Assembly: GCA_937625935.1 (NCBI GenBank)
Contig: OW569358.1
Span: 186,001 to 250,000, forward strand
Reading direction: 5' to 3'
Source: Tetramitus jugosus
Taxonomy: Eukaryota > Protista > Heterolobosea
Length of the DNA: 64,000 nucleotides
Shown: piece after piece, positions 1 through 64,000 of the stretch
How the letters are laid out: every line of letters begins with the position of its first letter
How positions within the stretch are numbered: the first letter of the stretch is position 1
Made by a program: the position numbers and the translations under genes
Notes under the pieces: model-generated
Databases searched by the model: none
What the model saw: only the letters and a program-made list of their open reading frames with translations
What the model was told of the DNA's origin: nothing

Positions 1-2
1 CG

Positions 3-1715
3 TTGAAACAACATATTCTAGTTATGGAGAAGGAGTTAGAGAATCGAAAGTCTGACCTACTGAAATCATTTAGTCAGAGAGCTCTTCTTGAAGAAGCTAT
101 AGACAGTTCAACAGAAAAGAATCATGAGGTAGAGGAAAGATTGACTGATATTTTAGCAGAAAAAAGTTCTCATGAAGATACAATCCAGCGTCTCGATTTG
201 TCACTAAGACACACTGAGCAGATTCACAACGAACAGATTCAGAAACTTAGGGCAGAGAATGATGCAACAATCCAACAACTAAATAACTCGATTCAAACAC
301 TCCAAGACGAGAAAACACAGTTTCAGACTCGTCTTGAAAAGAAAGAGCAAGAAACACAGGAATTCAAACATCAACTCGAGGAAGCTTTATCGAACTACGA
401 AAAGTTGAACGATATGATGAATGATAAGGAATTAGAAATGATGAGAGTATCAGAATGTTCAAAGGAGGAGATTAGAGAATTAAACAATGATAACGCTCAA
501 CTTCAAGCACTTGTGCGAGAATCGAGACAGGAGATAGAATCTCTAAAAGAAAATCTGGAGCAACTGAGCCACAAAGACCTTTCTCAAAATGAAAGAGTTA
601 TCAGATATCAAAAGGAAATAGAGACGTTAAAAGCTTCCTACCAAGAATCAGAGAATACGAAGGCCATCTTGCATCAGGAGACTCTTAGTGCCATTAGAAC
701 CGCAGTTCAGGAACTCGAAAACGAGAGAGACAATCTTCGAACACAGCTGGAAAACGAAAGGAGTGACATCACGCGTCTAATGAAAGAATTAGAAGCGTTT
801 AGCCAGAGGGAGAAAGATAATATTGAGTTACAAAACGAGAGAGAAGCAACTTACAAAGAAGAGATCGTTTCTCTGCGAACAACATCCCAAGATCTTAACT
901 ATGAAAGGATTAAACTGGAAAAACGGCTGGAAGAAATTAATCAAAGAGACGAGTCCCAGAATGAAAAAGCAGTCGTTAGTCAACGAGAAATTGAAAACCT
1001 AAAGACTCGTGTGCATGAGGTCCAAGTTGAGCGAAGTGAATTGCGGACAAAAGTTGAAGAGTTGAAGCTGGAGACTGAATCACTTAGGGAAGAGATAGAT
1101 AGAATGAAGCAAAGAGAACAAACTGAGATAGAAGCTCACCAAATGAAAATAGCAAGTTATCATGAAGAAATTTCTCAACTTAAAACTTCTTTACAAGAGA
1201 TGGAAGGCAAGATTAGGACGAAGAAGAACAAGAAGAAATCCAAAGAGACTTCTGAAAGATCGGATAGCACCTCAACGATTTCAATACTTCAACAACAGCA
1301 AGTTCTTCAACAAGTTCAAGCACTTGTTTCTCACATTGAACGAACGAAGCAAGAGAAAGACACCATGAGAATAGCTCTGGACACCAAGGAACAAGAGTTT
1401 TCTATTCTGAAGAAGAGAATCGAACAAAAGGACAGTATTATCAACCTTTTGTACAATCAAATAAGCATCATTAATTCAGTGAAATCGGATCAGGCAGAAA
1501 AGATGCAGGGTGAATTGGATCAGTTGATGCACGTTCTGAACCAGAGCAAAAAGAACTTGATTTCGACACCACGTGGTGGTGGTAGCAGCAACACCAACAT
1601 CAACACCAACAACGAAAAGGTGTTGGACCACAACAATAATGAGAAAGAAAAAGAACAGAATACTCACAATGACGAACACCAAATGAACAACCAACCAGTG
1701 AGCTCCTCTGAATAA
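3..1715 (+). CDS. Long coiled-coil protein, 5'-truncated by the window edge
   Basis: 570-codon open frame from the window start; E/K/Q/L-rich heptad pattern; low-complexity N/H-rich tail. Confidence 0.8.
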   Translation: MKQHILVMEKELENRKSDLLKSFSQRALLEEAIDSSTEKNHEVEERLTDILAEKSSHEDTIQRLDLSLRHTEQIHNEQIQKLRAENDATIQQLNNSIQTLQDEKTQFQTRLEKKEQETQEFKHQLEEALSNYEKLNDMMNDKELEMMRVSECSKEEIRELNNDNAQLQALVRESRQEIESLKENLEQLSHKDLSQNERVIRYQKEIETLKASYQESENTKAILHQETLSAIRTAVQELENERDNLRTQLENERSDITRLMKELEAFSQREKDNIELQNEREATYKEEIVSLRTTSQDLNYERIKLEKRLEEINQRDESQNEKAVVSQREIENLKTRVHEVQVERSELRTKVEELKLETESLREEIDRMKQREQTEIEAHQMKIASYHEEISQLKTSLQEMEGKIRTKKNKKKSKETSERSDSTSTISILQQQQVLQQVQALVSHIERTKQEKDTMRIALDTKEQEFSILKKRIEQKDSIINLLYNQISIINSVKSDQAEKMQGELDQLMHVLNQSKKNLISTPRGGGSSNTNINTNNEKVLDHNNNEKEKEQNTHNDEHQMNNQPVSSSE

Positions 1716-1946
1716 ATACAAGAGTGAGCTCGCGACTGCAAACAGGGAACAAAATAAAAACCTAAAAAATGCTTGTTTATTCATATGATCATCGATGTTG
1801 TAGGAAACTTGAAATAGACAACGCATATAGACCTTGGTGGATGTACAATGGAGAAAGAGTGGCAATAAGTATAAAGGACAAGCCATGTAAGACTGCTAGA
1901 ATATGAGATGAGCTTGAATTGTGTTTGTCATAATGGGAATAAATCA

Positions 1947-2210
1947 TCAGTTCAAGTTCAAGAATGCAGCTACACTGGTCGAAGTGCCATATGCCATCAT
2001 TTTTGGTTTTTGATAATCGGTGGAACAACTGAGAACTGAAGAGTGGATATTGTTTTTGTATTCTACTTCTTCTTCAGAAGAAGAAGAATTGTTGACGAGT
2101 TGTGAGCTCACCATGATGGTGGATTGATTGTTGTTTTCAAAGAGGTGAGTGGAGGATTCTTCATATTCGTCCCTAGTTCTCTTCTTAGTCATTCTGTACG
2201 GGTGATTCAT
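1947..2210 (-). CDS. Small hypothetical protein (87 aa, S/N/E-rich, basic KKRTR patch)
   Basis: ATG in A-rich context (aaaccATG) like other genes here; composition typical of this genome; no recognised domain. Confidence 0.45.
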   Translation of the reverse strand: MNHPYRMTKKRTRDEYEESSTHLFENNNQSTIMVSSQLVNNSSSSEEEVEYKNNIHSSVLSCSTDYQKPKMMAYGTSTSVAAFLNLN

Positions 2211-2294
2211 GGTTTTAGAATTTATTGTATTGTGTTTGACAGGACGACAGTTTTTGGTTTTCGAAAAAAAGAAATCTCGAGCGAAACTAAAACT

Positions 2295-2365
2295 TGCCGC
2301 CTACCGGAATCGAACCGGTGTTGCGGGAGCCACAATCCCGTGTACTACCACTATACTAAAGCAGC
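2295..2365 (-). tRNA. tRNA-His (GTG), intronless
   Basis: Reverse complement GCTGCTT-TA-GTATAGTGGTAGTAC-A-CGGGA-TTGTGGC-TCCCG-CAAC-ACCGG-TTCGATT-CCGGT-AGGCGGC-A folds as a cloverleaf; A73 and no encoded G-1 (eukaryotic type); TTTT a few nt downstream. Confidence 0.96.
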
Positions 2366-2396
2366 TGACATGTAATTCTCCGATATCATCTTTTAC

Positions 2397-2571
2397 ACGC
2401 TTTCGATGTGCGTAACGCTCTCCGAGCGTTACTGAAAGGTAAGACAAGTGCCGCTCTGCGAGCGGCACAATGAGTATAAGTGAAACAAATGGAAAGAATG
2501 ATAAACAATAAAGTGAGCAACTGCGCGTTGTATCAAAAAAAAAAAAAAAAAAAAAACGCTTTCGATGTGCG
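2397..2571 (+). mobile_element. Short poly(A)-tailed retroposed insertion (5'-truncated non-LTR element or SINE-like) with target-site duplication
   Basis: Direct repeat (A)CGCTTTCGATGTGCG at 2397-2412 and 2556-2571 flanks 2413-2555; AATAAA at 2507-2512; A22 tract at 2535-2556 abutting the right repeat. Confidence 0.88.
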
Positions 2572-2873
2572 CAAATGATATTGTTATTGGGCTCATATCT
2601 TCAGGTGTGGGCTAAGAATGCGCAGATTCAACAACACAATGGAGAAGAGTATCTTCTCACCATAATTGTGAGTACAATCACTATTTGTGAAATCTTTGCG
2701 AGAAATGAAAAGTAACGGAGAAAATGCTCGCCGAAAATAAGAGGTTTTGCGCAAAACCCTTCTTTGAAGTTTCGTTTTCTTAGTTCTCAATTCCAGCAGC
2801 TTCTGGATCTGCACGAAACAATTCCTTCTCGGTCCAGCAACAAAATTCACACAAAAAAGAAAGAAGCACACAG

Positions 2874-4605
2874 ATGTCTCACGGGTTCAATATGATGAAA
2901 GGTGGAGGCTTTCCTCCAAGTCATGGCATGATGTCTCAGATCAACATGACCGAGTTGTCTCAAATTTACAATGCAACGTCCTTGGGAACAAGCACACTTG
3001 GTTTGCTCATGTATCCAAACACCTATCTACTCACTCTGAAGTGGTTTATGAACACTGTTGTCGCAGTCATGTTTGGAAACGACTTTTTCGCTGCGGGTAT
3101 CCTTCTCATGATCATAAACTCCATGATTGCCACGGTCCAGAGATTGATCTGGAAAATATTGTCTTTCATGGGCTCAAAGTTTGTCTCTTCTGTTACGATT
3201 CCATCTCATGATGAGTCGTATCAATGGGTTCTGAAATGGCTCTCTCATAAGGGATACACACAATCTTGTCAAGACTTAGAGATTCAATCCTCGTGGAACA
3301 AGAAGGGACGCAAGGCAGGCTTGGAGTATGCAAGGCATAGACACCCTAGACACTCGCTTAGGGAAGATGACAAGAAGCGCCCAGATGTGTTGCTGGCACC
3401 TGCAGATGGAACTCATTTCTTCACATTCAAGGGCAGACTTGTTTGGTTCTACAGAGGTCAACGAAAATCGAGCTCCTTCAACCTAAATCCATTTAATCAA
3501 ATGGGCAATGCTCGATCTTCTTCCAACGATGAGCAGCAGGATATTGTTCTCTACATCATTGGTATTTCTCCCAAGGAAACCCTGTTGTCCATTATCGATG
3601 ATGCATGTGAACTTAACTATCTGAACAAGGACAAGAAGACGACCATCTATACGGCAGCTACAGAATATAGGGGATGCTGGGAGAGCTCAACAGAGAAGAA
3701 CACCAGAGAACTAGATTCTGTCATATTACCTTCTGAAACAAAAGCTGCCATTCTCAATGACATTCAGGCATTTAGAGACAATGAAGAATGGTACAGACAG
3801 TGTGGTGTGCCATATCGACGTGGTGTCTTATTCTACGGACCTCCAGGCACAGGAAAGGTATGAATAGTAACTTTTTTTGTAATTGCATTCCCATTCATGT
3901 ACTGACACCAATATATAGAGTAGTACCATTGTTGCTTTGGCAGGTAAGCTCGAGATGAATGTGTGCATCATTTCTCTTTCATCTCCATCCATGTCGGATG
4001 AACGCTTGCAAGAACTGATGAATCAAGCTCCATTGAACAGCTTGTTTCTATTGGAGGATGTTGATAGCGCATTCAAAACCAGAGAAGAACCTGTTGCTCC
4101 AGTGGATGAACTGAATCGATCCAGATTCCATCCTAGAATGCCCACTGGTGTTACCTTTGCTGGTGTGTTGAATGCTATCGATGGTGTGAATGCTCAGGAA
4201 GGTAGAATCTTGTTCATGACAACAAATCATTTGGACAAGTTAGATCCTGCTCTCATTCGTCCAGGCAGAGTCGATCTACGAATTCATTTCGCTCTAGCCA
4301 CGCAAGAGCAAATCAAAAATCTGTTCATCAAGTTCTTCCCTTCGGAGGTTGAAGTTGCGAGCGAATTGTCACAACTCATCCCAGATCAAACTCTCACACC
4401 TGCACAACTACAAGGATTCTTCTTGGCTCATCGACAGAATCCAAAGGACGCAATCAAAGATCTTCCCCAATTCTTGGAAGAATGTGCAATGCAAAATTCA
4501 AAACCCGAGAACATTAGTGCACCCGTTGTTGTTAAAGAGCCTAAACTCTCAAAAGGTTCCAAACGCATCGCCAAACAAGCCACCGAGGAACATGTAGATG
4601 AATAG
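2874..4605 (+). CDS. BCS1: Mitochondrial AAA chaperone BCS1 (2 exons; intron 3858-3918)
   Basis: BCS1_N motifs (SYQWVLKWL, PADGTHFF), GVPYRRGVLFYGPPGTGK|SS Walker A restored by splicing, LLEDVD Walker B, MTTNH..LDPALIRPGRVD; intron GTATGA...TACTGAC...TAG. Confidence 0.95.
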
Positions 4606-4638
4606 ATATAAAACCACTTCTTGTGTGCTCAATTCTTC

Positions 4639-5682
4639 TTAGGTAGAACTACCTTGCACCAACGCCTTTATTTTATGACCTTCTCTCATCTTTTTCACCA
4701 CACTCAAAATGTATCGCTTGTTCTGATCTGACACTTCCTCTCCGAATATCACTCCCTTTGGTCCCTCCGCGAAAAAGAATTCACCCTTGGACGCCAGATA
4801 GAGAATCTCTGGTGCGTGACCATAGATGGCAATCAAATCTGCAACCACTTCCAAGGCAGCACTATTGCTCTGACTCTTCTCATCCAAGTTGACATAGGGA
4901 ACATAGATGAAATCGTTGCCCCATGCATCCTTGACCTCTACATTGTCCAACAGTGGTGCCTGAAGAGGATGCACACCAGTTTCTGCATGGAGCAACATCA
5001 ATGCCTGATTGGCCAAATGAAGTTGAATCTTTGTGAATTGAACGCGACTCGAAAACAACTTTTGATGGTACAGCGAGGATGTCAGAGAGGAGAAAGTGAC
5101 GAGAATGGAGATGGCAATCAACATTTCAATCAAATTAAAATCATGTTGCTGTTTCATCGATTGTCGCCGCTGTTGCATGTAGTAATGAATTTTTTGTCGA
5201 ATGAGATTGTACAGTCGGTTTCGAATCGTATTATTGGAGGAGGCAGATGATGACGATGATGATGAGTAGTATGAGGAGCATAAAACATAGATTACAATGG
5301 GAGTAGAGCAGGACAGTAATGGAACAATGATGCGCCTTAGAATTCGAACACATTGATGAACAAATTGTTTTACAACGACAATCACGGATGAAGAAGCACT
5401 GTTGTTGCTCATTATTATGGATGATGATGATGATGATGCAATGGAAGGTAATTCGTGATGAAAAGTCTTTCGTTCGTCACTTTCGATCACTGTTCGATAA
5501 TATTGAGTGAATTTGTCTTCGATTTGTTGCATGCACTGAGCATCAATTCTGTTCATCATTTTTCCTGCATTGGCACAACAATTGTCATCATTTCTGGCTG
5601 TGTTAGTATTGTTTTGAGTATTTGTTGTTGTTCTTGTGGTGGAAGATTGTTGAGCAAGTGGATTGATCGTAAAGTGAAACAT
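4639..5682 (-). CDS. gspG: GspG-like type II secretion pseudopilin with long N-terminal extension (mitochondrial T2SS-derived system)
   Basis: Type IV pilin-like helix D-FNLIEMLIAISILV (F+1, E+5) at residue 182, then ALMLLHAETGVHP (cf. ALxxYxxDxGxYP) and KDAWGNDFIY (cf. DPWGNxYxY) of the T2SSG domain. Confidence 0.85.
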   Translation of the reverse strand: MFHFTINPLAQQSSTTRTTTNTQNNTNTARNDDNCCANAGKMMNRIDAQCMQQIEDKFTQYYRTVIESDERKTFHHELPSIASSSSSSIIMSNNSASSSVIVVVKQFVHQCVRILRRIIVPLLSCSTPIVIYVLCSSYYSSSSSSSASSNNTIRNRLYNLIRQKIHYYMQQRRQSMKQQHDFNLIEMLIAISILVTFSSLTSSLYHQKLFSSRVQFTKIQLHLANQALMLLHAETGVHPLQAPLLDNVEVKDAWGNDFIYVPYVNLDEKSQSNSAALEVVADLIAIYGHAPEILYLASKGEFFFAEGPKGVIFGEEVSDQNKRYILSVVKKMREGHKIKALVQGSST

Positions 5683-5748
5683 GTTTGATGATGATGTTGT
5701 TTCTGGTTTTGTGCTTTTATTTTTTTTGTGTTTCTGATTGAAAGCTTT

Positions 5749-6625
5749 TTAGTTTTGCTTGGTTGATTTAGCTGCCTGATTTTGACGATCAGCCAACGTG
5801 AACAATTGTTCGCCAGTGGTGCTCACACTGACTCGTGCTGGAGTATTCTTTGCAACTGAATGACTTGCTGATGGCCCAAGGTTGATTCTTCTGAGCTCTG
5901 GCAACACACTATGTTTGATATGAGAAATATGGACATTAGCATGCCACAAAACAATGAATCATACAAGTTGAACAACAAAAACAAGGTACATACAATTGAA
6001 TTGAAATAAATAATCCCAAAACGAGAAACAAGAGCATAAACACATGAAAGATGGGAACTTTTGGCAGATAATACATGTAAACTAATGATGCCAAAAGAGC
6101 AACCAAGACAACATAAAAGAATGACATGGTTGATGGATGAACAGAGGAACCAGGCTTCAAAATAAAACCAAGAGCTCCTTGCTTTAGCATTGGAACTTGA
6201 TCCAAAAAGCTTTCACTTGTTGTTGTTGTTGTTGTGCTCTTCACATTCGAAGCTTTTGTTGTCTTTTTCTTCAAAGTTTCTGTTGCTGTTGTTTTGGTTG
6301 TAGCTGTTGTTGTTGTTTTTGGTTTAGCTTGTGCCTTGTTGTTTGAGCTCTTTTCTGTAGTGGCGGCGCTGGCGGCAGGAGATTTTGTTGTGCTCGCTGC
6401 GATTTTTTTGTTGTCGGCATTATTTTGCACTTTGTTATTGGTTTGACTCTTGGTCGATGATACAGCGTTTTGATTCTTGTTCGTGGCAGTGGTACTGCTT
6501 GGTGTGGATTGCACGGTCACTGATGATTTGGTAGCAGTGGTTGTTGCTGGAGAAGACTTTTGTGATGTTGTGTTCACTGGTTTCTCATTGTTGTTCTTTG
6601 TGGTCGTCTTCTTGTTCTTTGTCAT
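5749..6625 (-). CDS. Pkr1-like ER membrane protein (V-ATPase assembly factor family) with long T/K/S-rich N-terminus; intron 5909-5993
   Basis: FILKPGSS followed by two TM helices with FHVFML; splicing GTATGT...TAG gives ISIQ-FVLPELRR, resembling the Pkr1 C-terminal pattern. Confidence 0.6.
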
Positions 6626-6785
6626 GATCGTGTTATTGTTGTTGTGCTTTGTGTGAATTTGATTCCGAAACTCTAACAAAGAAAGAAGAATAAATAATTT
6701 CACCGACTTGGAACATGAGATTGATCCTGTTGTCATCTTTGATTATCCTCGAGAAAAAATTTTCATTCAAACACAAAAGAGAATA

Positions 6786-8606
6786 ATGATCAACGTACAA
6801 CAACTCTCAAGACGCATTCTGATCAAACACCATGGTGCATCTCCACCGCTCATCACCACATTTCTTAATCTTCACCATGGTAGTGTTCGTCGTGGGTATA
6901 CCCACATGAATGATCGAAGAACAACCACCACGATCCTCACTGACAATGACAATGAAAACTATGATATCAACAATAACAATAAGCAGTATACTCGTAGTGA
7001 TGAGAGAGCAAGGAGAGAGAATCCAAACTTTCATTGGAGTGAATTCGAATATGAATTTAAACAGAAAAAGAAGAATGATTGGGAAAAGATTGCTCTGTTC
7101 GCTTGTCCCATCATCCTACTTTGTTACAATGCACTTCAATTACTCCGCAGTTTGAGTGAATCGGACAATGAACTGTGTCAGAACACGTATGATGATCTCG
7201 TTAGACTTTTTAAGCAGGCTCTGTTGAAAGAAGAGGAAGAAGCAATTCAAAGTGGTAGTAAGTTGAGTGAAGAACAGTTGATGAAGATTGGATATTGTTT
7301 GAGAAAGTTGATTCACAATGTCTTGTTGAATTATCACAGTAGAAGTGCTCTGGGAGAGGACAGTGAGTTGATTGAGTGCTTGACGAGATTGTCAAATACA
7401 GTGATAGACAGTCACGTAGAGAATAGTCAAAACGAGAAATCGGATGCTCATACCGTGTATTATCAATATATTTTGGAGCACATTTTTCAATTAACTTCGA
7501 TTATTAGCGCAAATCAGGTGAGAATGAGCGATCAATCCTCACACATGTTGTTAGACTCTTGCCTAAAGTCCATTTCTTCCTATTCAACGATTCCGCAATT
7601 CTCCAAAATGAATCCTTTCGTGTACAGCTTGCTCACTATGCACGAACTGCTGCGAGGCAATGAATCACTTGTCAAATATTTTTTAAAGAACAAGGGCATG
7701 GAACGCTTAGAGGAGTTCATCAGAAAGAGAAGGGAATTAGAGCTTGTCATTGAAGATAATTTGCAGAAAGCAGATGCTGAGGCGAAGCATCTGCTCGAAA
7801 TGAGAAGCAGAACACAACAGGAAGTTTCCAAGGAGAAAACCCAAGAGCTTGTCGACATTTCAAAAGATGTGAATACAAAGGCGTATGAAGAGCGAATGTG
7901 TATTTTAATGGTACTGTCACTGATTGCGAGCCATCCTGAGGCAAAGATGAAAGATTCTTTTCCATGTGTAAAGTTCTTGGTGACTAATTTGGGAGAAGGA
8001 AGCTTGTATGGCTCATCTCTTGCGGCTGAGGTACTACTCAAGTTAGGAGTGCCCTCAGATCCAAAGCAGAGAAAACCACAATTCGGTTCTCAACAATTGA
8101 ATCTCTTGTTATTCAATGGCACAGGCAAGGATATAAATTGCAATGCGGAGCTAGAGAAACTAAAGTTCCGAGCTTCATTCCTCAACATGAGTGCCTCTGA
8201 ACTTGATGCACAGCTTCAGAAGCTCTTAAAGATGTCAGAGGGCACATATGTTGAGCATTCTGTCCGAGCGCTCCTACTCAGAAACGGACAGGTTGAACAG
8301 ATTGAGGAAGAATATGAGAAAGCTTATCATCATCCAAGTGGCTATGGTGCCACAGACATTGATCTGTTGATCTCCAAGGTAGAGATTGCTCTGGCATTGA
8401 ATCATCTATCAGATGTATTTAAATATCTTCGACAGCTCCAAGGAATTGCTCCAAAACACCCTGTGGTATCTCAAGTCATCTTCGATATCTGTGAAGCGAA
8501 TCAAGAGTTGGTTCTCAGAGATGCTGCTATTAGAAGCGCTATATTCTCGTTGGATCAATATGATGCCTGTTACAAGGTTAAAGCGCTTCTTCGAGCCAAG
8601 AAGTAG
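6786..8606 (+). CDS. Hypothetical alpha-helical (ARM/TPR-like) protein with mitochondrial-type presequence and one TM segment
   Basis: Long ORF; MINVQQLSRRILIKH...VRRGY presequence-like start; hydrophobic IALFACPIILLCY; helical Leu-rich remainder. Confidence 0.65.
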   Translation: MINVQQLSRRILIKHHGASPPLITTFLNLHHGSVRRGYTHMNDRRTTTTILTDNDNENYDINNNNKQYTRSDERARRENPNFHWSEFEYEFKQKKKNDWEKIALFACPIILLCYNALQLLRSLSESDNELCQNTYDDLVRLFKQALLKEEEEAIQSGSKLSEEQLMKIGYCLRKLIHNVLLNYHSRSALGEDSELIECLTRLSNTVIDSHVENSQNEKSDAHTVYYQYILEHIFQLTSIISANQVRMSDQSSHMLLDSCLKSISSYSTIPQFSKMNPFVYSLLTMHELLRGNESLVKYFLKNKGMERLEEFIRKRRELELVIEDNLQKADAEAKHLLEMRSRTQQEVSKEKTQELVDISKDVNTKAYEERMCILMVLSLIASHPEAKMKDSFPCVKFLVTNLGEGSLYGSSLAAEVLLKLGVPSDPKQRKPQFGSQQLNLLLFNGTGKDINCNAELEKLKFRASFLNMSASELDAQLQKLLKMSEGTYVEHSVRALLLRNGQVEQIEEEYEKAYHHPSGYGATDIDLLISKVEIALALNHLSDVFKYLRQLQGIAPKHPVVSQVIFDICEANQELVLRDAAIRSAIFSLDQYDACYKVKALLRAKK

Positions 8607-8747
8607 AGAAGATAAAATGGCGCGAAAAGTCGTTAACTGCCCCTCAGTAATTTGAAGTCTAGTTTACGTTTTCATCACCAAAACAACATTGTCAACAACG
8701 ACAAACACATCAAAGAACTAACAACATAAAGAGATAACCGACCTACA

Positions 8748-9782
8748 ATGAACACAAATATTAACAACCATGGAACTGCAAACTTTCTATTGCTTGAAGA
8801 CTATGTCAAAACCCACATTGCCCGACCACCCGTCAAGGGAACAGGAAAGACTTCGAGACCAGATTATTCTTACCTTCCTAAATCCTCTGAATCTCCGTTT
8901 GGAGAGTTTCCAACAAGCTACACCAAGCCAAAGCTGAACAGGGAAACCACATTGAAGAGTGCTATGAACAATACCGCCACACAGGATTTAAGCAAGCATA
9001 TGCCTACAATTACATCACGTGGAACTATGGAATGGAAAGCTAAAAAGTCTGGAAATGGAGGAGCGTCTAGCTCTTTGATGGAGGGAAAGAAGCCACTCGA
9101 CCCACCAAGGCCCATCGCAGGAGCATTGGAAAGAAGACCCATTCCACCAACACAGTTCCGAAGATTTTATGACCGCGGCGATCTCCCAATTTCTATTGAC
9201 CATCAAGGAACAGGCAATGTGCTTCACTGGAAAGTGAGTGCTGAAAAATTGGATTATCATCACTATTTGCCAATCTTTTTTGATGGACTGCGAGAAAAGG
9301 AGGAACCATACCGATTCATGGCTGTTCAGGGAACATTTGATCTGTTGGAAAAAGGCAAGACAAAGATCGTAAATTGTATTCCTCAGCTCATTATTCCAAT
9401 CAAGAGTATGTATAATTACGCCGTTTTCTGATTGATATCAATACAATACTTACAATCAAATTCTATTGTAGCTGCGTTGAACACCAGAGATCCAGAGATC
9501 ATCTGTACAATGCTGAAAGTGATTCAGCAGTTGGTTATGTCTAACAATATGGTTGGAGAAGCTCTTGTGCCATATTATCGACAAATTCTTCCAGTTCTCA
9601 ATCTCTTCAAAAATAAGAATGCCAACAATGGTGACGCAATTGAGTATGCACAGAGAAAGAGATTAAATATGGGCGATTTGATTGAGGAGACTCTACAACT
9701 ATTGGAGATGGAAGGTGGAGAGGATGCTTTTATTAACATTAAATACATGATTCCTACATATGAATCATGTGTATTGAACTAA
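8748..9782 (+). CDS. PACRG: Parkin co-regulated protein PACRG (axonemal inner junction); intron 9406-9471
   Basis: [36 protein letters not shown]|[37 protein letters not shown]. Confidence 0.96.
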
Positions 9783-9929
9783 CAAAAGCATCCCAATGCC
9801 ATCAAGTATTTATTCGGGCAGTTTTTTGTAAATAAAGGCGTCACCTTGCAAATTCACACTTGGCCCCAAAACACAAATTCCGGAGTATCTACAGACAAAG
9901 CACAAACTAAAAACGAACAGACACAGTAG

Positions 9930-10793
9930 ATGGTGTTCTTGAAATTAAAAAATAGTGAAGAGGATCAATTCCTCTTCGAAACAAAGACCGATGTCGACGT
10001 TGAACATGTGATTCATGATCTTGTTCAAGTTTTCAATAAGCGACTTCAATTAACAGCACTGATCTCTGAGACGGAAGAGCTCATCAAGTATGGTGTCATG
10101 AGAGAACCAGAGAGTCAAGGAATCGATGAAATGATCAACAATTTGAAAATAGAAGAAGTGACGAATGACAATGTGCAAGAAGATGAAGAACAATTGAACG
10201 CCGATCAAACAAAAGATCCATCTCACAGAAGATTGGGAAATCCTCCGTCCGATGAACGGATCATTGCAACCTTGAAGAAAACGGTAGATGAAGCCAAATT
10301 TTACATTTCAAAGGAGCAGGCATTGCAGAAGAAGTGTTTGACCTTGGATGGGCTTGAAGAAATGATCAATAATATCAAGGGCGCTATTGCGATCGCATAT
10401 CCGATGGGATTGCCAAAATATGACTCCATTTCCTTTATCCTTAGCGCTGATTTCACTCACAACGACATGTACATTGACGACAAGACCACACTGTGGTTCG
10501 CAGGCAAAGAACTGCAGAGAGGACAAAAGCTGCAGGAAACAAAATCAATTGGAAGGAATGAAAAGACTATGATTATTGTAAAGTTGAGTAAGAAGGGTTC
10601 TGGTCCTCCTGCAAGAGAACCACCTCTCACTGAAGAAATGCAACGAAATTTGATGGCTTACTACTACAAGAAACAAGAGGAGCAAAAGAAGTTGCTGGAG
10701 GACTCGGATGACAATTATGTAAATTCTGTCTGGGCGGATCCAAAAGGTCTCAGGAATCACTTTCAAGGAATAAACAACATTGATTGGAAGTAA
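9930..10793 (+). CDS. CFAP298: Cilia- and flagella-associated protein 298 (C21orf59/FBB18)
   Basis: QFLFET start, GAIAIAYPMGLP, LWFAGKEL, GRNEKT.IIVKL...G.GPPAREP, MAYYYKKQEE, WADP..LR. Confidence 0.93.
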   Translation: MVFLKLKNSEEDQFLFETKTDVDVEHVIHDLVQVFNKRLQLTALISETEELIKYGVMREPESQGIDEMINNLKIEEVTNDNVQEDEEQLNADQTKDPSHRRLGNPPSDERIIATLKKTVDEAKFYISKEQALQKKCLTLDGLEEMINNIKGAIAIAYPMGLPKYDSISFILSADFTHNDMYIDDKTTLWFAGKELQRGQKLQETKSIGRNEKTMIIVKLSKKGSGPPAREPPLTEEMQRNLMAYYYKKQEEQKKLLEDSDDNYVNSVWADPKGLRNHFQGINNIDWK

Positions 10794-10826
10794 TTAATTG
10801 GAATACAATGAAAAGGATGTTTGTTT

Positions 10827-11384
10827 CTATTCGGGTTGAGTCTGTTGCAATGACGGTCCAAGAGAAAAAGAAATGATTGATGCATCTCTTTGTACAAATT
10901 CTAGTTCTTCTGCCACACACTTCACACTCCTCAGCATGTCTTCGTGCTCTGATATCATGAGCTTCTGTACCACCCCTTTCTTCACGTAGGCAATCGTACA
11001 GTGAAATTCACCCGCAAAATAGCGCTTAGTACGCAACTTGCCCACCATTTTACGCAATTCCTTTAGCTGTGCGTACCCTCCATGGAGTGTGAGATGAATT
11101 ACATCATATCTTTTCGCTGGCCAGACTGCTAGCTTACCAATTGTGAATCTGACAGGTTCGAGTGAATTTGCAAGCTCTGGCAACTCTAGATGGGCTTCAC
11201 ATGGTAGGCCTCCACATATAGTAATGTGACTGTGAGTGTCACGTCCATAACTGGGATCCTTTTCGTCAATGTACAAGTCATCATCGTGGATGTGGCAGTT
11301 GCTCCATGCTTGAATTTGATCAGCTTCTCGTGATGGCACACGAAGTTGAACTGAGGCAGACGAGTGAATGAGTGCTTTGGACAT
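10827..11384 (-). CDS. 2H phosphoesterase, phage-like (gp57B/Acb1-related type)
   Basis: Two HxT motifs: DDLY...YGRDTHSHITICGGL and FHCTIAYVKKG; intronless. Confidence 0.75.
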   Translation of the reverse strand: MSKALIHSSASVQLRVPSREADQIQAWSNCHIHDDDLYIDEKDPSYGRDTHSHITICGGLPCEAHLELPELANSLEPVRFTIGKLAVWPAKRYDVIHLTLHGGYAQLKELRKMVGKLRTKRYFAGEFHCTIAYVKKGVVQKLMISEHEDMLRSVKCVAEELEFVQRDASIISFSLGPSLQQTQPE

Positions 11385-11509
11385 TTTTGAGTTCCCTATC
11401 TGGAAAAAACTCCGCAAAGTTACTCCCGATTGAAACTTCCTTGATCAATCGCACCAAAAAATTCACCACCAGAAAAAAGGATATTATCTCCATAACAACA
11501 GACTCGAGA

Positions 11510-13342
11510 ATGACAGATAGCCACGAAAGATCACTCGTTGATAAAATGGTCAAGTTGACCAACACTCAACAAAGTATCCAATGTATGCATCATCTATATC
11601 ACTATCAACAAACATTGATTCATTCATTGTTTTTTTTGGAGTACTGTGTGAACAAAAATCTTACGTTTTTTTTATTTTTGTTATCATAGCACTCTCACTC
11701 TGGATAATTTACCACAAGAGACGTGCAGAATCAAGTGTCTCCGTCTGGAAGAGAGAAATTTTGGCTGCTCCCGTCAATCGAAAGTTGGTTTACTTGTATT
11801 TGGCCAATGACGTTTTGCAGAATGCAAAAAAGGACACGACTCTCTTCGAAGACGCATTTTCCAACGTGATTGTCGATGTTGTCTCTGAAATCTATCCGTA
11901 AGTAGCCTTTGTCCGTTTTTTTTTCTGGTAGTGGGAGAAATTTTTGGCGCCACTAACACAAATGAATACAATTTACAGCGCAATGATTTCCAAGGATCAA
12001 AAATCAACGTCGCGCATGATTGGAATATGGAGTGATCGAAAGGTGTTTGCTTCTGATATTATTGAATCGTTGCAACAAGCAATCACATCATCGAGTGGTG
12101 CTGCTGCTGCCTCTCGATCATCAAGCAAACAAAAAGTGCGCACTGCAACAACTATCACCTCTGACAATAGCACTGCAGCTTCCATGAGAAAATTGGATGC
12201 AATCAGCAATACTACTAGTAGTAGCAACAACAACATGACACAAATTTCAAACAATGACAAATTATCCATGATCATGAACGACGATCATCCATCAATGACA
12301 AGTATCAATAACAACAATAACAGTGGCAATATCAATAATCAAATGATGGAAAATGCGAGTAAATTAACGCCGACATTTGCAGAGCTATCCAATCGACCCA
12401 TTTTCAAGCTTTTGCAAGCAATGACTGAAATTGAATGCGAAAATGAGAATAATAGGTGCACAATGCGACAAAATCCGATTCTTCAATCAGAGTACAAGAG
12501 TGCAATGTTGCCTGCAGAGAGTGGAGAGTCAATGCTCGAAATGAGAGACATCTCTGAGCTTCAACAATGGCAAATGGTGTACGACGGCGTATTGAAACAA
12601 TTTTCCGATGTGAAGAATGCGTTCAGTAAGGAGAACTCGATTCGCAAAAAGTACATTTCTGCACTCAAGCAGGAACTGGATCGACAACAGAAACTGCTGG
12701 GAGAGTATGATCAGGTGGTGAGGGATTGGACGAGGAATGTAGCTGATATTCAACGGTTCCAAACGAGCATTGAGGTATGATGTTGTCATTTTGATCGAAT
12801 GGAACGCAATGATGATGATGTTGCGATCATGTGTCTTTTTTTTCATGTTGTTTTGTACTCTCGAGCTCACAACAAGAACATTCATTTCTGCGTGTATATA
12901 TGTGTATATGTTTATACTTTTTTAGATTTGTTTAACCAATAAGAAAATGCTTCAATCCGACACACTAGTCAGTGACTACTTTAGTGCTGATCAGCATCAA
13001 ATACAGAATACGTTGGCTGGTAAGAAGCGGTCTCTGAGTGATATGTCAGCACCTACAATAAATGATATTCAATCATCTACAATAACAGACTCAATACCAT
13101 TCCCAGACGATGATACAGGTGCACCATTCAAGAGACCAAAGCTCATACCAGTCGTACCATTACCGGATGACAACGACTTGTATGTTCCAGAAGATGTTTC
13201 TGCTCAAGATGTGGACTCTGTGTTGGATGCACTAGAACCTGATCGGAACTCTGCATCAACACTAGACACAGAGTCAGACGATTTTTTGGGACCTACATTC
13301 TTGTCTGACGCTGATCCCTTTGCAGATGACAACAATATGTAA
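11510..13342 (+). CDS. RNA Pol II CTD-interacting (CID) protein, RPRD1/Rtt103 family; introns 11583-11689, 11898-11978, 12775-12925
   Basis: LTNTQQSIQ|SLSLWIIYH, KLVYLYLANDVLQN, RMIGIWSDRKVF; GT-AG introns join four ORF pieces in frame. Confidence 0.88.
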
Positions 13343-13442
13343 TATCAAAATTAATAAATTTGTAATTTCTGAACAATAGGAAGCTGCCACCAACAGACAA
13401 TACAATGCCAACCACGACCAAAGAAATGCAAGATCTACAAAA

Positions 13443-13561
13443 GCCTACATTACTGAGGGTTCTCGAGTAGTCTCCTATCTCAATACTAACTCAGCCAGAT
13501 GGTGCTTAACTTCTCTATTCGAAATGGGAAGAGGTGGTTCCACCATTGTATGAACGTAGAC
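13443..13561 (-). rRNA. 5S rRNA (single dispersed copy)
   Basis: 119 nt; GTCTAC...GTAGGC terminal helix, CCCATTTCGAA..GAAGTTAAGC internal A-box region, TTAGTA loop E, TTTT terminator at 13439-13442. Confidence 0.95.
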
Positions 13562-13772
13562 ATTCATCTACCATGGATCATCGAGTTGACACCGATTGAT
13601 CCTTCATTGGATTAGACTAGATTTGTGACAATCTAACATTGAAAAAAGAGCTATTTCTATGAATGGGAAAAGAGGATTCAGAAGGATGTGTGTGAAGGAG
13701 CTGGTAGTATACGAAGAGGGAACAAAGGTTAAAAACTTGGTGAAGGCAATGAAGATCGTTTGATGCGTTAAT

Positions 13773-14831
13773 TTATGACGATTCTTGTTGTTTCTGATCA
13801 ACAGCGACCTGATGCGATTTGTGCCTCTTTTCCATCTGGAACAACTTTTTCAAACTATCATACACTGCAAATGCAATACAGTGCGATGGAACTGCCTTGA
13901 CCAAATTCGGCATAAATCCCTTATAAAACCCAGCAGCTCCCTCAGTACTCATTGTCTTCCTGCACACGTCCCACATGCCATTGTAGGTCGGCAATGTACC
14001 ATTGAGCGATGCCTGACCCTGCATAATCATTCTCGATTTCACTGTTTTCAACGGATAGGTCGCTGCCTGCGACACGAGTGCACCGGAGCCACCCGCTACA
14101 GCTAAACTCATCAACGTCCGCATAGAGCCCACACTCTCCGTATCGTCATCTCCTTCTGCTGTCGGTGGAACGAGCACATGCTTCACCATTTCATACACGG
14201 TGAGTTGAATACCAGACTGAGGCACAGTGCTCGCAATCGAAGCAGACATGCCCCTAAAAAACGGCACAATACTCTTCTCGTTCTTCACAATGCTCCAAAC
14301 AACATGACTCATACCCCTGTATGTGCCCACATCTGTCGCTGACAACCTCGTCTTTATCACATCCAATGGATAAAACACCACATGTGCAGCAATCCCCGAC
14401 AATGATCCCGCCCAAAAAACCTGCGTATTGGTCAACTCTGAATCTCGCGCCGCAAAAAACCGTTTCATTTTTTCGTAGCACAGGAACTTGAATGCCGAAG
14501 TCGGAGCCGTCTTTATACAATTGGCCAAATTACCACGAAACAAACCACGAACGCCTTCGGTACGATGCATGTGAGTGAGACCGGACCACACGGACAAGTT
14601 GTGACGTGTGTTGACTTGATAAATGGTTTTGAGTCGTTCGAGAGGAGCGACACCTGTTTTGGCGGCAACACCTGCGCATCCACCAATGAAAATTTGCAAC
14701 ATGGTTGTTTGAGAGGAGGAGGATTTTGTGGATGACGTTACTTCAACTGTTGAAGTGGTTGATGGTGTGGTGGACAATGCGACATAGGAAGAATCAGTTG
14801 TTGTTGTTGTTGTTGTAGATGATGATACCAT
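13773..14831 (-). CDS. Mitochondrial carrier family (SLC25) protein, CoA/ADP- or ATP-Mg/Pi-carrier-like
   Basis: Three Px[DE]xx[KR]-type repeats (PLERLK, PLDVIK, PLKTVK) and EG..G.[FY][RK]G motifs. Confidence 0.93.
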   Translation of the reverse strand: MVSSSTTTTTTTDSSYVALSTTPSTTSTVEVTSSTKSSSSQTTMLQIFIGGCAGVAAKTGVAPLERLKTIYQVNTRHNLSVWSGLTHMHRTEGVRGLFRGNLANCIKTAPTSAFKFLCYEKMKRFFAARDSELTNTQVFWAGSLSGIAAHVVFYPLDVIKTRLSATDVGTYRGMSHVVWSIVKNEKSIVPFFRGMSASIASTVPQSGIQLTVYEMVKHVLVPPTAEGDDDTESVGSMRTLMSLAVAGGSGALVSQAATYPLKTVKSRMIMQGQASLNGTLPTYNGMWDVCRKTMSTEGAAGFYKGFMPNLVKAVPSHCIAFAVYDSLKKLFQMEKRHKSHQVAVDQKQQESS

Positions 14832-15357
14832 TATGATTATGGTGCGCAGGGCATTAGAAAAATTGTTGTTGGTTTTTTGTTTTGTTTTTACGGCACGATC
14901 GAATCTTGCATGTTCATGCTGTGGGTGGAACTTTGAATTAGTTGGGAACGGAAAAATTGATCACTGCACGCATGAGTCAACTTGGCACTGGAATCGTGTA
15001 AGATGGACAGAAAACATAGATGGCAACGAAGCCTCCCTAGGAAGTAGGCTGTGACATTATCAAACAAAATGTGTGAACCTGGATTGACAGCTCGACACCT
15101 TGTTTTTAGGGTTACTCGAGTGCCACATTAATTGATTCGGGGACTGTATGGAATATTGCTTGAACATCAATGCACGTCCTATTCATGCACACTAATGCCT
15201 TCTGATGTCGATATTACAATATTCGGTTAAATTCTCTTAATTATCTCTGCTCAACAAGGTGCTTTTTAACAATCGGTGAATAAAAAATGATAAAACATGT
15301 GGGATTGAAAAATGCATTCAACAAAAAATAAAACTTTTATGGATTGTTGCAATTCAT

Positions 15358-17025
15358 TCAGAGGGAAGACCTTGCGGATTGGATACCATTACGTTCCTTC
15401 TCTCGCTCGAATTCCTCAAGTAACACATTACCTGGTCTTGCCTTTTCAAACAAGTCAAGCAGTGTGTTCTCCGCTGGATTTGTCTCTGATCCCTGCCAGT
15501 AAATCTTATTCTTGCTGTGCGTGAGATCCCTAGGATATATTCTTCTCCAGTCAGTCTGAAGCGATCTTTCTAGCTCGTCTTCACTCTCCATAATCACTCG
15601 ATCGTCTTGATTCCTTCCAAACTCGAATATTTTTCTCACTTGCTTGTCATACTGGTCTGGATCTCTCGAGAACATGACAGGACCGAGCGTATGGAACATT
15701 TCTGACAGCACGGATATCTTTACGCGCTTATCTAGAACACTAGAGCATGCCAAGCTAGGCATTAGGTTGACCTCGACCAACCATGGATCCAAATGTTCGT
15801 CAATCATGATATCGAACCCGTACAACTCGAAGCAATTGTTTCTATTGGAGGGGAACAATTGCTTCTGTTTCGAGTATAGATGTGATTCCGTTGACAGTAT
15901 GGTTTTCGTGATGACCGATGAAATCTTTTGCAAGAAACCTTCTCTTGTAAAGCTCTTTTCGGCACTCGTTCTCGTGTCTGCCGAGCTTTCACTGCTTGCT
16001 GGCGATTGACACTTGTTCTGCAGATAGGACAAAAATTGTTTGAATGACCACTTGTGTGCATTGAGATCGAACGAATCCATGGCATCTTCATCCACACTCT
16101 CCATCGATTCATTATTGTTCTGAACAAAATCTGGACTATTCTTATTGAGACTATAATTGGTCAAATGAGAGAGAATGTTCTCCGAGTCCTTGTCATAGTC
16201 CACTGTTGAAAAACGCACCAATCCATCCTCAAACAGATAAATTCGCAATGGGTCAACACTAGAGCACAAAACATATAATCTCAAATCAAATTTCTTGCCG
16301 TTAATCAAATAGGGATTGTCCATGTACTGTTGCAACAAAATGGGCTTGGATGGCAATGGAGTTTCACTATTGTACTTGAGAATGGAGATTCCTCTTCCAC
16401 AGGAGCCAGCAAACGGCTTCTGAACAAATGTTTGATTCAAGTGTTTCACTCGTTGAAACTTGTCCAAATCATACGGCATAATGTAGGACTCTGGGAAGAA
16501 ATTGTAAACTTCGGCGCCAAATCGGAGTTTTGAATTAAATAAATTGGCGGCAAGCAAATCCTTGCGACCCAAATTTCCACTACCAGGGAAATGATTCACT
16601 TTTTGAAAGGCATGGAGACGAGAGTACTCCTCTGCTTGCAAATGTCTACCCCAAAACACATTCCACAAATGAAAGTTCGAGTCATCAATTCTCCGCCATC
16701 CATTCTCCAAAAAACTCAATCTCAAACTCACATAATTAAAGTACATCATGCGAAAATAGGGTTGTTTCTCTGATATTTGATCACGAATCAGAGTTGTTGT
16801 TTCATTTCTGGGATGATCCTTGACAAAACTCAACGAAGGAGACTTTGTGGAGAATAAACTTGGATAGAGCTTGATGTGTCGCTCATTGTTGATCAGAGGA
16901 AGTGATGCATCCTGATGAGTTGCAAAGGCAGTTGCTGAGGCGGCTGCAGCAGTGTGACCGAGTATGTGGCTGTGAGTGGTGGCATGGTGGATGGCTGTGG
17001 TGGCAGCAATACTGGCGGGATTCAT
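15358..17025 (-). CDS. Tubulin polyglutamylase, TTLL4/TTLL5-like
   Basis: FQKVNHFPGS..LGRKD, KP..GSCGRGI, QQY..NPYLI.GKKFDLRLYV, HLTNYSLNK, FELYGFDIMID, WLVEVNLMPSL. Confidence 0.93.
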   Translation of the reverse strand: MNPASIAATTAIHHATTHSHILGHTAAAASATAFATHQDASLPLINNERHIKLYPSLFSTKSPSLSFVKDHPRNETTTLIRDQISEKQPYFRMMYFNYVSLRLSFLENGWRRIDDSNFHLWNVFWGRHLQAEEYSRLHAFQKVNHFPGSGNLGRKDLLAANLFNSKLRFGAEVYNFFPESYIMPYDLDKFQRVKHLNQTFVQKPFAGSCGRGISILKYNSETPLPSKPILLQQYMDNPYLINGKKFDLRLYVLCSSVDPLRIYLFEDGLVRFSTVDYDKDSENILSHLTNYSLNKNSPDFVQNNNESMESVDEDAMDSFDLNAHKWSFKQFLSYLQNKCQSPASSESSADTRTSAEKSFTREGFLQKISSVITKTILSTESHLYSKQKQLFPSNRNNCFELYGFDIMIDEHLDPWLVEVNLMPSLACSSVLDKRVKISVLSEMFHTLGPVMFSRDPDQYDKQVRKIFEFGRNQDDRVIMESEDELERSLQTDWRRIYPRDLTHSKNKIYWQGSETNPAENTLLDLFEKARPGNVLLEEFEREKERNGIQSARSSL

Positions 17026-17213
17026 TTGTGTGAAGGTACTATTGGTTGTTTGTTGTTTGTTGCTTGTTTTTTGTGTGAAATTCGGGAAGAGATTTTTCGC
17101 TTCCGACAAAAGTTTAAGCGTTGAAGGTTCAATCGGGAGATTGTTGGCTGAAACCAGAAAAATTACGGTACTATTTGAGTAAATTGGGTGGCCGTCATCG
17201 AAATCAGAGAGTA

Positions 17214-20200
17214 ATGCATATGACAAATAAAAATCTGTATCGGAAGTGGTCAGCGATAGTTCTATTCGTGCTTGTAGTTGTCTTACTTATCATCAAACCG
17301 ATCACTAGCTCCTGGCAATCAGAAAGATGTAACTCAAAGGAAACTTGTTCGGAATGTTTAACTAACGCTGATGAACTTTGTTCCTGGTGTTCTCAAACTT
17401 CGACGTGCATTTCCATCTCTGGACAGTGCCAAAATGCTACCATGCACAACGTTGGACGACTAGGCGTCAAAGCACGTAAAGCCAACAAGTTACTCCGAAA
17501 ACTGGGAGTAGAATCCAAAGAAGAGTCAGAATACACAGATCAGTTATTGTCCCAGTGCACGACCCGAGTAGAAACATTAGAAGAATGTATCATTGGAAGT
17601 GAGTATGCCAAAATACACTTTCCCTTCTCGACATCAGTTCGAAATCTTCAACCAGGAGGACTTCAAGTACAACCAATCATTCCCGTACCTCAAGAGTTTC
17701 TGCAAAACTATGTCCTTAGTACGAGGAATTTGTCTACCAATATTTCCGACATTGATTTGGAGCACTATCTGAGTGAGATATCCTCTTCACCAAGGAATAG
17801 GATAATGTTAGGAGCATATTTTCTGAACCAAAAAGAGAAGATAGCCAAACCTCACATCATTTTCTCAAATCTCGACTATTTCGCATTAAGAGGAAATTAC
17901 TCCATCGTCAACAATACACTTAGAATGGAGAAATCCCCAAGAGGGAAAGTTCTTTTGCATCTCATCCCGGGGAATATAGGAATCAACGCTGAACCGGGAG
18001 TTTATCATCTTGGATTGATGTTGGCGATTTATAACGAGCTTCACGATACCCCTATATGTATGTTTTATCGAATGGATAATCCTGTTACCGTTACTTCGGT
18101 GTACAGAGCCATCTTGGTAGGTATCTACTTGTATGTTGGTCTACCACTGTTTGTTGTTGGTTTGTCGCTGGCCATAATGTTCGTGTGCTGCTGCAAGTTT
18201 CACGACACCCAGAAGATATCAGAGGTGAAATATGACGACACAAAGAACACGGAACACCAAGCTCCTAATGAATCTCCAAACGTTGACGAATCACGCAAAG
18301 TCCGAGATCTTCGAAACATATTTTCACTTAGTTTTATTCTTCGGATTAATTCTGACCAAATAATTGCTCAGTGTGGACTAAGAGGCTACTATTACTGGAA
18401 ATTTTATCGTCGATTGGTTTTAATTGTTCTTTTATACGCTATTTTAGCATTAGGTATTATCCTGCCGATCAACATTGTATTCAATTACAAATCGCACAAG
18501 GTTAAGGATTTTGCGATTACAACCTTCGGGAGTATCGGCAGATGGTCAGTTGTCAGTATTCCCCATTATATAGTAGGCGTGCTTTTCTTTTTAATAGCTG
18601 TAGTGGTGTATGGATTTAGTATCAAACTGCTCTACTATAAAAGAAGATATGAAGCATCTATTTTCACAGCTCGTTTACTACATCTTCCTGGACTACCTAT
18701 TGTCGTGAAGACCGACGAACATGGTAAATGCTATATTGAGAACAGAGAAGAGATCGAAGAGAGAGAAAGATTGATAAGAATGCATTTTGATCAGGTATTG
18801 AAGTCCCAAGATCCAGTTGAGAATGAAGTTGAGGCCGAAATATCGGTACTATCCGTTAGTATTATGGCAGATATGGCTCATATTATAAGAGATGTGGATG
18901 CTCAGTTTCGCCTAGAATCACTCCTTGGACCAGATCCTCTCCAAAAAACTCATAACAACCTCATTCGTAAAACGAGAAAGAAGAGATTAAAGATCATACG
19001 AAGGAAGATGATTGAAAAACTGGAGAAGAAGAACATAGTCTCAAATCAAGCATTCATAACATTCAGATCGGCGACGGCCTTAAGAAAATGTAAAGCCATC
19101 TACAAGAATGAACAAAATAGGACTCGGTCAAACACTCAATTCAGTGACAAAATATCTCCTCTTGGAGTACATGAATGGAGGATTAAGCAATCGTCTTGGG
19201 AACCAGAGGATATTAAGTGGGAAAATATCTATGAACGAACATTTACAAATATTATCCGAGTTGCTACCGTGTATGGAATTTATACCCCTCTATTTCTCAC
19301 TCTGATGGCCGGGCTACTGCTTTACTTCTTACAGTATGGACTCTATGGATTAAACACACGTCTGCATGTAAGACAGGTAACACTAATCTTGAATTCCTCG
19401 AAACTACTCAAGAATGTCATTCCATTAGCCCTTGGATTCACCAGTTCAGTTTTCTCAGTGTTCCTGACAGTGTCGGGAGAAGTGGCAAACATTCTAATGA
19501 GTCTAGCATCAACTAGAGAAAGGATGAAATCCTACTCGAAGGAGTCAGCCTCGTATCTATTGAAATCGGTTTCCATCATTATTCCTTTCTATCTGACAAT
19601 TCCTTTTCTCGGAGACTATCTGGTTGAACTCAGAGATCCTGAGTCTTTTTACAGCAACACTGGTTTAGCTCTTATGCAAGTATGTTCTCATTCCTGTTCA
19701 TTGTTCGTTCGACAGTAACTCAAACTTCATGTTTCTCAGTTCATTTTGTCCTATTTATTCTTGTATAAGGGTTTAGAGCTGATTGGAGCATGTATAAAGC
19801 TCTTTGTATCATATTATCAAAACGGACGAGAAGTGAGAAGAATTCCATTTGACTTTAATCAAGCGTACACAAGTTCTCTGGTTATTTTCTTTATTATTGC
19901 AGTAACAGGTATTCGATTTCCTCTTTTGTTTATCCCAGGAGTAGCCTTCTTTGTGATGACATACTTGATAGATACGTTCATGCTGCTCTTTTTCTATGAG
20001 AAGCCAGAGGGGACAGGAAGAATTGAGTTTGGAACAGTATCTTCTCTTTTGTTGGTGTTTGCTGCCGCTGCCATGTTTTCTCACCCATCATTGAGTGCTC
20101 TTCTGGCCTTTGGATCGCTAATATTTGTCATTGCCTCGTTGTGTGTATTAATATTTATCACCTACCTGTACCAACGAAGGGGAAAAAAGAAGTCTACATG

Positions 20201-20324
20201 CGTCCAAGTGGAAGATGAAGAAATGTATCGAGAGAAATACGCTCAACCTCATTTAAGAATGTTGTTCAAGTGTGCAACAACCCCAATAGAGAGAAAAGCT
20301 AATCCCCTCGAATATAATGTTTGA
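17214..20324 (+). CDS. OSCA/TMEM63-like multi-pass channel with N-terminal signal peptide and Cys-rich PSI-like domain; intron 19680-19739
   Basis: CGLRGYYYWKF..GIILPIN, QAFITF, EPEDIKWENI, FDFNQAY, YLID motifs; N-terminal C..CSECL...CSWC...C pattern. Confidence 0.75.
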
Positions 20325-20513
20325 TTCATGATCCTTCTGAACCCGAAAAAATACCAACTTCGTCAACCTAGCTAAAAAAAACCTTCACATAACAAATGAT
20401 TAATCTTGACACACTTGTTGAGAGATCTCTCCAACAATAATATTTTGACCTCTTCAATAAAACAGGAACTTATCTATACAACATACAAGTACCAAATATT
20501 ATCATAGAACAAC

Positions 20514-21356
20514 ATGGTAGAGACTAATGTAAGAACTGAGATTTTCAAGAGGGTGGAAGATGCTCCGGTGGTGAAGAGTGTGGAGAAGAGAGAGTTTATT
20601 GACCTTCATAATAAGACTCTTATTATGGAAGAGCACAAGCAAGATATTGTAGAGATCCACGAACAACCTGTCGTGAGAAAAGTTCAGCACCAACCGGTTG
20701 AACTAACGGTTCATGAATCTGTCAAGGAGGTTGAGTTGGGAAAGGAGGAAGCCGAGTTGGTCAAGGAGGCAGCACTACTGATTGATGAAGCTGCATTAGA
20801 AGAATCTGATATCAATATCAGTGAAGAGAAAACCACAGTTGTAACTGAAGAGCAACCCGAGGTGCTTAGTGTTCAAAAGAACGTTACCCGCGAGGTGCAC
20901 AATCGAAAAGTGATCACAGAAATCCATGAGCAACCCGTGGTTGAGATTCATGAGCAACCTGTGCGTTTGATTGTTCACGAGGCTCCTATTATCAAGAAGG
21001 TGCACCATGAGGTCATTTATGAGACTGTGAATGATGCGACTCCACTGTTGGAAGATGCTCCAACATTGATGGCAGAGAGCCTGTTGATGAATGAGCTTGG
21101 TCTGGAGAAGGGACCTGTGGAAACTGAGATCCTTGAGGGAATCTTTGCACCTTTGGCTTCAGAGATGGATCTGAGAGAAGAAGGTGGTTTAAGAGAAGAA
21201 GTGGAGGAACCCAAGGCAATTGAAAACAAGGAAGAGTTACAACATGCTTTGTTGTCTCAAACAATGGGTGCTGCCAAGGAAATGGTCGGTGGATTTGTGC
21301 ACTCGTTAACCAATTTACTCCCAGATTTGACTCATTCCGAGAAGAAGGATGAGTAA
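20514..21356 (+). CDS. V/E/H-rich repetitive protein (EIHEQPV repeats)
   Basis: Clean ORF with strong codon bias; repeated VEIHEQPVV units. Confidence 0.75.
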   Translation: MVETNVRTEIFKRVEDAPVVKSVEKREFIDLHNKTLIMEEHKQDIVEIHEQPVVRKVQHQPVELTVHESVKEVELGKEEAELVKEAALLIDEAALEESDINISEEKTTVVTEEQPEVLSVQKNVTREVHNRKVITEIHEQPVVEIHEQPVRLIVHEAPIIKKVHHEVIYETVNDATPLLEDAPTLMAESLLMNELGLEKGPVETEILEGIFAPLASEMDLREEGGLREEVEEPKAIENKEELQHALLSQTMGAAKEMVGGFVHSLTNLLPDLTHSEKKDE

Positions 21357-21675
21357 TCGATTGTACATAAAACTTAACAATAAACAGACACTTGACGAAG
21401 AACAAGTACCACGACCCTTGACTACTTTGGAGAAGCGAATTTCGCTTCAAAGTTCGATGCTTCCTCTTTGTCGTTCAGCTTCGAGGCTGTTTTTTTTCTG
21501 TTGGCGCCCGCTCCCGTCAGATGTCAAAGACAACAGGAACTCCGTCTCTTATGCGCAATAGACCATTCAAACTGGCTGCAAATCGATTTGATGTCATCAA
21601 CACCCACACCAACAGCAACCACAACAACCACCACCACATTATCATCACCATCACCACTACCAACAAACAATAAAA

Positions 21676-23796
21676 ATGTCATCAACCAATTTTGATGCTC
21701 TCAACAACAATGTCCTTCTCACCTACTATCAATACTCTATTATCGTCTCCAGTGGATTCACTCTCATATCATTCACATTGGCACTCACATTGTTCTTGAG
21801 TCGATTATTGTTGCAAGCAGTGTGTGAACCTAGGCACAGTGAAATATCCAAACAGAGCACAACACTGTACGATGTGTATCAAGCGAGGAGTGACTCTCAC
21901 TTGTCAAAATTTGTCATTTCATTGATTGGAGTCGTGTATCTGGTGGAGAATGCAATGGTCATGCTGTGTGTGTTGAGTGTGATATCGTACTTGGGTGGTG
22001 CGACTGCGTTTGGACATGTCCATTGGGGCATATCGTTCACTGTCAGTGTGCTCATTACGCTGTTCATGTCAGTTCACACGTTTCGTTATCGAAATTTGCA
22101 CAAGGTGCTGCGGAGAAAGGATTTTCTGGAGGAGGAGGTGGCTCAGTTGATTGATCATCGAAGAACATCTGCAATGAACAGCAACAATGAAGGTGCTGTG
22201 GATGATCGAGCAGTGGAGATGGAGCATTTTAAGAGACCAATGTCAATTATTGAAGCGCCATCAACAATGAATTCGCCCAGTACGCCCATGTCGCCCATGG
22301 ATGTTGAATACAAGTCACAAAAGTTGAGTGCAGGTGATTATGGACGTGTCAAGTATTTTTGCTTGCAACTAGTCACCGAGTTTGACATCTATTTTCGAAG
22401 TATTGAACTAGGTATTACAAAGTATAGAGTGTTTCCGTTCATTGCATATGTGTTGTTCAATTTGTTCATGGCGACATGGGTTGTCTCATTCTTTTATGGA
22501 ACGTGTATTTGTGAGCATCCATACAAGTTGTCGACAACGTTTACGAGATTTGTAGCAAAGAAACCATGCAAAGAGCAAAATGTGTGTGCATTGACACTAA
22601 ACTTGCCTGAGAATCCATCCTCTGAAATGATTGTAAAGTTTTTTGCCGTTTCGGAGCCATCGAGTGCGCATGTGTTGTTTGGGCTGTCCGAAAGCTCAAT
22701 CGATGATAATCGAGTGAACTGTACAATTGTGGATTTGAATCAACAGATTAGAGTGGAGAAGGAGTTGAATGGAAGATATGTATTTACATGCTTGATGAAG
22801 GAGTTGGACCCTGATACGGAATATTTCTTCCAGTCAATCTACTCTACCCTTGTGGTTGCCAATGATACACAATTGGCCAATTCAACATCGGGTTATGTGC
22901 TGGAAGATGTGTACAGTGATGTAAAAAGGTTTAAAACAATGCCAGTATCGCCAACAGAGGTTGTATGGGTCTCTGCAGGAGAGGTAGGAATCAGTACGAG
23001 AGCCGAGAGTCTAATCAAGCAAGCTGCCTCCCTAGATCCACACTTTATTGCTCTTACAGGCAACATGGCGTACGATAGTGGTTTATTGGCATGTACGAAC
23101 AGATGGGTCGAGTTCCTGACACAATACACTAACAATGCCGTTACTACGTCAGGTCATATGATCCCTATTCTGACAGCAATTGGTCAATACGAAGCTAGGT
23201 ACCATCGTTATGGAGTGAGCAGAAAGGAGATTCTTCCCTATTTGCAAATGTTCCTTCACAATGTGGACGAACGAGCTGGCAAACAAAACACATACCACAG
23301 ACATCGTCTCGCAGATCATACATCATTGACTGTGTTAGACAGTGGTGTATTCACGAGTCACGAAGATCAGATCGACTTCTTAAATGAGAGTTGGACCGAC
23401 ACCGTCTACTCGTCTACCAAGAAATTTACAATGTATTTCCATCCATTGTATCCTAGTTATTCACCAAGCACTTTGGAGCAAACTGTGAATGGATTGACTC
23501 ATTGGCAACCAGTGTTCGATAATCACAATGTTGTAATGTCATTCGAGGGAAGAGATCGAACAATGAAACGTACTGTGCCCATCAGAGCCAACGAAGAAAA
23601 CAGCACAGGGACAGTGTACGTTGGAGATGGATCATTCGGTGTCATGTCAACCAATGAACCTGACACCAGTCGGTGGTACATTGATACAGCTCAGAACGTG
23701 CCTCATTTATGGCTCGTTAGGAGCTCTGCTCTCGCCACGTCAATCGTAGCCTATGATTCTTCAGGCAATGCACTCGACTTTTTGTCCCTGCCTTAA
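21676..23796 (+). CDS. Membrane-anchored purple acid phosphatase-like (FN3 + metallophosphoesterase) protein with degenerate catalytic motifs
   Basis: N-terminal TM helices; LDPDTEYFF FN3-like segment; metallophosphoesterase blocks in order but altered (AGEVG, TGNMAYD, IGQYE, FHPLYP, FEGRDR, YVGDGSFG). Confidence 0.8.
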   Translation: MSSTNFDALNNNVLLTYYQYSIIVSSGFTLISFTLALTLFLSRLLLQAVCEPRHSEISKQSTTLYDVYQARSDSHLSKFVISLIGVVYLVENAMVMLCVLSVISYLGGATAFGHVHWGISFTVSVLITLFMSVHTFRYRNLHKVLRRKDFLEEEVAQLIDHRRTSAMNSNNEGAVDDRAVEMEHFKRPMSIIEAPSTMNSPSTPMSPMDVEYKSQKLSAGDYGRVKYFCLQLVTEFDIYFRSIELGITKYRVFPFIAYVLFNLFMATWVVSFFYGTCICEHPYKLSTTFTRFVAKKPCKEQNVCALTLNLPENPSSEMIVKFFAVSEPSSAHVLFGLSESSIDDNRVNCTIVDLNQQIRVEKELNGRYVFTCLMKELDPDTEYFFQSIYSTLVVANDTQLANSTSGYVLEDVYSDVKRFKTMPVSPTEVVWVSAGEVGISTRAESLIKQAASLDPHFIALTGNMAYDSGLLACTNRWVEFLTQYTNNAVTTSGHMIPILTAIGQYEARYHRYGVSRKEILPYLQMFLHNVDERAGKQNTYHRHRLADHTSLTVLDSGVFTSHEDQIDFLNESWTDTVYSSTKKFTMYFHPLYPSYSPSTLEQTVNGLTHWQPVFDNHNVVMSFEGRDRTMKRTVPIRANEENSTGTVYVGDGSFGVMSTNEPDTSRWYIDTAQNVPHLWLVRSSALATSIVAYDSSGNALDFLSLP

Positions 23797-24239
23797 TTCC
23801 CTCCCTCGAATTGTAAACTAGAAGAGTGAAAACAAATATTTTTGGGGTAAAGTCCCTTTTCGTTTTTTTGCTTACGAACAGTTCATCGCTGCTGTTGTGT
23901 CTCTTGTCTGATATGTGAGACACCGCAGGGAAACTGCACCAACGAACAACCATTCACATGTCCGAATCATCGGGCACAATTATTTTTTTGTGTCCTCCTG
24001 TTCGGCGTGTGTATCTTTGGCCTGTCTGGTGGTGTTTGTGATGCGCCTATCGAACGACAGACCGAAAACCAACAACACCAAAAACCACAAAAAACAAGAG
24101 CATCACCACTACCATCACGACCTGAAGAGACACACAACCAACACCCAAGAAACTCCACCCCCAAAAAAAAAACAACAAGCTTCAAACAACGAAGTAACGC
24201 ACACAAAAACGCAAATATCTCGCGATACACCAAAAAAAC

Positions 24240-26213
24240 ATGACTGATTTTGTCTTTTCGCAGCTCGAAGACATTTCAAACGACACTTTTGATAATTTTT
24301 CGCCCTATTCTCCCTCGTCGTCACCATCCTCATCATCTTTCTCCTCCTATAGCTCATCGTACGACGTTTCTGACAACTCTTATCTCTTCAATGATGATCA
24401 TTACTACAGTAGTAGCAGTAGTAATCACAACAGTCCCTCACCTGTACCATCATCATCATCTTCAACATCATCATCATCATCACAGTATGACCATCCATCT
24501 TCACCCTCGCTGTACAATCAACAACAACAACAACAACAGCCATATCATCATCATCAACAGCAACAACAACAACAATACCATCATCAACAACAACAGCAAC
24601 AGCAACAACAGTGGACTCCAAATGAAATTATAGTCAGAGGAGTGGACCTACAAGATCACAATGGTCAGCAGTTGCGTCATGAACGCATTGCTGATATTAA
24701 GCTAAAGCTTTTTTCTCATTTTTTTGGATTGGAATACAATGATTCGATATCTGGAAGGGCAGTTTCACAGTTTTATCCCGGTGATATCGTTACTGTTGTG
24801 AGACAGTGTGATCGCATTGGTATCTTTATTCAATTCCGTCGATTTTTGACCAGTAGGAAATTCTCTGATGCCATCTTTCAACAAGAAGTGTATCCACAAT
24901 TGAATCATCATCATAATAACAACAATAACAACAACAACAATCAACAACAACATGTCAATAATAATAATAATAACAATGTGAACACAAGTGTCTATTTCAG
25001 AGATTCACCATTTGTTCATTGTATGAACATGATGCTTGAATTTGCAGACGAGTACCAAATTCATCAAATTTTCAATTACATGCTATTGAACGATACGATA
25101 AATTCTACTCTGAAAATGGTGTACAATCAATGGATGTTTTGTGCTGAAGTGTGCACTGCATCCGACGTTCATCTCATATCAATGACAATGAACAATCAAG
25201 GAACAAGGAACAAGCACATGCAGTATGGAACGAATGCTTGTTCAGCAGCAGTGATGGCAAGGGACGGTGATGATAACTCTGATTCATATGACAGTGCAGA
25301 AGAAGATGACAATGTGTGTGACACGAGTGACAATGAAGAGGCAGCTTCTGTGCAACAACAGGACAATGTGAATGCTGATATCAACAATTTGATTCAATCA
25401 TTCATAGATATGAAGACTAGCAGCAATGATGCTCCAAAACAGGGTACGGTGAACAACGGTAGGAAGGTTGGTCTGCCTCCCACATCTGGTAGGGGTTACA
25501 CTTGGGCTAAATCAGCAAAGGTCAATGCACACAAGCCAAAGGGTGTAGATCAACACTCATTGGTCCTGAGAAAGAAGGCACTACCCAAGCAAAACTTTGT
25601 GATTGAGACAAGCAAGATTGAGAGTGTGCTCCCACCTCATTTCGCTTCCATTTCAAGTGAAGTGCGTCAGTTTGCGATGCTGCTGTTGAAGCAGTCCAAG
25701 CTGTTACCATTTCAATTCACAGTCCAGTTTTGCAACGCGTTGGCCATTGCAGAGACTGATGCCGCAAAGCTAAGGGCCATGAGCTTGTTGAATAAGATGA
25801 GCACCTATCACACACCGGTTCAACTCAAGGACATTTCTCAAGTAGCAAGGTATTTATTAGGTAATATGAGTCCTTGTTCCGCAGTGAATCAATCGTCCCC
25901 AAGTGCCTCCGCCACTACCAACCCATCTCCATCTCCCACCAATAAGAAGATGATTAGTAGCAACATCACCAGTACCACTACTACTACAACTACGTCTGAA
26001 GTGAAAGCAGCCCAATCACCACCGCCAAGGAGTACTGCAAGGCAATCTATGCCCAATAACAATAACAACTCATCTACAGGCAAGATGACCAAGAATGAAA
26101 ATCCATCGAAACGGAGTCCATCTCTAGTATCGGAAACCACAGATTATGGAGGTGGTGAATCACCATCGCTCTCAGCTGGCCAGCAGCATTCGGACAAGTG
26201 TGCGATCATGTAA
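24240..26213 (+). CDS. Low-complexity (poly-S/Q/N) hypothetical protein, possibly regulatory
   Basis: 657-aa ORF, ATG after an A-rich leader; two ordered segments among homopolymer tracts. Confidence 0.7.
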   Translation: MTDFVFSQLEDISNDTFDNFSPYSPSSSPSSSSFSSYSSSYDVSDNSYLFNDDHYYSSSSSNHNSPSPVPSSSSSTSSSSSQYDHPSSPSLYNQQQQQQQPYHHHQQQQQQQYHHQQQQQQQQQWTPNEIIVRGVDLQDHNGQQLRHERIADIKLKLFSHFFGLEYNDSISGRAVSQFYPGDIVTVVRQCDRIGIFIQFRRFLTSRKFSDAIFQQEVYPQLNHHHNNNNNNNNNQQQHVNNNNNNNVNTSVYFRDSPFVHCMNMMLEFADEYQIHQIFNYMLLNDTINSTLKMVYNQWMFCAEVCTASDVHLISMTMNNQGTRNKHMQYGTNACSAAVMARDGDDNSDSYDSAEEDDNVCDTSDNEEAASVQQQDNVNADINNLIQSFIDMKTSSNDAPKQGTVNNGRKVGLPPTSGRGYTWAKSAKVNAHKPKGVDQHSLVLRKKALPKQNFVIETSKIESVLPPHFASISSEVRQFAMLLLKQSKLLPFQFTVQFCNALAIAETDAAKLRAMSLLNKMSTYHTPVQLKDISQVARYLLGNMSPCSAVNQSSPSASATTNPSPSPTNKKMISSNITSTTTTTTTSEVKAAQSPPPRSTARQSMPNNNNNSSTGKMTKNENPSKRSPSLVSETTDYGGGESPSLSAGQQHSDKCAIM

Positions 26214-26452
26214 CAAACTTTCTAGAGCTTACCTCAGTGAGAGTCCACAATCATGATGATGAACACTACTTGCTATTTAACTTCACACACCCTCCACATA
26301 TTTCACGTTACATCATCGTTTCTTCCAATACAAACTCCCTCTCACATTGATCAGATATACGTTTGTTTATTTGTCATCTCCTCTTCTCACTTCTGCTTTG
26401 TACAAATTGTTCCTCCTGTGTTTCATCCTCCACTCGTTTCCATGACTCATCT

Positions 26453-27295
26453 TTACTTTTGATGAATCAGGGGGAACATCCACCGCAGAAACTCTTCATG
26501 CTCATCAGGTAACATATCGACCGACACTTCTTCTTCCTCCATCTGTAGTGCCTTCATTTGATCCAACAATTGCAAAACTGTTTTGCTTTTGTCATTCTTC
26601 TTATCAGCTTCAGACAGCTGCTGTTGCTGCTTACTTTGCTTCTCGTGTCGTTTCTTCCATTCCTCATAGGACAAGGAGCTGATTTCTTCATCTTCGCTGT
26701 CATCATCCTCACTCTCCTCATCATCTTCACTCAATGTTAATTTCAATAAGCTTGAAATATTAAGCAGTTGGTTCGATCGGTTCGTTTGCTGTGCAGAGCT
26801 CTCATTTTTCATTTCATCATCATCTTCTCCTGTTGACGATTCTCGCAGTGTCGTCTTTTGCTTCTTCTCTTCTCGTCTCACGTGCTTTAAAATTTGATTT
26901 GACAAGAAGTGGTAGTCACTATTATTATCATCATTTTCTTCTTCTTCTTCTTCATGTTCATTGTCATTATCGACGCGATTCATTGCATTGTGTTGTTCGA
27001 TCGTTTGTTGTTTTCTTTGTGATTCATCTTTTCGCGATAGAGACCAAGTGGAATAGTCTGGTAAGTCTTCTTCATCATCATCGTCATTTTCGCCTTCTTC
27101 TTCATTGTTATTATTATTGTTGTTTTTGGTGGGTGATGAAGGAGGTTTCCATGTAGAGTAGTCTGGTATGATATACTCTTCTTCTTCTTCGTACACTTCT
27201 TCAATTATTATTTGTTGTTTCTGTGGCTCTTGTTGCATGATAGTAATAGTTGTTGTTTGGTTGTTGACTTTTGATCTCAGTGGAGGAGAAATCAT
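26453..27295 (-). CDS. Acidic low-complexity hypothetical protein (two PDYSTW motifs); start may instead be 27238
   Basis: Open frame, D/E-rich, repeated PDYSTW, ordered C-terminus EFLRWMFP. Confidence 0.6.
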   Translation of the reverse strand: MISPPLRSKVNNQTTTITIMQQEPQKQQIIIEEVYEEEEEYIIPDYSTWKPPSSPTKNNNNNNNEEEGENDDDDEEDLPDYSTWSLSRKDESQRKQQTIEQHNAMNRVDNDNEHEEEEEENDDNNSDYHFLSNQILKHVRREEKKQKTTLRESSTGEDDDEMKNESSAQQTNRSNQLLNISSLLKLTLSEDDEESEDDDSEDEEISSLSYEEWKKRHEKQSKQQQQLSEADKKNDKSKTVLQLLDQMKALQMEEEEVSVDMLPDEHEEFLRWMFPLIHQK

Positions 27296-27362
27296 TTCAA
27301 CCTTGCTCTCAACAAGATCTTCCTTTTCACAACAACAAACAAAAAAAAGCACAGGGAAAAAG

Positions 27363-29798
27363 ATGTTTAGGCGCGCAACTGGCCGTAGTGCCCAATTGAT
27401 CCAACGTCACAAGCAACAACGAGCATTGTTGCAACAACTCACCAGCAGCAATAGCAAAGCCATTCACATTAGTACTTCATCAAACCTTCCACCATCATCA
27501 TCTTCATCAACAACGACAACAACAACAACTACAGCAACTCAACCACAAGAAACAACAACAGCAAGAAGCAATGAAACAACGAATGCTGCTTCTGCTGCTG
27601 CAACTGTTGCTCCACCAGTGAAAAAGAGCATCTTTAGCAAGATGCATCAAGAGATTGAACATGATCGTCCCATGTCTAGCTACTCTTCAACAAGTAGTCG
27701 TAGTAGTAGCCCTGCTTCTTCTTCGTCATCTTCGTCGTCTTCATCATCAGCTACATCACTGTTTGATTCACTCGTGAATGGCAGTAGTGGTGGCTCAAGC
27801 AGTGGAGCAGAAGCATCCATTTCTCCATTCGTCAAGGGCAGAGAAGAGGAAATCATGAGACAGGAGAGAGCATTGTTGACAAAGCTATTGGAATCTTTGA
27901 ATTTGGTAGATGCTGATCCGTTGGATATTGAATTGTTGGAGAGATCATCCTCTCATTTGGATGATTTGTTCATGATGGTTGTCGTTGGTGAATTCAACAG
28001 TGGCAAGAGTAGTTTTATTAATGCATTGTTGGGTGATCGTTATTTGAAGGAGGGTATTACACCTACGACTGGAAATTTGCATTTGATTCGTTATGGTGGC
28101 AGTTTGAATGAAGATTTTGATAGAAAGACCAATGTTGTAAATTTAGAGTTGCCTTTGAAGTGGTTGCAAGGTATTTCAGTTGTTGACACTCCAGGTACCA
28201 ATGCAATTATCAAGGTATGATGTTTTATGTGTGTTGCTGTTGGTGATTGGTTGTTTGGTTGAGATTTGCATGTGGCGATTGTTTGTTTTATTACCTGTGT
28301 CTTGTGTCTATAAATTAACCAAATGTCATCTTTTATTCCTGCGCAGGAACATCAACAAATTACGGAGCACTTTGTTCCTAGGTCAGATTTGATTATTTTC
28401 TTGACAAGTGCCGAGAGACCATTCAGTGAGAGTGAACACAATTTCATGGAAAGTATTCGCAAGTGGGGAAAGAAGGTGATTGTTTGTGTGAATAAGTATG
28501 ATTTGTTGGCCACTGATGCAGACAGAAACACAATTGACAAGTTTGTGTCTGATGGTATTTCTAAATTGTTGGGATTCAATCCGATTTTGTTCGGTGTCAG
28601 TTCCAGACAAGCATTCAATTGGAAGCAGGACAAGCAAGTGAATAGCTTTATGGCTTCTTCCTTGGAGGACTCTATGAAAGAGATTGAGAATAAGCCAGCC
28701 AATCCATCTGATCCATATGACAGCATCACAGAATGGAAGAGAATGGAAGCTCACATCTTGAAGACATTGACCAGCGTAGAGCGTATTCAACTAAAGCTCT
28801 TGAATCCTCTTGGTGTAGCTGAGAACTTGACTCAAAAGTATTTGGTGGACGTAATTGAATCTCGTCTCAAGGTTCTTCGTGAAGATAGAAAGACTGTTGA
28901 TGTTATCGAGGATCAATTACAATTATTTATCAAGGAGATGAAGAAGGATTTTCAATTGCAACAACAAAGACTCGACAACATTTTGCATGAAATGACTGAG
29001 AGAGGAAACGACTTTTTTGAAGACTTCCTTCAATTGTCCAACATCACAGACTTGTTAAAGAAGGATGTTGTTACCAACAAGTTTGAGCAAGAAGTTATCC
29101 GTGATGTCATTCCTCAAATGGAGAATCATATTTCTGAAGTTATTGATTGGATCATCGATAGAAAGTACAGACAGTGGAAAGCTGTGACCGACTTTGTGTA
29201 CAAGAGAGCCAGAGTTTCCACCAATGAAGAAAACCTTGTCGGATCCCTGAAATCAGATTTCAATTTCAACAGAAAAGAACTGCTATTGAACATTGGATCT
29301 GCTGCCGAGAATGTTGTGGAAAGCTACGACAAATACTCTGACACAGTTAAATTGAACAATGAGATTATGGGCACATTAAAGTCCGTGACTGCTGTCAGCA
29401 TCGGTGCTGTAGGTGCTGGCGCTGCTGCTGTTCTATTAACACCAACCCTCTCCTCTGCTGCCTTTGGTATATTCGGTGCTGCTGCAGTATTGGCTGGTGG
29501 TCTTTATATCCTGCCTTTCAAGAGAGCCAGAATGCGTAAGGATTTTGTGAAGCAAGTCGAGCTTTTGCGTCAACAGCTGCACTCTGTCATGAATGAGAGA
29601 TTTAATCAAGAGTTGAACGACAGCGTCGACAGTATCAGAGCTGCCATCTCTCCATACTCTAGTTTTGTCGTAGTCGAATATGAAAAGTTCCTCACCCAGA
29701 AGAAGAACTTGCAAGAAATTGCCTCAGCTACTGACAGTATTAGAAAGTCAATCGAGGCATTGGCCCCAGGGAACACTTCCTCCAACAACAAGGAATAA
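27363..29798 (+). CDS. FZL/bacterial dynamin-like GTPase with mitochondrial-type presequence; intron 28215-28346
   Basis: VVVGEFNSGKSSFINALLG, EGITPTT, VDTPGTNAIIK|EHQQITEHFVPRSDL, SAERPFSESE, NKYD; C-terminal hydrophobic paddle; R-rich N-terminus MFRRATGRS. Confidence 0.9.
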
Positions 29799-29925
29799 AG
29801 AATAACATCATTCAATACAAGCGTGTTGGAGTGAAAATTACAAGCTCCAGCGGCTGGTGGAACTTTTTCACACCAAAAAGATCAAAAAATCACAAAAAAC
29901 AAATCAAAGCAACAACAACAAACTG

Positions 29926-31433
29926 ATGACAGAAGAGACAACCATTGTTGCGACCGATGCAACAACAACAACAACAACAACCAATGATCAACAACCACAA
30001 GAGACTCATTGGTTCGTGAAGCATCTCCTCTCCATCATTCCCTATTTCCTGTCGTTTGCCGAGGCTGGAGTATTCGTTTTTGAGTTCCTAATGATTAACA
30101 CAATGATTTCACTGGCACTGCAACACATGTCATTCTACAGTGAGAATGCAAAGAGACCGACCGCTGTCTACGTACGTTTTTTTTGATCTTGTTCTGTGCG
30201 CACCAATTTTTTTGCGCGCCAAATTTGATTTTCGCGCGCCAATACTTTACAGAAAAGCTAACCCTCAACCCTAACTCTGCTTGTTAATTTCAGTCGTGCA
30301 TTGAAGCCCACAAGAGCTCATCATGGATCGATATTGTCAAGTGCATATTGAGAAAGGATGCACTTGTGATACTTGCCAATGGATTCCACGTGTTCACCTG
30401 GGCCTGTCTCACCTGTACATACTTTATCTGGAGATACAAGATTGATTTCAAGAGAATGAGAAGGATTCACTTGAGTAAGACTGCTCTGTTGGTTGTGTTG
30501 ATCAGCATATGCGGTGTCATTTCACTCTATTCGATTCAACAGAGAACGGATCGATGGATCTACAGTACTTCCAATTTGGAGAAGAATGTGACGTTGGATA
30601 TGAATGGAAACGTGTATGTGGTGCCACCGTCATTGGATGATTCTGCTGTTAAGAGTCAATCATCATCCTCACTCATGAATGATGAGGAATATGTGGATGA
30701 AAAGATTGAAAAGTTGTTCAAGAGCGGAGGAGAGAGCAATGAGGAGGAGGAGACGAATATGGCTGATTTAGAAGCTTCTGTTGTTGAACCATTGAAGACA
30801 GACAAGAAGGTCAATGAGACAGAACCGTTTGTTGTGAAGCAGTTTGTTGATTATGGTCGAGTGTTTCATTTGTTGTTTGGTGCGCCATTGATTGAAGAAG
30901 TTGTATTGAGAATTGCATTGACAACTGTCATTCAGAGAAGATTGGGAACAGTCATTTCGAGTATTGTGTGGACAAATGTCATTTTCTCCTCTCTCCATAT
31001 TGTGAATGCATTGCACAATGCATCCAACTCGTACACCATGTTCCAAGTGTTTGCTGGTTTCATTCTGGGCACATTCTATTCCACTCGATTGTACATTACT
31101 GGAAATTTGTTTGAGAGTTTGGCTCTGCACATTTTGAACAATATGGCTGCCATTTGGATTCCAATTACTATTACTTGGACTGATATCTTCCCTCATTTCT
31201 CATTCCCATTGTTTGCGACACAAACCGTCTATATTTTGCTATTGATTAAGGATATTCTCTACATTCGTCAGGCTCACAAGAATTATGACAATGTCGCACC
31301 TACGGTCAGCAGCGAAGCGGTAACGGCCACTCCTTCGCCAGCAGTTACCGAGAGTCAAGCTGTCACAAGTGCTCGCATCAAGAAGAACAAGGGCAGAAAA
31401 AATGACAAGTCGGAATCAAAGAAAAATAAGTAA
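29926..31433 (+). CDS. CPBP/Abi (type II CAAX protease-like) intramembrane metalloprotease; intron 30172-30293
   Basis: APLIEEVVLR, FSSLH and LHILNN motifs in a multi-TM context; splicing joins the two ORFs in frame. Confidence 0.85.
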
Positions 31434-31449
31434 AGTGTCATTTATATTA

Positions 31450-34400
31450 CTACGACCGCTGAACTACAGCTTTGAAGTATCTCTTTGCTGTTTTATCTCG
31501 CTTATATCGACCACTCAAAATGGCCAACACGTGAGAATACTTGATCACATCGGCACGATTGTCGCTCAGTCCACTCAACTTTTCACATAACCCAATTAAT
31601 CTCTCGGTGTCCATGAAGAATAGTTGCTCTACTTGAAGGAAGAAACGTTTCTGTCTGGCAATGGTTTTATGACTCAGCCCCTCTCCATCTCCATAGAAAT
31701 ACTCCTCGACGTGCTCCACTAGGTGACGCAACACACATTCTTGTGCAACGTCAATACAATCGCACCCCTTCTTCTGAGTAGCTGAGAAGGGAATCAATAT
31801 TTGAACACATTCATCCATGATGATCTTGAAAATCTCAGCTAATATCTTAAGAAATGCTCCCTCATATATATTCTCGGAGAGAATGGCCAGGTTTGGCGTC
31901 AGAATCGATTCTAAAAACGTATCATTTAACATCTGCTTCGCCTGTTTGCCATAAATACTTCTTAACTCATCTTCAGGGAGCTTCACATGAGATTTCTTCA
32001 TATTTTCTCTCGTAATTCGCAATACCTTATTGAGGGCAGGTCTGATATAGGGCTTGAATTGGAGAGCAATGGAAGTTTGCAAGTCCCGAAGAATCCTGGA
32101 GATTTGAGAAACGATCCTCATCATATTCTTCAATGATTCATCGACCATGGATTCTGACTCTGATTCTGAGCCCGAATCATCTTCTTCGTCCATGTTTGTG
32201 TCAATGTCCCGGAAAGTACTCTTCTCATCCATCAATGCTCTCACCCAATCTTTGAGTTGAACTTTTGATGCTTCTATGTTGTTGAGTTTCACAACAAATT
32301 CAGGTGTAACATACATGATCTCTCCAATCTCTGATTCATCTTCTCGATTTGATTTCATCAAATTGGTTTTGAACCGTAACTTGAACATGTCTCGTTTTCT
32401 TCTTAGTTTTGGAACAGGACTTTGCTTGTTGATCTCGTGTTGATACGATTCATGAGACTCTGCAACGTGAAGCATATCTTGCTTACACAATTGTTCTAGA
32501 TGTTTTGAGTACTTGGTGATACACTCACCAACAACAATTGAATACTTGTCAAGCAATGACTCTGTGACAAAATCCGTACCGCTGATGTACTCGAGTGTCT
32601 GGAAGGCAGAAGTGAAAAGATCTACAACTGAATGACTGTGAAGAACATCTTCGTTGCATCGCTCCCACTTGTCCAGCGATAGGGATCTGTTCATATGAGT
32701 GTTCAAGGTAACTGCTAACTCACCAATGTACTCATCTTCGTATTTTTGACTGTTTTCTCTGACGTTAAACAGTTCAATCTTTGCTCTCTTCAACTCTTTC
32801 TTAGAGTAGTTTTCTCTGATTTCATCATTTAGCTCGTCCATCTTCTTGCAGTATGTCAGCACCCAGTATCCAGAGAGCTCCTTTCGTTCCTTTAGTGAAT
32901 CAAAATCGTTGTTCAACTCCTCCAGAAATATCTTCAATGCCCGTGCTTCCCATTTGCAGTACGCTGGAACTGCATCGGAATAGTACATAATATCGTACAT
33001 TGCTTCTTTTACAGCCTCTACAGCATTCATCAATGCTCGAGCCATGTTGTCTGTTGTGTTGCCCAGTTTTTTACTCATTGCGCTATAGTTCTTTCGCAAT
33101 GCATCTAGCATTATTGCTTTAAATTTCTTACTAAACTCTTCTTTGGTCATTGATCCGTCCTTCAGAGATATATACTCGAGAAGATCGATTGCTACTCTGA
33201 GAACTCGACTCCTTCCTGTGTCAAATTCTGAAATGAATTTGAATATTACACTCTCTAACTTTCCTGTCAGTTCATTCTTCAACGACCTTATGAGGTCCCC
33301 CTCATACTGTGTTGTCACAACAAACTTCTCTTGAATGTTAGAGTTGACAAAATCGAATGATTCCTTGAATTCTTGAATAAACATCAGCAAGAGTTCGTTG
33401 TGACTGATAATCTCACGTAACATTGATATCCGCTTATACACTTCAGAAATACCATGTTGATTACAAAACTCTTCAAGGATCCATGTTTGATAAAAGTCTA
33501 CCAATTTTCTGTCATCTCTTTCTTTTCCAATCTTATTCGCTTCTATAAACTGGTGGAGAAGAATATCAAATAACAAGTGGTAATCCAAATCTGCACATTT
33601 TGTGATCATTCTCTGACTATACTTTTCCTCTTCTAGTATTTCTGGTGAACGATGTATTTGCATATAAAATGATGCAAAGAGTCTCCCTATTCGATTCTCT
33701 GTTGGTGGTTTTCCCTTCTCATTCTGATAAATGTCATACTCGGCGCTAAATGGCTGGATAGCCCAAGAACAGTCCACTGGTACAAAATAATCGAGCAACG
33801 AGCTGACTGGAATCTTCACTTCACCAAATCTCTCGTTACCCAACACTCCACGTCGATAGATATGAATGATGATGTGTTGGTCTGCAGTCATTATGTCACA
33901 CATTGGAAGATCTGGCTCAATCGTTAAAGTGAGTTGATTGTTCTTGTTGCGTATGGCTCTACGATTCGAGGTCGTATGGAGTAGCTCCGGTTGACCACTG
34001 GCCCGAACCTTGAAAAACACTTCCTGTCGTGGAACTAGATCTTTCCTTTCAGCATCCAAGACTAGTTGTAATAAATCGATATTGACCCGGAACAAAAATC
34101 GTTGTTCTCTATTGGTCTTTGCCCTATTTCTCAAGAACGAAATAAGTTGAAGCTCCTTCTCTTTCCACTGCTCGTACTCCTTTTTCGACGAAAAGTTCTC
34201 GCGGGAAAAGTGTTTGTAACGACCTTTCTGAATCATCTTCTCCCGAACCATCAGATTCAATAATGCATGGTCAACCGGCTTTTTCGTACTCGAGGGATCA
34301 GGAAATGATCGTTTGGCACAGTTATTCCACTCTGATTCAAATTTTGAGGATGACACATTAGGGAATGCACTCCGTATTGTATTGGCCAACTTCATTCCAA

Positions 34401-34893
34401 TGTATGCATAGTCATCCATCTTCATCGCCTCGTCAGTCAACACCAATTGTGAATTAATTGGAGAATACACCACTTCGATACTCTTCTCAAAACACAAGTT
34501 CATCGTTGATTCGTTCATCTTGTTCAGCAGTACTTGATCCAAGAGACTCGGTTCCTTCTTCACCGCTATCGTAACATCCTCTACAGCAATACTCTTGCTC
34601 TGTTCTTCCAATTGTGGTGATGTCGGTGGAACAGCAGAAGGTGAAACTGTTGTTTCCTGAGCTAAGAAATCATCGAATGATAGAGATTCTACGACAAACT
34701 CCTCCTCTGATTCTTTCTTTAGTTGTAGTTCGACCTTTTGTCTCGTCGTCACATTTCCGACCGAAGAGGAGGCACCTGATGTAGATAACTCATCATCATT
34801 GGTTCGTTTATTCTTCTTGGATTTGCCGGTAAGTGCCTTGAGTGTCGACTTTGGTACGATTCGTTGAAAATGTTTCTTTGCTAACTTGTTCAT
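31450..34893 (-). CDS. Munc13/Unc13-like protein (C2 plus MHD1/MHD2)
   Basis: C2-like segment (FGEVKIPVSSL), DKWE....HSHSVVDLF, VKLNNIE and YFYGDGEGL motifs. Confidence 0.8.
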   Translation of the reverse strand: MNKLAKKHFQRIVPKSTLKALTGKSKKNKRTNDDELSTSGASSSVGNVTTRQKVELQLKKESEEEFVVESLSFDDFLAQETTVSPSAVPPTSPQLEEQSKSIAVEDVTIAVKKEPSLLDQVLLNKMNESTMNLCFEKSIEVVYSPINSQLVLTDEAMKMDDYAYIGMKLANTIRSAFPNVSSSKFESEWNNCAKRSFPDPSSTKKPVDHALLNLMVREKMIQKGRYKHFSRENFSSKKEYEQWKEKELQLISFLRNRAKTNREQRFLFRVNIDLLQLVLDAERKDLVPRQEVFFKVRASGQPELLHTTSNRRAIRNKNNQLTLTIEPDLPMCDIMTADQHIIIHIYRRGVLGNERFGEVKIPVSSLLDYFVPVDCSWAIQPFSAEYDIYQNEKGKPPTENRIGRLFASFYMQIHRSPEILEEEKYSQRMITKCADLDYHLLFDILLHQFIEANKIGKERDDRKLVDFYQTWILEEFCNQHGISEVYKRISMLREIISHNELLLMFIQEFKESFDFVNSNIQEKFVVTTQYEGDLIRSLKNELTGKLESVIFKFISEFDTGRSRVLRVAIDLLEYISLKDGSMTKEEFSKKFKAIMLDALRKNYSAMSKKLGNTTDNMARALMNAVEAVKEAMYDIMYYSDAVPAYCKWEARALKIFLEELNNDFDSLKERKELSGYWVLTYCKKMDELNDEIRENYSKKELKRAKIELFNVRENSQKYEDEYIGELAVTLNTHMNRSLSLDKWERCNEDVLHSHSVVDLFTSAFQTLEYISGTDFVTESLLDKYSIVVGECITKYSKHLEQLCKQDMLHVAESHESYQHEINKQSPVPKLRRKRDMFKLRFKTNLMKSNREDESEIGEIMYVTPEFVVKLNNIEASKVQLKDWVRALMDEKSTFRDIDTNMDEEDDSGSESESESMVDESLKNMMRIVSQISRILRDLQTSIALQFKPYIRPALNKVLRITRENMKKSHVKLPEDELRSIYGKQAKQMLNDTFLESILTPNLAILSENIYEGAFLKILAEIFKIIMDECVQILIPFSATQKKGCDCIDVAQECVLRHLVEHVEEYFYGDGEGLSHKTIARQKRFFLQVEQLFFMDTERLIGLCEKLSGLSDNRADVIKYSHVLAILSGRYKRDKTAKRYFKAVVQRS

Positions 34894-35176
34894 CTGTCTC
34901 TTGCTGTTGTTGTTCGCTTTGTTTGTTGTGCATGAAATGAGCTCCTCTCTTCGCTTCTCTTTAGAGCGTTGGAACTATTGGAATGGACTTTTTGTCTTCA
35001 CAGAATCGATTCTTCTCGAAATAAAAAGTCCTTTGCTGTAATTTTAGAATTATCGGTTCCTTGTTTTCCCGTCAATACAACAGAAAGAAATCTTCCAATG
35101 GTATGGATTACAAGATAAACAACAAAAAATTTAATCCCTCCCTCAATTGTTTGAGGCATGTAACGAAGGTACAAAT

Positions 35177-36103
35177 CTAAAATCTCTTGGTCAACCAAAT
35201 CGCTGCCTTGCATCCATTCTTTATCGACTGATAAAGAATTTGATAGAATGGTGCTTCCATTGCACGATTCTGCTCTGCTAGTTCATGGTGATGCAATTCA
35301 TCGTCTCTGAAACGTTTCACAACATCCAACAGTTCCTCTTCTTTTCTTGTGCGTTGCTGGTTCTGTGCCATGGCAGGTGAAGAGAAAAAGTAGTCTGTAA
35401 TCTCCTCCTCGCTCTTGCTCTGATCACCACCCTCTTGCATCATTCTCTCAAAGTCAATGTCTCTCTGCTTCTGACTCATCGCCTCATTCAAATCATAAAT
35501 CTCTCTCAATTGTTCATTGTAATGATCAGAAATAACTTCTTCAACAGCATGATGACAAGCCATGGCAGCTTCCCTGCCCATGAGAGCTGTTCCCACGCCT
35601 GCAATCGAACCTGCGACGCGCCAAATTGGTCTCAACACAGTCGGTCTCACTCTCCTCTCAAAAATCATGTCTTCGAATCGCGCAAAATGATCCTTTTCTT
35701 GACTGAGAATCTCATTGAGCACAGGATCATTGTTCATAATGAGCATTTGAGCTTTGCAGATGGTGACTGCGCCAAATTCACCTGCATGGTCCACTCGTAT
35801 CATCTCATCAATCTTTCTACTGTGTAGATAGAGAGAAGATTGGTCACTGTTTGGATTGGAAGCTTCCACCTCTGATGCATCATCGTCATACTTGCTCCAT
35901 ATCAATCCTCTCTTGTTGATCACTTGTTGTTGTGTTTGTTGTTGTTGTTGTTGAGCATTGCCATGGATACCATTCGTATTATTATTGTTAGTCACAGTGT
36001 AGTTGCGCTGGTGGATCCAACAGAGAGGTTGTTGTGTGATGATGGAGAGTCGCTGAAGAGCAATTCGGTGTTTGGACAGAGTGTTCTTGAGTACTGGATG
36101 CAT
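35177..36103 (-). CDS. COQ7: Demethoxyubiquinone hydroxylase COQ7
   Basis: IRVDHAGEFGA, RVRPT, AMAC..AVE.VI..HYNEQLR, FRDDELHH di-iron motifs; presequence. Confidence 0.95.
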   Translation of the reverse strand: MHPVLKNTLSKHRIALQRLSIITQQPLCWIHQRNYTVTNNNNTNGIHGNAQQQQQQTQQQVINKRGLIWSKYDDDASEVEASNPNSDQSSLYLHSRKIDEMIRVDHAGEFGAVTICKAQMLIMNNDPVLNEILSQEKDHFARFEDMIFERRVRPTVLRPIWRVAGSIAGVGTALMGREAAMACHHAVEEVISDHYNEQLREIYDLNEAMSQKQRDIDFERMMQEGGDQSKSEEEITDYFFSSPAMAQNQQRTRKEEELLDVVKRFRDDELHHHELAEQNRAMEAPFYQILYQSIKNGCKAAIWLTKRF

Positions 36104-36363
36104 CTCGTGTTGTGTTGTCGTTTCTTTATGATGATGCGGGAACAGATCAATTTTTGTTTTTCCATCCGAGACAGCCGATTTCCGGAGGTCTACGATTCAG
36201 AACAGCATTCACAAAGAAAACAAGCGAGAATTAGATAGCTGAGGGTTTACTTTCGGTATTTGAACTAAATTAGATTGTTTTGTGTGCTGCGTGTTTACAA
36301 ATGGTGTGAGAGCAACAACTAATGTTGAGAGTGCTCATCAATTCCAATTCAAAAATGGCCAAT

Positions 36364-38108
36364 TTATCTGATCATTTGCCAGTTGGAGATCATAATCTTT
36401 TGCGTGCACAACAGAGCGTGCTTCTTGACAGTGTCATCTGGCCATTCCATCAACTCAATAATCTTATTCTTAGCATTCAAGTCTGTTAGAATCTTCTTTC
36501 CTCTTGGATGGAATTGTACAAATTGACCGAGATCATGGCAAGCAATAGCCAAATTTTGAGAGTTGCTTTGATCCAAAAGCTTCACCAACTCTCTCAAGAT
36601 ATAGAAATTGTTTTGCTCCAACTTTGCCAAATTCTCCTTCCAAAACTTTTCAGATGTGTGAACTGGACTCCATTCCAATTGACCGCCCAAAACCTCTTGT
36701 CTGTATTCATCAAATGAGCTCAATTCATCAATGTGCAAATCCAATGCCTCGTACAGAGTCTTGACGTCATCGGCGATATCAGAATCCTCAAAATTGCGCT
36801 TAGTTAAACTAGAGAGAGTCTTTGGTACACTGACATTGACCATTTCAGAGATAAATTTGTTCGATCTGTTCATTAGATTCTTAAAGGTGGCCAAAATAAC
36901 ACGAATGACCTTTTCCTTTTGAGTATTCTTCAAAACAGAGTGAAGTCTGTGGGAGTTACATGATTTAAAAATGGCACAGTGGTGTCAATTCATCATTCCA
37001 ACATGCAACATGTTCAGAAACAATACAAGCAAATCAACAACAGTTAACATAAAAGTTCATACCTTGGGATGACCTTTCCATTTTGGAAAAAGGTTTCACC
37101 ATTCTTGTTGAATGACAACAACCACAAGCAGAAGGAAATTTCATACAAGACTTGAATGTTGCCCATGTTTGTTTGCAACAAGTTGATGAGAGGGGTGATG
37201 CCACGTGCCTTGTAAAACATTTCTCTGCACTCATCACGCTTCAACAAAATCATCAATGCACTCACGCACATTCTAGCCTTCTTTGAGTCATTGTCTGCGC
37301 TCTGTAATTGATTAGAAATGTTGTCCAACAAATTTTCAACTTCACTTCTCTTCAATTCAGCGTCCAATTCAAACAGAGAGGCAAGACACTTGTAACACTT
37401 TTGCAAAATGATCAAATCAGTCTTGCTCAACAGTCTCAAGAATGGTGAATATGGGTTCAAGTTGTTCAACTTCAATTGAATTTGGTGGAACTCTCTCAAG
37501 AAGACAGGTGAGTCTGAAAAAAGAAGATGCCATTTGTGATCCATTTGAGTTAGTACGTGTTGTCACACCGATTCAATGAATCAAGTGTTGCACAAAACAC
37601 AAAATGATGTACATACTGTCAAAAATGTTCTCAATCAAATGCAAAACATATCTCAATGTTTCAGTTTGATGAATGCTAAACAGCATCTTGATAAACAATT
37701 CAACATATTCATTCGAGTTCTATGAACAACAGCAGAATATCATCATTATCATTTTTTGTACATCAAAAAAGTAATCAAGAAAATCAGATTAGTACATTAC
37801 TCATCATTCCAATCAATCAAACTCACCACATGTGTGAGACCAAAAAATCAATTTTTTCACACACATACCTCAGTCACAATTCTGACAATAGCAGTAATGT
37901 CATAAAAATGAGACAATTCGTCCATTCGTTTGCGCTCAAGAGGAGTCAAAACACCGGCCTCTTGATATGGTTCCCATGCTGGTGGCTGTGGAACGTCTTC
38001 TTCTTCTTCAATATTTTCGGCAAGAACGCTTGGTGCAAGAGTCTCCTTTGGAGGCTTGATGGATTTCTTTTCCTTTGCGTCTAATTTGTCAAGATTCTCG
38101 TATGGCAT
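36364..38108 (-). CDS. VMA13: V-type ATPase V1 subunit H; introns 37720-37868, 37514-37616, 36947-37062
   Basis: QVLYE..FCLWLLSF, KEKVIRVILATFKNL, LSSFDEY, LEWSPVH.SEKFWKEN, ACHDLG; GTATG..AG introns link the pieces. Confidence 0.92.
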
Positions 38109-38474
38109 TTTAGTACTTTGTTGTTGTGGTTGTTAATAATGATGTTTGCTTTTTTTTTTCTGGACTGAAAAAATCTTCCTCATCGCCACAAGTAAGATTT
38201 CTTCACTTTCACAAGGAAAGTCAGTTAGAGGGATGAGACAGACACTCTATCATCTGACTGTCTTGCACTGGCAATATGCACCTTCACACAACCTCATCGT
38301 CCTCAAAGGAGAGCTTCAAGTGTTGTATCGCCCAAGTTACAATGTGAAAAATATCTCCACATCGGAGTAAACGTTACAAAATTTGATTCTAGGTCGGATT
38401 ATTTATTTCGCCGCCAGTTCCATGCAAAGCAAGAACGAAACACCCAAGATCAAACAAACACACAGAAACAACAA

Positions 38475-39080
38475 ATGGCTCATAAATTTTTGTCTCTAGA
38501 TCGTTTTGCACTTCGACAATTCGATGCTTCCTTTTCTGGTGGTACCAAGATCTCCATCTCACCTCAAGAGTTCATGTCTCAACTCGCAAAGCTAAACATT
38601 GGTGAGGCTGACTTGAAAGATGGTTACGCACCGTTCTGCAAGCACGTTTTCGTTCCCAATTTTGCTCAATGTGAAACTACTGTTCTAGCGATCACTTCTG
38701 ACAATGAACATTCGCTGAAAACGGGATACGAGCGAAGAACAGAGAAAGAGTTGCCAGTGTTGGCTCGTTGGTTCCCAAAGGAGGCAGTCAAGACACTCAT
38801 TCGTCCATCCAAGTTCCTTGATATCATTCTGTACTCTAGAGAACAGATTATTAAGGAGAATGAAGCAATGAGCAATGAGAACGATCCAGAGGATGATCGG
38901 ATACCATGGGGCATCATTTCGGTAAAGTCCCAGGACGAAGACTATGAATTGCCAATGAATCCGATCACTGTCCTAAGAAATGCACTGGGAAGAGAAGAAG
39001 GAGGAAGTGGCGTACCGTTGGATCGCGAAAAGTACATGCAATCAGTCGAGTATTGGAGCAAACATGCAATTATTCAATAA
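38475..39080 (+). CDS. DUF3228 family protein
   Basis: FALRQF, DGYAPFCKHVFVPNF, YERRTEKELPVLARWF, LDIILYSREQI, PMNPIT..RNALG..EGGSGVPLDR. Confidence 0.88.
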   Translation: MAHKFLSLDRFALRQFDASFSGGTKISISPQEFMSQLAKLNIGEADLKDGYAPFCKHVFVPNFAQCETTVLAITSDNEHSLKTGYERRTEKELPVLARWFPKEAVKTLIRPSKFLDIILYSREQIIKENEAMSNENDPEDDRIPWGIISVKSQDEDYELPMNPITVLRNALGREEGGSGVPLDREKYMQSVEYWSKHAIIQ

Positions 39081-39108
39081 AAGAGTTATTTCAGAGAGAA
39101 CTTTGATT

Positions 39109-41013
39109 TTATCCATTTGTTTGCCAAATCTCAGCCACTCTCTTTGTTTTCTTCTCTTCTTGATTCTTCTTACTCCTTTCGACAGCTCGTCTTCGATGAT
39201 AAGCTTCTCTGTTGTAAGCACTGAGAAGTTTCTGTCTTTCCTTCTTTTCTTCAGGCGAGAGAACTGAGAATCCTTCTTTTCCAGGCAGGACAGACACTTC
39301 AAACGATAGATGAACCTTGTTTGTTTTGAATAACGCACAGAAATCGTTCAGAGCATGTTTGTGTAAGAAGGGCAGTGCACCGATAACAATCTTCCGCTGA
39401 CCAATCGTGCTGACACGAAGATCCACATCAAGAATCACACCATCAGGCACCGGTCTTGTCAATTCCACTCTCGCAACAAAAATTTCTACACCATAGGGAA
39501 CTTCTTTGTTCAAACGTTGATAGAGCTTCTCACGTACCACTTCAGCCACTCTCTGTTTCAGTGACATTTGTGGTAACACCACATTGTAGAGCCATTCATG
39601 ACTATAAGCCATCTCAAAGAGCACTCGCTTCAATCGATCAACACCATCATTCTTTACGACACTCATTGGTATCACATCTACAAACACTTTTGTGTCCAAT
39701 AGAGCATACTCTAGATCGGTGATTGAGTCTTCATCTTCCACCAAATCCTTCTTATTTAAGATGGCAATGCACTGGAAGCGCTTTGGTCCAGCAGGCTTCT
39801 GCTCTTGTACTTGAGGAGTGTTAGTATCCTTGACTGATTTCTTTTTCTTTTTGCTCTGCAACTTGTTTTGTTCGTCTTCCAATTGCTTTTGTTGCGCTTC
39901 CCACTCTTGCTGCATGGATTTGTGATGATGCGCAATGGCTTTGACCAAGTGATCAATCTCGTCCAATGGCTTTGTCGCATCAATCATCATCAACACAACA
40001 TCGGCCTTCTCCAGACTTGTCATTGCCTCTCGCATCAATGGATCAGCCAATTGACCCACACTGGCATCTGTTCGCTTGTACTTTGGTGAGATGACACCAG
40101 GTGTATCAGTGAACACCAATTGAGCCTCACGAATGTTGTGAACAACCATCAATTGCTCTCTTGTTGTTTGTTTCTTGGGTGATACAGCAGATACCTTTGC
40201 ATGTGTAATCTTGTTGAGCAATGAGCTCTTGCCTGCATTTGGATTACCAATGACTGAGATGCGCAAGAGTTTGGAGTGACGAGGAGAGGTGACCTTGGAG
40301 GAGGAAGAGGTGCTTGTTGCTGCACCTATTGGCATATTGTTGTTTCGTGCTTCAATCTCCTTCTTTTCCTCTTCGCTCAACAAGTCCACAAAGTGTTGAA
40401 CGTTGGTGTACTTGGAAGGATTAATAATGTTGAAGAGATGATCTTGATCTTGTTGTGACGTGATGGTTTCAGTCGTATTTGTTTGATCTTGTTGTGGTTG
40501 CGATTGTTTTTGTGAAGAGTTGCTGTTTCGATGACTCAATACTGCCATGGCAGATGCAGCAGTATAGTTTTGTTGTTGGTGATGAGATGACTTGAAAAAG
40601 TGAGTGTTGGTTTCGTTGCCTTCAAGGTGAATGGATTGTGCTTGTTGTTCTTCTTCATGACTGGACATGTCGTTGCTTGTTGTTGTTGTTGTCAATGATG
40701 ATGATTTTTTGCCCGACTTCATTGATTTTTTCTTGTTGTTTGTTTTGAGTGATGATGATGATGATGGTGATTCATTATTGCTTGTTGTTTCTGTTGGTTG
40801 TTTGCTTTCGAGTTGACCTCTCTTCACAGTTTCATTCACAATATGCTTCATTTGATTCTTTCTCTTTGAAGTAATGGACATTTGACGGCAAATGACTGAT
40901 GATGTGATTGTTGCAGAGTGTTGATGCAGGAAAAAGGATGAGGATGATGAGGTCATTGTTGGTGCAACAGCTGATGCTCGCACGAGAGCTCCCAATCGAA
41001 GCATGTGACTCAT
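39109..41013 (-). CDS. Mitochondrial Era GTPase (ERAL1-like)
   Basis: GNPNAGKS, VSPKKQTTR, DTPG, NKKD, EVVREKL...EVPY KH domain; presequence. Confidence 0.92.
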   Translation of the reverse strand: MSHMLRLGALVRASAVAPTMTSSSSSFFLHQHSATITSSVICRQMSITSKRKNQMKHIVNETVKRGQLESKQPTETTSNNESPSSSSSLKTNNKKKSMKSGKKSSSLTTTTTSNDMSSHEEEQQAQSIHLEGNETNTHFFKSSHHQQQNYTAASAMAVLSHRNSNSSQKQSQPQQDQTNTTETITSQQDQDHLFNIINPSKYTNVQHFVDLLSEEEKKEIEARNNNMPIGAATSTSSSSKVTSPRHSKLLRISVIGNPNAGKSSLLNKITHAKVSAVSPKKQTTREQLMVVHNIREAQLVFTDTPGVISPKYKRTDASVGQLADPLMREAMTSLEKADVVLMMIDATKPLDEIDHLVKAIAHHHKSMQQEWEAQQKQLEDEQNKLQSKKKKKSVKDTNTPQVQEQKPAGPKRFQCIAILNKKDLVEDEDSITDLEYALLDTKVFVDVIPMSVVKNDGVDRLKRVLFEMAYSHEWLYNVVLPQMSLKQRVAEVVREKLYQRLNKEVPYGVEIFVARVELTRPVPDGVILDVDLRVSTIGQRKIVIGALPFLHKHALNDFCALFKTNKVHLSFEVSVLPGKEGFSVLSPEEKKERQKLLSAYNREAYHRRRAVERSKKNQEEKKTKRVAEIWQTNG

Positions 41014-41109
41014 TGTTTTTTCAATTTGTATGTTGCTTGTTTTCTTTGATTTTCACACGGAGAAATGATATTGGCGGGAATTATTTTTTTCCAAGGAAGA
41101 ACAAAAAAG

Positions 41110-42345
41110 ATGAGAGTGGTTGGTGTCTTGTCCGGTACAAGTGTCGACGGCATTGATGTAGCAGTGGTCGACATTGAAGATGAAGCCTGCCATGTTGATT
41201 CAGCAATTCTAGCTCAAGATTTCACATACCGGTTGGATCTCAAGTGTTTCGAGTGTGTTGAGTGGGATCCAGCTATTAAAAAGCGTGTGTTGGATGCGAT
41301 GAACAGCACTCAGTTATCTGCTCAGGATTTTTGTGAAATCCACGTGCAAATCGGCCAGGAATTTGCGAGAGCTATACTGGAGACATTGACAAAACATGGA
41401 ATATCAACAAGTGAGATTGATCTCATTGGATCTCATGGTCAAACAATTTGGCATCAAGTGGGAAGAGGAGAGTCAATTCGAGGTACGCTTCAGATGGGAG
41501 AGAGTACTGAGATTGCAAATGCAGTGGGTGTAGATGTCGTGGACCAATTCAGAGTCATGGATGTTGCAATGGGAGGTCAAGGCGCTCCATTGACCAGTAT
41601 TTACGACTATTTGACTGTGAAGAGGGATCAAGAATGCATTGTTATTGTGAATAATATTGGTGGTATGAGCAATGCAACGATTCTTCCTCCGATCCATGAA
41701 GTTGATGCTGAATCAAAGTTAATGTCGTTTGACACGGGTCCAGGCAATATTATGATCGACGAAGCCATCGTGTACATGTCAAATGGCCAAAAGAAATTTG
41801 ATGAAAATGGAGATCAAGCATCCAAGGGTGTCTGCTGTCGCGAGTTACTATTAGAAATATTGGATAATCCGTATTTCAATGAACCCATCCCTAAAACTAC
41901 TGGAAGGGAACAATTCGGTACAAAGCATGTGCACCATTGGATTCAAAGGGCGCGTGAAGTATATCATTTATCAGATGAAGATATACTATGTACATTAACT
42001 CATGTAACAAGCCGCAGCATCATCGTGTCATATCAACAGGCTCTCTCCCTAAAATATGGTTCTAACGCTCCCGATATCTCCTCCATCACTATCACTGGTG
42101 GCGGTGCTCACAACAGCTATTTGTTGAAAATACTTCAGAGCGAGGCAAGATCAGTATTCAACAATGACTCTATTGTAGTTAGAGAAGCAGATGACAGTAC
42201 TGGGTTTGTTGATGCAAAAGAGGGCATGTTATTTGCGTTACTGGCATATTTATTTACAAAGAGAAGAAATGGAAATATCCGTCAGGTGACTGGAAGCTCT
42301 CACAATGCGGTATTGGGGAAGTTAACTCCATATCAACAACTGTAA
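41110..42345 (+). CDS. anmK: Anhydro-N-acetylmuramic acid kinase (AnmK/levoglucosan kinase family)
   Basis: GVLSGTSVDGID, IGSHGQTIWH, TLQMG, DVAMGGQGAPL, NIGGMSN, FDTGPGN, PKTTGREQF, GGGAHN, AKE..FA; intronless. Confidence 0.93.
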   Translation: MRVVGVLSGTSVDGIDVAVVDIEDEACHVDSAILAQDFTYRLDLKCFECVEWDPAIKKRVLDAMNSTQLSAQDFCEIHVQIGQEFARAILETLTKHGISTSEIDLIGSHGQTIWHQVGRGESIRGTLQMGESTEIANAVGVDVVDQFRVMDVAMGGQGAPLTSIYDYLTVKRDQECIVIVNNIGGMSNATILPPIHEVDAESKLMSFDTGPGNIMIDEAIVYMSNGQKKFDENGDQASKGVCCRELLLEILDNPYFNEPIPKTTGREQFGTKHVHHWIQRAREVYHLSDEDILCTLTHVTSRSIIVSYQQALSLKYGSNAPDISSITITGGGAHNSYLLKILQSEARSVFNNDSIVVREADDSTGFVDAKEGMLFALLAYLFTKRRNGNIRQVTGSSHNAVLGKLTPYQQL

Positions 42346-43065
42346 TTATAGTTTGTAAAGAAGAGCTCTTGCTGGAGCTGCATCTATACCCATGAGCTTA
42401 ATTGGAAGACATAGGAAGAAATACTTGCTCTTCTGTCCAGCTTTCTTTCCACTTTGATGCATGAATACAAAGTCAGCTTGTACTTCGGCTAGTCTCAACC
42501 CTTCAATGATTGGTATCTTTGCTGACAGAAGCACTTGATGAGTTTGGTGATCCTTTTGTATATCTGATCTCTCTATTCCTGGGAAGTCAATGCCAATACA
42601 CTTGATTCCCTTCTCTACTAACCACTGTGCAGCATCACCTCCAAGTGCCAAGTAGTTTGGATTGAATGGTGCATCATACGCCAGTTGACTATTTCTTGTT
42701 TTGAGCAAGATAATATCATCCTTGTCAATGCAGCTTTCAAATGGAGAGAAGTGTTCTCTTGTGATCTGAGGCACAGAGTCACCGAGAGCACTAAAATCAA
42801 GTATCTTGCAAGGCCCTTGCAGACTATCAAGCGGTATTTCATCTATAGTGTTACCATCCTTCAAGAAATGACATCCAGCATCGATATGGGTCCCTGTATG
42901 TGCATTCATATGAATATTGGAATTTCGGCAATGATGCTCGGCCCAATTTCTCTTTTCTTCAAATCTGGTGTCATTGGAATCCTTCCAGGTCGTAGTTTTC
43001 TCATCAACGGGCCAACTAATATCAATGATCCCTTGAGTGAACACTGTTAGATCTCTGTCAGACAT
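42346..43065 (-). CDS. Cyclase-family metal hydrolase (kynurenine formamidase KynB-like)
   Basis: HTGTHIDA, GIDFP, HQVLL...IPIIEGL, LPIKL.G.DAAPARA; likely start MSDRDL at 43065. Confidence 0.9.
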   Translation of the reverse strand: MSDRDLTVFTQGIIDISWPVDEKTTTWKDSNDTRFEEKRNWAEHHCRNSNIHMNAHTGTHIDAGCHFLKDGNTIDEIPLDSLQGPCKILDFSALGDSVPQITREHFSPFESCIDKDDIILLKTRNSQLAYDAPFNPNYLALGGDAAQWLVEKGIKCIGIDFPGIERSDIQKDHQTHQVLLSAKIPIIEGLRLAEVQADFVFMHQSGKKAGQKSKYFFLCLPIKLMGIDAAPARALLYKL

Positions 43066-43329
43066 TTGTCTAATGGTTTTGTTTTCAGTTTCTGATCTTC
43101 GGCTTTGGGTGGCCCGATAACCTGCGGAGTTTAAATTATCTCCGATTTGGTCGCCTTCTACGGTAGTGGGAACAAGCATGGAATTGCAGAGTGTAAGCAC
43201 TGGTAGTTCCATGAGTGATGCACTTCATGGCTCACTTGATTTCAAGAGGGAGAAGTTACTATATGTCAAGGACAAACAAAGAACAAAACAAGGATATCAT
43301 CGATACCAGATTCTATCAAGGCCAGCATA

Positions 43330-43935
43330 ATGACAATGAGAAACAACTTTAGACTTGCTGTTTGTGGAGCAGGAGCTGTTGGTAAGAGCTGTTGTACTAT
43401 TTCCTTTATCAATCCACATCAGAAAATATCTGGTGTGTATGATCCAACGATTCAAGACTCTTATATGAAAGAGCTAGAATTTGAAGGACAAAAAGTATTC
43501 TTGGAAGTGATTGATACAGCAGGACAAGACGAGTATGATGCTCTTAGAGATCAGTACATGAGAGAAAGTGATGGCTTTCTTGTGGTTTATGACATTACAG
43601 ACAGACAATCATTCATTCAAGTGGATGACTTTGTACAGCACATTAATATGGTCAAGGAAGATCAAGATACAATTCCTATGGTGTTGGTAGGTAACAAGAG
43701 CGATTTGAAAGCCAATCAAAAGATTTCAGAGGATGAAGCAAAGAAGTACGCCAAAGTTTCAATGGGAAATGCGCCATTCTTCTATGCCAGTGCCCTTCAG
43801 AGATACAATATTGATGAATGTTTCAACGCATTGATCGCAAGGATAGTGACACAAGAGAAGTTAGCATTCGAAGAACGGAAGAAGAAACAAACTCAAAACT
43901 CGAAAGACAAGGCATCGTGTTGCACTGTCATGTAA
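43330..43935 (+). CDS. Ras-family small GTPase
   Basis: GAGAVGKS, YDPTIQDSY, DTAGQ, NKSD, SA, C-terminal CCTVM CAAX. Confidence 0.95.
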   Translation: MTMRNNFRLAVCGAGAVGKSCCTISFINPHQKISGVYDPTIQDSYMKELEFEGQKVFLEVIDTAGQDEYDALRDQYMRESDGFLVVYDITDRQSFIQVDDFVQHINMVKEDQDTIPMVLVGNKSDLKANQKISEDEAKKYAKVSMGNAPFFYASALQRYNIDECFNALIARIVTQEKLAFEERKKKQTQNSKDKASCCTVM

Positions 43936-44021
43936 AATATAAAACAAGTTGTAAATAAAACAGTCATTCAGTTTCAAAGTTGTTTGCGAATCCACTGCGC
44001 TCAAAGAGCACAATATAGAAA

Positions 44022-45091
44022 ATGAACTCAGCACGCAGAGCTAATACAGCGAGGGTATCATCAGTCAATAGATCAAGTCTCTTAACTCGCTCTACATCTA
44101 CAAAATCGTTGTTCGATGCTCCATCGCTGTCATTGGAAGAGAGCGAGGTGAAAGGAAATAAATCAAGGAGAGGAGGATCGATATCTGTATCAAGTGAAGC
44201 TCGAAATGAGATCATGAGAGACTACTACGCATATAGAAGAGACTCTTTCAGCCCAGTGTGTGTAAATAGTGAGACCAACTCTCAGTTTCTCTGGGAGAAT
44301 CCTGAGAAGGACTATGAGATCATCCATAAGGGCAATTGGGTGTTGTTGGGAATGGGATCTCCATCAGAAAAGAGATATGCTCTCTTACATGGAAATCACT
44401 ATGAAGAATATATGAACATTTTTAAGCTAAAACGAAGAGGATTGTATCCCACTCATTGTTCCCTCGTGAATTCTGAAGCTTGTCAAGACGAGTCTGTGGA
44501 GAAGGATAGTATGAATCAAATTGCTTTCTTGTTAAATCAACTTGTGTACCGTGTGAGTGTAGACTATGCAATCGAAATGAACGACGATATCCTTCAAGAG
44601 CTAAGATCCTTCCAGGAAGACTGCTGGGAGAACGAGAACAACATCACAGAGAAAAGATATGAGCTTCTACTCAAGAAGCAAATGAACCATAGAAAGTATG
44701 TGAACTATTTCATTGTAATGTTTATAGGATCAAGAGACTCACAGACTTTGCTCGGGATAGATGCAAGAAAAAGGTCAGAGGAGCTAAAACCCCAGCAAAG
44801 AAGACCACAGTGACCATCAAGAAAAAGACAACTACACCATCAACCACAGATTCTACAAGAGAAAGTAAGATGAGTACTCCATTCTACTGGGATCATATGA
44901 CCTCAACCACAAAACCCAATGCATTCCCTTTTACCATACCTGTTGATTTTTACAGTGCTTCAACAAATGACTCTCTAACCAGCCGCATTGCCGAACTCAA
45001 TCAGCTCCAGACGGACACTATCAAACGAGAGAAGAAGGAACTGAAGAAGAAGAAAAGGATAGGCTTTGACAGTTCACCCTCCAAAATTTAA
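44022..45091 (+). CDS. Hypothetical protein; two ORFs joined by a 32-nt intron (44696-44727)
   Basis: GTATGT...TTTATAG removal gives HRK-IKRLTDFARDR... continuing openly into the 44810-45091 frame. Confidence 0.7.
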
Positions 45092-45222
45092 ATGCCCAGA
45101 GACATTCCCGCAGTAATTTTCTTCCGAAAGATCCCCCAGCGGGAATCGAATCAGAACAAATTCCCGCTCAAGAAGTCAAAAATCCTTCCAAAACAAACAC
45201 AATAATTTCCCAATTACTACTC

Positions 45223-46089
45223 ATGAATCGTCGTACTCACTCATCCTTGTTCATGGCACTTCTTGTGCTATTGGCCTTGACTGCCTCCACTGTCTTGTCC
45301 TCCCCATCTGGCAAATACTTTGACCGCATTCTTGTCATCATGTTCGAAAATCAGTACATTGATGACACGTTGCAACATCCTTATTTCAAACAATTGACCA
45401 CCAATGGTACCCTATTGAGTCAATACTATGGTGTGACTCATCCCTCTCAGCCAAACTATGTGGCTCAATTGGCAGGCAGTTTCTTCAACATCAAGACTGA
45501 TAACTATGTGACGTTGAATCATACGAATTTGGTGGATTTGATGGAACCAAAGGGATTGACATGGAAGAGCTATCAAGAAGATTTCCCAAAGGATCATGAG
45601 TGCTTTGACGGTGTCGAACACAAGAAGCTTTACTATAGAAAGCACAATCCGTTCATCCTGTTTGACAATATTAGAAAGCACAAGCACAGATGTGCCAATA
45701 TTGTGAATGCAGATCAATTGGAAATTGACTTGAAGAACAATGAGTTGCCAAACTTGATGTACTACACTCCAAACATTGACAATGATGCACACAATACTGG
45801 ATTGGCCTATGCTGACAAGTATTTGCACAATTTCTTGCCTCATTACTTGACCAGTTCTACCTTTATGAAGAATACGTTGATTTTTATCACATTTGATGAA
45901 GATGACTACAAGGGTGACAATAGAGTGTACACTGTGTTGTTGGGCACCATGGTGAAGCCTGGTGCTGTTGATAGCAACCACTACAACCACTATAGCTTGA
46001 CGAAAACAATTCAAGAGAATTGGGATTTGGGTTCATTGGGCAGAAATGATGCATCAGCTGATGCATTCAAGTGCTTTGTCAAGAACTAA
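45223..46089 (+). CDS. Secreted phosphoesterase-family acid phosphatase
   Basis: Signal peptide; FDRILVIMFEN, THPSQPNY, RKHNPF, DAHNT, TFDE, HYS...TI..NWDLGSLGR. Confidence 0.92.
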   Translation: MNRRTHSSLFMALLVLLALTASTVLSSPSGKYFDRILVIMFENQYIDDTLQHPYFKQLTTNGTLLSQYYGVTHPSQPNYVAQLAGSFFNIKTDNYVTLNHTNLVDLMEPKGLTWKSYQEDFPKDHECFDGVEHKKLYYRKHNPFILFDNIRKHKHRCANIVNADQLEIDLKNNELPNLMYYTPNIDNDAHNTGLAYADKYLHNFLPHYLTSSTFMKNTLIFITFDEDDYKGDNRVYTVLLGTMVKPGAVDSNHYNHYSLTKTIQENWDLGSLGRNDASADAFKCFVKN

Positions 46090-46259
46090 ACCACGTATTG
46101 TTCCTACTGAGCTATTAAAACATTTTTGACCTTCAACAACGAGTTTGATGCGAGATCTCGCATCGCTTGAACACGAAACAAAGGAAACAAATCAAAACAA
46201 TAACACCAACCATCATCGAGAACAACATTGTCAATCACCAAACCAACAAACAAACAATC

Positions 46260-48503
46260 ATGTTTCACAAACCGTTCCGTGTCTCACAATCATTCGATGT
46301 CAAGTCATCGGTCAAGCGTCGAATTCAACAAAAGCTAAAGGAACAATTCGGTTCTCGCATTGGCTCTTCTGAAGAATCGGATCGAATTTGGGACAATGTC
46401 CTGTTTCCAACAAAGAGCACGATTGCCATCTCCGATACAGAAAGTATACCCGTTCAAGTACAATGTCTCAAGATTGAAATTATTGAAAAGGCTGCCTTGT
46501 CGTCCAACACCAACAACACTGGTGGCTCACAATCGAAAAAGAATAGTGCTCAACAACAACAACAACAGCAGCAACCAATTACCATTTTCAACGTTCAACA
46601 AATACAGCAACAAAAACAGCGTCAAGTCAATCAAAAGCTTCAACCTCAACAACAACAACCATCACAACAACAACAACAAAAATCAAAACAACAACAACAT
46701 CAGCAGCAGCAACAACAACAAAAAAAGAATGCACAAAATAATGCAAGTGCAAGCAGTAGCAATGTATCGAACAATGAATCTCTCATCAAGATCAACATGT
46801 ATACGGTGAACAATGTGCCCATGTTTGTTCAATTACCAGGTGGTGGCAGTATAGACAATGACCAGGACACTGTAGAGTTTATGCCAACATTGTTTGCACT
46901 TCATCAAGTACCAAATCTCATGAAATTCATTGTGATACACTCCAATGTCTCACAATTCATCTTGTCTGGTGCCGATCTCATGTTACCAGGATTGTCATTG
47001 TCCTATCAACCGGAGTCGTTTGATCGTGATGAGTTGTGTAGTTTGATTGTGGCAGGAAATCCGTTTCCGTTTGCTGTGGGTCGCATGACATTTGCGTTCA
47101 AAAAGGGTGAATCAAAGAAGCCAAACGATGGCAAGGGAAAGGCCATGATGATTACACACGTGTTCAATGATTCACTGTGGCAGTATGCGTTGACAAATAA
47201 TGGTCATTTGGAAGAGCCTGAAGGTTATTTTGTGGATCGGATTGAACCGATTCAAATGGCTGAAGTTGAGCAACAACAGCAACAAGAGGAACAAGAACAG
47301 GGAGAACAGGAAGAAGAGGAAGCAAATGGTACGAGCAGTGAACAGAGCGAATCAGAACAAAAGCCAACGACAGCAGAAGATGGAGTCGAGGAGGACGGTG
47401 GCGCTTCAGAAGAACAAGAGGAACAAGTGTCTGAAAAGGAAATGGATGATCGAATGATTTATTGGTTCATGGAGACGATCAAATTCCATATGAAGGATGA
47501 AGAGTTACCCATGGACACAAGTGCCATTTACTCTCGGATGACATCTGTGATCAACAGGACGCAATATGTTGATGTGAAGAGATCATCCTTTAGAAAATTG
47601 GCTAAATTTATGAAGCATGTGACACAACTAAAGTATATCAAGACAAAGGACTCTGGTAAAATTATCACTAACATCAATCGATCGCATCCAGCCTACTTGA
47701 AACATGAGGCCGCAAAGATTGCCAAGAATGCAGACACTTCTGCAAGTGCCAGTACCGGCAGTCAATCATCTTCCAACAAGTCAAGCAATGCCAAACGAAA
47801 AGTAACTGTGATTAACTTGTATAAGCCAGTAGGTTCATTGAAGGAGATATTTGTTGGTGATGAGGACAAGGATCTTTATTCTGAGGCTGAGGTCCGCCAG
47901 AAGCTAATGGACTATGTTGAAAAGCAAAAGTTGAGAGCTGGAACCACAAATTTCCCAGTCAAGTTGGACGAGTTCTTGTACGGTCAACTGTTCCATTCAA
48001 AGAAAATTGACTCTGGGTACTCTTTGAATTCTACTGCTCCATTTCAAGTCGTACTGCAAAAGTTAATGGAAAAGATGAGCGGTCAGCACTTGATAGAGTT
48101 CCTCATTCCAAAGCCGAATGGAGAAGTAACAACCTATTCTACTCTTCACAAAGGATCGTGCAAGGGAATCAATATTGATAGTTATAGAGTCATGGGAAAC
48201 AAGCATGCAACGCGGATCAATGGTCTTGCTCCATTCCTCAATTATACACCACCTCCAAAGTCAGCAACGACACCACTGGAATGTCCTCAATTCCATGATT
48301 TTATCAAACTGTTGAAGACCAAGGTGTCCACAGGTATCAAAACCAACACTGATCTGGCACCAAACCATGATCAGAAGAAGGAACCTGAAGTGTTCATGCA
48401 GGGAGATAATTCCAAGATTGTGAAGGATCTGCTTATGCAAGAATACAGCATCAACCCTTCAATGATTCACATTACAGACAGCACAAAGAAAAAGAAGAAG
48501 TAA
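46260..48503 (+). CDS. EIF2D: Translation factor eIF2D (ligatin): PUA, SWIB and SUI1 domains
   Basis: MFHKPFRV start, PTLFAL, GADLMLPG, GKGKA...H...D.LW, VKRSSFRKLAKFM, GNKHAT.I.GL, MQGD. Confidence 0.9.
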   Translation: MFHKPFRVSQSFDVKSSVKRRIQQKLKEQFGSRIGSSEESDRIWDNVLFPTKSTIAISDTESIPVQVQCLKIEIIEKAALSSNTNNTGGSQSKKNSAQQQQQQQQPITIFNVQQIQQQKQRQVNQKLQPQQQQPSQQQQQKSKQQQHQQQQQQQKKNAQNNASASSSNVSNNESLIKINMYTVNNVPMFVQLPGGGSIDNDQDTVEFMPTLFALHQVPNLMKFIVIHSNVSQFILSGADLMLPGLSLSYQPESFDRDELCSLIVAGNPFPFAVGRMTFAFKKGESKKPNDGKGKAMMITHVFNDSLWQYALTNNGHLEEPEGYFVDRIEPIQMAEVEQQQQQEEQEQGEQEEEEANGTSSEQSESEQKPTTAEDGVEEDGGASEEQEEQVSEKEMDDRMIYWFMETIKFHMKDEELPMDTSAIYSRMTSVINRTQYVDVKRSSFRKLAKFMKHVTQLKYIKTKDSGKIITNINRSHPAYLKHEAAKIAKNADTSASASTGSQSSSNKSSNAKRKVTVINLYKPVGSLKEIFVGDEDKDLYSEAEVRQKLMDYVEKQKLRAGTTNFPVKLDEFLYGQLFHSKKIDSGYSLNSTAPFQVVLQKLMEKMSGQHLIEFLIPKPNGEVTTYSTLHKGSCKGINIDSYRVMGNKHATRINGLAPFLNYTPPPKSATTPLECPQFHDFIKLLKTKVSTGIKTNTDLAPNHDQKKEPEVFMQGDNSKIVKDLLMQEYSINPSMIHITDSTKKKKK

Positions 48504-48624
48504 AATAAATTGAAGTCGCTTCTTGAACACACGGTTTTGTGGAAAACATTATATTTTGAGCTATTATGTAACACATGTCATTCAAAGAGAGTTCTCTATT
48601 CTTGTGTGAGGATTCGAGATGATT

Positions 48625-49338
48625 TTACCTCGATACTCCCAAAACACGGAACAACAAGGATTGAACAAAGCTCTGTCGCACAATCCACTCGCTCAACTTG
48701 CTCGTTGCATCTCGCTGACACTTGAAATAACCAATCGCGTTCGAAACACCCAACACGAGTGCAAATCCAATAATCATAAACCATTGTAACCTCATTCCAA
48801 TAAAACAAATGATTGATAACAGTATCCACACAAGAGGATGTGCGTACAGAGTGATCCAAAACACATATGACTCCAACGGATCAATATCACTCATGTCCTT
48901 TTTGCTCTCAAATCTCCAAATGGATGATCCATCAGGCTGCACTTCATTCCACCATCTCAACCCGACCAATAATCGACCACTAATGTTTTTCACTGTCCAG
49001 AAATCAAATGCCAACAACAGTATACACGTCACAAAAACAATGACAAAATTCGAGGTGAAAAACGTCAATAGCAAATAGCAGAGCAGTGCAGCCACTTTGA
49101 AGAAGATGTGGAAGAATAGAGCAACAGGGTGCTTGCATTTCATGAATGATTGAATGTTACCCAGGATCATGGAAGCTGGCAGTTGTTGTGAACTATAGTT
49201 GCTATTTGTGGTTGACATTTCTCCGCTCACCTGTGATGGTTCATTGATCAAGAGAGAAGTGTGATCGGATGTCATTGCTTCGTCTTCATATTCGTCCAGA
49301 CTGGGAAATGGTTGTTGTGATGTTGTTGGATCGTCCAT
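48625..49338 (-). CDS. TVP23: Golgi membrane protein TVP23/FAM18
   Basis: HPVALFFHIFFK, DFWTVKNISGRLLVGLRWWNE, W.FES. Confidence 0.95.
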   Translation of the reverse strand: MDDPTTSQQPFPSLDEYEDEAMTSDHTSLLINEPSQVSGEMSTTNSNYSSQQLPASMILGNIQSFMKCKHPVALFFHIFFKVAALLCYLLLTFFTSNFVIVFVTCILLLAFDFWTVKNISGRLLVGLRWWNEVQPDGSSIWRFESKKDMSDIDPLESYVFWITLYAHPLVWILLSIICFIGMRLQWFMIIGFALVLGVSNAIGYFKCQRDATSKLSEWIVRQSFVQSLLFRVLGVSR

Positions 49339-49554
49339 GGTTTGTGGTGTTGTTCAGCTGTGAGAGTCTGTTTTGAACACCAAAAGCTTTTGTTGTCGTG
49401 CTTAATTGGAGGATTTTCTGAGTTTGGAGATTGAAAAATAGAATGTTTCATGATTCTTCCCGCCTTTTCCCCTCCATCATCAAAAAAAGAAACAAACCAC
49501 CAACAACAACAAATTTGACAACCTCTGCATTGGCACCAATACAGCAAGTGAAAA

Positions 49555-51879
49555 ATGAGTCGTAGAGGAGGATTGGGTTATCGTCCATCAGATGACCAAC
49601 GTAATAACAATGATGATGACAACAATAACAATAGTGGCTATTCATCATCATCGTACTCTCCCAACGAGAATCATCATCATCATTACAATTCATCGTCATA
49701 CAATAACAATAATGATTACAATCCAAATTCATCCTATGATGACAATGATGCAGCAGCACCTCCCTATCATCATCATCATCATCCACAATCAAATTATCAT
49801 TCTTCCTCCTATGACAACAACAATAACAATGATCATCAACATTCTTATCACTATCAACAACAACAACAACACTATGATGATGAGCATCATTCGAGAAATG
49901 ACCAACACCACCATCAACCACATGACCAACAACAACAACAACCACATGACCGTAATGAGAATAACGATGACGAGGAAGAAGAAGAAGAAGAACAGTTGTA
50001 TGACAAGGAATTTATTGGAGATTTGTTTGATGAGAGTAAAGACGTTGAGTATGCCAATACAGAAGTCAATTCAAGCACTCCACTACCCAATTTGCGCAGT
50101 ATGGCCACTCAAAACGCTCTTAAAATGATGAAGAATATGGGTTGGGATGCAGGTGTAGGTCTCGGTGCCAATAATCAAGGCAGAACAACTCATATCGAAC
50201 CAGCTCAAGTCTCAGGAAGGAGTGGATTGGGTATGAGAAGTGTGGTTGCACCAACCATGGTTCATGCAAGCAGCAGCAACAATAGTGGTGGTGTTGGTAC
50301 CAATGTAGTGGTTGCCTCCAACAGAAAACCACTTCCACCGAATTTTACAATTCAAAAGCACGAAGTTGACACGAGAGTCTATCCACATCAACAGTACGCT
50401 ACTTGGTTGTCCTGTATGAACCCTATATCATCGGACAGTGATCCAACAACACTGTACAAGATGTACTATCAAGAGAGCTTCGAAGAACCGTATTCAAAAT
50501 TGTTTGATCAGCGATTGTTGCAACGAGTGATGAACATGAAGAATGAGTTTGATCCATTGGATGATTTGGTGTTCTCTCAGGCGAGAAGCAAGGCCAATCC
50601 TTATGAATTCATTGGAAAATCCATCTTTCAGAATCGAGCAGCAGTCAAAATGGCAAACTTGGATAAAATTGCAGCACTGACGCATATTGATTTACTGCCA
50701 GAGGAGAATGGAATACTGTATTTTGCAGATATTTGCGCTGGACCAGGAGGTTTTACTGAATACATGTACTGGAGGTTGAAGCCAACCAGAACCAAGGGAT
50801 GGGGTTTTACTCTGAGAGGAAAGCATGATTGGCAACTGCAGAAGTTTAATGCTGAGGCACCGTGCACAAATTTTGAGACGTGTTACGGTGTTGATGACAC
50901 TGGAGATATTACAAACAATGACAATATGAAGAATCTTGCAGAGAGAATCGAAAAAGGAACAGGAGGCAGAGGTATCCCACTGTTGTTGGCAGATGGTGGA
51001 TTCGGCGTGGAAGGAAACTACAATAATCAAGAAGCGTTGACAAAGCAAATTGTGTTGTGTCAATTTTTGACAGCACTGTTGGTACTTCGTCCTGGAGGAA
51101 CATTTGTATGCAAGGTTTTTGATGTGTACACCCACTTTTCAGTTAGTTTGCTGTACATGCTCTATCAAAGCTTTGAGAGATTTTCGATTGTGAAGCCTTT
51201 CACGAGTCGACCTGCCAATTCTGAACGTTATGTGATTTGTAAGGGATTCAGAGGCAGAAACTCACGCCTAACAAGCTTTTTGTTCAATGTCAACTCGAGC
51301 TTATCCCAGAAGAAAGACGTATCGGCTATCCTTCATCCCGACATTATTACTAATGACTCTGCCTTTGCTAATTACATGACCAAATCGAACGATGACATCA
51401 TGAAAGAACAATTACAGGCATTGAGAGCCATCAAGCAATATGTTGAAGATGAGTACCTGTCTATCAAGCCCATGCAATTGCAACTCCAAGAGCGATGTTT
51501 AGAGGAGTGGGGTCTACCGAGAAAGCTCAATACCACATCGTCCAGAGGCAGAGGAGGAGGATCCATGGGAAGAGGCAACTATCATCACAGACACTCATCA
51601 GGTTATGACTCTGGTCGTCACCATCGAGATCACAGAGACTCCAACCACTCCTATTCTTCTCATGGCCAGTATAACAGTTACAATCCTCAGTATGACAATT
51701 CATCCTATGGTGGTTCTCGTCCATCGTACGGTAGCGGTGGTGGCGGTCACGACAGCTACTATCCATCAAACAACTATTATGAGCAGAACAATCAATATGC
51801 ACCAGACTATGATCACAATGGCGGAGGTGGTAGTGGTGGCTGGGATGACGAAAGGCCGAATAAACGTCAAAGAGAATAA
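49555..51879 (+). CDS. CMTR1: Cap-specific mRNA 2'-O-methyltransferase 1 (G-patch plus FtsJ-type MTase)
   Basis: G-patch MMKNMGW..G.GLG; ANPYE, FQNRAAVKMAN, DICAGPGGF, ADGG, FVCK.FD, KP.TSRPANSERY. Confidence 0.94.
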   Translation: MSRRGGLGYRPSDDQRNNNDDDNNNNSGYSSSSYSPNENHHHHYNSSSYNNNNDYNPNSSYDDNDAAAPPYHHHHHPQSNYHSSSYDNNNNNDHQHSYHYQQQQQHYDDEHHSRNDQHHHQPHDQQQQQPHDRNENNDDEEEEEEEQLYDKEFIGDLFDESKDVEYANTEVNSSTPLPNLRSMATQNALKMMKNMGWDAGVGLGANNQGRTTHIEPAQVSGRSGLGMRSVVAPTMVHASSSNNSGGVGTNVVVASNRKPLPPNFTIQKHEVDTRVYPHQQYATWLSCMNPISSDSDPTTLYKMYYQESFEEPYSKLFDQRLLQRVMNMKNEFDPLDDLVFSQARSKANPYEFIGKSIFQNRAAVKMANLDKIAALTHIDLLPEENGILYFADICAGPGGFTEYMYWRLKPTRTKGWGFTLRGKHDWQLQKFNAEAPCTNFETCYGVDDTGDITNNDNMKNLAERIEKGTGGRGIPLLLADGGFGVEGNYNNQEALTKQIVLCQFLTALLVLRPGGTFVCKVFDVYTHFSVSLLYMLYQSFERFSIVKPFTSRPANSERYVICKGFRGRNSRLTSFLFNVNSSLSQKKDVSAILHPDIITNDSAFANYMTKSNDDIMKEQLQALRAIKQYVEDEYLSIKPMQLQLQERCLEEWGLPRKLNTTSSRGRGGGSMGRGNYHHRHSSGYDSGRHHRDHRDSNHSYSSHGQYNSYNPQYDNSSYGGSRPSYGSGGGGHDSYYPSNNYYEQNNQYAPDYDHNGGGGSGGWDDERPNKRQRE

Positions 51880-52046
51880 TGACCGATGTTATTTGAAGCA
51901 CAATACAAAAGATTCTTTTGTCCGACTGTTCTATTCCTCCGCCGAACACAACATTTTCTTCTTGTGAACAAGAGAGCTTTTTTGCACGAGCATCTCTCAA
52001 CAACAACAAAAACATAACTCGAGTGTTTGGATTTTTTTTTTTGACG

Positions 52047-54500
52047 ATGACACTGCCCAAAATTTTGCTATTGCTCGTGTTTGCACTTGTCGTCGTGTTG
52101 TGCATTGCAAACCCAACTGAACAACAACAACAACAACAAATCAAATTCACTCCAATCACTCTCGAAGGCGTCATTGTCGATGTTCAACACTTGACCAAGC
52201 AAGTCGTTGTCGTATTGACTGATGAAGCACTGTACCTCAGTACAGATGGTGGAATCAACTTTCAAAATCAAAATCTTTATCTGTGTGGTGAGAAAAAGTG
52301 TGTGAGTCGAATGGTGTTGAGTACTGCTGACGCAAACACACTTGTTCTCATTGGATCTGGTGAAGAACATTATGTGTCCAATGATTTGACACATCGCGAC
52401 AGTTCCTCACGCTACTACAAATTCAAGTTTCCCATCTCGGCACAAGTGGACAAGGGACTCACCATTCTGGCTCATCCAGTGTACAAAAAGTACTTTATGG
52501 CACTGGTGAACGTGTCGGACAACAAGAAGAAACAGTTGAACAATTTGTATATTTCGAGAGATGGTTGCAGGAGTTGGAGTATGATGAAGGACGGTATCCG
52601 ACAGGCTGTGTGGGCCAATCAGAAGGCAACTCACTACGACCCAGACAAGATCTTGGCTGTCAAGAGTGTAGCGGTTGCAGACTACACTGCACTGTTTAAC
52701 TTCAATGTGGTAACGGGAGCAACGAGTGATGATCTCGTCACAGGTGCGCACGATGTTTTCCATCTCGGTACATACACCTTCCTGTCGACAAGGGTCGAGA
52801 GTGGTATGGGATATGATTTGTATGTAAGCACGGACAATGGTGCACAGTTTAGAAAGGCTCAATTGCCAGATAAGGAAGCATACAAGAAGGCATATGTGCT
52901 ATTGGACAATTCTGAGGGAAGTGTGTTCCTGAATGTGGTTGATAAGGATGGCTCCACTGGACTGTCTTCATCCGGTACTGTTTACATCTCTGATTGGTCT
53001 GGAACGAGATACTCTCACTCTTTGCTGCACAATTATGTGACGCATCCGAGTATGGGGCAGAACAAGGCTGACTTCCACAAGATTCAAACCATGGAAGGAG
53101 TTTATATTTCCAACGTAGTTGCGAATCCTGATGAAGAAACTTGCGCCAAGTGCACTGCCGATTGCCACAAAAAGTGTAAGATCTCTTCTCGAATCACCTT
53201 CAATAGAGGTGCATTGTGGGAGCCACTAGTAGCACCAAGTGTAGGTATCGACGGTAAATCTTCCTGTAAGAAGGCTGGTAAGTGTGCTCTTCACTTGAGA
53301 GGTATCGAAGTGGCAGCCACATCGCCCATTCACAGTGATGATGGTGCAGTCGGGCTCATATTGGCCACTGGAAATACAGGTGAGCGATTGGCTTCGAAAA
53401 CTGCTAACACTTATCTGTCACGAGACGCTGGTGTATCATGGACCGAGATTGCCAAGGGATCTCATACCTATGAAGTAACGGACAATGGCGCATTGATTGT
53501 CATGGCAAAAAATGTTGAACCTACAAAGAATATTACCTATTCATGGAACAGTGGTATCGACTGGGAATCAATTGCATTTACATCCGAATCAGAAATTACT
53601 ATTGAGAAAATTACCTACAACAAGAATGATCCTCTGACAAAGGTAGTTTTGTTACAGGGCAGTCAAGCTGAATCCTCAGTGCTAATTGCTGCAGATTTTA
53701 GTGGTGTTACCATTAGGGATTGTGTGGGTTATGACAAACCAGGTGTCGCTGATAGCGATTATGAAAATTTCATTCCTCACACGTATCAGAACGATCAGTG
53801 TTTACTTGGACGTATCGTGCAGTATGTGAGAAGAAAGAAGGACGCCAAGTGTTTTAACAAGCATCCAGACAAGGCAGAAAAGATACGAAACTGTCAATGT
53901 ACTCAAGAAGACTACGAGTGTGATTATTACTATGTTCGTAAATTCAATGGAGACAAGATGGAGTGTGTACCTAGTGACGCACCTGAGGCAAAGGATCAAA
54001 TTGAAAAACTGAAATTCCCTCCACATAGATGCTATGGCTACTACAATGAAACTAGGGGATACAGAAAGGTGTCCGGTAATTCTTGCCAGGACGGTGTTGA
54101 TTTGGCCCCTATTCCCAAGCAATGTCCATCATCAGTTAGCTCCTTAGGAGTGTTTATTCTTTTCGTATTCTTTGCAGTGCTGTTTGGATTTGCAGGATTG
54201 TTCTTCTATCGGAATAGCCCTAAATTCCAATCCATGATCCGAAGTGCTTCTCGATATACTTCGCAATCTGTAGTCCAATACAGTCAAATCTCTCAACATG
54301 AGGAGTTTGGATTGGATGATACGGAAGATGATGATGAACCAGATGAGTTTGATTCTACGTTCAACTTTTCTGCTGTGGCATCAGTCAGAAGAAGTCCTGT
54401 TCCTGCCAGAGATGAAGACTCAGAAGAGAATTCAATTGATCAATCAAGCACTCGAACTGTATCACTAGATGCTGATCCACTGGCCAATCGACGTTTGTAA
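52047..54500 (+). CDS. Vps10/sortilin-family sorting receptor
   Basis: Signal peptide, BNR repeats (STDGG, SRDG, STDNG, SRDAGVSW), 10CC module (CLLGR, CQCTQEDYECD, GYRKVSGNSC), TM and acidic tail. Confidence 0.93.
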   Translation: MTLPKILLLLVFALVVVLCIANPTEQQQQQQIKFTPITLEGVIVDVQHLTKQVVVVLTDEALYLSTDGGINFQNQNLYLCGEKKCVSRMVLSTADANTLVLIGSGEEHYVSNDLTHRDSSSRYYKFKFPISAQVDKGLTILAHPVYKKYFMALVNVSDNKKKQLNNLYISRDGCRSWSMMKDGIRQAVWANQKATHYDPDKILAVKSVAVADYTALFNFNVVTGATSDDLVTGAHDVFHLGTYTFLSTRVESGMGYDLYVSTDNGAQFRKAQLPDKEAYKKAYVLLDNSEGSVFLNVVDKDGSTGLSSSGTVYISDWSGTRYSHSLLHNYVTHPSMGQNKADFHKIQTMEGVYISNVVANPDEETCAKCTADCHKKCKISSRITFNRGALWEPLVAPSVGIDGKSSCKKAGKCALHLRGIEVAATSPIHSDDGAVGLILATGNTGERLASKTANTYLSRDAGVSWTEIAKGSHTYEVTDNGALIVMAKNVEPTKNITYSWNSGIDWESIAFTSESEITIEKITYNKNDPLTKVVLLQGSQAESSVLIAADFSGVTIRDCVGYDKPGVADSDYENFIPHTYQNDQCLLGRIVQYVRRKKDAKCFNKHPDKAEKIRNCQCTQEDYECDYYYVRKFNGDKMECVPSDAPEAKDQIEKLKFPPHRCYGYYNETRGYRKVSGNSCQDGVDLAPIPKQCPSSVSSLGVFILFVFFAVLFGFAGLFFYRNSPKFQSMIRSASRYTSQSVVQYSQISQHEEFGLDDTEDDDEPDEFDSTFNFSAVASVRRSPVPARDEDSEENSIDQSSTRTVSLDADPLANRRL

Positions 54501-54573
54501 ACAATGAATAATTATTTTGTACAACTTAAGTCATTGTCAACACGTACAACTCCCACAAAAAAAACGAAATCAA

Positions 54574-55269
54574 ATGTCCCTCTCCAAGAGCGAATTTTGT
54601 TTGGCATGTTCTCAGTTTGTAGAGAGTGCATCTGATTGGAAATGGAACAGCCAATTAGAGTATTGTTCCAAGGAGGAGGTTCACATGATAGAGGAGGACT
54701 TGTTGATGATGCAACATCAAGTGGACGAACAAGATGACCATTCGGCCACTGGACGTGATAATTGGATGGATGAATGCGCGATGGGAGGTGATCTGGAGGA
54801 CGAGAATGATATAGATGACGAGATCAATCTGATTGACACACAAAGAGATGAGAATGCGAGCAAACTCACGAACATTCGTGTTCCAGTGTGCTTCAAGTAT
54901 CATATTTTATACAGTGAAGCATTTCAGGTTCCAGTGTTGTACTTTAGTGCTTGGAATACCGAGAACAGCTACGCGCTAACAACAGATCAAATATTGAGAA
55001 TCGTGGCTGCTAAGCATCGAAACGATGCATTGCTGCCTAGGGAATTGAATCCGTACATAATGATCACACAGGGCGAACATCCCATATTTTCAACAATATT
55101 TTACTATATACATCCATGCGAAACAGCAAAGCTTATGACTCTCATTCGACAACATAAGGAAGAAATGGTTCCATATCATCAATACATTAGGTCATGGTTG
55201 AGTTTTGTCGGCAGGCTCGTACTTCTTGAGCTTCATTTACCTTCTCTTCTCGTTTCGACCCAAGAATAA
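54574..55269 (+). CDS. ATG10: Autophagy E2-like enzyme ATG10
   Basis: YHILYSEAFQVPVLYF, ITQGEHP, catalytic HPCET, YIRSWLSFVG. Confidence 0.9.
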   Translation: MSLSKSEFCLACSQFVESASDWKWNSQLEYCSKEEVHMIEEDLLMMQHQVDEQDDHSATGRDNWMDECAMGGDLEDENDIDDEINLIDTQRDENASKLTNIRVPVCFKYHILYSEAFQVPVLYFSAWNTENSYALTTDQILRIVAAKHRNDALLPRELNPYIMITQGEHPIFSTIFYYIHPCETAKLMTLIRQHKEEMVPYHQYIRSWLSFVGRLVLLELHLPSLLVSTQE

Positions 55270-55285
55270 CGACTAAAAGATATGG

Positions 55286-55894
55286 CTAGCGCCTTGTGTC
55301 AACACGATGTGGTACACCTTTGAACTTTTGCATCTTAAATAAGTCGACCGTATTCTCACTCAATGACGAAGGCTCATAAAATGGATTCATTGGATTACCT
55401 GCTTTTTTGTCTCCTGTGTTTTTGGTTGTATTTCTGTTCTTTAATGCTTCCATCTTCTCTTTCCTTTGCTTTTCCTTATGCTTCCTTTCCAGGAACTCAA
55501 CCTCTTTTTCTCTCACCCAATCCTCCTCAAATCTATTCTGGACTAAATCTGAAGCTGTATCTCCATATTTTGTACTTACTCCATACGAATGGGCTTCATC
55601 TCTCTGTGAAGGTAAAAAGCTAAGATCAAATTTCTTTCTTCCACGAGAGGAACTGCTACTTCTGCTCTGAGATTTAGGGTGAATTTTTGAGTTCTTTCCG
55701 TCAAATTCCTTCCAAGTGAATACTACTTCCTTGCATCCCTCCTTGTCCCATCCACTCTTCTTGCCAAACACAAGGTCTGGGACAGTATGAAGAGAGTGTT
55801 TTACTTTCCCGATATCATCCCGGTACAGAAGAATGTTGTTCTGGTACCTTTTCTGGGGAGCCAGAGTGAATTTTGTAGCTTCGCACAGTGTCAT
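55286..55894 (-). CDS. CFAP77-like microtubule inner protein
   Basis: N.LLYRDDIGKVK, FGKK....EGCKEVVFTW, SYG, DLVQNRF..DW, FKM.KFK.V pattern. Confidence 0.7.
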   Translation of the reverse strand: MTLCEATKFTLAPQKRYQNNILLYRDDIGKVKHSLHTVPDLVFGKKSGWDKEGCKEVVFTWKEFDGKNSKIHPKSQSRSSSSSRGRKKFDLSFLPSQRDEAHSYGVSTKYGDTASDLVQNRFEEDWVREKEVEFLERKHKEKQRKEKMEALKNRNTTKNTGDKKAGNPMNPFYEPSSLSENTVDLFKMQKFKGVPHRVDTRR

Positions 55895-56382
55895 GTATTG
55901 ATTGAAGCTTGTCTTGTTTTCTTCAAGCGAATGTAAATGCTTGTTTCCGTTAACGTCTCGAGTTACTCCGCATTAAACTACGGAGTTGCATGAACCAATT
56001 CTGCGTTTTTAGTTTTGGTTGAAGAACATTTAAAGTTTGTTTGAATGGCTTTTATTGACCTCGAGAAATTCGCGACTCTTGCTGCAGGGAATACTCTAGC
56101 CCTGCAAAACCTCTGCGACATTTTCATCTGAAGATCCTTGCTCTGGTCTTCTGATTGGACAGTTACATCTGATGATGCCCTCTCTTCGACCCAATCATTC
56201 AGTCCTGTGTTGAGATCGGGATGCAACATTTTCTTTCGTCAGCTATTTTTGCCTCACAAAAAAACAGACACAGATGACATTCTGGCCAGCAGAAACAACT
56301 CGTACAGATAGAAGGTGTTCTCATTTTCCTTTGTCTATTCATCATCGTATTTAGTGCCTACAGAACGAGCAGATCTCAAACC

Positions 56383-57819
56383 ATGCCATCCCAAAAATTG
56401 CCACAATTCCCATCCAACTTCATCTTTGGAGCTGCAACAGCAGCGTATCAAATTGAAGGAGCCAATAATGAAGATGGTCGAGGAATGAGTATCTGGGACA
56501 CCTTTTCTCACATGCCTGGCAAGGTATTCCGTGGAGACACTGGGGATGTGGCAGATGATCACTACCATCGGGTCCCAGAAGATGTTCAACTCGCAAAGAA
56601 GATGAATCTAAAGAACTATAGAATGTCACTCTCTTGGTCAAGGATCATGTCTGACGGAACAAAGAAAACTTTGAATCAGAAGGGAATTGATCACTATAGT
56701 CGAGAGATTGATGCTTGGAATGACGCTGGTATCGATGTCTACGTTACGTTGTACCACTGGGATCTACCTCAACATCTTGAAGATGAGTATGGCGGATGGT
56801 TGAATCAAACAGCAATGGTTCAATTCTTTACTGAATATGCTGACGTTTGCTTTGAATTATTCGGAGATCGAGTTAAGCACTGGATGACATTTAATGAACC
56901 TTGGGTGACATCTGTACTCGCATATGGTGTCGGAGTCAATGCTCCTGGTAGATGCACTACTTGTGATAGTGGAAACAGTGCAACAGAGCCTTACATTGTC
57001 GGGCACAACCAACTGTTGGCACATGCTCATGCAGTTGATCTCTATAGAAACAAGTATCAATCCTATCAGCGAGGATTGATTGGCATTGTATTAAACTCTG
57101 ACTATCTGGAACCCTTTTCTTCCAAGAAAGAAGATGTTGAGGCGGCTCAAAGACATCAAGAATTCTTCCTTGGTTGGTTCGGCGATCCAGTTTTCTTTGG
57201 TGACTATCCACAAGTAATGAAGGATCGGGTTGGAGATAGATTGCCCACCTTTTCCTCGACTGAGAAGATTCTTCTCAGGAATTCATTGGACTTTCTGGGG
57301 ATTAACCATTACACAAGTCAGTATGTTTCAAACAACCCAGACAGCGAAGCAAACAAAGATTATTTCAATGATATTGGAACAACAACCAAGTTCGAAGACA
57401 ATAAGGGTAATCTAATTGGTTCTCCATCCGATGCAAAATGGCTCTATGTGGTTCCTTGGGGGATTCGAAAGTTGATGAATTGGATTAAGCTACGATACAA
57501 CAATCCAATCGTTTTCATCACTGAAAACGGAGTGCCTGTCCCAGAAGAGGATAGTATGAAGTTGGAAGACGCGATTGACGATGATTATCGTATTGATTAT
57601 CTTCACAAGTACTTAACTCAACTCTCTACGGCCATTAATGACGACAAGTGTAACGTGCAGGGATATTTTGTTTGGAGTTTGTTGGACAACTTTGAGTGGG
57701 CAGATGGATATAGCAAGAGATTTGGAATACATTACGTCGATTACAAGGATCCGGAACTGAAGAGATATCCAAAGAAGTCATCTGTGTGGTACTCTGAACT
57801 GATCAAAACATACAAATAA
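56383..57819 (+). CDS. Glycoside hydrolase family 1 beta-glucosidase
   Basis: FGAATAAYQIEGA, TLYHWDLP, TFNEP (acid/base), ITENG (nucleophile), WSLLDNFEW. Confidence 0.96.
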   Translation: MPSQKLPQFPSNFIFGAATAAYQIEGANNEDGRGMSIWDTFSHMPGKVFRGDTGDVADDHYHRVPEDVQLAKKMNLKNYRMSLSWSRIMSDGTKKTLNQKGIDHYSREIDAWNDAGIDVYVTLYHWDLPQHLEDEYGGWLNQTAMVQFFTEYADVCFELFGDRVKHWMTFNEPWVTSVLAYGVGVNAPGRCTTCDSGNSATEPYIVGHNQLLAHAHAVDLYRNKYQSYQRGLIGIVLNSDYLEPFSSKKEDVEAAQRHQEFFLGWFGDPVFFGDYPQVMKDRVGDRLPTFSSTEKILLRNSLDFLGINHYTSQYVSNNPDSEANKDYFNDIGTTTKFEDNKGNLIGSPSDAKWLYVVPWGIRKLMNWIKLRYNNPIVFITENGVPVPEEDSMKLEDAIDDDYRIDYLHKYLTQLSTAINDDKCNVQGYFVWSLLDNFEWADGYSKRFGIHYVDYKDPELKRYPKKSSVWYSELIKTYK

Positions 57820-57832
57820 ACTCAGCATTTAT

Positions 57833-58141
57833 TTACAAGACGAGGAAAGTGGGGAAAATTTCTCTGACATTACCACTGTTGGACTCCACGAGTCTTAAGT
57901 TATCCCCATAACGATTCGTGATCAAGTCGAGATCATCCACATCCACTTGTGAATTCGTAGACTTGTCGAATGCAAACAGACGAGAATGAGGAACTGCAAC
58001 CTTTGCTTTGAGATCCGATCCAATCATCTGATCATCAAAATCCTTCTCTGAGATGCCAGATCCATTGACAATGACTGTCACTCTGTGAATATTGGTAGCT
58101 GCTCCAGCTCCAATGGTTAATTGTTGGTCTTGTTCTTGCAT
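57833..58141 (-). CDS. Small hypothetical protein (~102 aa)
   Basis: Open frame with globular composition, ATG after an A/C-rich leader, convergent with GH1. Confidence 0.5.
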   Translation of the reverse strand: MQEQDQQLTIGAGAATNIHRVTVIVNGSGISEKDFDDQMIGSDLKAKVAVPHSRLFAFDKSTNSQVDVDDLDLITNRYGDNLRLVESNSGNVREIFPTFLVL

Positions 58142-58309
58142 AATGTCTGGAGGATTCTTCGCTGAGTTGTTTGTTTTGTGAAGTGTTTCGCGATCACGGA
58201 ACACTAAAATACAATCAACTTTCGCCAGACTACAAATGTTGTCGGAACAGGTTTTGAGATGACAATACTTTATTCAAGGGTAGTCGGTCCCATGACACAT
58301 CCACAGACT

Positions 58310-61300
58310 TTAAAACGATCGAGTTGATGTGCTTTCATCGGATGTTGTTGTAGAAGTTGTTTCTAGGTTGACCTCTATATCTGGACTCTTCCCAGAACGT
58401 CTCCGCCTCTGGTAGAATAACATGTAGGCTGTGTTCGAAACGAGGGAAGAGGCAGGCACTTGATTACAAGATGAATCATTGAAACTGTACCAATTTCCGT
58501 CACACCGATTCTTGGCATGAGCAATGTAGTGACCACCACCCAGCGATCCCATGTGGTTACTCACAGCATATAAATCATACAATAGAGGTTCGTTCGAATC
58601 CCTTACCATAAACCGACCCAAGTCCATTCTCTCGATTGGAAAATCCACAAACTTGTCGAGCCGTTCTCTAAAGTTTCGAGTGTACACAAATCTCTTCAGG
58701 TGAATACACAATATCTCTGGAGCAGACCAAATCTCAAACTTTTTGTAGGCTTGCTTTAACTCTCTGCAGTTAGGACAGTACCATGGATCATTCGGTCCCA
58801 GTTGTTCGACTTCTGAAAAAGTAGACAAGCAGTCCTCTAATGTTATTTGACGGTGGATCCGTTGGCGACATTCATTTACTGAGGGATCAAGGTTCACAGT
58901 CATCGATTCCTTATGATTGATATCTGACACATTGTGCCAATCAACTGTTAGAGTATGCTCCATCGCTAATTGACAAACAGTGTCATCACATGGAAGTCGA
59001 CAACCAGTGCATGTTGTTCTGTCGCTACATTCCACTGCACCACATCGCTCCCCTCGTGGATCAGTGATAAATAATGAGAAAAGGCGATTTGTTGGATCGA
59101 ATGGGATGAGATTCGCTGGCTCTTGCATGTTCTCCGGATTGTTGACATTTGCTGTCGTATACCTCTGGATATGACTCCACACGATCTCATAGATCTGATG
59201 AGCCTTCCGTTCAGGGGATAGAAATAGATAAATAGGGATGGCACAGGGTCGTTTTTTAGTGGGATCTTCAGCGTCTGGGTGTACTTGTGTCACCCTCACT
59301 CTCACACACTTCTGTTCCAAGACATGTTTTGGAAGATTAAAGCACAAGATTTGTTTCTTTCGACTCACATAACTAATGGGTGTACCATCGTGAATCATTT
59401 GATCAATCGTGTTGCCTATCATATCTGCGAACAATAACCGTCTGCTGTCAAAGTTAAACTCGTCAGCAAATTTTTGACGCAACACACCTGCAGTATGATT
59501 TGATGATATCTCTATGCAGTATTTCTTAGGTCTGAGAGTAACATCTTCAACCATGATGATGTTAATAATAACAGTTGATGTGTGCGGAATGGGTACCGAG
59601 AGATACATGAAGGGATCAAATTTGATGCTAATACGACTACAATCGGGACATGTCAGAGTGGATTTTAGCTGACCTTGAAAGAGATCGACAATTATTGATT
59701 GATTACGTAGCAAGTGATGTCTCCATGCTTCCTCAGCTACAATTTCATCTGCTCTTTCATTGGCTTCTTGCAACTCCACCATTGGTTTGTTTCTGACTCG
59801 ATTCAAATCTTCGTGCAAGCCATCCAATAAATATGCTGTGAGCTCCTGTGCATCGTGTTGCGCAAATCCAGAGAATTGTGGAGCGAACTGGCCAATTGCA
59901 TGTTTGAAACTCAGTGGAGCAACAACGACAGAACCGCTCCACATATCTTTCATTAAGGAAGCAAACTCTTTTGCTAGCTTTCCCTTGGAACCTAATGGGT
60001 TAACCTTGTTAACATCATTGACATAGGAACCGGACAAGAAATAGTCATTGAGAGGTTGAGTGTTGCTCAAGCATTGTAGTGCACTGTTCATGAAGCAAGT
60101 GTTTCCCAGATTCCGTAGTCCACAGAGACCAACCTTCTTATTCTTTTCATAGGAAACTGGTGTTGTGATAGGTGTTCGAACCTTGGGTGCTCGATCAATG
60201 AATTTGCTCTTGACATCACTTAGGAACTTTAATGCCATCTTGCGCTTCTTTTTGCTCGATGATGAAGATCCACTGGTATCACTGCTCGAACTATCGTCAT
60301 CTGCTCCCACAGATTTCGTGTCGGGTTCCACCACCATCTCTGTCACTTTCTTCTGATCCATGTGCTGCTGCTGATGGAGTCGATCGAGTGGCCACACATC
60401 ATTAATCGGTATCTCGAACAATATTCTCTGATCAGTCACCAACAGTGCATCTTCCAGTGTCATGTTCATCTTTAGATTGTCCATCAATGAAGCAGTACCA
60501 GTTAAAAAGTTCCACACTCGCACATGACGCTGCAAATGACCCTTCAAGTCCATCTCTGCTGCCATCCGAGTCTTCTTGCTCTCACTCAAGTATAGCTCCA
60601 GTGCCCAATATCCAATACATCTCAAATCACACAAAAGTGTCTTCTTACTGATGAGCACATGTGGAATGGAGGTGCTGTCCGTGTCGGGTCTCCCTGTCTG
60701 TGGATGAATTCGAATCAAATGCAACAAATAAGGATACAACTCGATTCGCTTCACACTATTGTTGCGTCCACCATCAATCACAACTCTTCGCTCAATGGTC
60801 GATTGTTCCTGATGGCCACAGCATCCAAACACATTGACCAACAAGTGCCACAAATCACTGGAAACATACTTGAAATCAACTTCCTCTTGCAAATTCGGTT
60901 TGAGAGCCACACTGTACACATGAGAGTCACTCGATGCTTTTTCATTCTTGTTCAACAATGGTTTCCAACATTGCGTCTTTTGTTCCGCATCATCCGCATC
61001 ATTACTTGTTTTTTCTCCATTGGTGACACCTGTTGTTGTAGTAGTAGTAGCGGTAGTAGTGGTAGTAGTAGGCATAATGACATCAATTGACTTTGGAAGA
61101 TATTGACTCGTAATGTGAACAGATGAATCAATAATGTCTGATTGATCAATCTGCATCGATTCATTCCACTCGACAATATTTGAATCATCATCATCAACAA
61201 CACTTGTATCATCATTCAAGTACTTTTGACAACGTTCAATCCACACTGACTGTATCCATTTCATGGACAACACATACCACACATCACCTGCTCTCAGCTC

Positions 61301-61759
61301 TGATATTTCTCCGTCTTGAATAAATGCTTTTTGAATGGTGGAGATGGGAATGGTGGTTCTACAAGTTGATGCAGAGTGACGATGATGGCCATTTGTACCA
61401 TTGTGATGATGATTGTCACCTGTGTTCCTTGTTGTTGTTGTTGTTATTGTATTGTGAGTGTTGTTGTTGTTGTTGAAATGGCCATCATGATCGTTGGAAT
61501 GGAAATGAGTGTGTTGTTGAGAGACATTGATGTGATTGGTGGTGTCGTGTGGCGATGATGCTGTGTCATTCTTGTTCTTGTTCTTGTTGTTGTTGTGATT
61601 GATGAATGATTGTTGTTCTAGTTGTTGTTGTTGTTGCATGGAATCAGTATCACCACTCGATGCAACCATCACGTCGCTGCTCTGTGAAGAAATCTTGTTT
61701 GTGTCGGTGTCGATTGATGTCGTGCTGAAATGTATTGCTATTGCTTCTTCCTGTGTCAT
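58310..61759 (-). CDS. Ubiquitin-specific protease, USP4/11/15 type (DUSP-UBL-USP)
   Basis: DUSP WYVLSMKW; Cys box GLRNLGNTCFMNSALQC; QHDAQE; WYCP.C; LKRF; His box NHMG..GGGHY. Confidence 0.95.
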   Translation of the reverse strand: MTQEEAIAIHFSTTSIDTDTNKISSQSSDVMVASSGDTDSMQQQQQLEQQSFINHNNNKNKNKNDTASSPHDTTNHINVSQQHTHFHSNDHDGHFNNNNNTHNTITTTTTRNTGDNHHHNGTNGHHRHSASTCRTTIPISTIQKAFIQDGEISELRAGDVWYVLSMKWIQSVWIERCQKYLNDDTSVVDDDDSNIVEWNESMQIDQSDIIDSSVHITSQYLPKSIDVIMPTTTTTTATTTTTTGVTNGEKTSNDADDAEQKTQCWKPLLNKNEKASSDSHVYSVALKPNLQEEVDFKYVSSDLWHLLVNVFGCCGHQEQSTIERRVVIDGGRNNSVKRIELYPYLLHLIRIHPQTGRPDTDSTSIPHVLISKKTLLCDLRCIGYWALELYLSESKKTRMAAEMDLKGHLQRHVRVWNFLTGTASLMDNLKMNMTLEDALLVTDQRILFEIPINDVWPLDRLHQQQHMDQKKVTEMVVEPDTKSVGADDDSSSSDTSGSSSSSKKKRKMALKFLSDVKSKFIDRAPKVRTPITTPVSYEKNKKVGLCGLRNLGNTCFMNSALQCLSNTQPLNDYFLSGSYVNDVNKVNPLGSKGKLAKEFASLMKDMWSGSVVVAPLSFKHAIGQFAPQFSGFAQHDAQELTAYLLDGLHEDLNRVRNKPMVELQEANERADEIVAEEAWRHHLLRNQSIIVDLFQGQLKSTLTCPDCSRISIKFDPFMYLSVPIPHTSTVIINIIMVEDVTLRPKKYCIEISSNHTAGVLRQKFADEFNFDSRRLLFADMIGNTIDQMIHDGTPISYVSRKKQILCFNLPKHVLEQKCVRVRVTQVHPDAEDPTKKRPCAIPIYLFLSPERKAHQIYEIVWSHIQRYTTANVNNPENMQEPANLIPFDPTNRLFSLFITDPRGERCGAVECSDRTTCTGCRLPCDDTVCQLAMEHTLTVDWHNVSDINHKESMTVNLDPSVNECRQRIHRQITLEDCLSTFSEVEQLGPNDPWYCPNCRELKQAYKKFEIWSAPEILCIHLKRFVYTRNFRERLDKFVDFPIERMDLGRFMVRDSNEPLLYDLYAVSNHMGSLGGGHYIAHAKNRCDGNWYSFNDSSCNQVPASSLVSNTAYMLFYQRRRRSGKSPDIEVNLETTSTTTSDESTSTRSF

Positions 61760-61971
61760 CGATTCTTCTTGAGGAACATAAAATGAACGTGGCGAAATTC
61801 ACCTGAACGCTTCCGTTTCTTTTCGCGAACTCGTATTTTTGACAATGTGAAGTTGTCTAAAAAAAACAATCAGGGAATACAACGTTGGGGAATACAAACA
61901 CTCAAATACAAGAAAAGGAGGGACAAAAGTTGGAAAGCCGAATGGTTGGCTCGCACCCAAAACTTTAAAAA

Positions 61972-62044
61972 CTCCCATACCGGGACTCGAACCCGGGTCT
62001 CATGGGTGAGAGCCATGTATCCTAACCAACTAGACTATATGGGA
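61972..62044 (-). tRNA. tRNA-Glu (CTC), intronless
   Basis: TCCCATA-TA-GTCTAGTTGGTTAGGAT-A-CATGG-CTCTCAC-CCATG-AGAC-CCGGG-TTCGAGT-CCCGG-TATGGGA-G cloverleaf; TTTTT terminator immediately after. Confidence 0.96.
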
Positions 62045-62100
62045 CATACAAGTTGTGCCCAAACCCGATATTTTGGCCTTAGTTCAAGCTCCGAAAAATT

Positions 62101-62410
62101 ATGTCCTTGTCGTTTTCTTCATCCACGACTTTTCGAGGCCATTTTTGTTGTTGTTTGGATCCTCATGGCAGAGATGGACAGGAGAAAGGGTGAAATTGTG
62201 ACACCAGTTTTTAGTTATTACCAAGGTCGAGTCTTGCTTGACCCTATAGTCTATGGATGAGTTACAGAGGTCACTTGACACAGAGTCCTGTGATGTCTGC
62301 CTCACGATTGCCAGAGACAGAACTGCTGAGAAACAACTGGGAGGTCATTCGTGATGAAGCTTTCCACCTGTACAGCAATGGACTGACAACCACAATCGGA
62401 CATGTGCCAT
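62101..62410 (+). pseudogene. Frameshifted 5' relic of an LpxO/aspartyl-asparaginyl beta-hydroxylase-like gene
   Basis: TM-like AIFVVVWILMAEMDRRKG in one frame, then LPETELLRNNWEVIRDEA in another; no catalytic domain follows. Confidence 0.5.
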
Positions 62411-62547
62411 CTTTACACACGGGCCACGTGTTCACAATCCCCAACAGCGAGTTATTCTGTTTGAATCACTCACTAACTTTGTGTCTTCTGAAAAAACATC
62501 TCATTTTAATTTTTAACTCACACTCACTCAGCCATTTTATTACTACC

Positions 62548-63803
62548 ATGAGGCGTAAATTCAATATCCTGCTGTTTGCAGTCTTAATTTTCTGCGCAAT
62601 TGCTCTGGCCAAAAAATCGTCTGTCGAACTTACCAACAACAGGTCAGCAAAAGCAATGGCCAATCCATTTTCTGATTCTCTGTTCACAAGTCTGCTGCTG
62701 AATGACACATCACACACCAACTTGTTCATTTCGGGTGTGTCTGTCTTTGTTGCATTGCTGATGGCTGCAAACGGTGCCCAAGGCAATACTCTGAGTGAAA
62801 TGGTGGCTGTTTTATCCGGAAACACAGTCGGTCAGCAGCAGCAGCAGCACTCATCTCTACAAGAATTGAACGAGTGGTACCTGAAGACAATGGTTGTGGA
62901 TGGAGCTCTATCAAAGAACAATGTCGAATTGGCCAATGGTGTCTTCATTCAGGAGGGAATGAATTTGGAGCCGTCCTATGTGGATTGCTTGATGAAGGCT
63001 GAAGGTTCATTTGCAACCACGTGTCAATCACTAGACTTTAGCAATCCAGAGAGTGTGCAAGTGGTGAACAAGTGGGTTCAAGAGGCAACACACGACAAGA
63101 TTCAAAATATCTTACGTGCTCCCTTGTTTTCTGATGATTTGACTCGGATGGTGCTCGTCAATGCCATCTATTTCAAGAAGAGTTGGAAGCATCAGTTTGA
63201 CAAGAATCTCACCAAGCCAGACTTGTTCTTCAAGACGGCACAGCACTCTGTTAATGTACCAATGATGAAAATGAAACAAAAGGAGTTTCAATATGGTGAG
63301 GACTCATTCGCAAAATGGGTGCACCTGCCATATCAGGGAGACGAATGTGAAATGATTGTTGTTCTGCCTTTGAAATCATTTGCACTTCAATCAGTCAAGG
63401 ACAATCTGCAATCTATTGACTTTAATGGCTCAACAAGGAAAGAGATTAGCATTTTAGCGTTGCCAAAGTTTAAAGTGGAGTCGGACCTTTCTATGAAGGA
63501 GACCCTGATTCAGATGGGTATGGTTTCTCCTTTCGATGATTGTGCAGACTTTGGTGCCATTTGCCGGTCAACCAACTTGCATATTGACCAGGTCATTCAT
63601 AAGACATTTGTGGTAGTAGATGAAGAAGGGACTGAAGCTGCTGCAGCCACAGTTGTCAGGTTCGAAACCAGGGGGCGGTCTCTAAATCATTGGAGTTTAT
63701 TGTGAACGAGCCATTCTTGTTCTTCATTCGGCACATTCCCTCTGGTGTTGTTGTGTTCCAAGGACAGATATCTGAGCCAAAAGGTCCAGAGTCAAAATTG
63801 TAA
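62548..63803 (+). CDS. Serpin with signal peptide; frame broken at G5 (63671-63675)
   Basis: NLFIS, GAQGNT..EM, VNKWV..AT..KI, LVNAIYFK..W, LPKFKV, HKTFV.VDEEGTEAAAAT hinge; the terminal signature FIVNEPFLFFIRH...FQGQI..P lies in the -1 frame ending at TAA 63801-63803. Confidence 0.92.
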
Positions 63804-63876
63804 ACATGAATTTCTCGAAGAATTATGTTGTTGTTGTTGATGATGCATACGAGAAAAGAAGTGAGTCATATCGTTA

Positions 63877-63999
63877 CTCATCTGTTGCAATAAATGAGTC
63901 CAGGAGGTCATGAAAAGAGCTACTGATTAGGTGATTGATAGCTCTAAATGATGAAGCATATTTATTGTTCAGAGTATCAGATGTGAACAGCGAGCAACA
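63877..63999 (-). CDS. Probable 3' end of a gene running off the window
   Basis: Open frame from the window edge ending ...DLLDSFIATDE-TAA, convergent with the serpin. Confidence 0.35.
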
Positions 64000-64000
64000 G

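Follow-up and report, generated by a model that had tools for sequence, protein, structure and literature searches.

Mitochondria are thought to have retained few bacterial envelope machines from the last eukaryotic common ancestor onwards, and the mitochondrial type II secretion-derived system (miT2SS) is one of these. Its description in 2021 covered heteroloboseans and other lineages (Horvathova et al., PMC8134430), and the heterolobosean genomes that encode the pseudopilin paralogue GspG2 have a gene set in common that also includes GspD, GspE, GspF and GspG1 (PMC8134430). The GspG1 proteins of Naegleria gruberi and Gefionella are mitochondrial, interact with themselves and bind GspF, and their peptides come only from the region downstream of the processing site (PMC8134430, PMC10128026). 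Here we describe an ORF in a window of 64,000 nucleotides (the whole stretch of DNA analysed, C15:186001-250000 of the 26.35 Mb, 56-contig assembly that was searched) that very probably encodes the GspG2 paralogue of the miT2SS in a tetramitian heterolobosean related to Naegleria and Willaertia but distinct from both.

The protein encoded by this ORF, hereafter the window protein, resembles bacterial GspG (EpsG, 4lw9; PulG, 5wda; PF08334, TIGR01710) in the alpha1 helix, the alpha-beta loop, strand beta1 and the residues F+1 and E+5. It differs as follows: bacterial GspG has Gly at -1 and a short leader, whereas the window protein has Asp at -1 and a 181-residue extension, and the C-terminal strands and calcium-binding loop of the bacterial proteins give way to a eukaryote-specific domain. 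The heterolobosean GspG2 proteins (N. fowleri KAF0975059.1, N. gruberi, Neovahlkampfia damariscottae and Willaertia magna KAL9644266.1) fall in the same clade as the window protein and have the same architecture, with about 30% identity to it over the mature part.

The features of the gene, its neighbours and the partner genes are listed in Table 1. The coordinates of the ORF and the motifs ETGVHP (residues 233-238) and DAWGNDFIY (residues 252-260) agree exactly with the original prediction, as judged from the ORF listing and the translation.

Table 1. Coordinates of the GspG2-type gene, its segments, the adjacent genes and the miT2SS partner genes. Window positions are given unless a contig or locus is named.
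Feature	Location	Strand	Remarks
GspG2-type pseudopilin CDS	4639..5682	-	ATG start, 347 codons, intron-less; single ORF in the ORF listing
TAA stop of the GspG2-type ORF	4639-4641	-	
N-terminal extension, residues 1-181	5140..5682	-	low-complexity, poorly conserved
G2-type conserved motif, residues 44-63	5494..5553	-	ends Y61 Y62; alignment A5
First hydrophobic segment, residues 112-137	5272..5349	-	upstream of the pilin helix; Kyte-Doolittle
Basic linker ('polar anchor'), residues 150-181	5140..5235	-	7 K+R, 1 D+E; ends H180 D181
Pilin helix alpha1, hydrophobic N-terminal half, residues 182-205	5068..5139	-	F+1, E+5
Pseudopilin head to strand beta1, residues 206-265	4888..5067	-	ETGVHP at the YP-motif position; DAWGNDFIY as the DPWG..Y motif
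Eukaryote-specific C-terminal 'novel domain', residues 266-347	4642..4887	-	alignments A1, A5; AF2 models
BCS1-like mitochondrial AAA chaperone gene	2874-4605	+	downstream, convergent with the GspG2 gene
Upstream neighbour, Thr/Ser/Asn-rich protein	5749-6736	-	hydrophobic C-terminal region
GspG1	contig C6, locus L002 1081-2190		Pfam T2SSG 25.9 bits
Nonapeptide RLRILANHI of GspG1	contig C6, L002:1201-1239		
GspF	nonapeptide RLENLMRHI at L006 within 847-2256	-	two T2SSF domains, Pfam 50 bits
GspE	nonapeptide RINVLLKHI at L003 within 2215-2721	-	Pfam T2SSE 74.6 bits
GspE-like second gene	nonapeptide RANTLLNHL at L004 within 1465-2274	-	29.6 bits
GspD-like ORF, 332 aa	contig C14, L008:1294-2292	-	weak Pfam Secretin match, 14.5 bits

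The GspG2 ORF is present in RNA libraries, in metagenome-derived contigs that give neither strand nor expression level, and it contains no intron. A 2.5-kb soil metatranscriptome contig (X10, record 1) contains the spliced junction of the BCS1-like gene and is continuous over 3917 to 5497, a stretch that includes most of the ORF; further RNA contigs, likewise without a joint inside the ORF, extend to 5693-5698. Near-identical DNA and RNA are present in soil, groundwater and hydrocarbon metagenomes. The stop codons of the GspG2 gene and the BCS1-like gene lie 33 bp apart, and a 61-bp GT..AG intron of the latter (3856-3916) is spliced in contigs from four independent soil RNA libraries. The upstream neighbour contains an 85-bp GT..AG intron (5909-5993) that is spliced in an RNA contig from one library. 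Since both neighbours carry spliced GT..AG introns and the GC content of the GspG2 gene (0.38-0.44) is similar to that of the adjoining sequence, the gene belongs to the nuclear genome of the host and is not a bacterial contaminant. The stop of the upstream neighbour is separated by 66 bp from the GspG2 start codon, so that the promoter and 5' UTR of GspG2 must be either very short or overlapping with that gene. No synteny was seen with the metagenomic relative P0003.

The architecture of a mitochondrial GspG is complete in the window protein: an extension, a polar anchor, a helix with E+5, a pseudopilin domain and a novel domain, the last of which is shortened in the window protein and its closest relatives (82 residues in the window protein versus roughly 100 aa). 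The extension presumably directs import and sorting and is then removed as the protein matures. Ser, Thr, Asn or Gln account for 73 of its 181 residues, with Ser/Thr/Asn tracts, and this composition, together with the spliced introns of the neighbours, bears out the description of a typical host gene with poly-S/T/N tracts. No typical mitochondrial presequence is evident in the window protein; predictors reportedly fail on heterolobosean Gsp proteins. Within the extension, the tyrosines Y61 and Y62 are invariant in alignment A5, which includes N. fowleri GspG2 (P0018) and P0011, and inspection by eye shows the YxxYY pattern in the N. gruberi GspG2 sequence from the literature as well. Further downstream, the first hydrophobic segment, where the Kyte-Doolittle mean over 19 residues exceeds 1.5 at residues 123-128, aligns to hydrophobic stretches of P0001, P0003 and P0018.

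In the pilin helix, FNLIEMLIAISILV, residues F182 and E186, both contained in the FNLIEM of the translation, occupy positions +1 and +5 when aligned to bacterial G|FTLIE. A class III signal needs Gly at -1 and is cut and N-methylated by the prepilin peptidase (GspO, Peptidase_A24). The hhalign alignment places Asp (D181) opposite the bacterial -1 Gly, and the His at -2 is invariant in alignment A1. Thus, in the class III pilin-like helix that had been proposed, F+1 and E+5 are borne out, but the class III signal is not, given the Asp at -1 and a score below the cut-off of the corresponding NCBIfam model, TIGR02532 (14.9 vs 16.3 bits).

Curated profiles do not recognize the ORF on its own. A Pfam scan of the ORF alone produced neither a T2SSG nor an N_methyl match, and its sole Pfam match, SR-25, was judged spurious; in the NCBIfam scan of the ORF alone, the score for TIGR01710 (gspG) was, like that for TIGR02532, under the threshold (16.6 bits vs a cut-off of 88.85). 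Searches of the PDB sequences, by phmmer with the ORF and separately with a four-sequence profile, returned nothing useful. A word-indexed search retrieved three relatives of the ORF (43-69% identity), all metagenomic, one of which is annotated as PulG by JGI. When a profile built from the window protein plus its three nearest relatives (hereafter, the window clade) was compared by hhalign with a profile of 48 bacterial GspG-like pseudopilins, the two matched with a probability of 99.4% (E 8.1e-22) over 89 columns, corresponding to residues 177-265. The profile comparison that had been suggested as a check therefore succeeded for the clade profile against bacterial GspG, but not for the ORF alone against T2SSG and N_methyl. 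The bacterial profile is 153 columns long, and the match reaches only as far as column 106; the bacterial C-terminal beta2-beta3 strands with the calcium-binding loop (consensus S.G.DG..G......DI in alignment A4) have no counterpart in the window protein.

Across 78 GspG sequences from eukaryotes and bacteria, six columns reach a conservation of at least 90%, and the window protein keeps all of them: E+5, an I, the P of the YP motif and, within the DPWG..Y motif, D, W and Y. In alignment A2 (78 sequences), 62 sequences pass Pfam T2SSG and 44 pass N_methyl. A broader search, with a profile of the window protein, its relatives and the second genomic copy, was run against 1.84 billion representatives (E up to 1e-3) and yielded 414 matches. 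The first approximately 30 are long proteins of the eukaryote type that cover both the pilin and the C-terminal domain, and comparison by eye showed some of these to be identical to eukaryotic GspG sequences already in the literature; the later matches include hundreds of proteins of 110-170 residues that cover profile positions 3-90 only. On the evidence of the sequence profiles, residues 177-265 of the window protein are homologous to bacterial GspG; the resemblance exceeds chance because the profiles match at 99.4% and all six near-invariant columns are retained. In the sense of the curated models, the window protein is outside bacterial GspG: it scores below the cut-off, and the calcium loop, the prepilin peptidase and a Gly at -1 are all missing.

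Structure prediction agrees with the sequence profiles. The AlphaFold2 model of residues 172-347 (pLDDT 86.9, pTM 0.73) starts with a 52-residue helix that extends to residue 235; after a loop comes a short strand (residues 259-261), and the novel domain then consists of two helices, a beta-hairpin and a further pair of helices. Foldseek found no match to this model in the PDB at E up to 0.001. In an exhaustive comparison with 48,161 chains using VIA-align, the top match was Vibrio cholerae EpsG (4lw9_A; Z 7.5, rmsd 3.0, 82 residues), aligned across model residues 36-149 of the window protein; PulG scored Z 6.0, and pilins occupied ranks 1-16. These Z values are middling, and their weight lies in the agreement of the fold search with the sequence profiles. 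The window protein is thus predicted to adopt a type IV pilin fold, as the AlphaFold check proposed for it had anticipated. The best structural match of the model of the GspG1 paralogue from the same genome is also EpsG (Z 7.3), and in both models the alignment runs through the hairpin, in G1 to 196. In our reading of the G1 and G2 models, the eukaryote-specific domain would occupy the place of the missing bacterial strands, and both high-confidence models suggest that this domain packs onto the pilin head. Complex prediction for mature G1 and mature G2, run without controls, gave a score of 0.01, a value that counts neither for nor against an interaction.

The window protein was placed among eukaryotic GspG sequences in a maximum likelihood tree of 39 rows (IQ-TREE, LG+C20+F+G4 PMSF), in which the G1/G2 labels of P0008, P0015, P0018, P0019, P0021, P0025 and P0031 come from by-eye comparison with published sequences. 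Eukaryotic GspG, including the window protein, is monophyletic and separate from the bacterial sequences (support 100/99). A heterolobosean G1 clade (100/99) includes the copy on contig C6, whereas the window protein belongs to a G2 clade (99/97) with N. fowleri G2 (P0018), Neovahlkampfia G2 (P0019) and Willaertia G2 (P0017). Within the G1 clade, Naegleria and Willaertia together form the sister group of the host, and Neovahlkampfia falls outside these three. The assignment to GspG made in the original prediction is upheld by the tree and by hhalign; the generic label has to be narrowed, however, to a divergent GspG2 paralogue.

Independently of the tree, the extension, which is otherwise unalignable, has YxxYY and the upstream hydrophobic segment in common with the Naegleria-type G2. 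The genome contains exactly two GspG loci, the window ORF and the contig C6 copy, as found with N. fowleri G2, the ORF and Pfam T2SSG as queries. A search for a third, canonical G2 turned up a single extra candidate, a stop-ridden chance match (E 0.009), which was rejected. The contig C6 copy, the host's own GspG1, scores above the Pfam T2SSG cut-off and is 61-63% identical to the Naegleria and Willaertia G1 over the mature part. It has the same domain order as the window protein and 41% identity to it over residues 173-265 (E 5e-16), but keeps KDPWG and the full novel domain where the window protein has DAWG and a shortened domain. Compared with the other heterolobosean G2, the window clade has DAWG for DPWG and His for the aromatic residue of the YP motif; compared with both G1 and the other G2, it lacks the helix that starts at a conserved 'DW' after beta1, and its last helix is shortened. 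Supplementary Data 1 of Horvathova et al. 2021 (PMC8134430) contains none of three motifs searched for, namely, the helix motif of the window protein, DAWGNDFIY and the helix motif of the G1 copy.

The known relatives of the window clade come from metagenomes only. In the gene call of the closest relative, P0002 (L010:564-1271), which is 77% identical over the mature part, the pilin helix is preceded by just 25 residues; the call is truncated, or else that strain can do without the long extension. The same protein has a 26-residue Ser/Thr-rich insert after beta1.

The stem of the window clade measures 2.0 substitutions per site, versus 0.2-0.6 for other clades. This length makes the position of the clade less safe, and the tree software flags the placement of long rows as unsafe. 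The window clade could, accordingly, be an older, separate GspG lineage that appears G2-like through long-branch effects, with the canonical G2 having been lost, and a tree with the clade outside heterolobosean G1 plus G2 was not rejected (AU p 0.16). We nevertheless regard this reading as very unlikely: the G2 clade is recovered at 99/97 under a site-heterogeneous model, the tyrosine motif and the hydrophobic segment of the extension link the window protein to Naegleria G2, and the one other GspG in the genome is clearly a G1. Joining the window clade to G1 was rejected (AU p 0.023). The window protein is, hence, most likely the G2 orthologue within the eukaryotic GspG family, as the tree and the motifs of the extension suggest.

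Partner genes for a GspG2 were sought in the same genome, as had been recommended, and predicted GspD, GspE and GspF were all found, together with a GspE-like second gene; GspE and GspF exceed the Pfam cut-offs. The two ORFs of GspE, with a short gap between them, probably flank an intron, to judge from the ORF layout. The GspD assignment combines a weak Secretin match with a by-eye reading of the C-terminal motif: the last approximately 70 residues of the GspD-like ORF are almost identical to the tails of published mitochondrial GspD. Most of this ORF is Gln/Asn-rich and of low complexity, and its secretin module is far shorter than that of any bacterial secretin. A search of the genome for Peptidase_A24 (prepilin peptidase) gave no match at E up to 1, while its control was positive in 12 of 14 genomes; the earlier study did not find GspO either (PMC8134430). 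The GspG2 candidate co-occurs, then, with predicted GspD, GspE and GspF in one nuclear genome, and the claim that this organism retains the miT2SS is supported: besides GspG1, GspE and GspF, the genome encodes the GspE-like protein and an ORF with a GspD-like secretin tail. The original prediction was to be given up should a pilin fold or profile match and GspD, GspE and GspF prove missing; a predicted pilin fold, a profile match and candidates for the three genes are all there.

The mature part of GspG2 is under strong purifying selection. Among near-identical soil RNA contigs, residues 182-347 show eight substitutions, every one of them synonymous, and TAG replaces TAA as the stop codon, whereas the extension shows seven non-synonymous and four synonymous changes along with in-frame indels. 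The dN/dS of the mature part is about 0.05-0.12 against P0002 and P0003, and that of the extension about 0.7 against P0003, rough figures given that dS is near saturation in these comparisons; for the C-terminal novel domain, dN/dS is about 0.12. A decaying relic, a chance ORF with a pilin-like helix or a bacterial contaminant could account for the missing direct Pfam match and the low-complexity N-terminal half, but such an origin is extremely improbable. A pseudogene or a chance hydrophobic helix is contradicted by this low dN/dS and by the exclusively silent variation of the mature part, and contamination by the GC content, which matches the neighbours, by the flanking GT..AG introns spliced in RNA, and by the tree, in which the protein groups with eukaryotic and not with bacterial GspG.

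The other predicted Gsp proteins of the host have a feature that the window G2 clade lacks. An N-terminal motif, [RK]-x3-[LIVM]-[LIVMAFST]-x-[HQ]-[LIVMF], which resembles a PTS2 signal, occurs within the first approximately 40 residues of the host's own GspG1, GspE (RINVLLKHI), GspE-like protein (RANTLLNHL) and GspF (RLENLMRHI), and is followed by x-P. It was also found in 14 of the eukaryotic GspG matches scanned (P0001-P0031), with 4 of the 14 fitting the strict PTS2 pattern, and lay away from the N-terminal region only once. In the window G2 clade, this nonapeptide (R-x3-L-L-x-H-L type) is absent. The nonapeptide is visible in published Gsp sequences of jakobids and malawimonads. The main text and the accessible supplement text of PMC8134430 contain no mention of it, and a literature search found no other paper on the motif. 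Pex7-like proteins, Gcp1-3, co-occur with the miT2SS (PMC8134430). The nonapeptide might be an import or sorting signal read by Gcp1-3, and the window G2, having lost it, a re-purposed pseudopilin, for instance at the tip or as a minor subunit, with a different way into the organelle; we consider this scenario rather unlikely.

The G2 of the window lineage underwent a burst of change, seen in the long stem, the trimmed C-terminal domain and the loss of the nonapeptide, and was conserved thereafter. This pattern points to a modified but still used role. One way to explain it, unlikely in our estimate, is that the protein is a true descendant of GspG2 that changed its job and serves not as the polymerising major subunit but as a minor or tip pseudopilin or an adaptor. 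Such a change would fit the rapid evolution of the stem followed by strong conservation, the deletion of the helix after beta1, a C-terminal domain shorter than in G1 and the other G2, and the missing nonapeptide, which 14 GspG matches and the host's own GspG1, GspE, GspE-like protein and GspF all carry. To our knowledge, eukaryotes have no GspH-K, so the role of a minor or tip pseudopilin would be vacant. Against a changed job stands the retention of E+5 and of all near-invariant GspG positions; in bacteria, recruitment to the assembly platform depends on E+5 (cited in PMC8134430).

As a GspG2 pseudopilin of the miT2SS, the favoured reading, the protein would be made as a precursor and imported into mitochondria, where the hydrophobic helix would anchor it in the inner membrane and the basic linker would face the matrix. 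By analogy with the described systems, it may be cleaved near H180/D181/F182 by a protease other than the prepilin peptidase and unrelated to GspO, after which GspF and GspE would add the mature protein to a pseudopilus in the intermembrane space, beneath the GspD pore.

Because the miT2SS has been known since 2021, including from heteroloboseans, the GspG2 described here is a new, divergent member of that system and not a new kind of system, and the overall picture of the miT2SS is unchanged by it. What it adds is the full core set of GspD, GspE, GspF, GspG1 and GspG2 in a further heterolobosean, one that is apparently common in soil and groundwater. The G2 variant, with its burst of change and subsequent strict conservation, also shows which positions are indispensable to a mitochondrial pseudopilin, namely, E+5 and, in the head, P, D, W and Y, and which parts it can do without: the tail helix, the PTS2-like nonapeptide and the helix that follows beta1. 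The models of the two paralogues, in which the novel domain is predicted to sit on the pilin head, may serve as a starting point for structural work.
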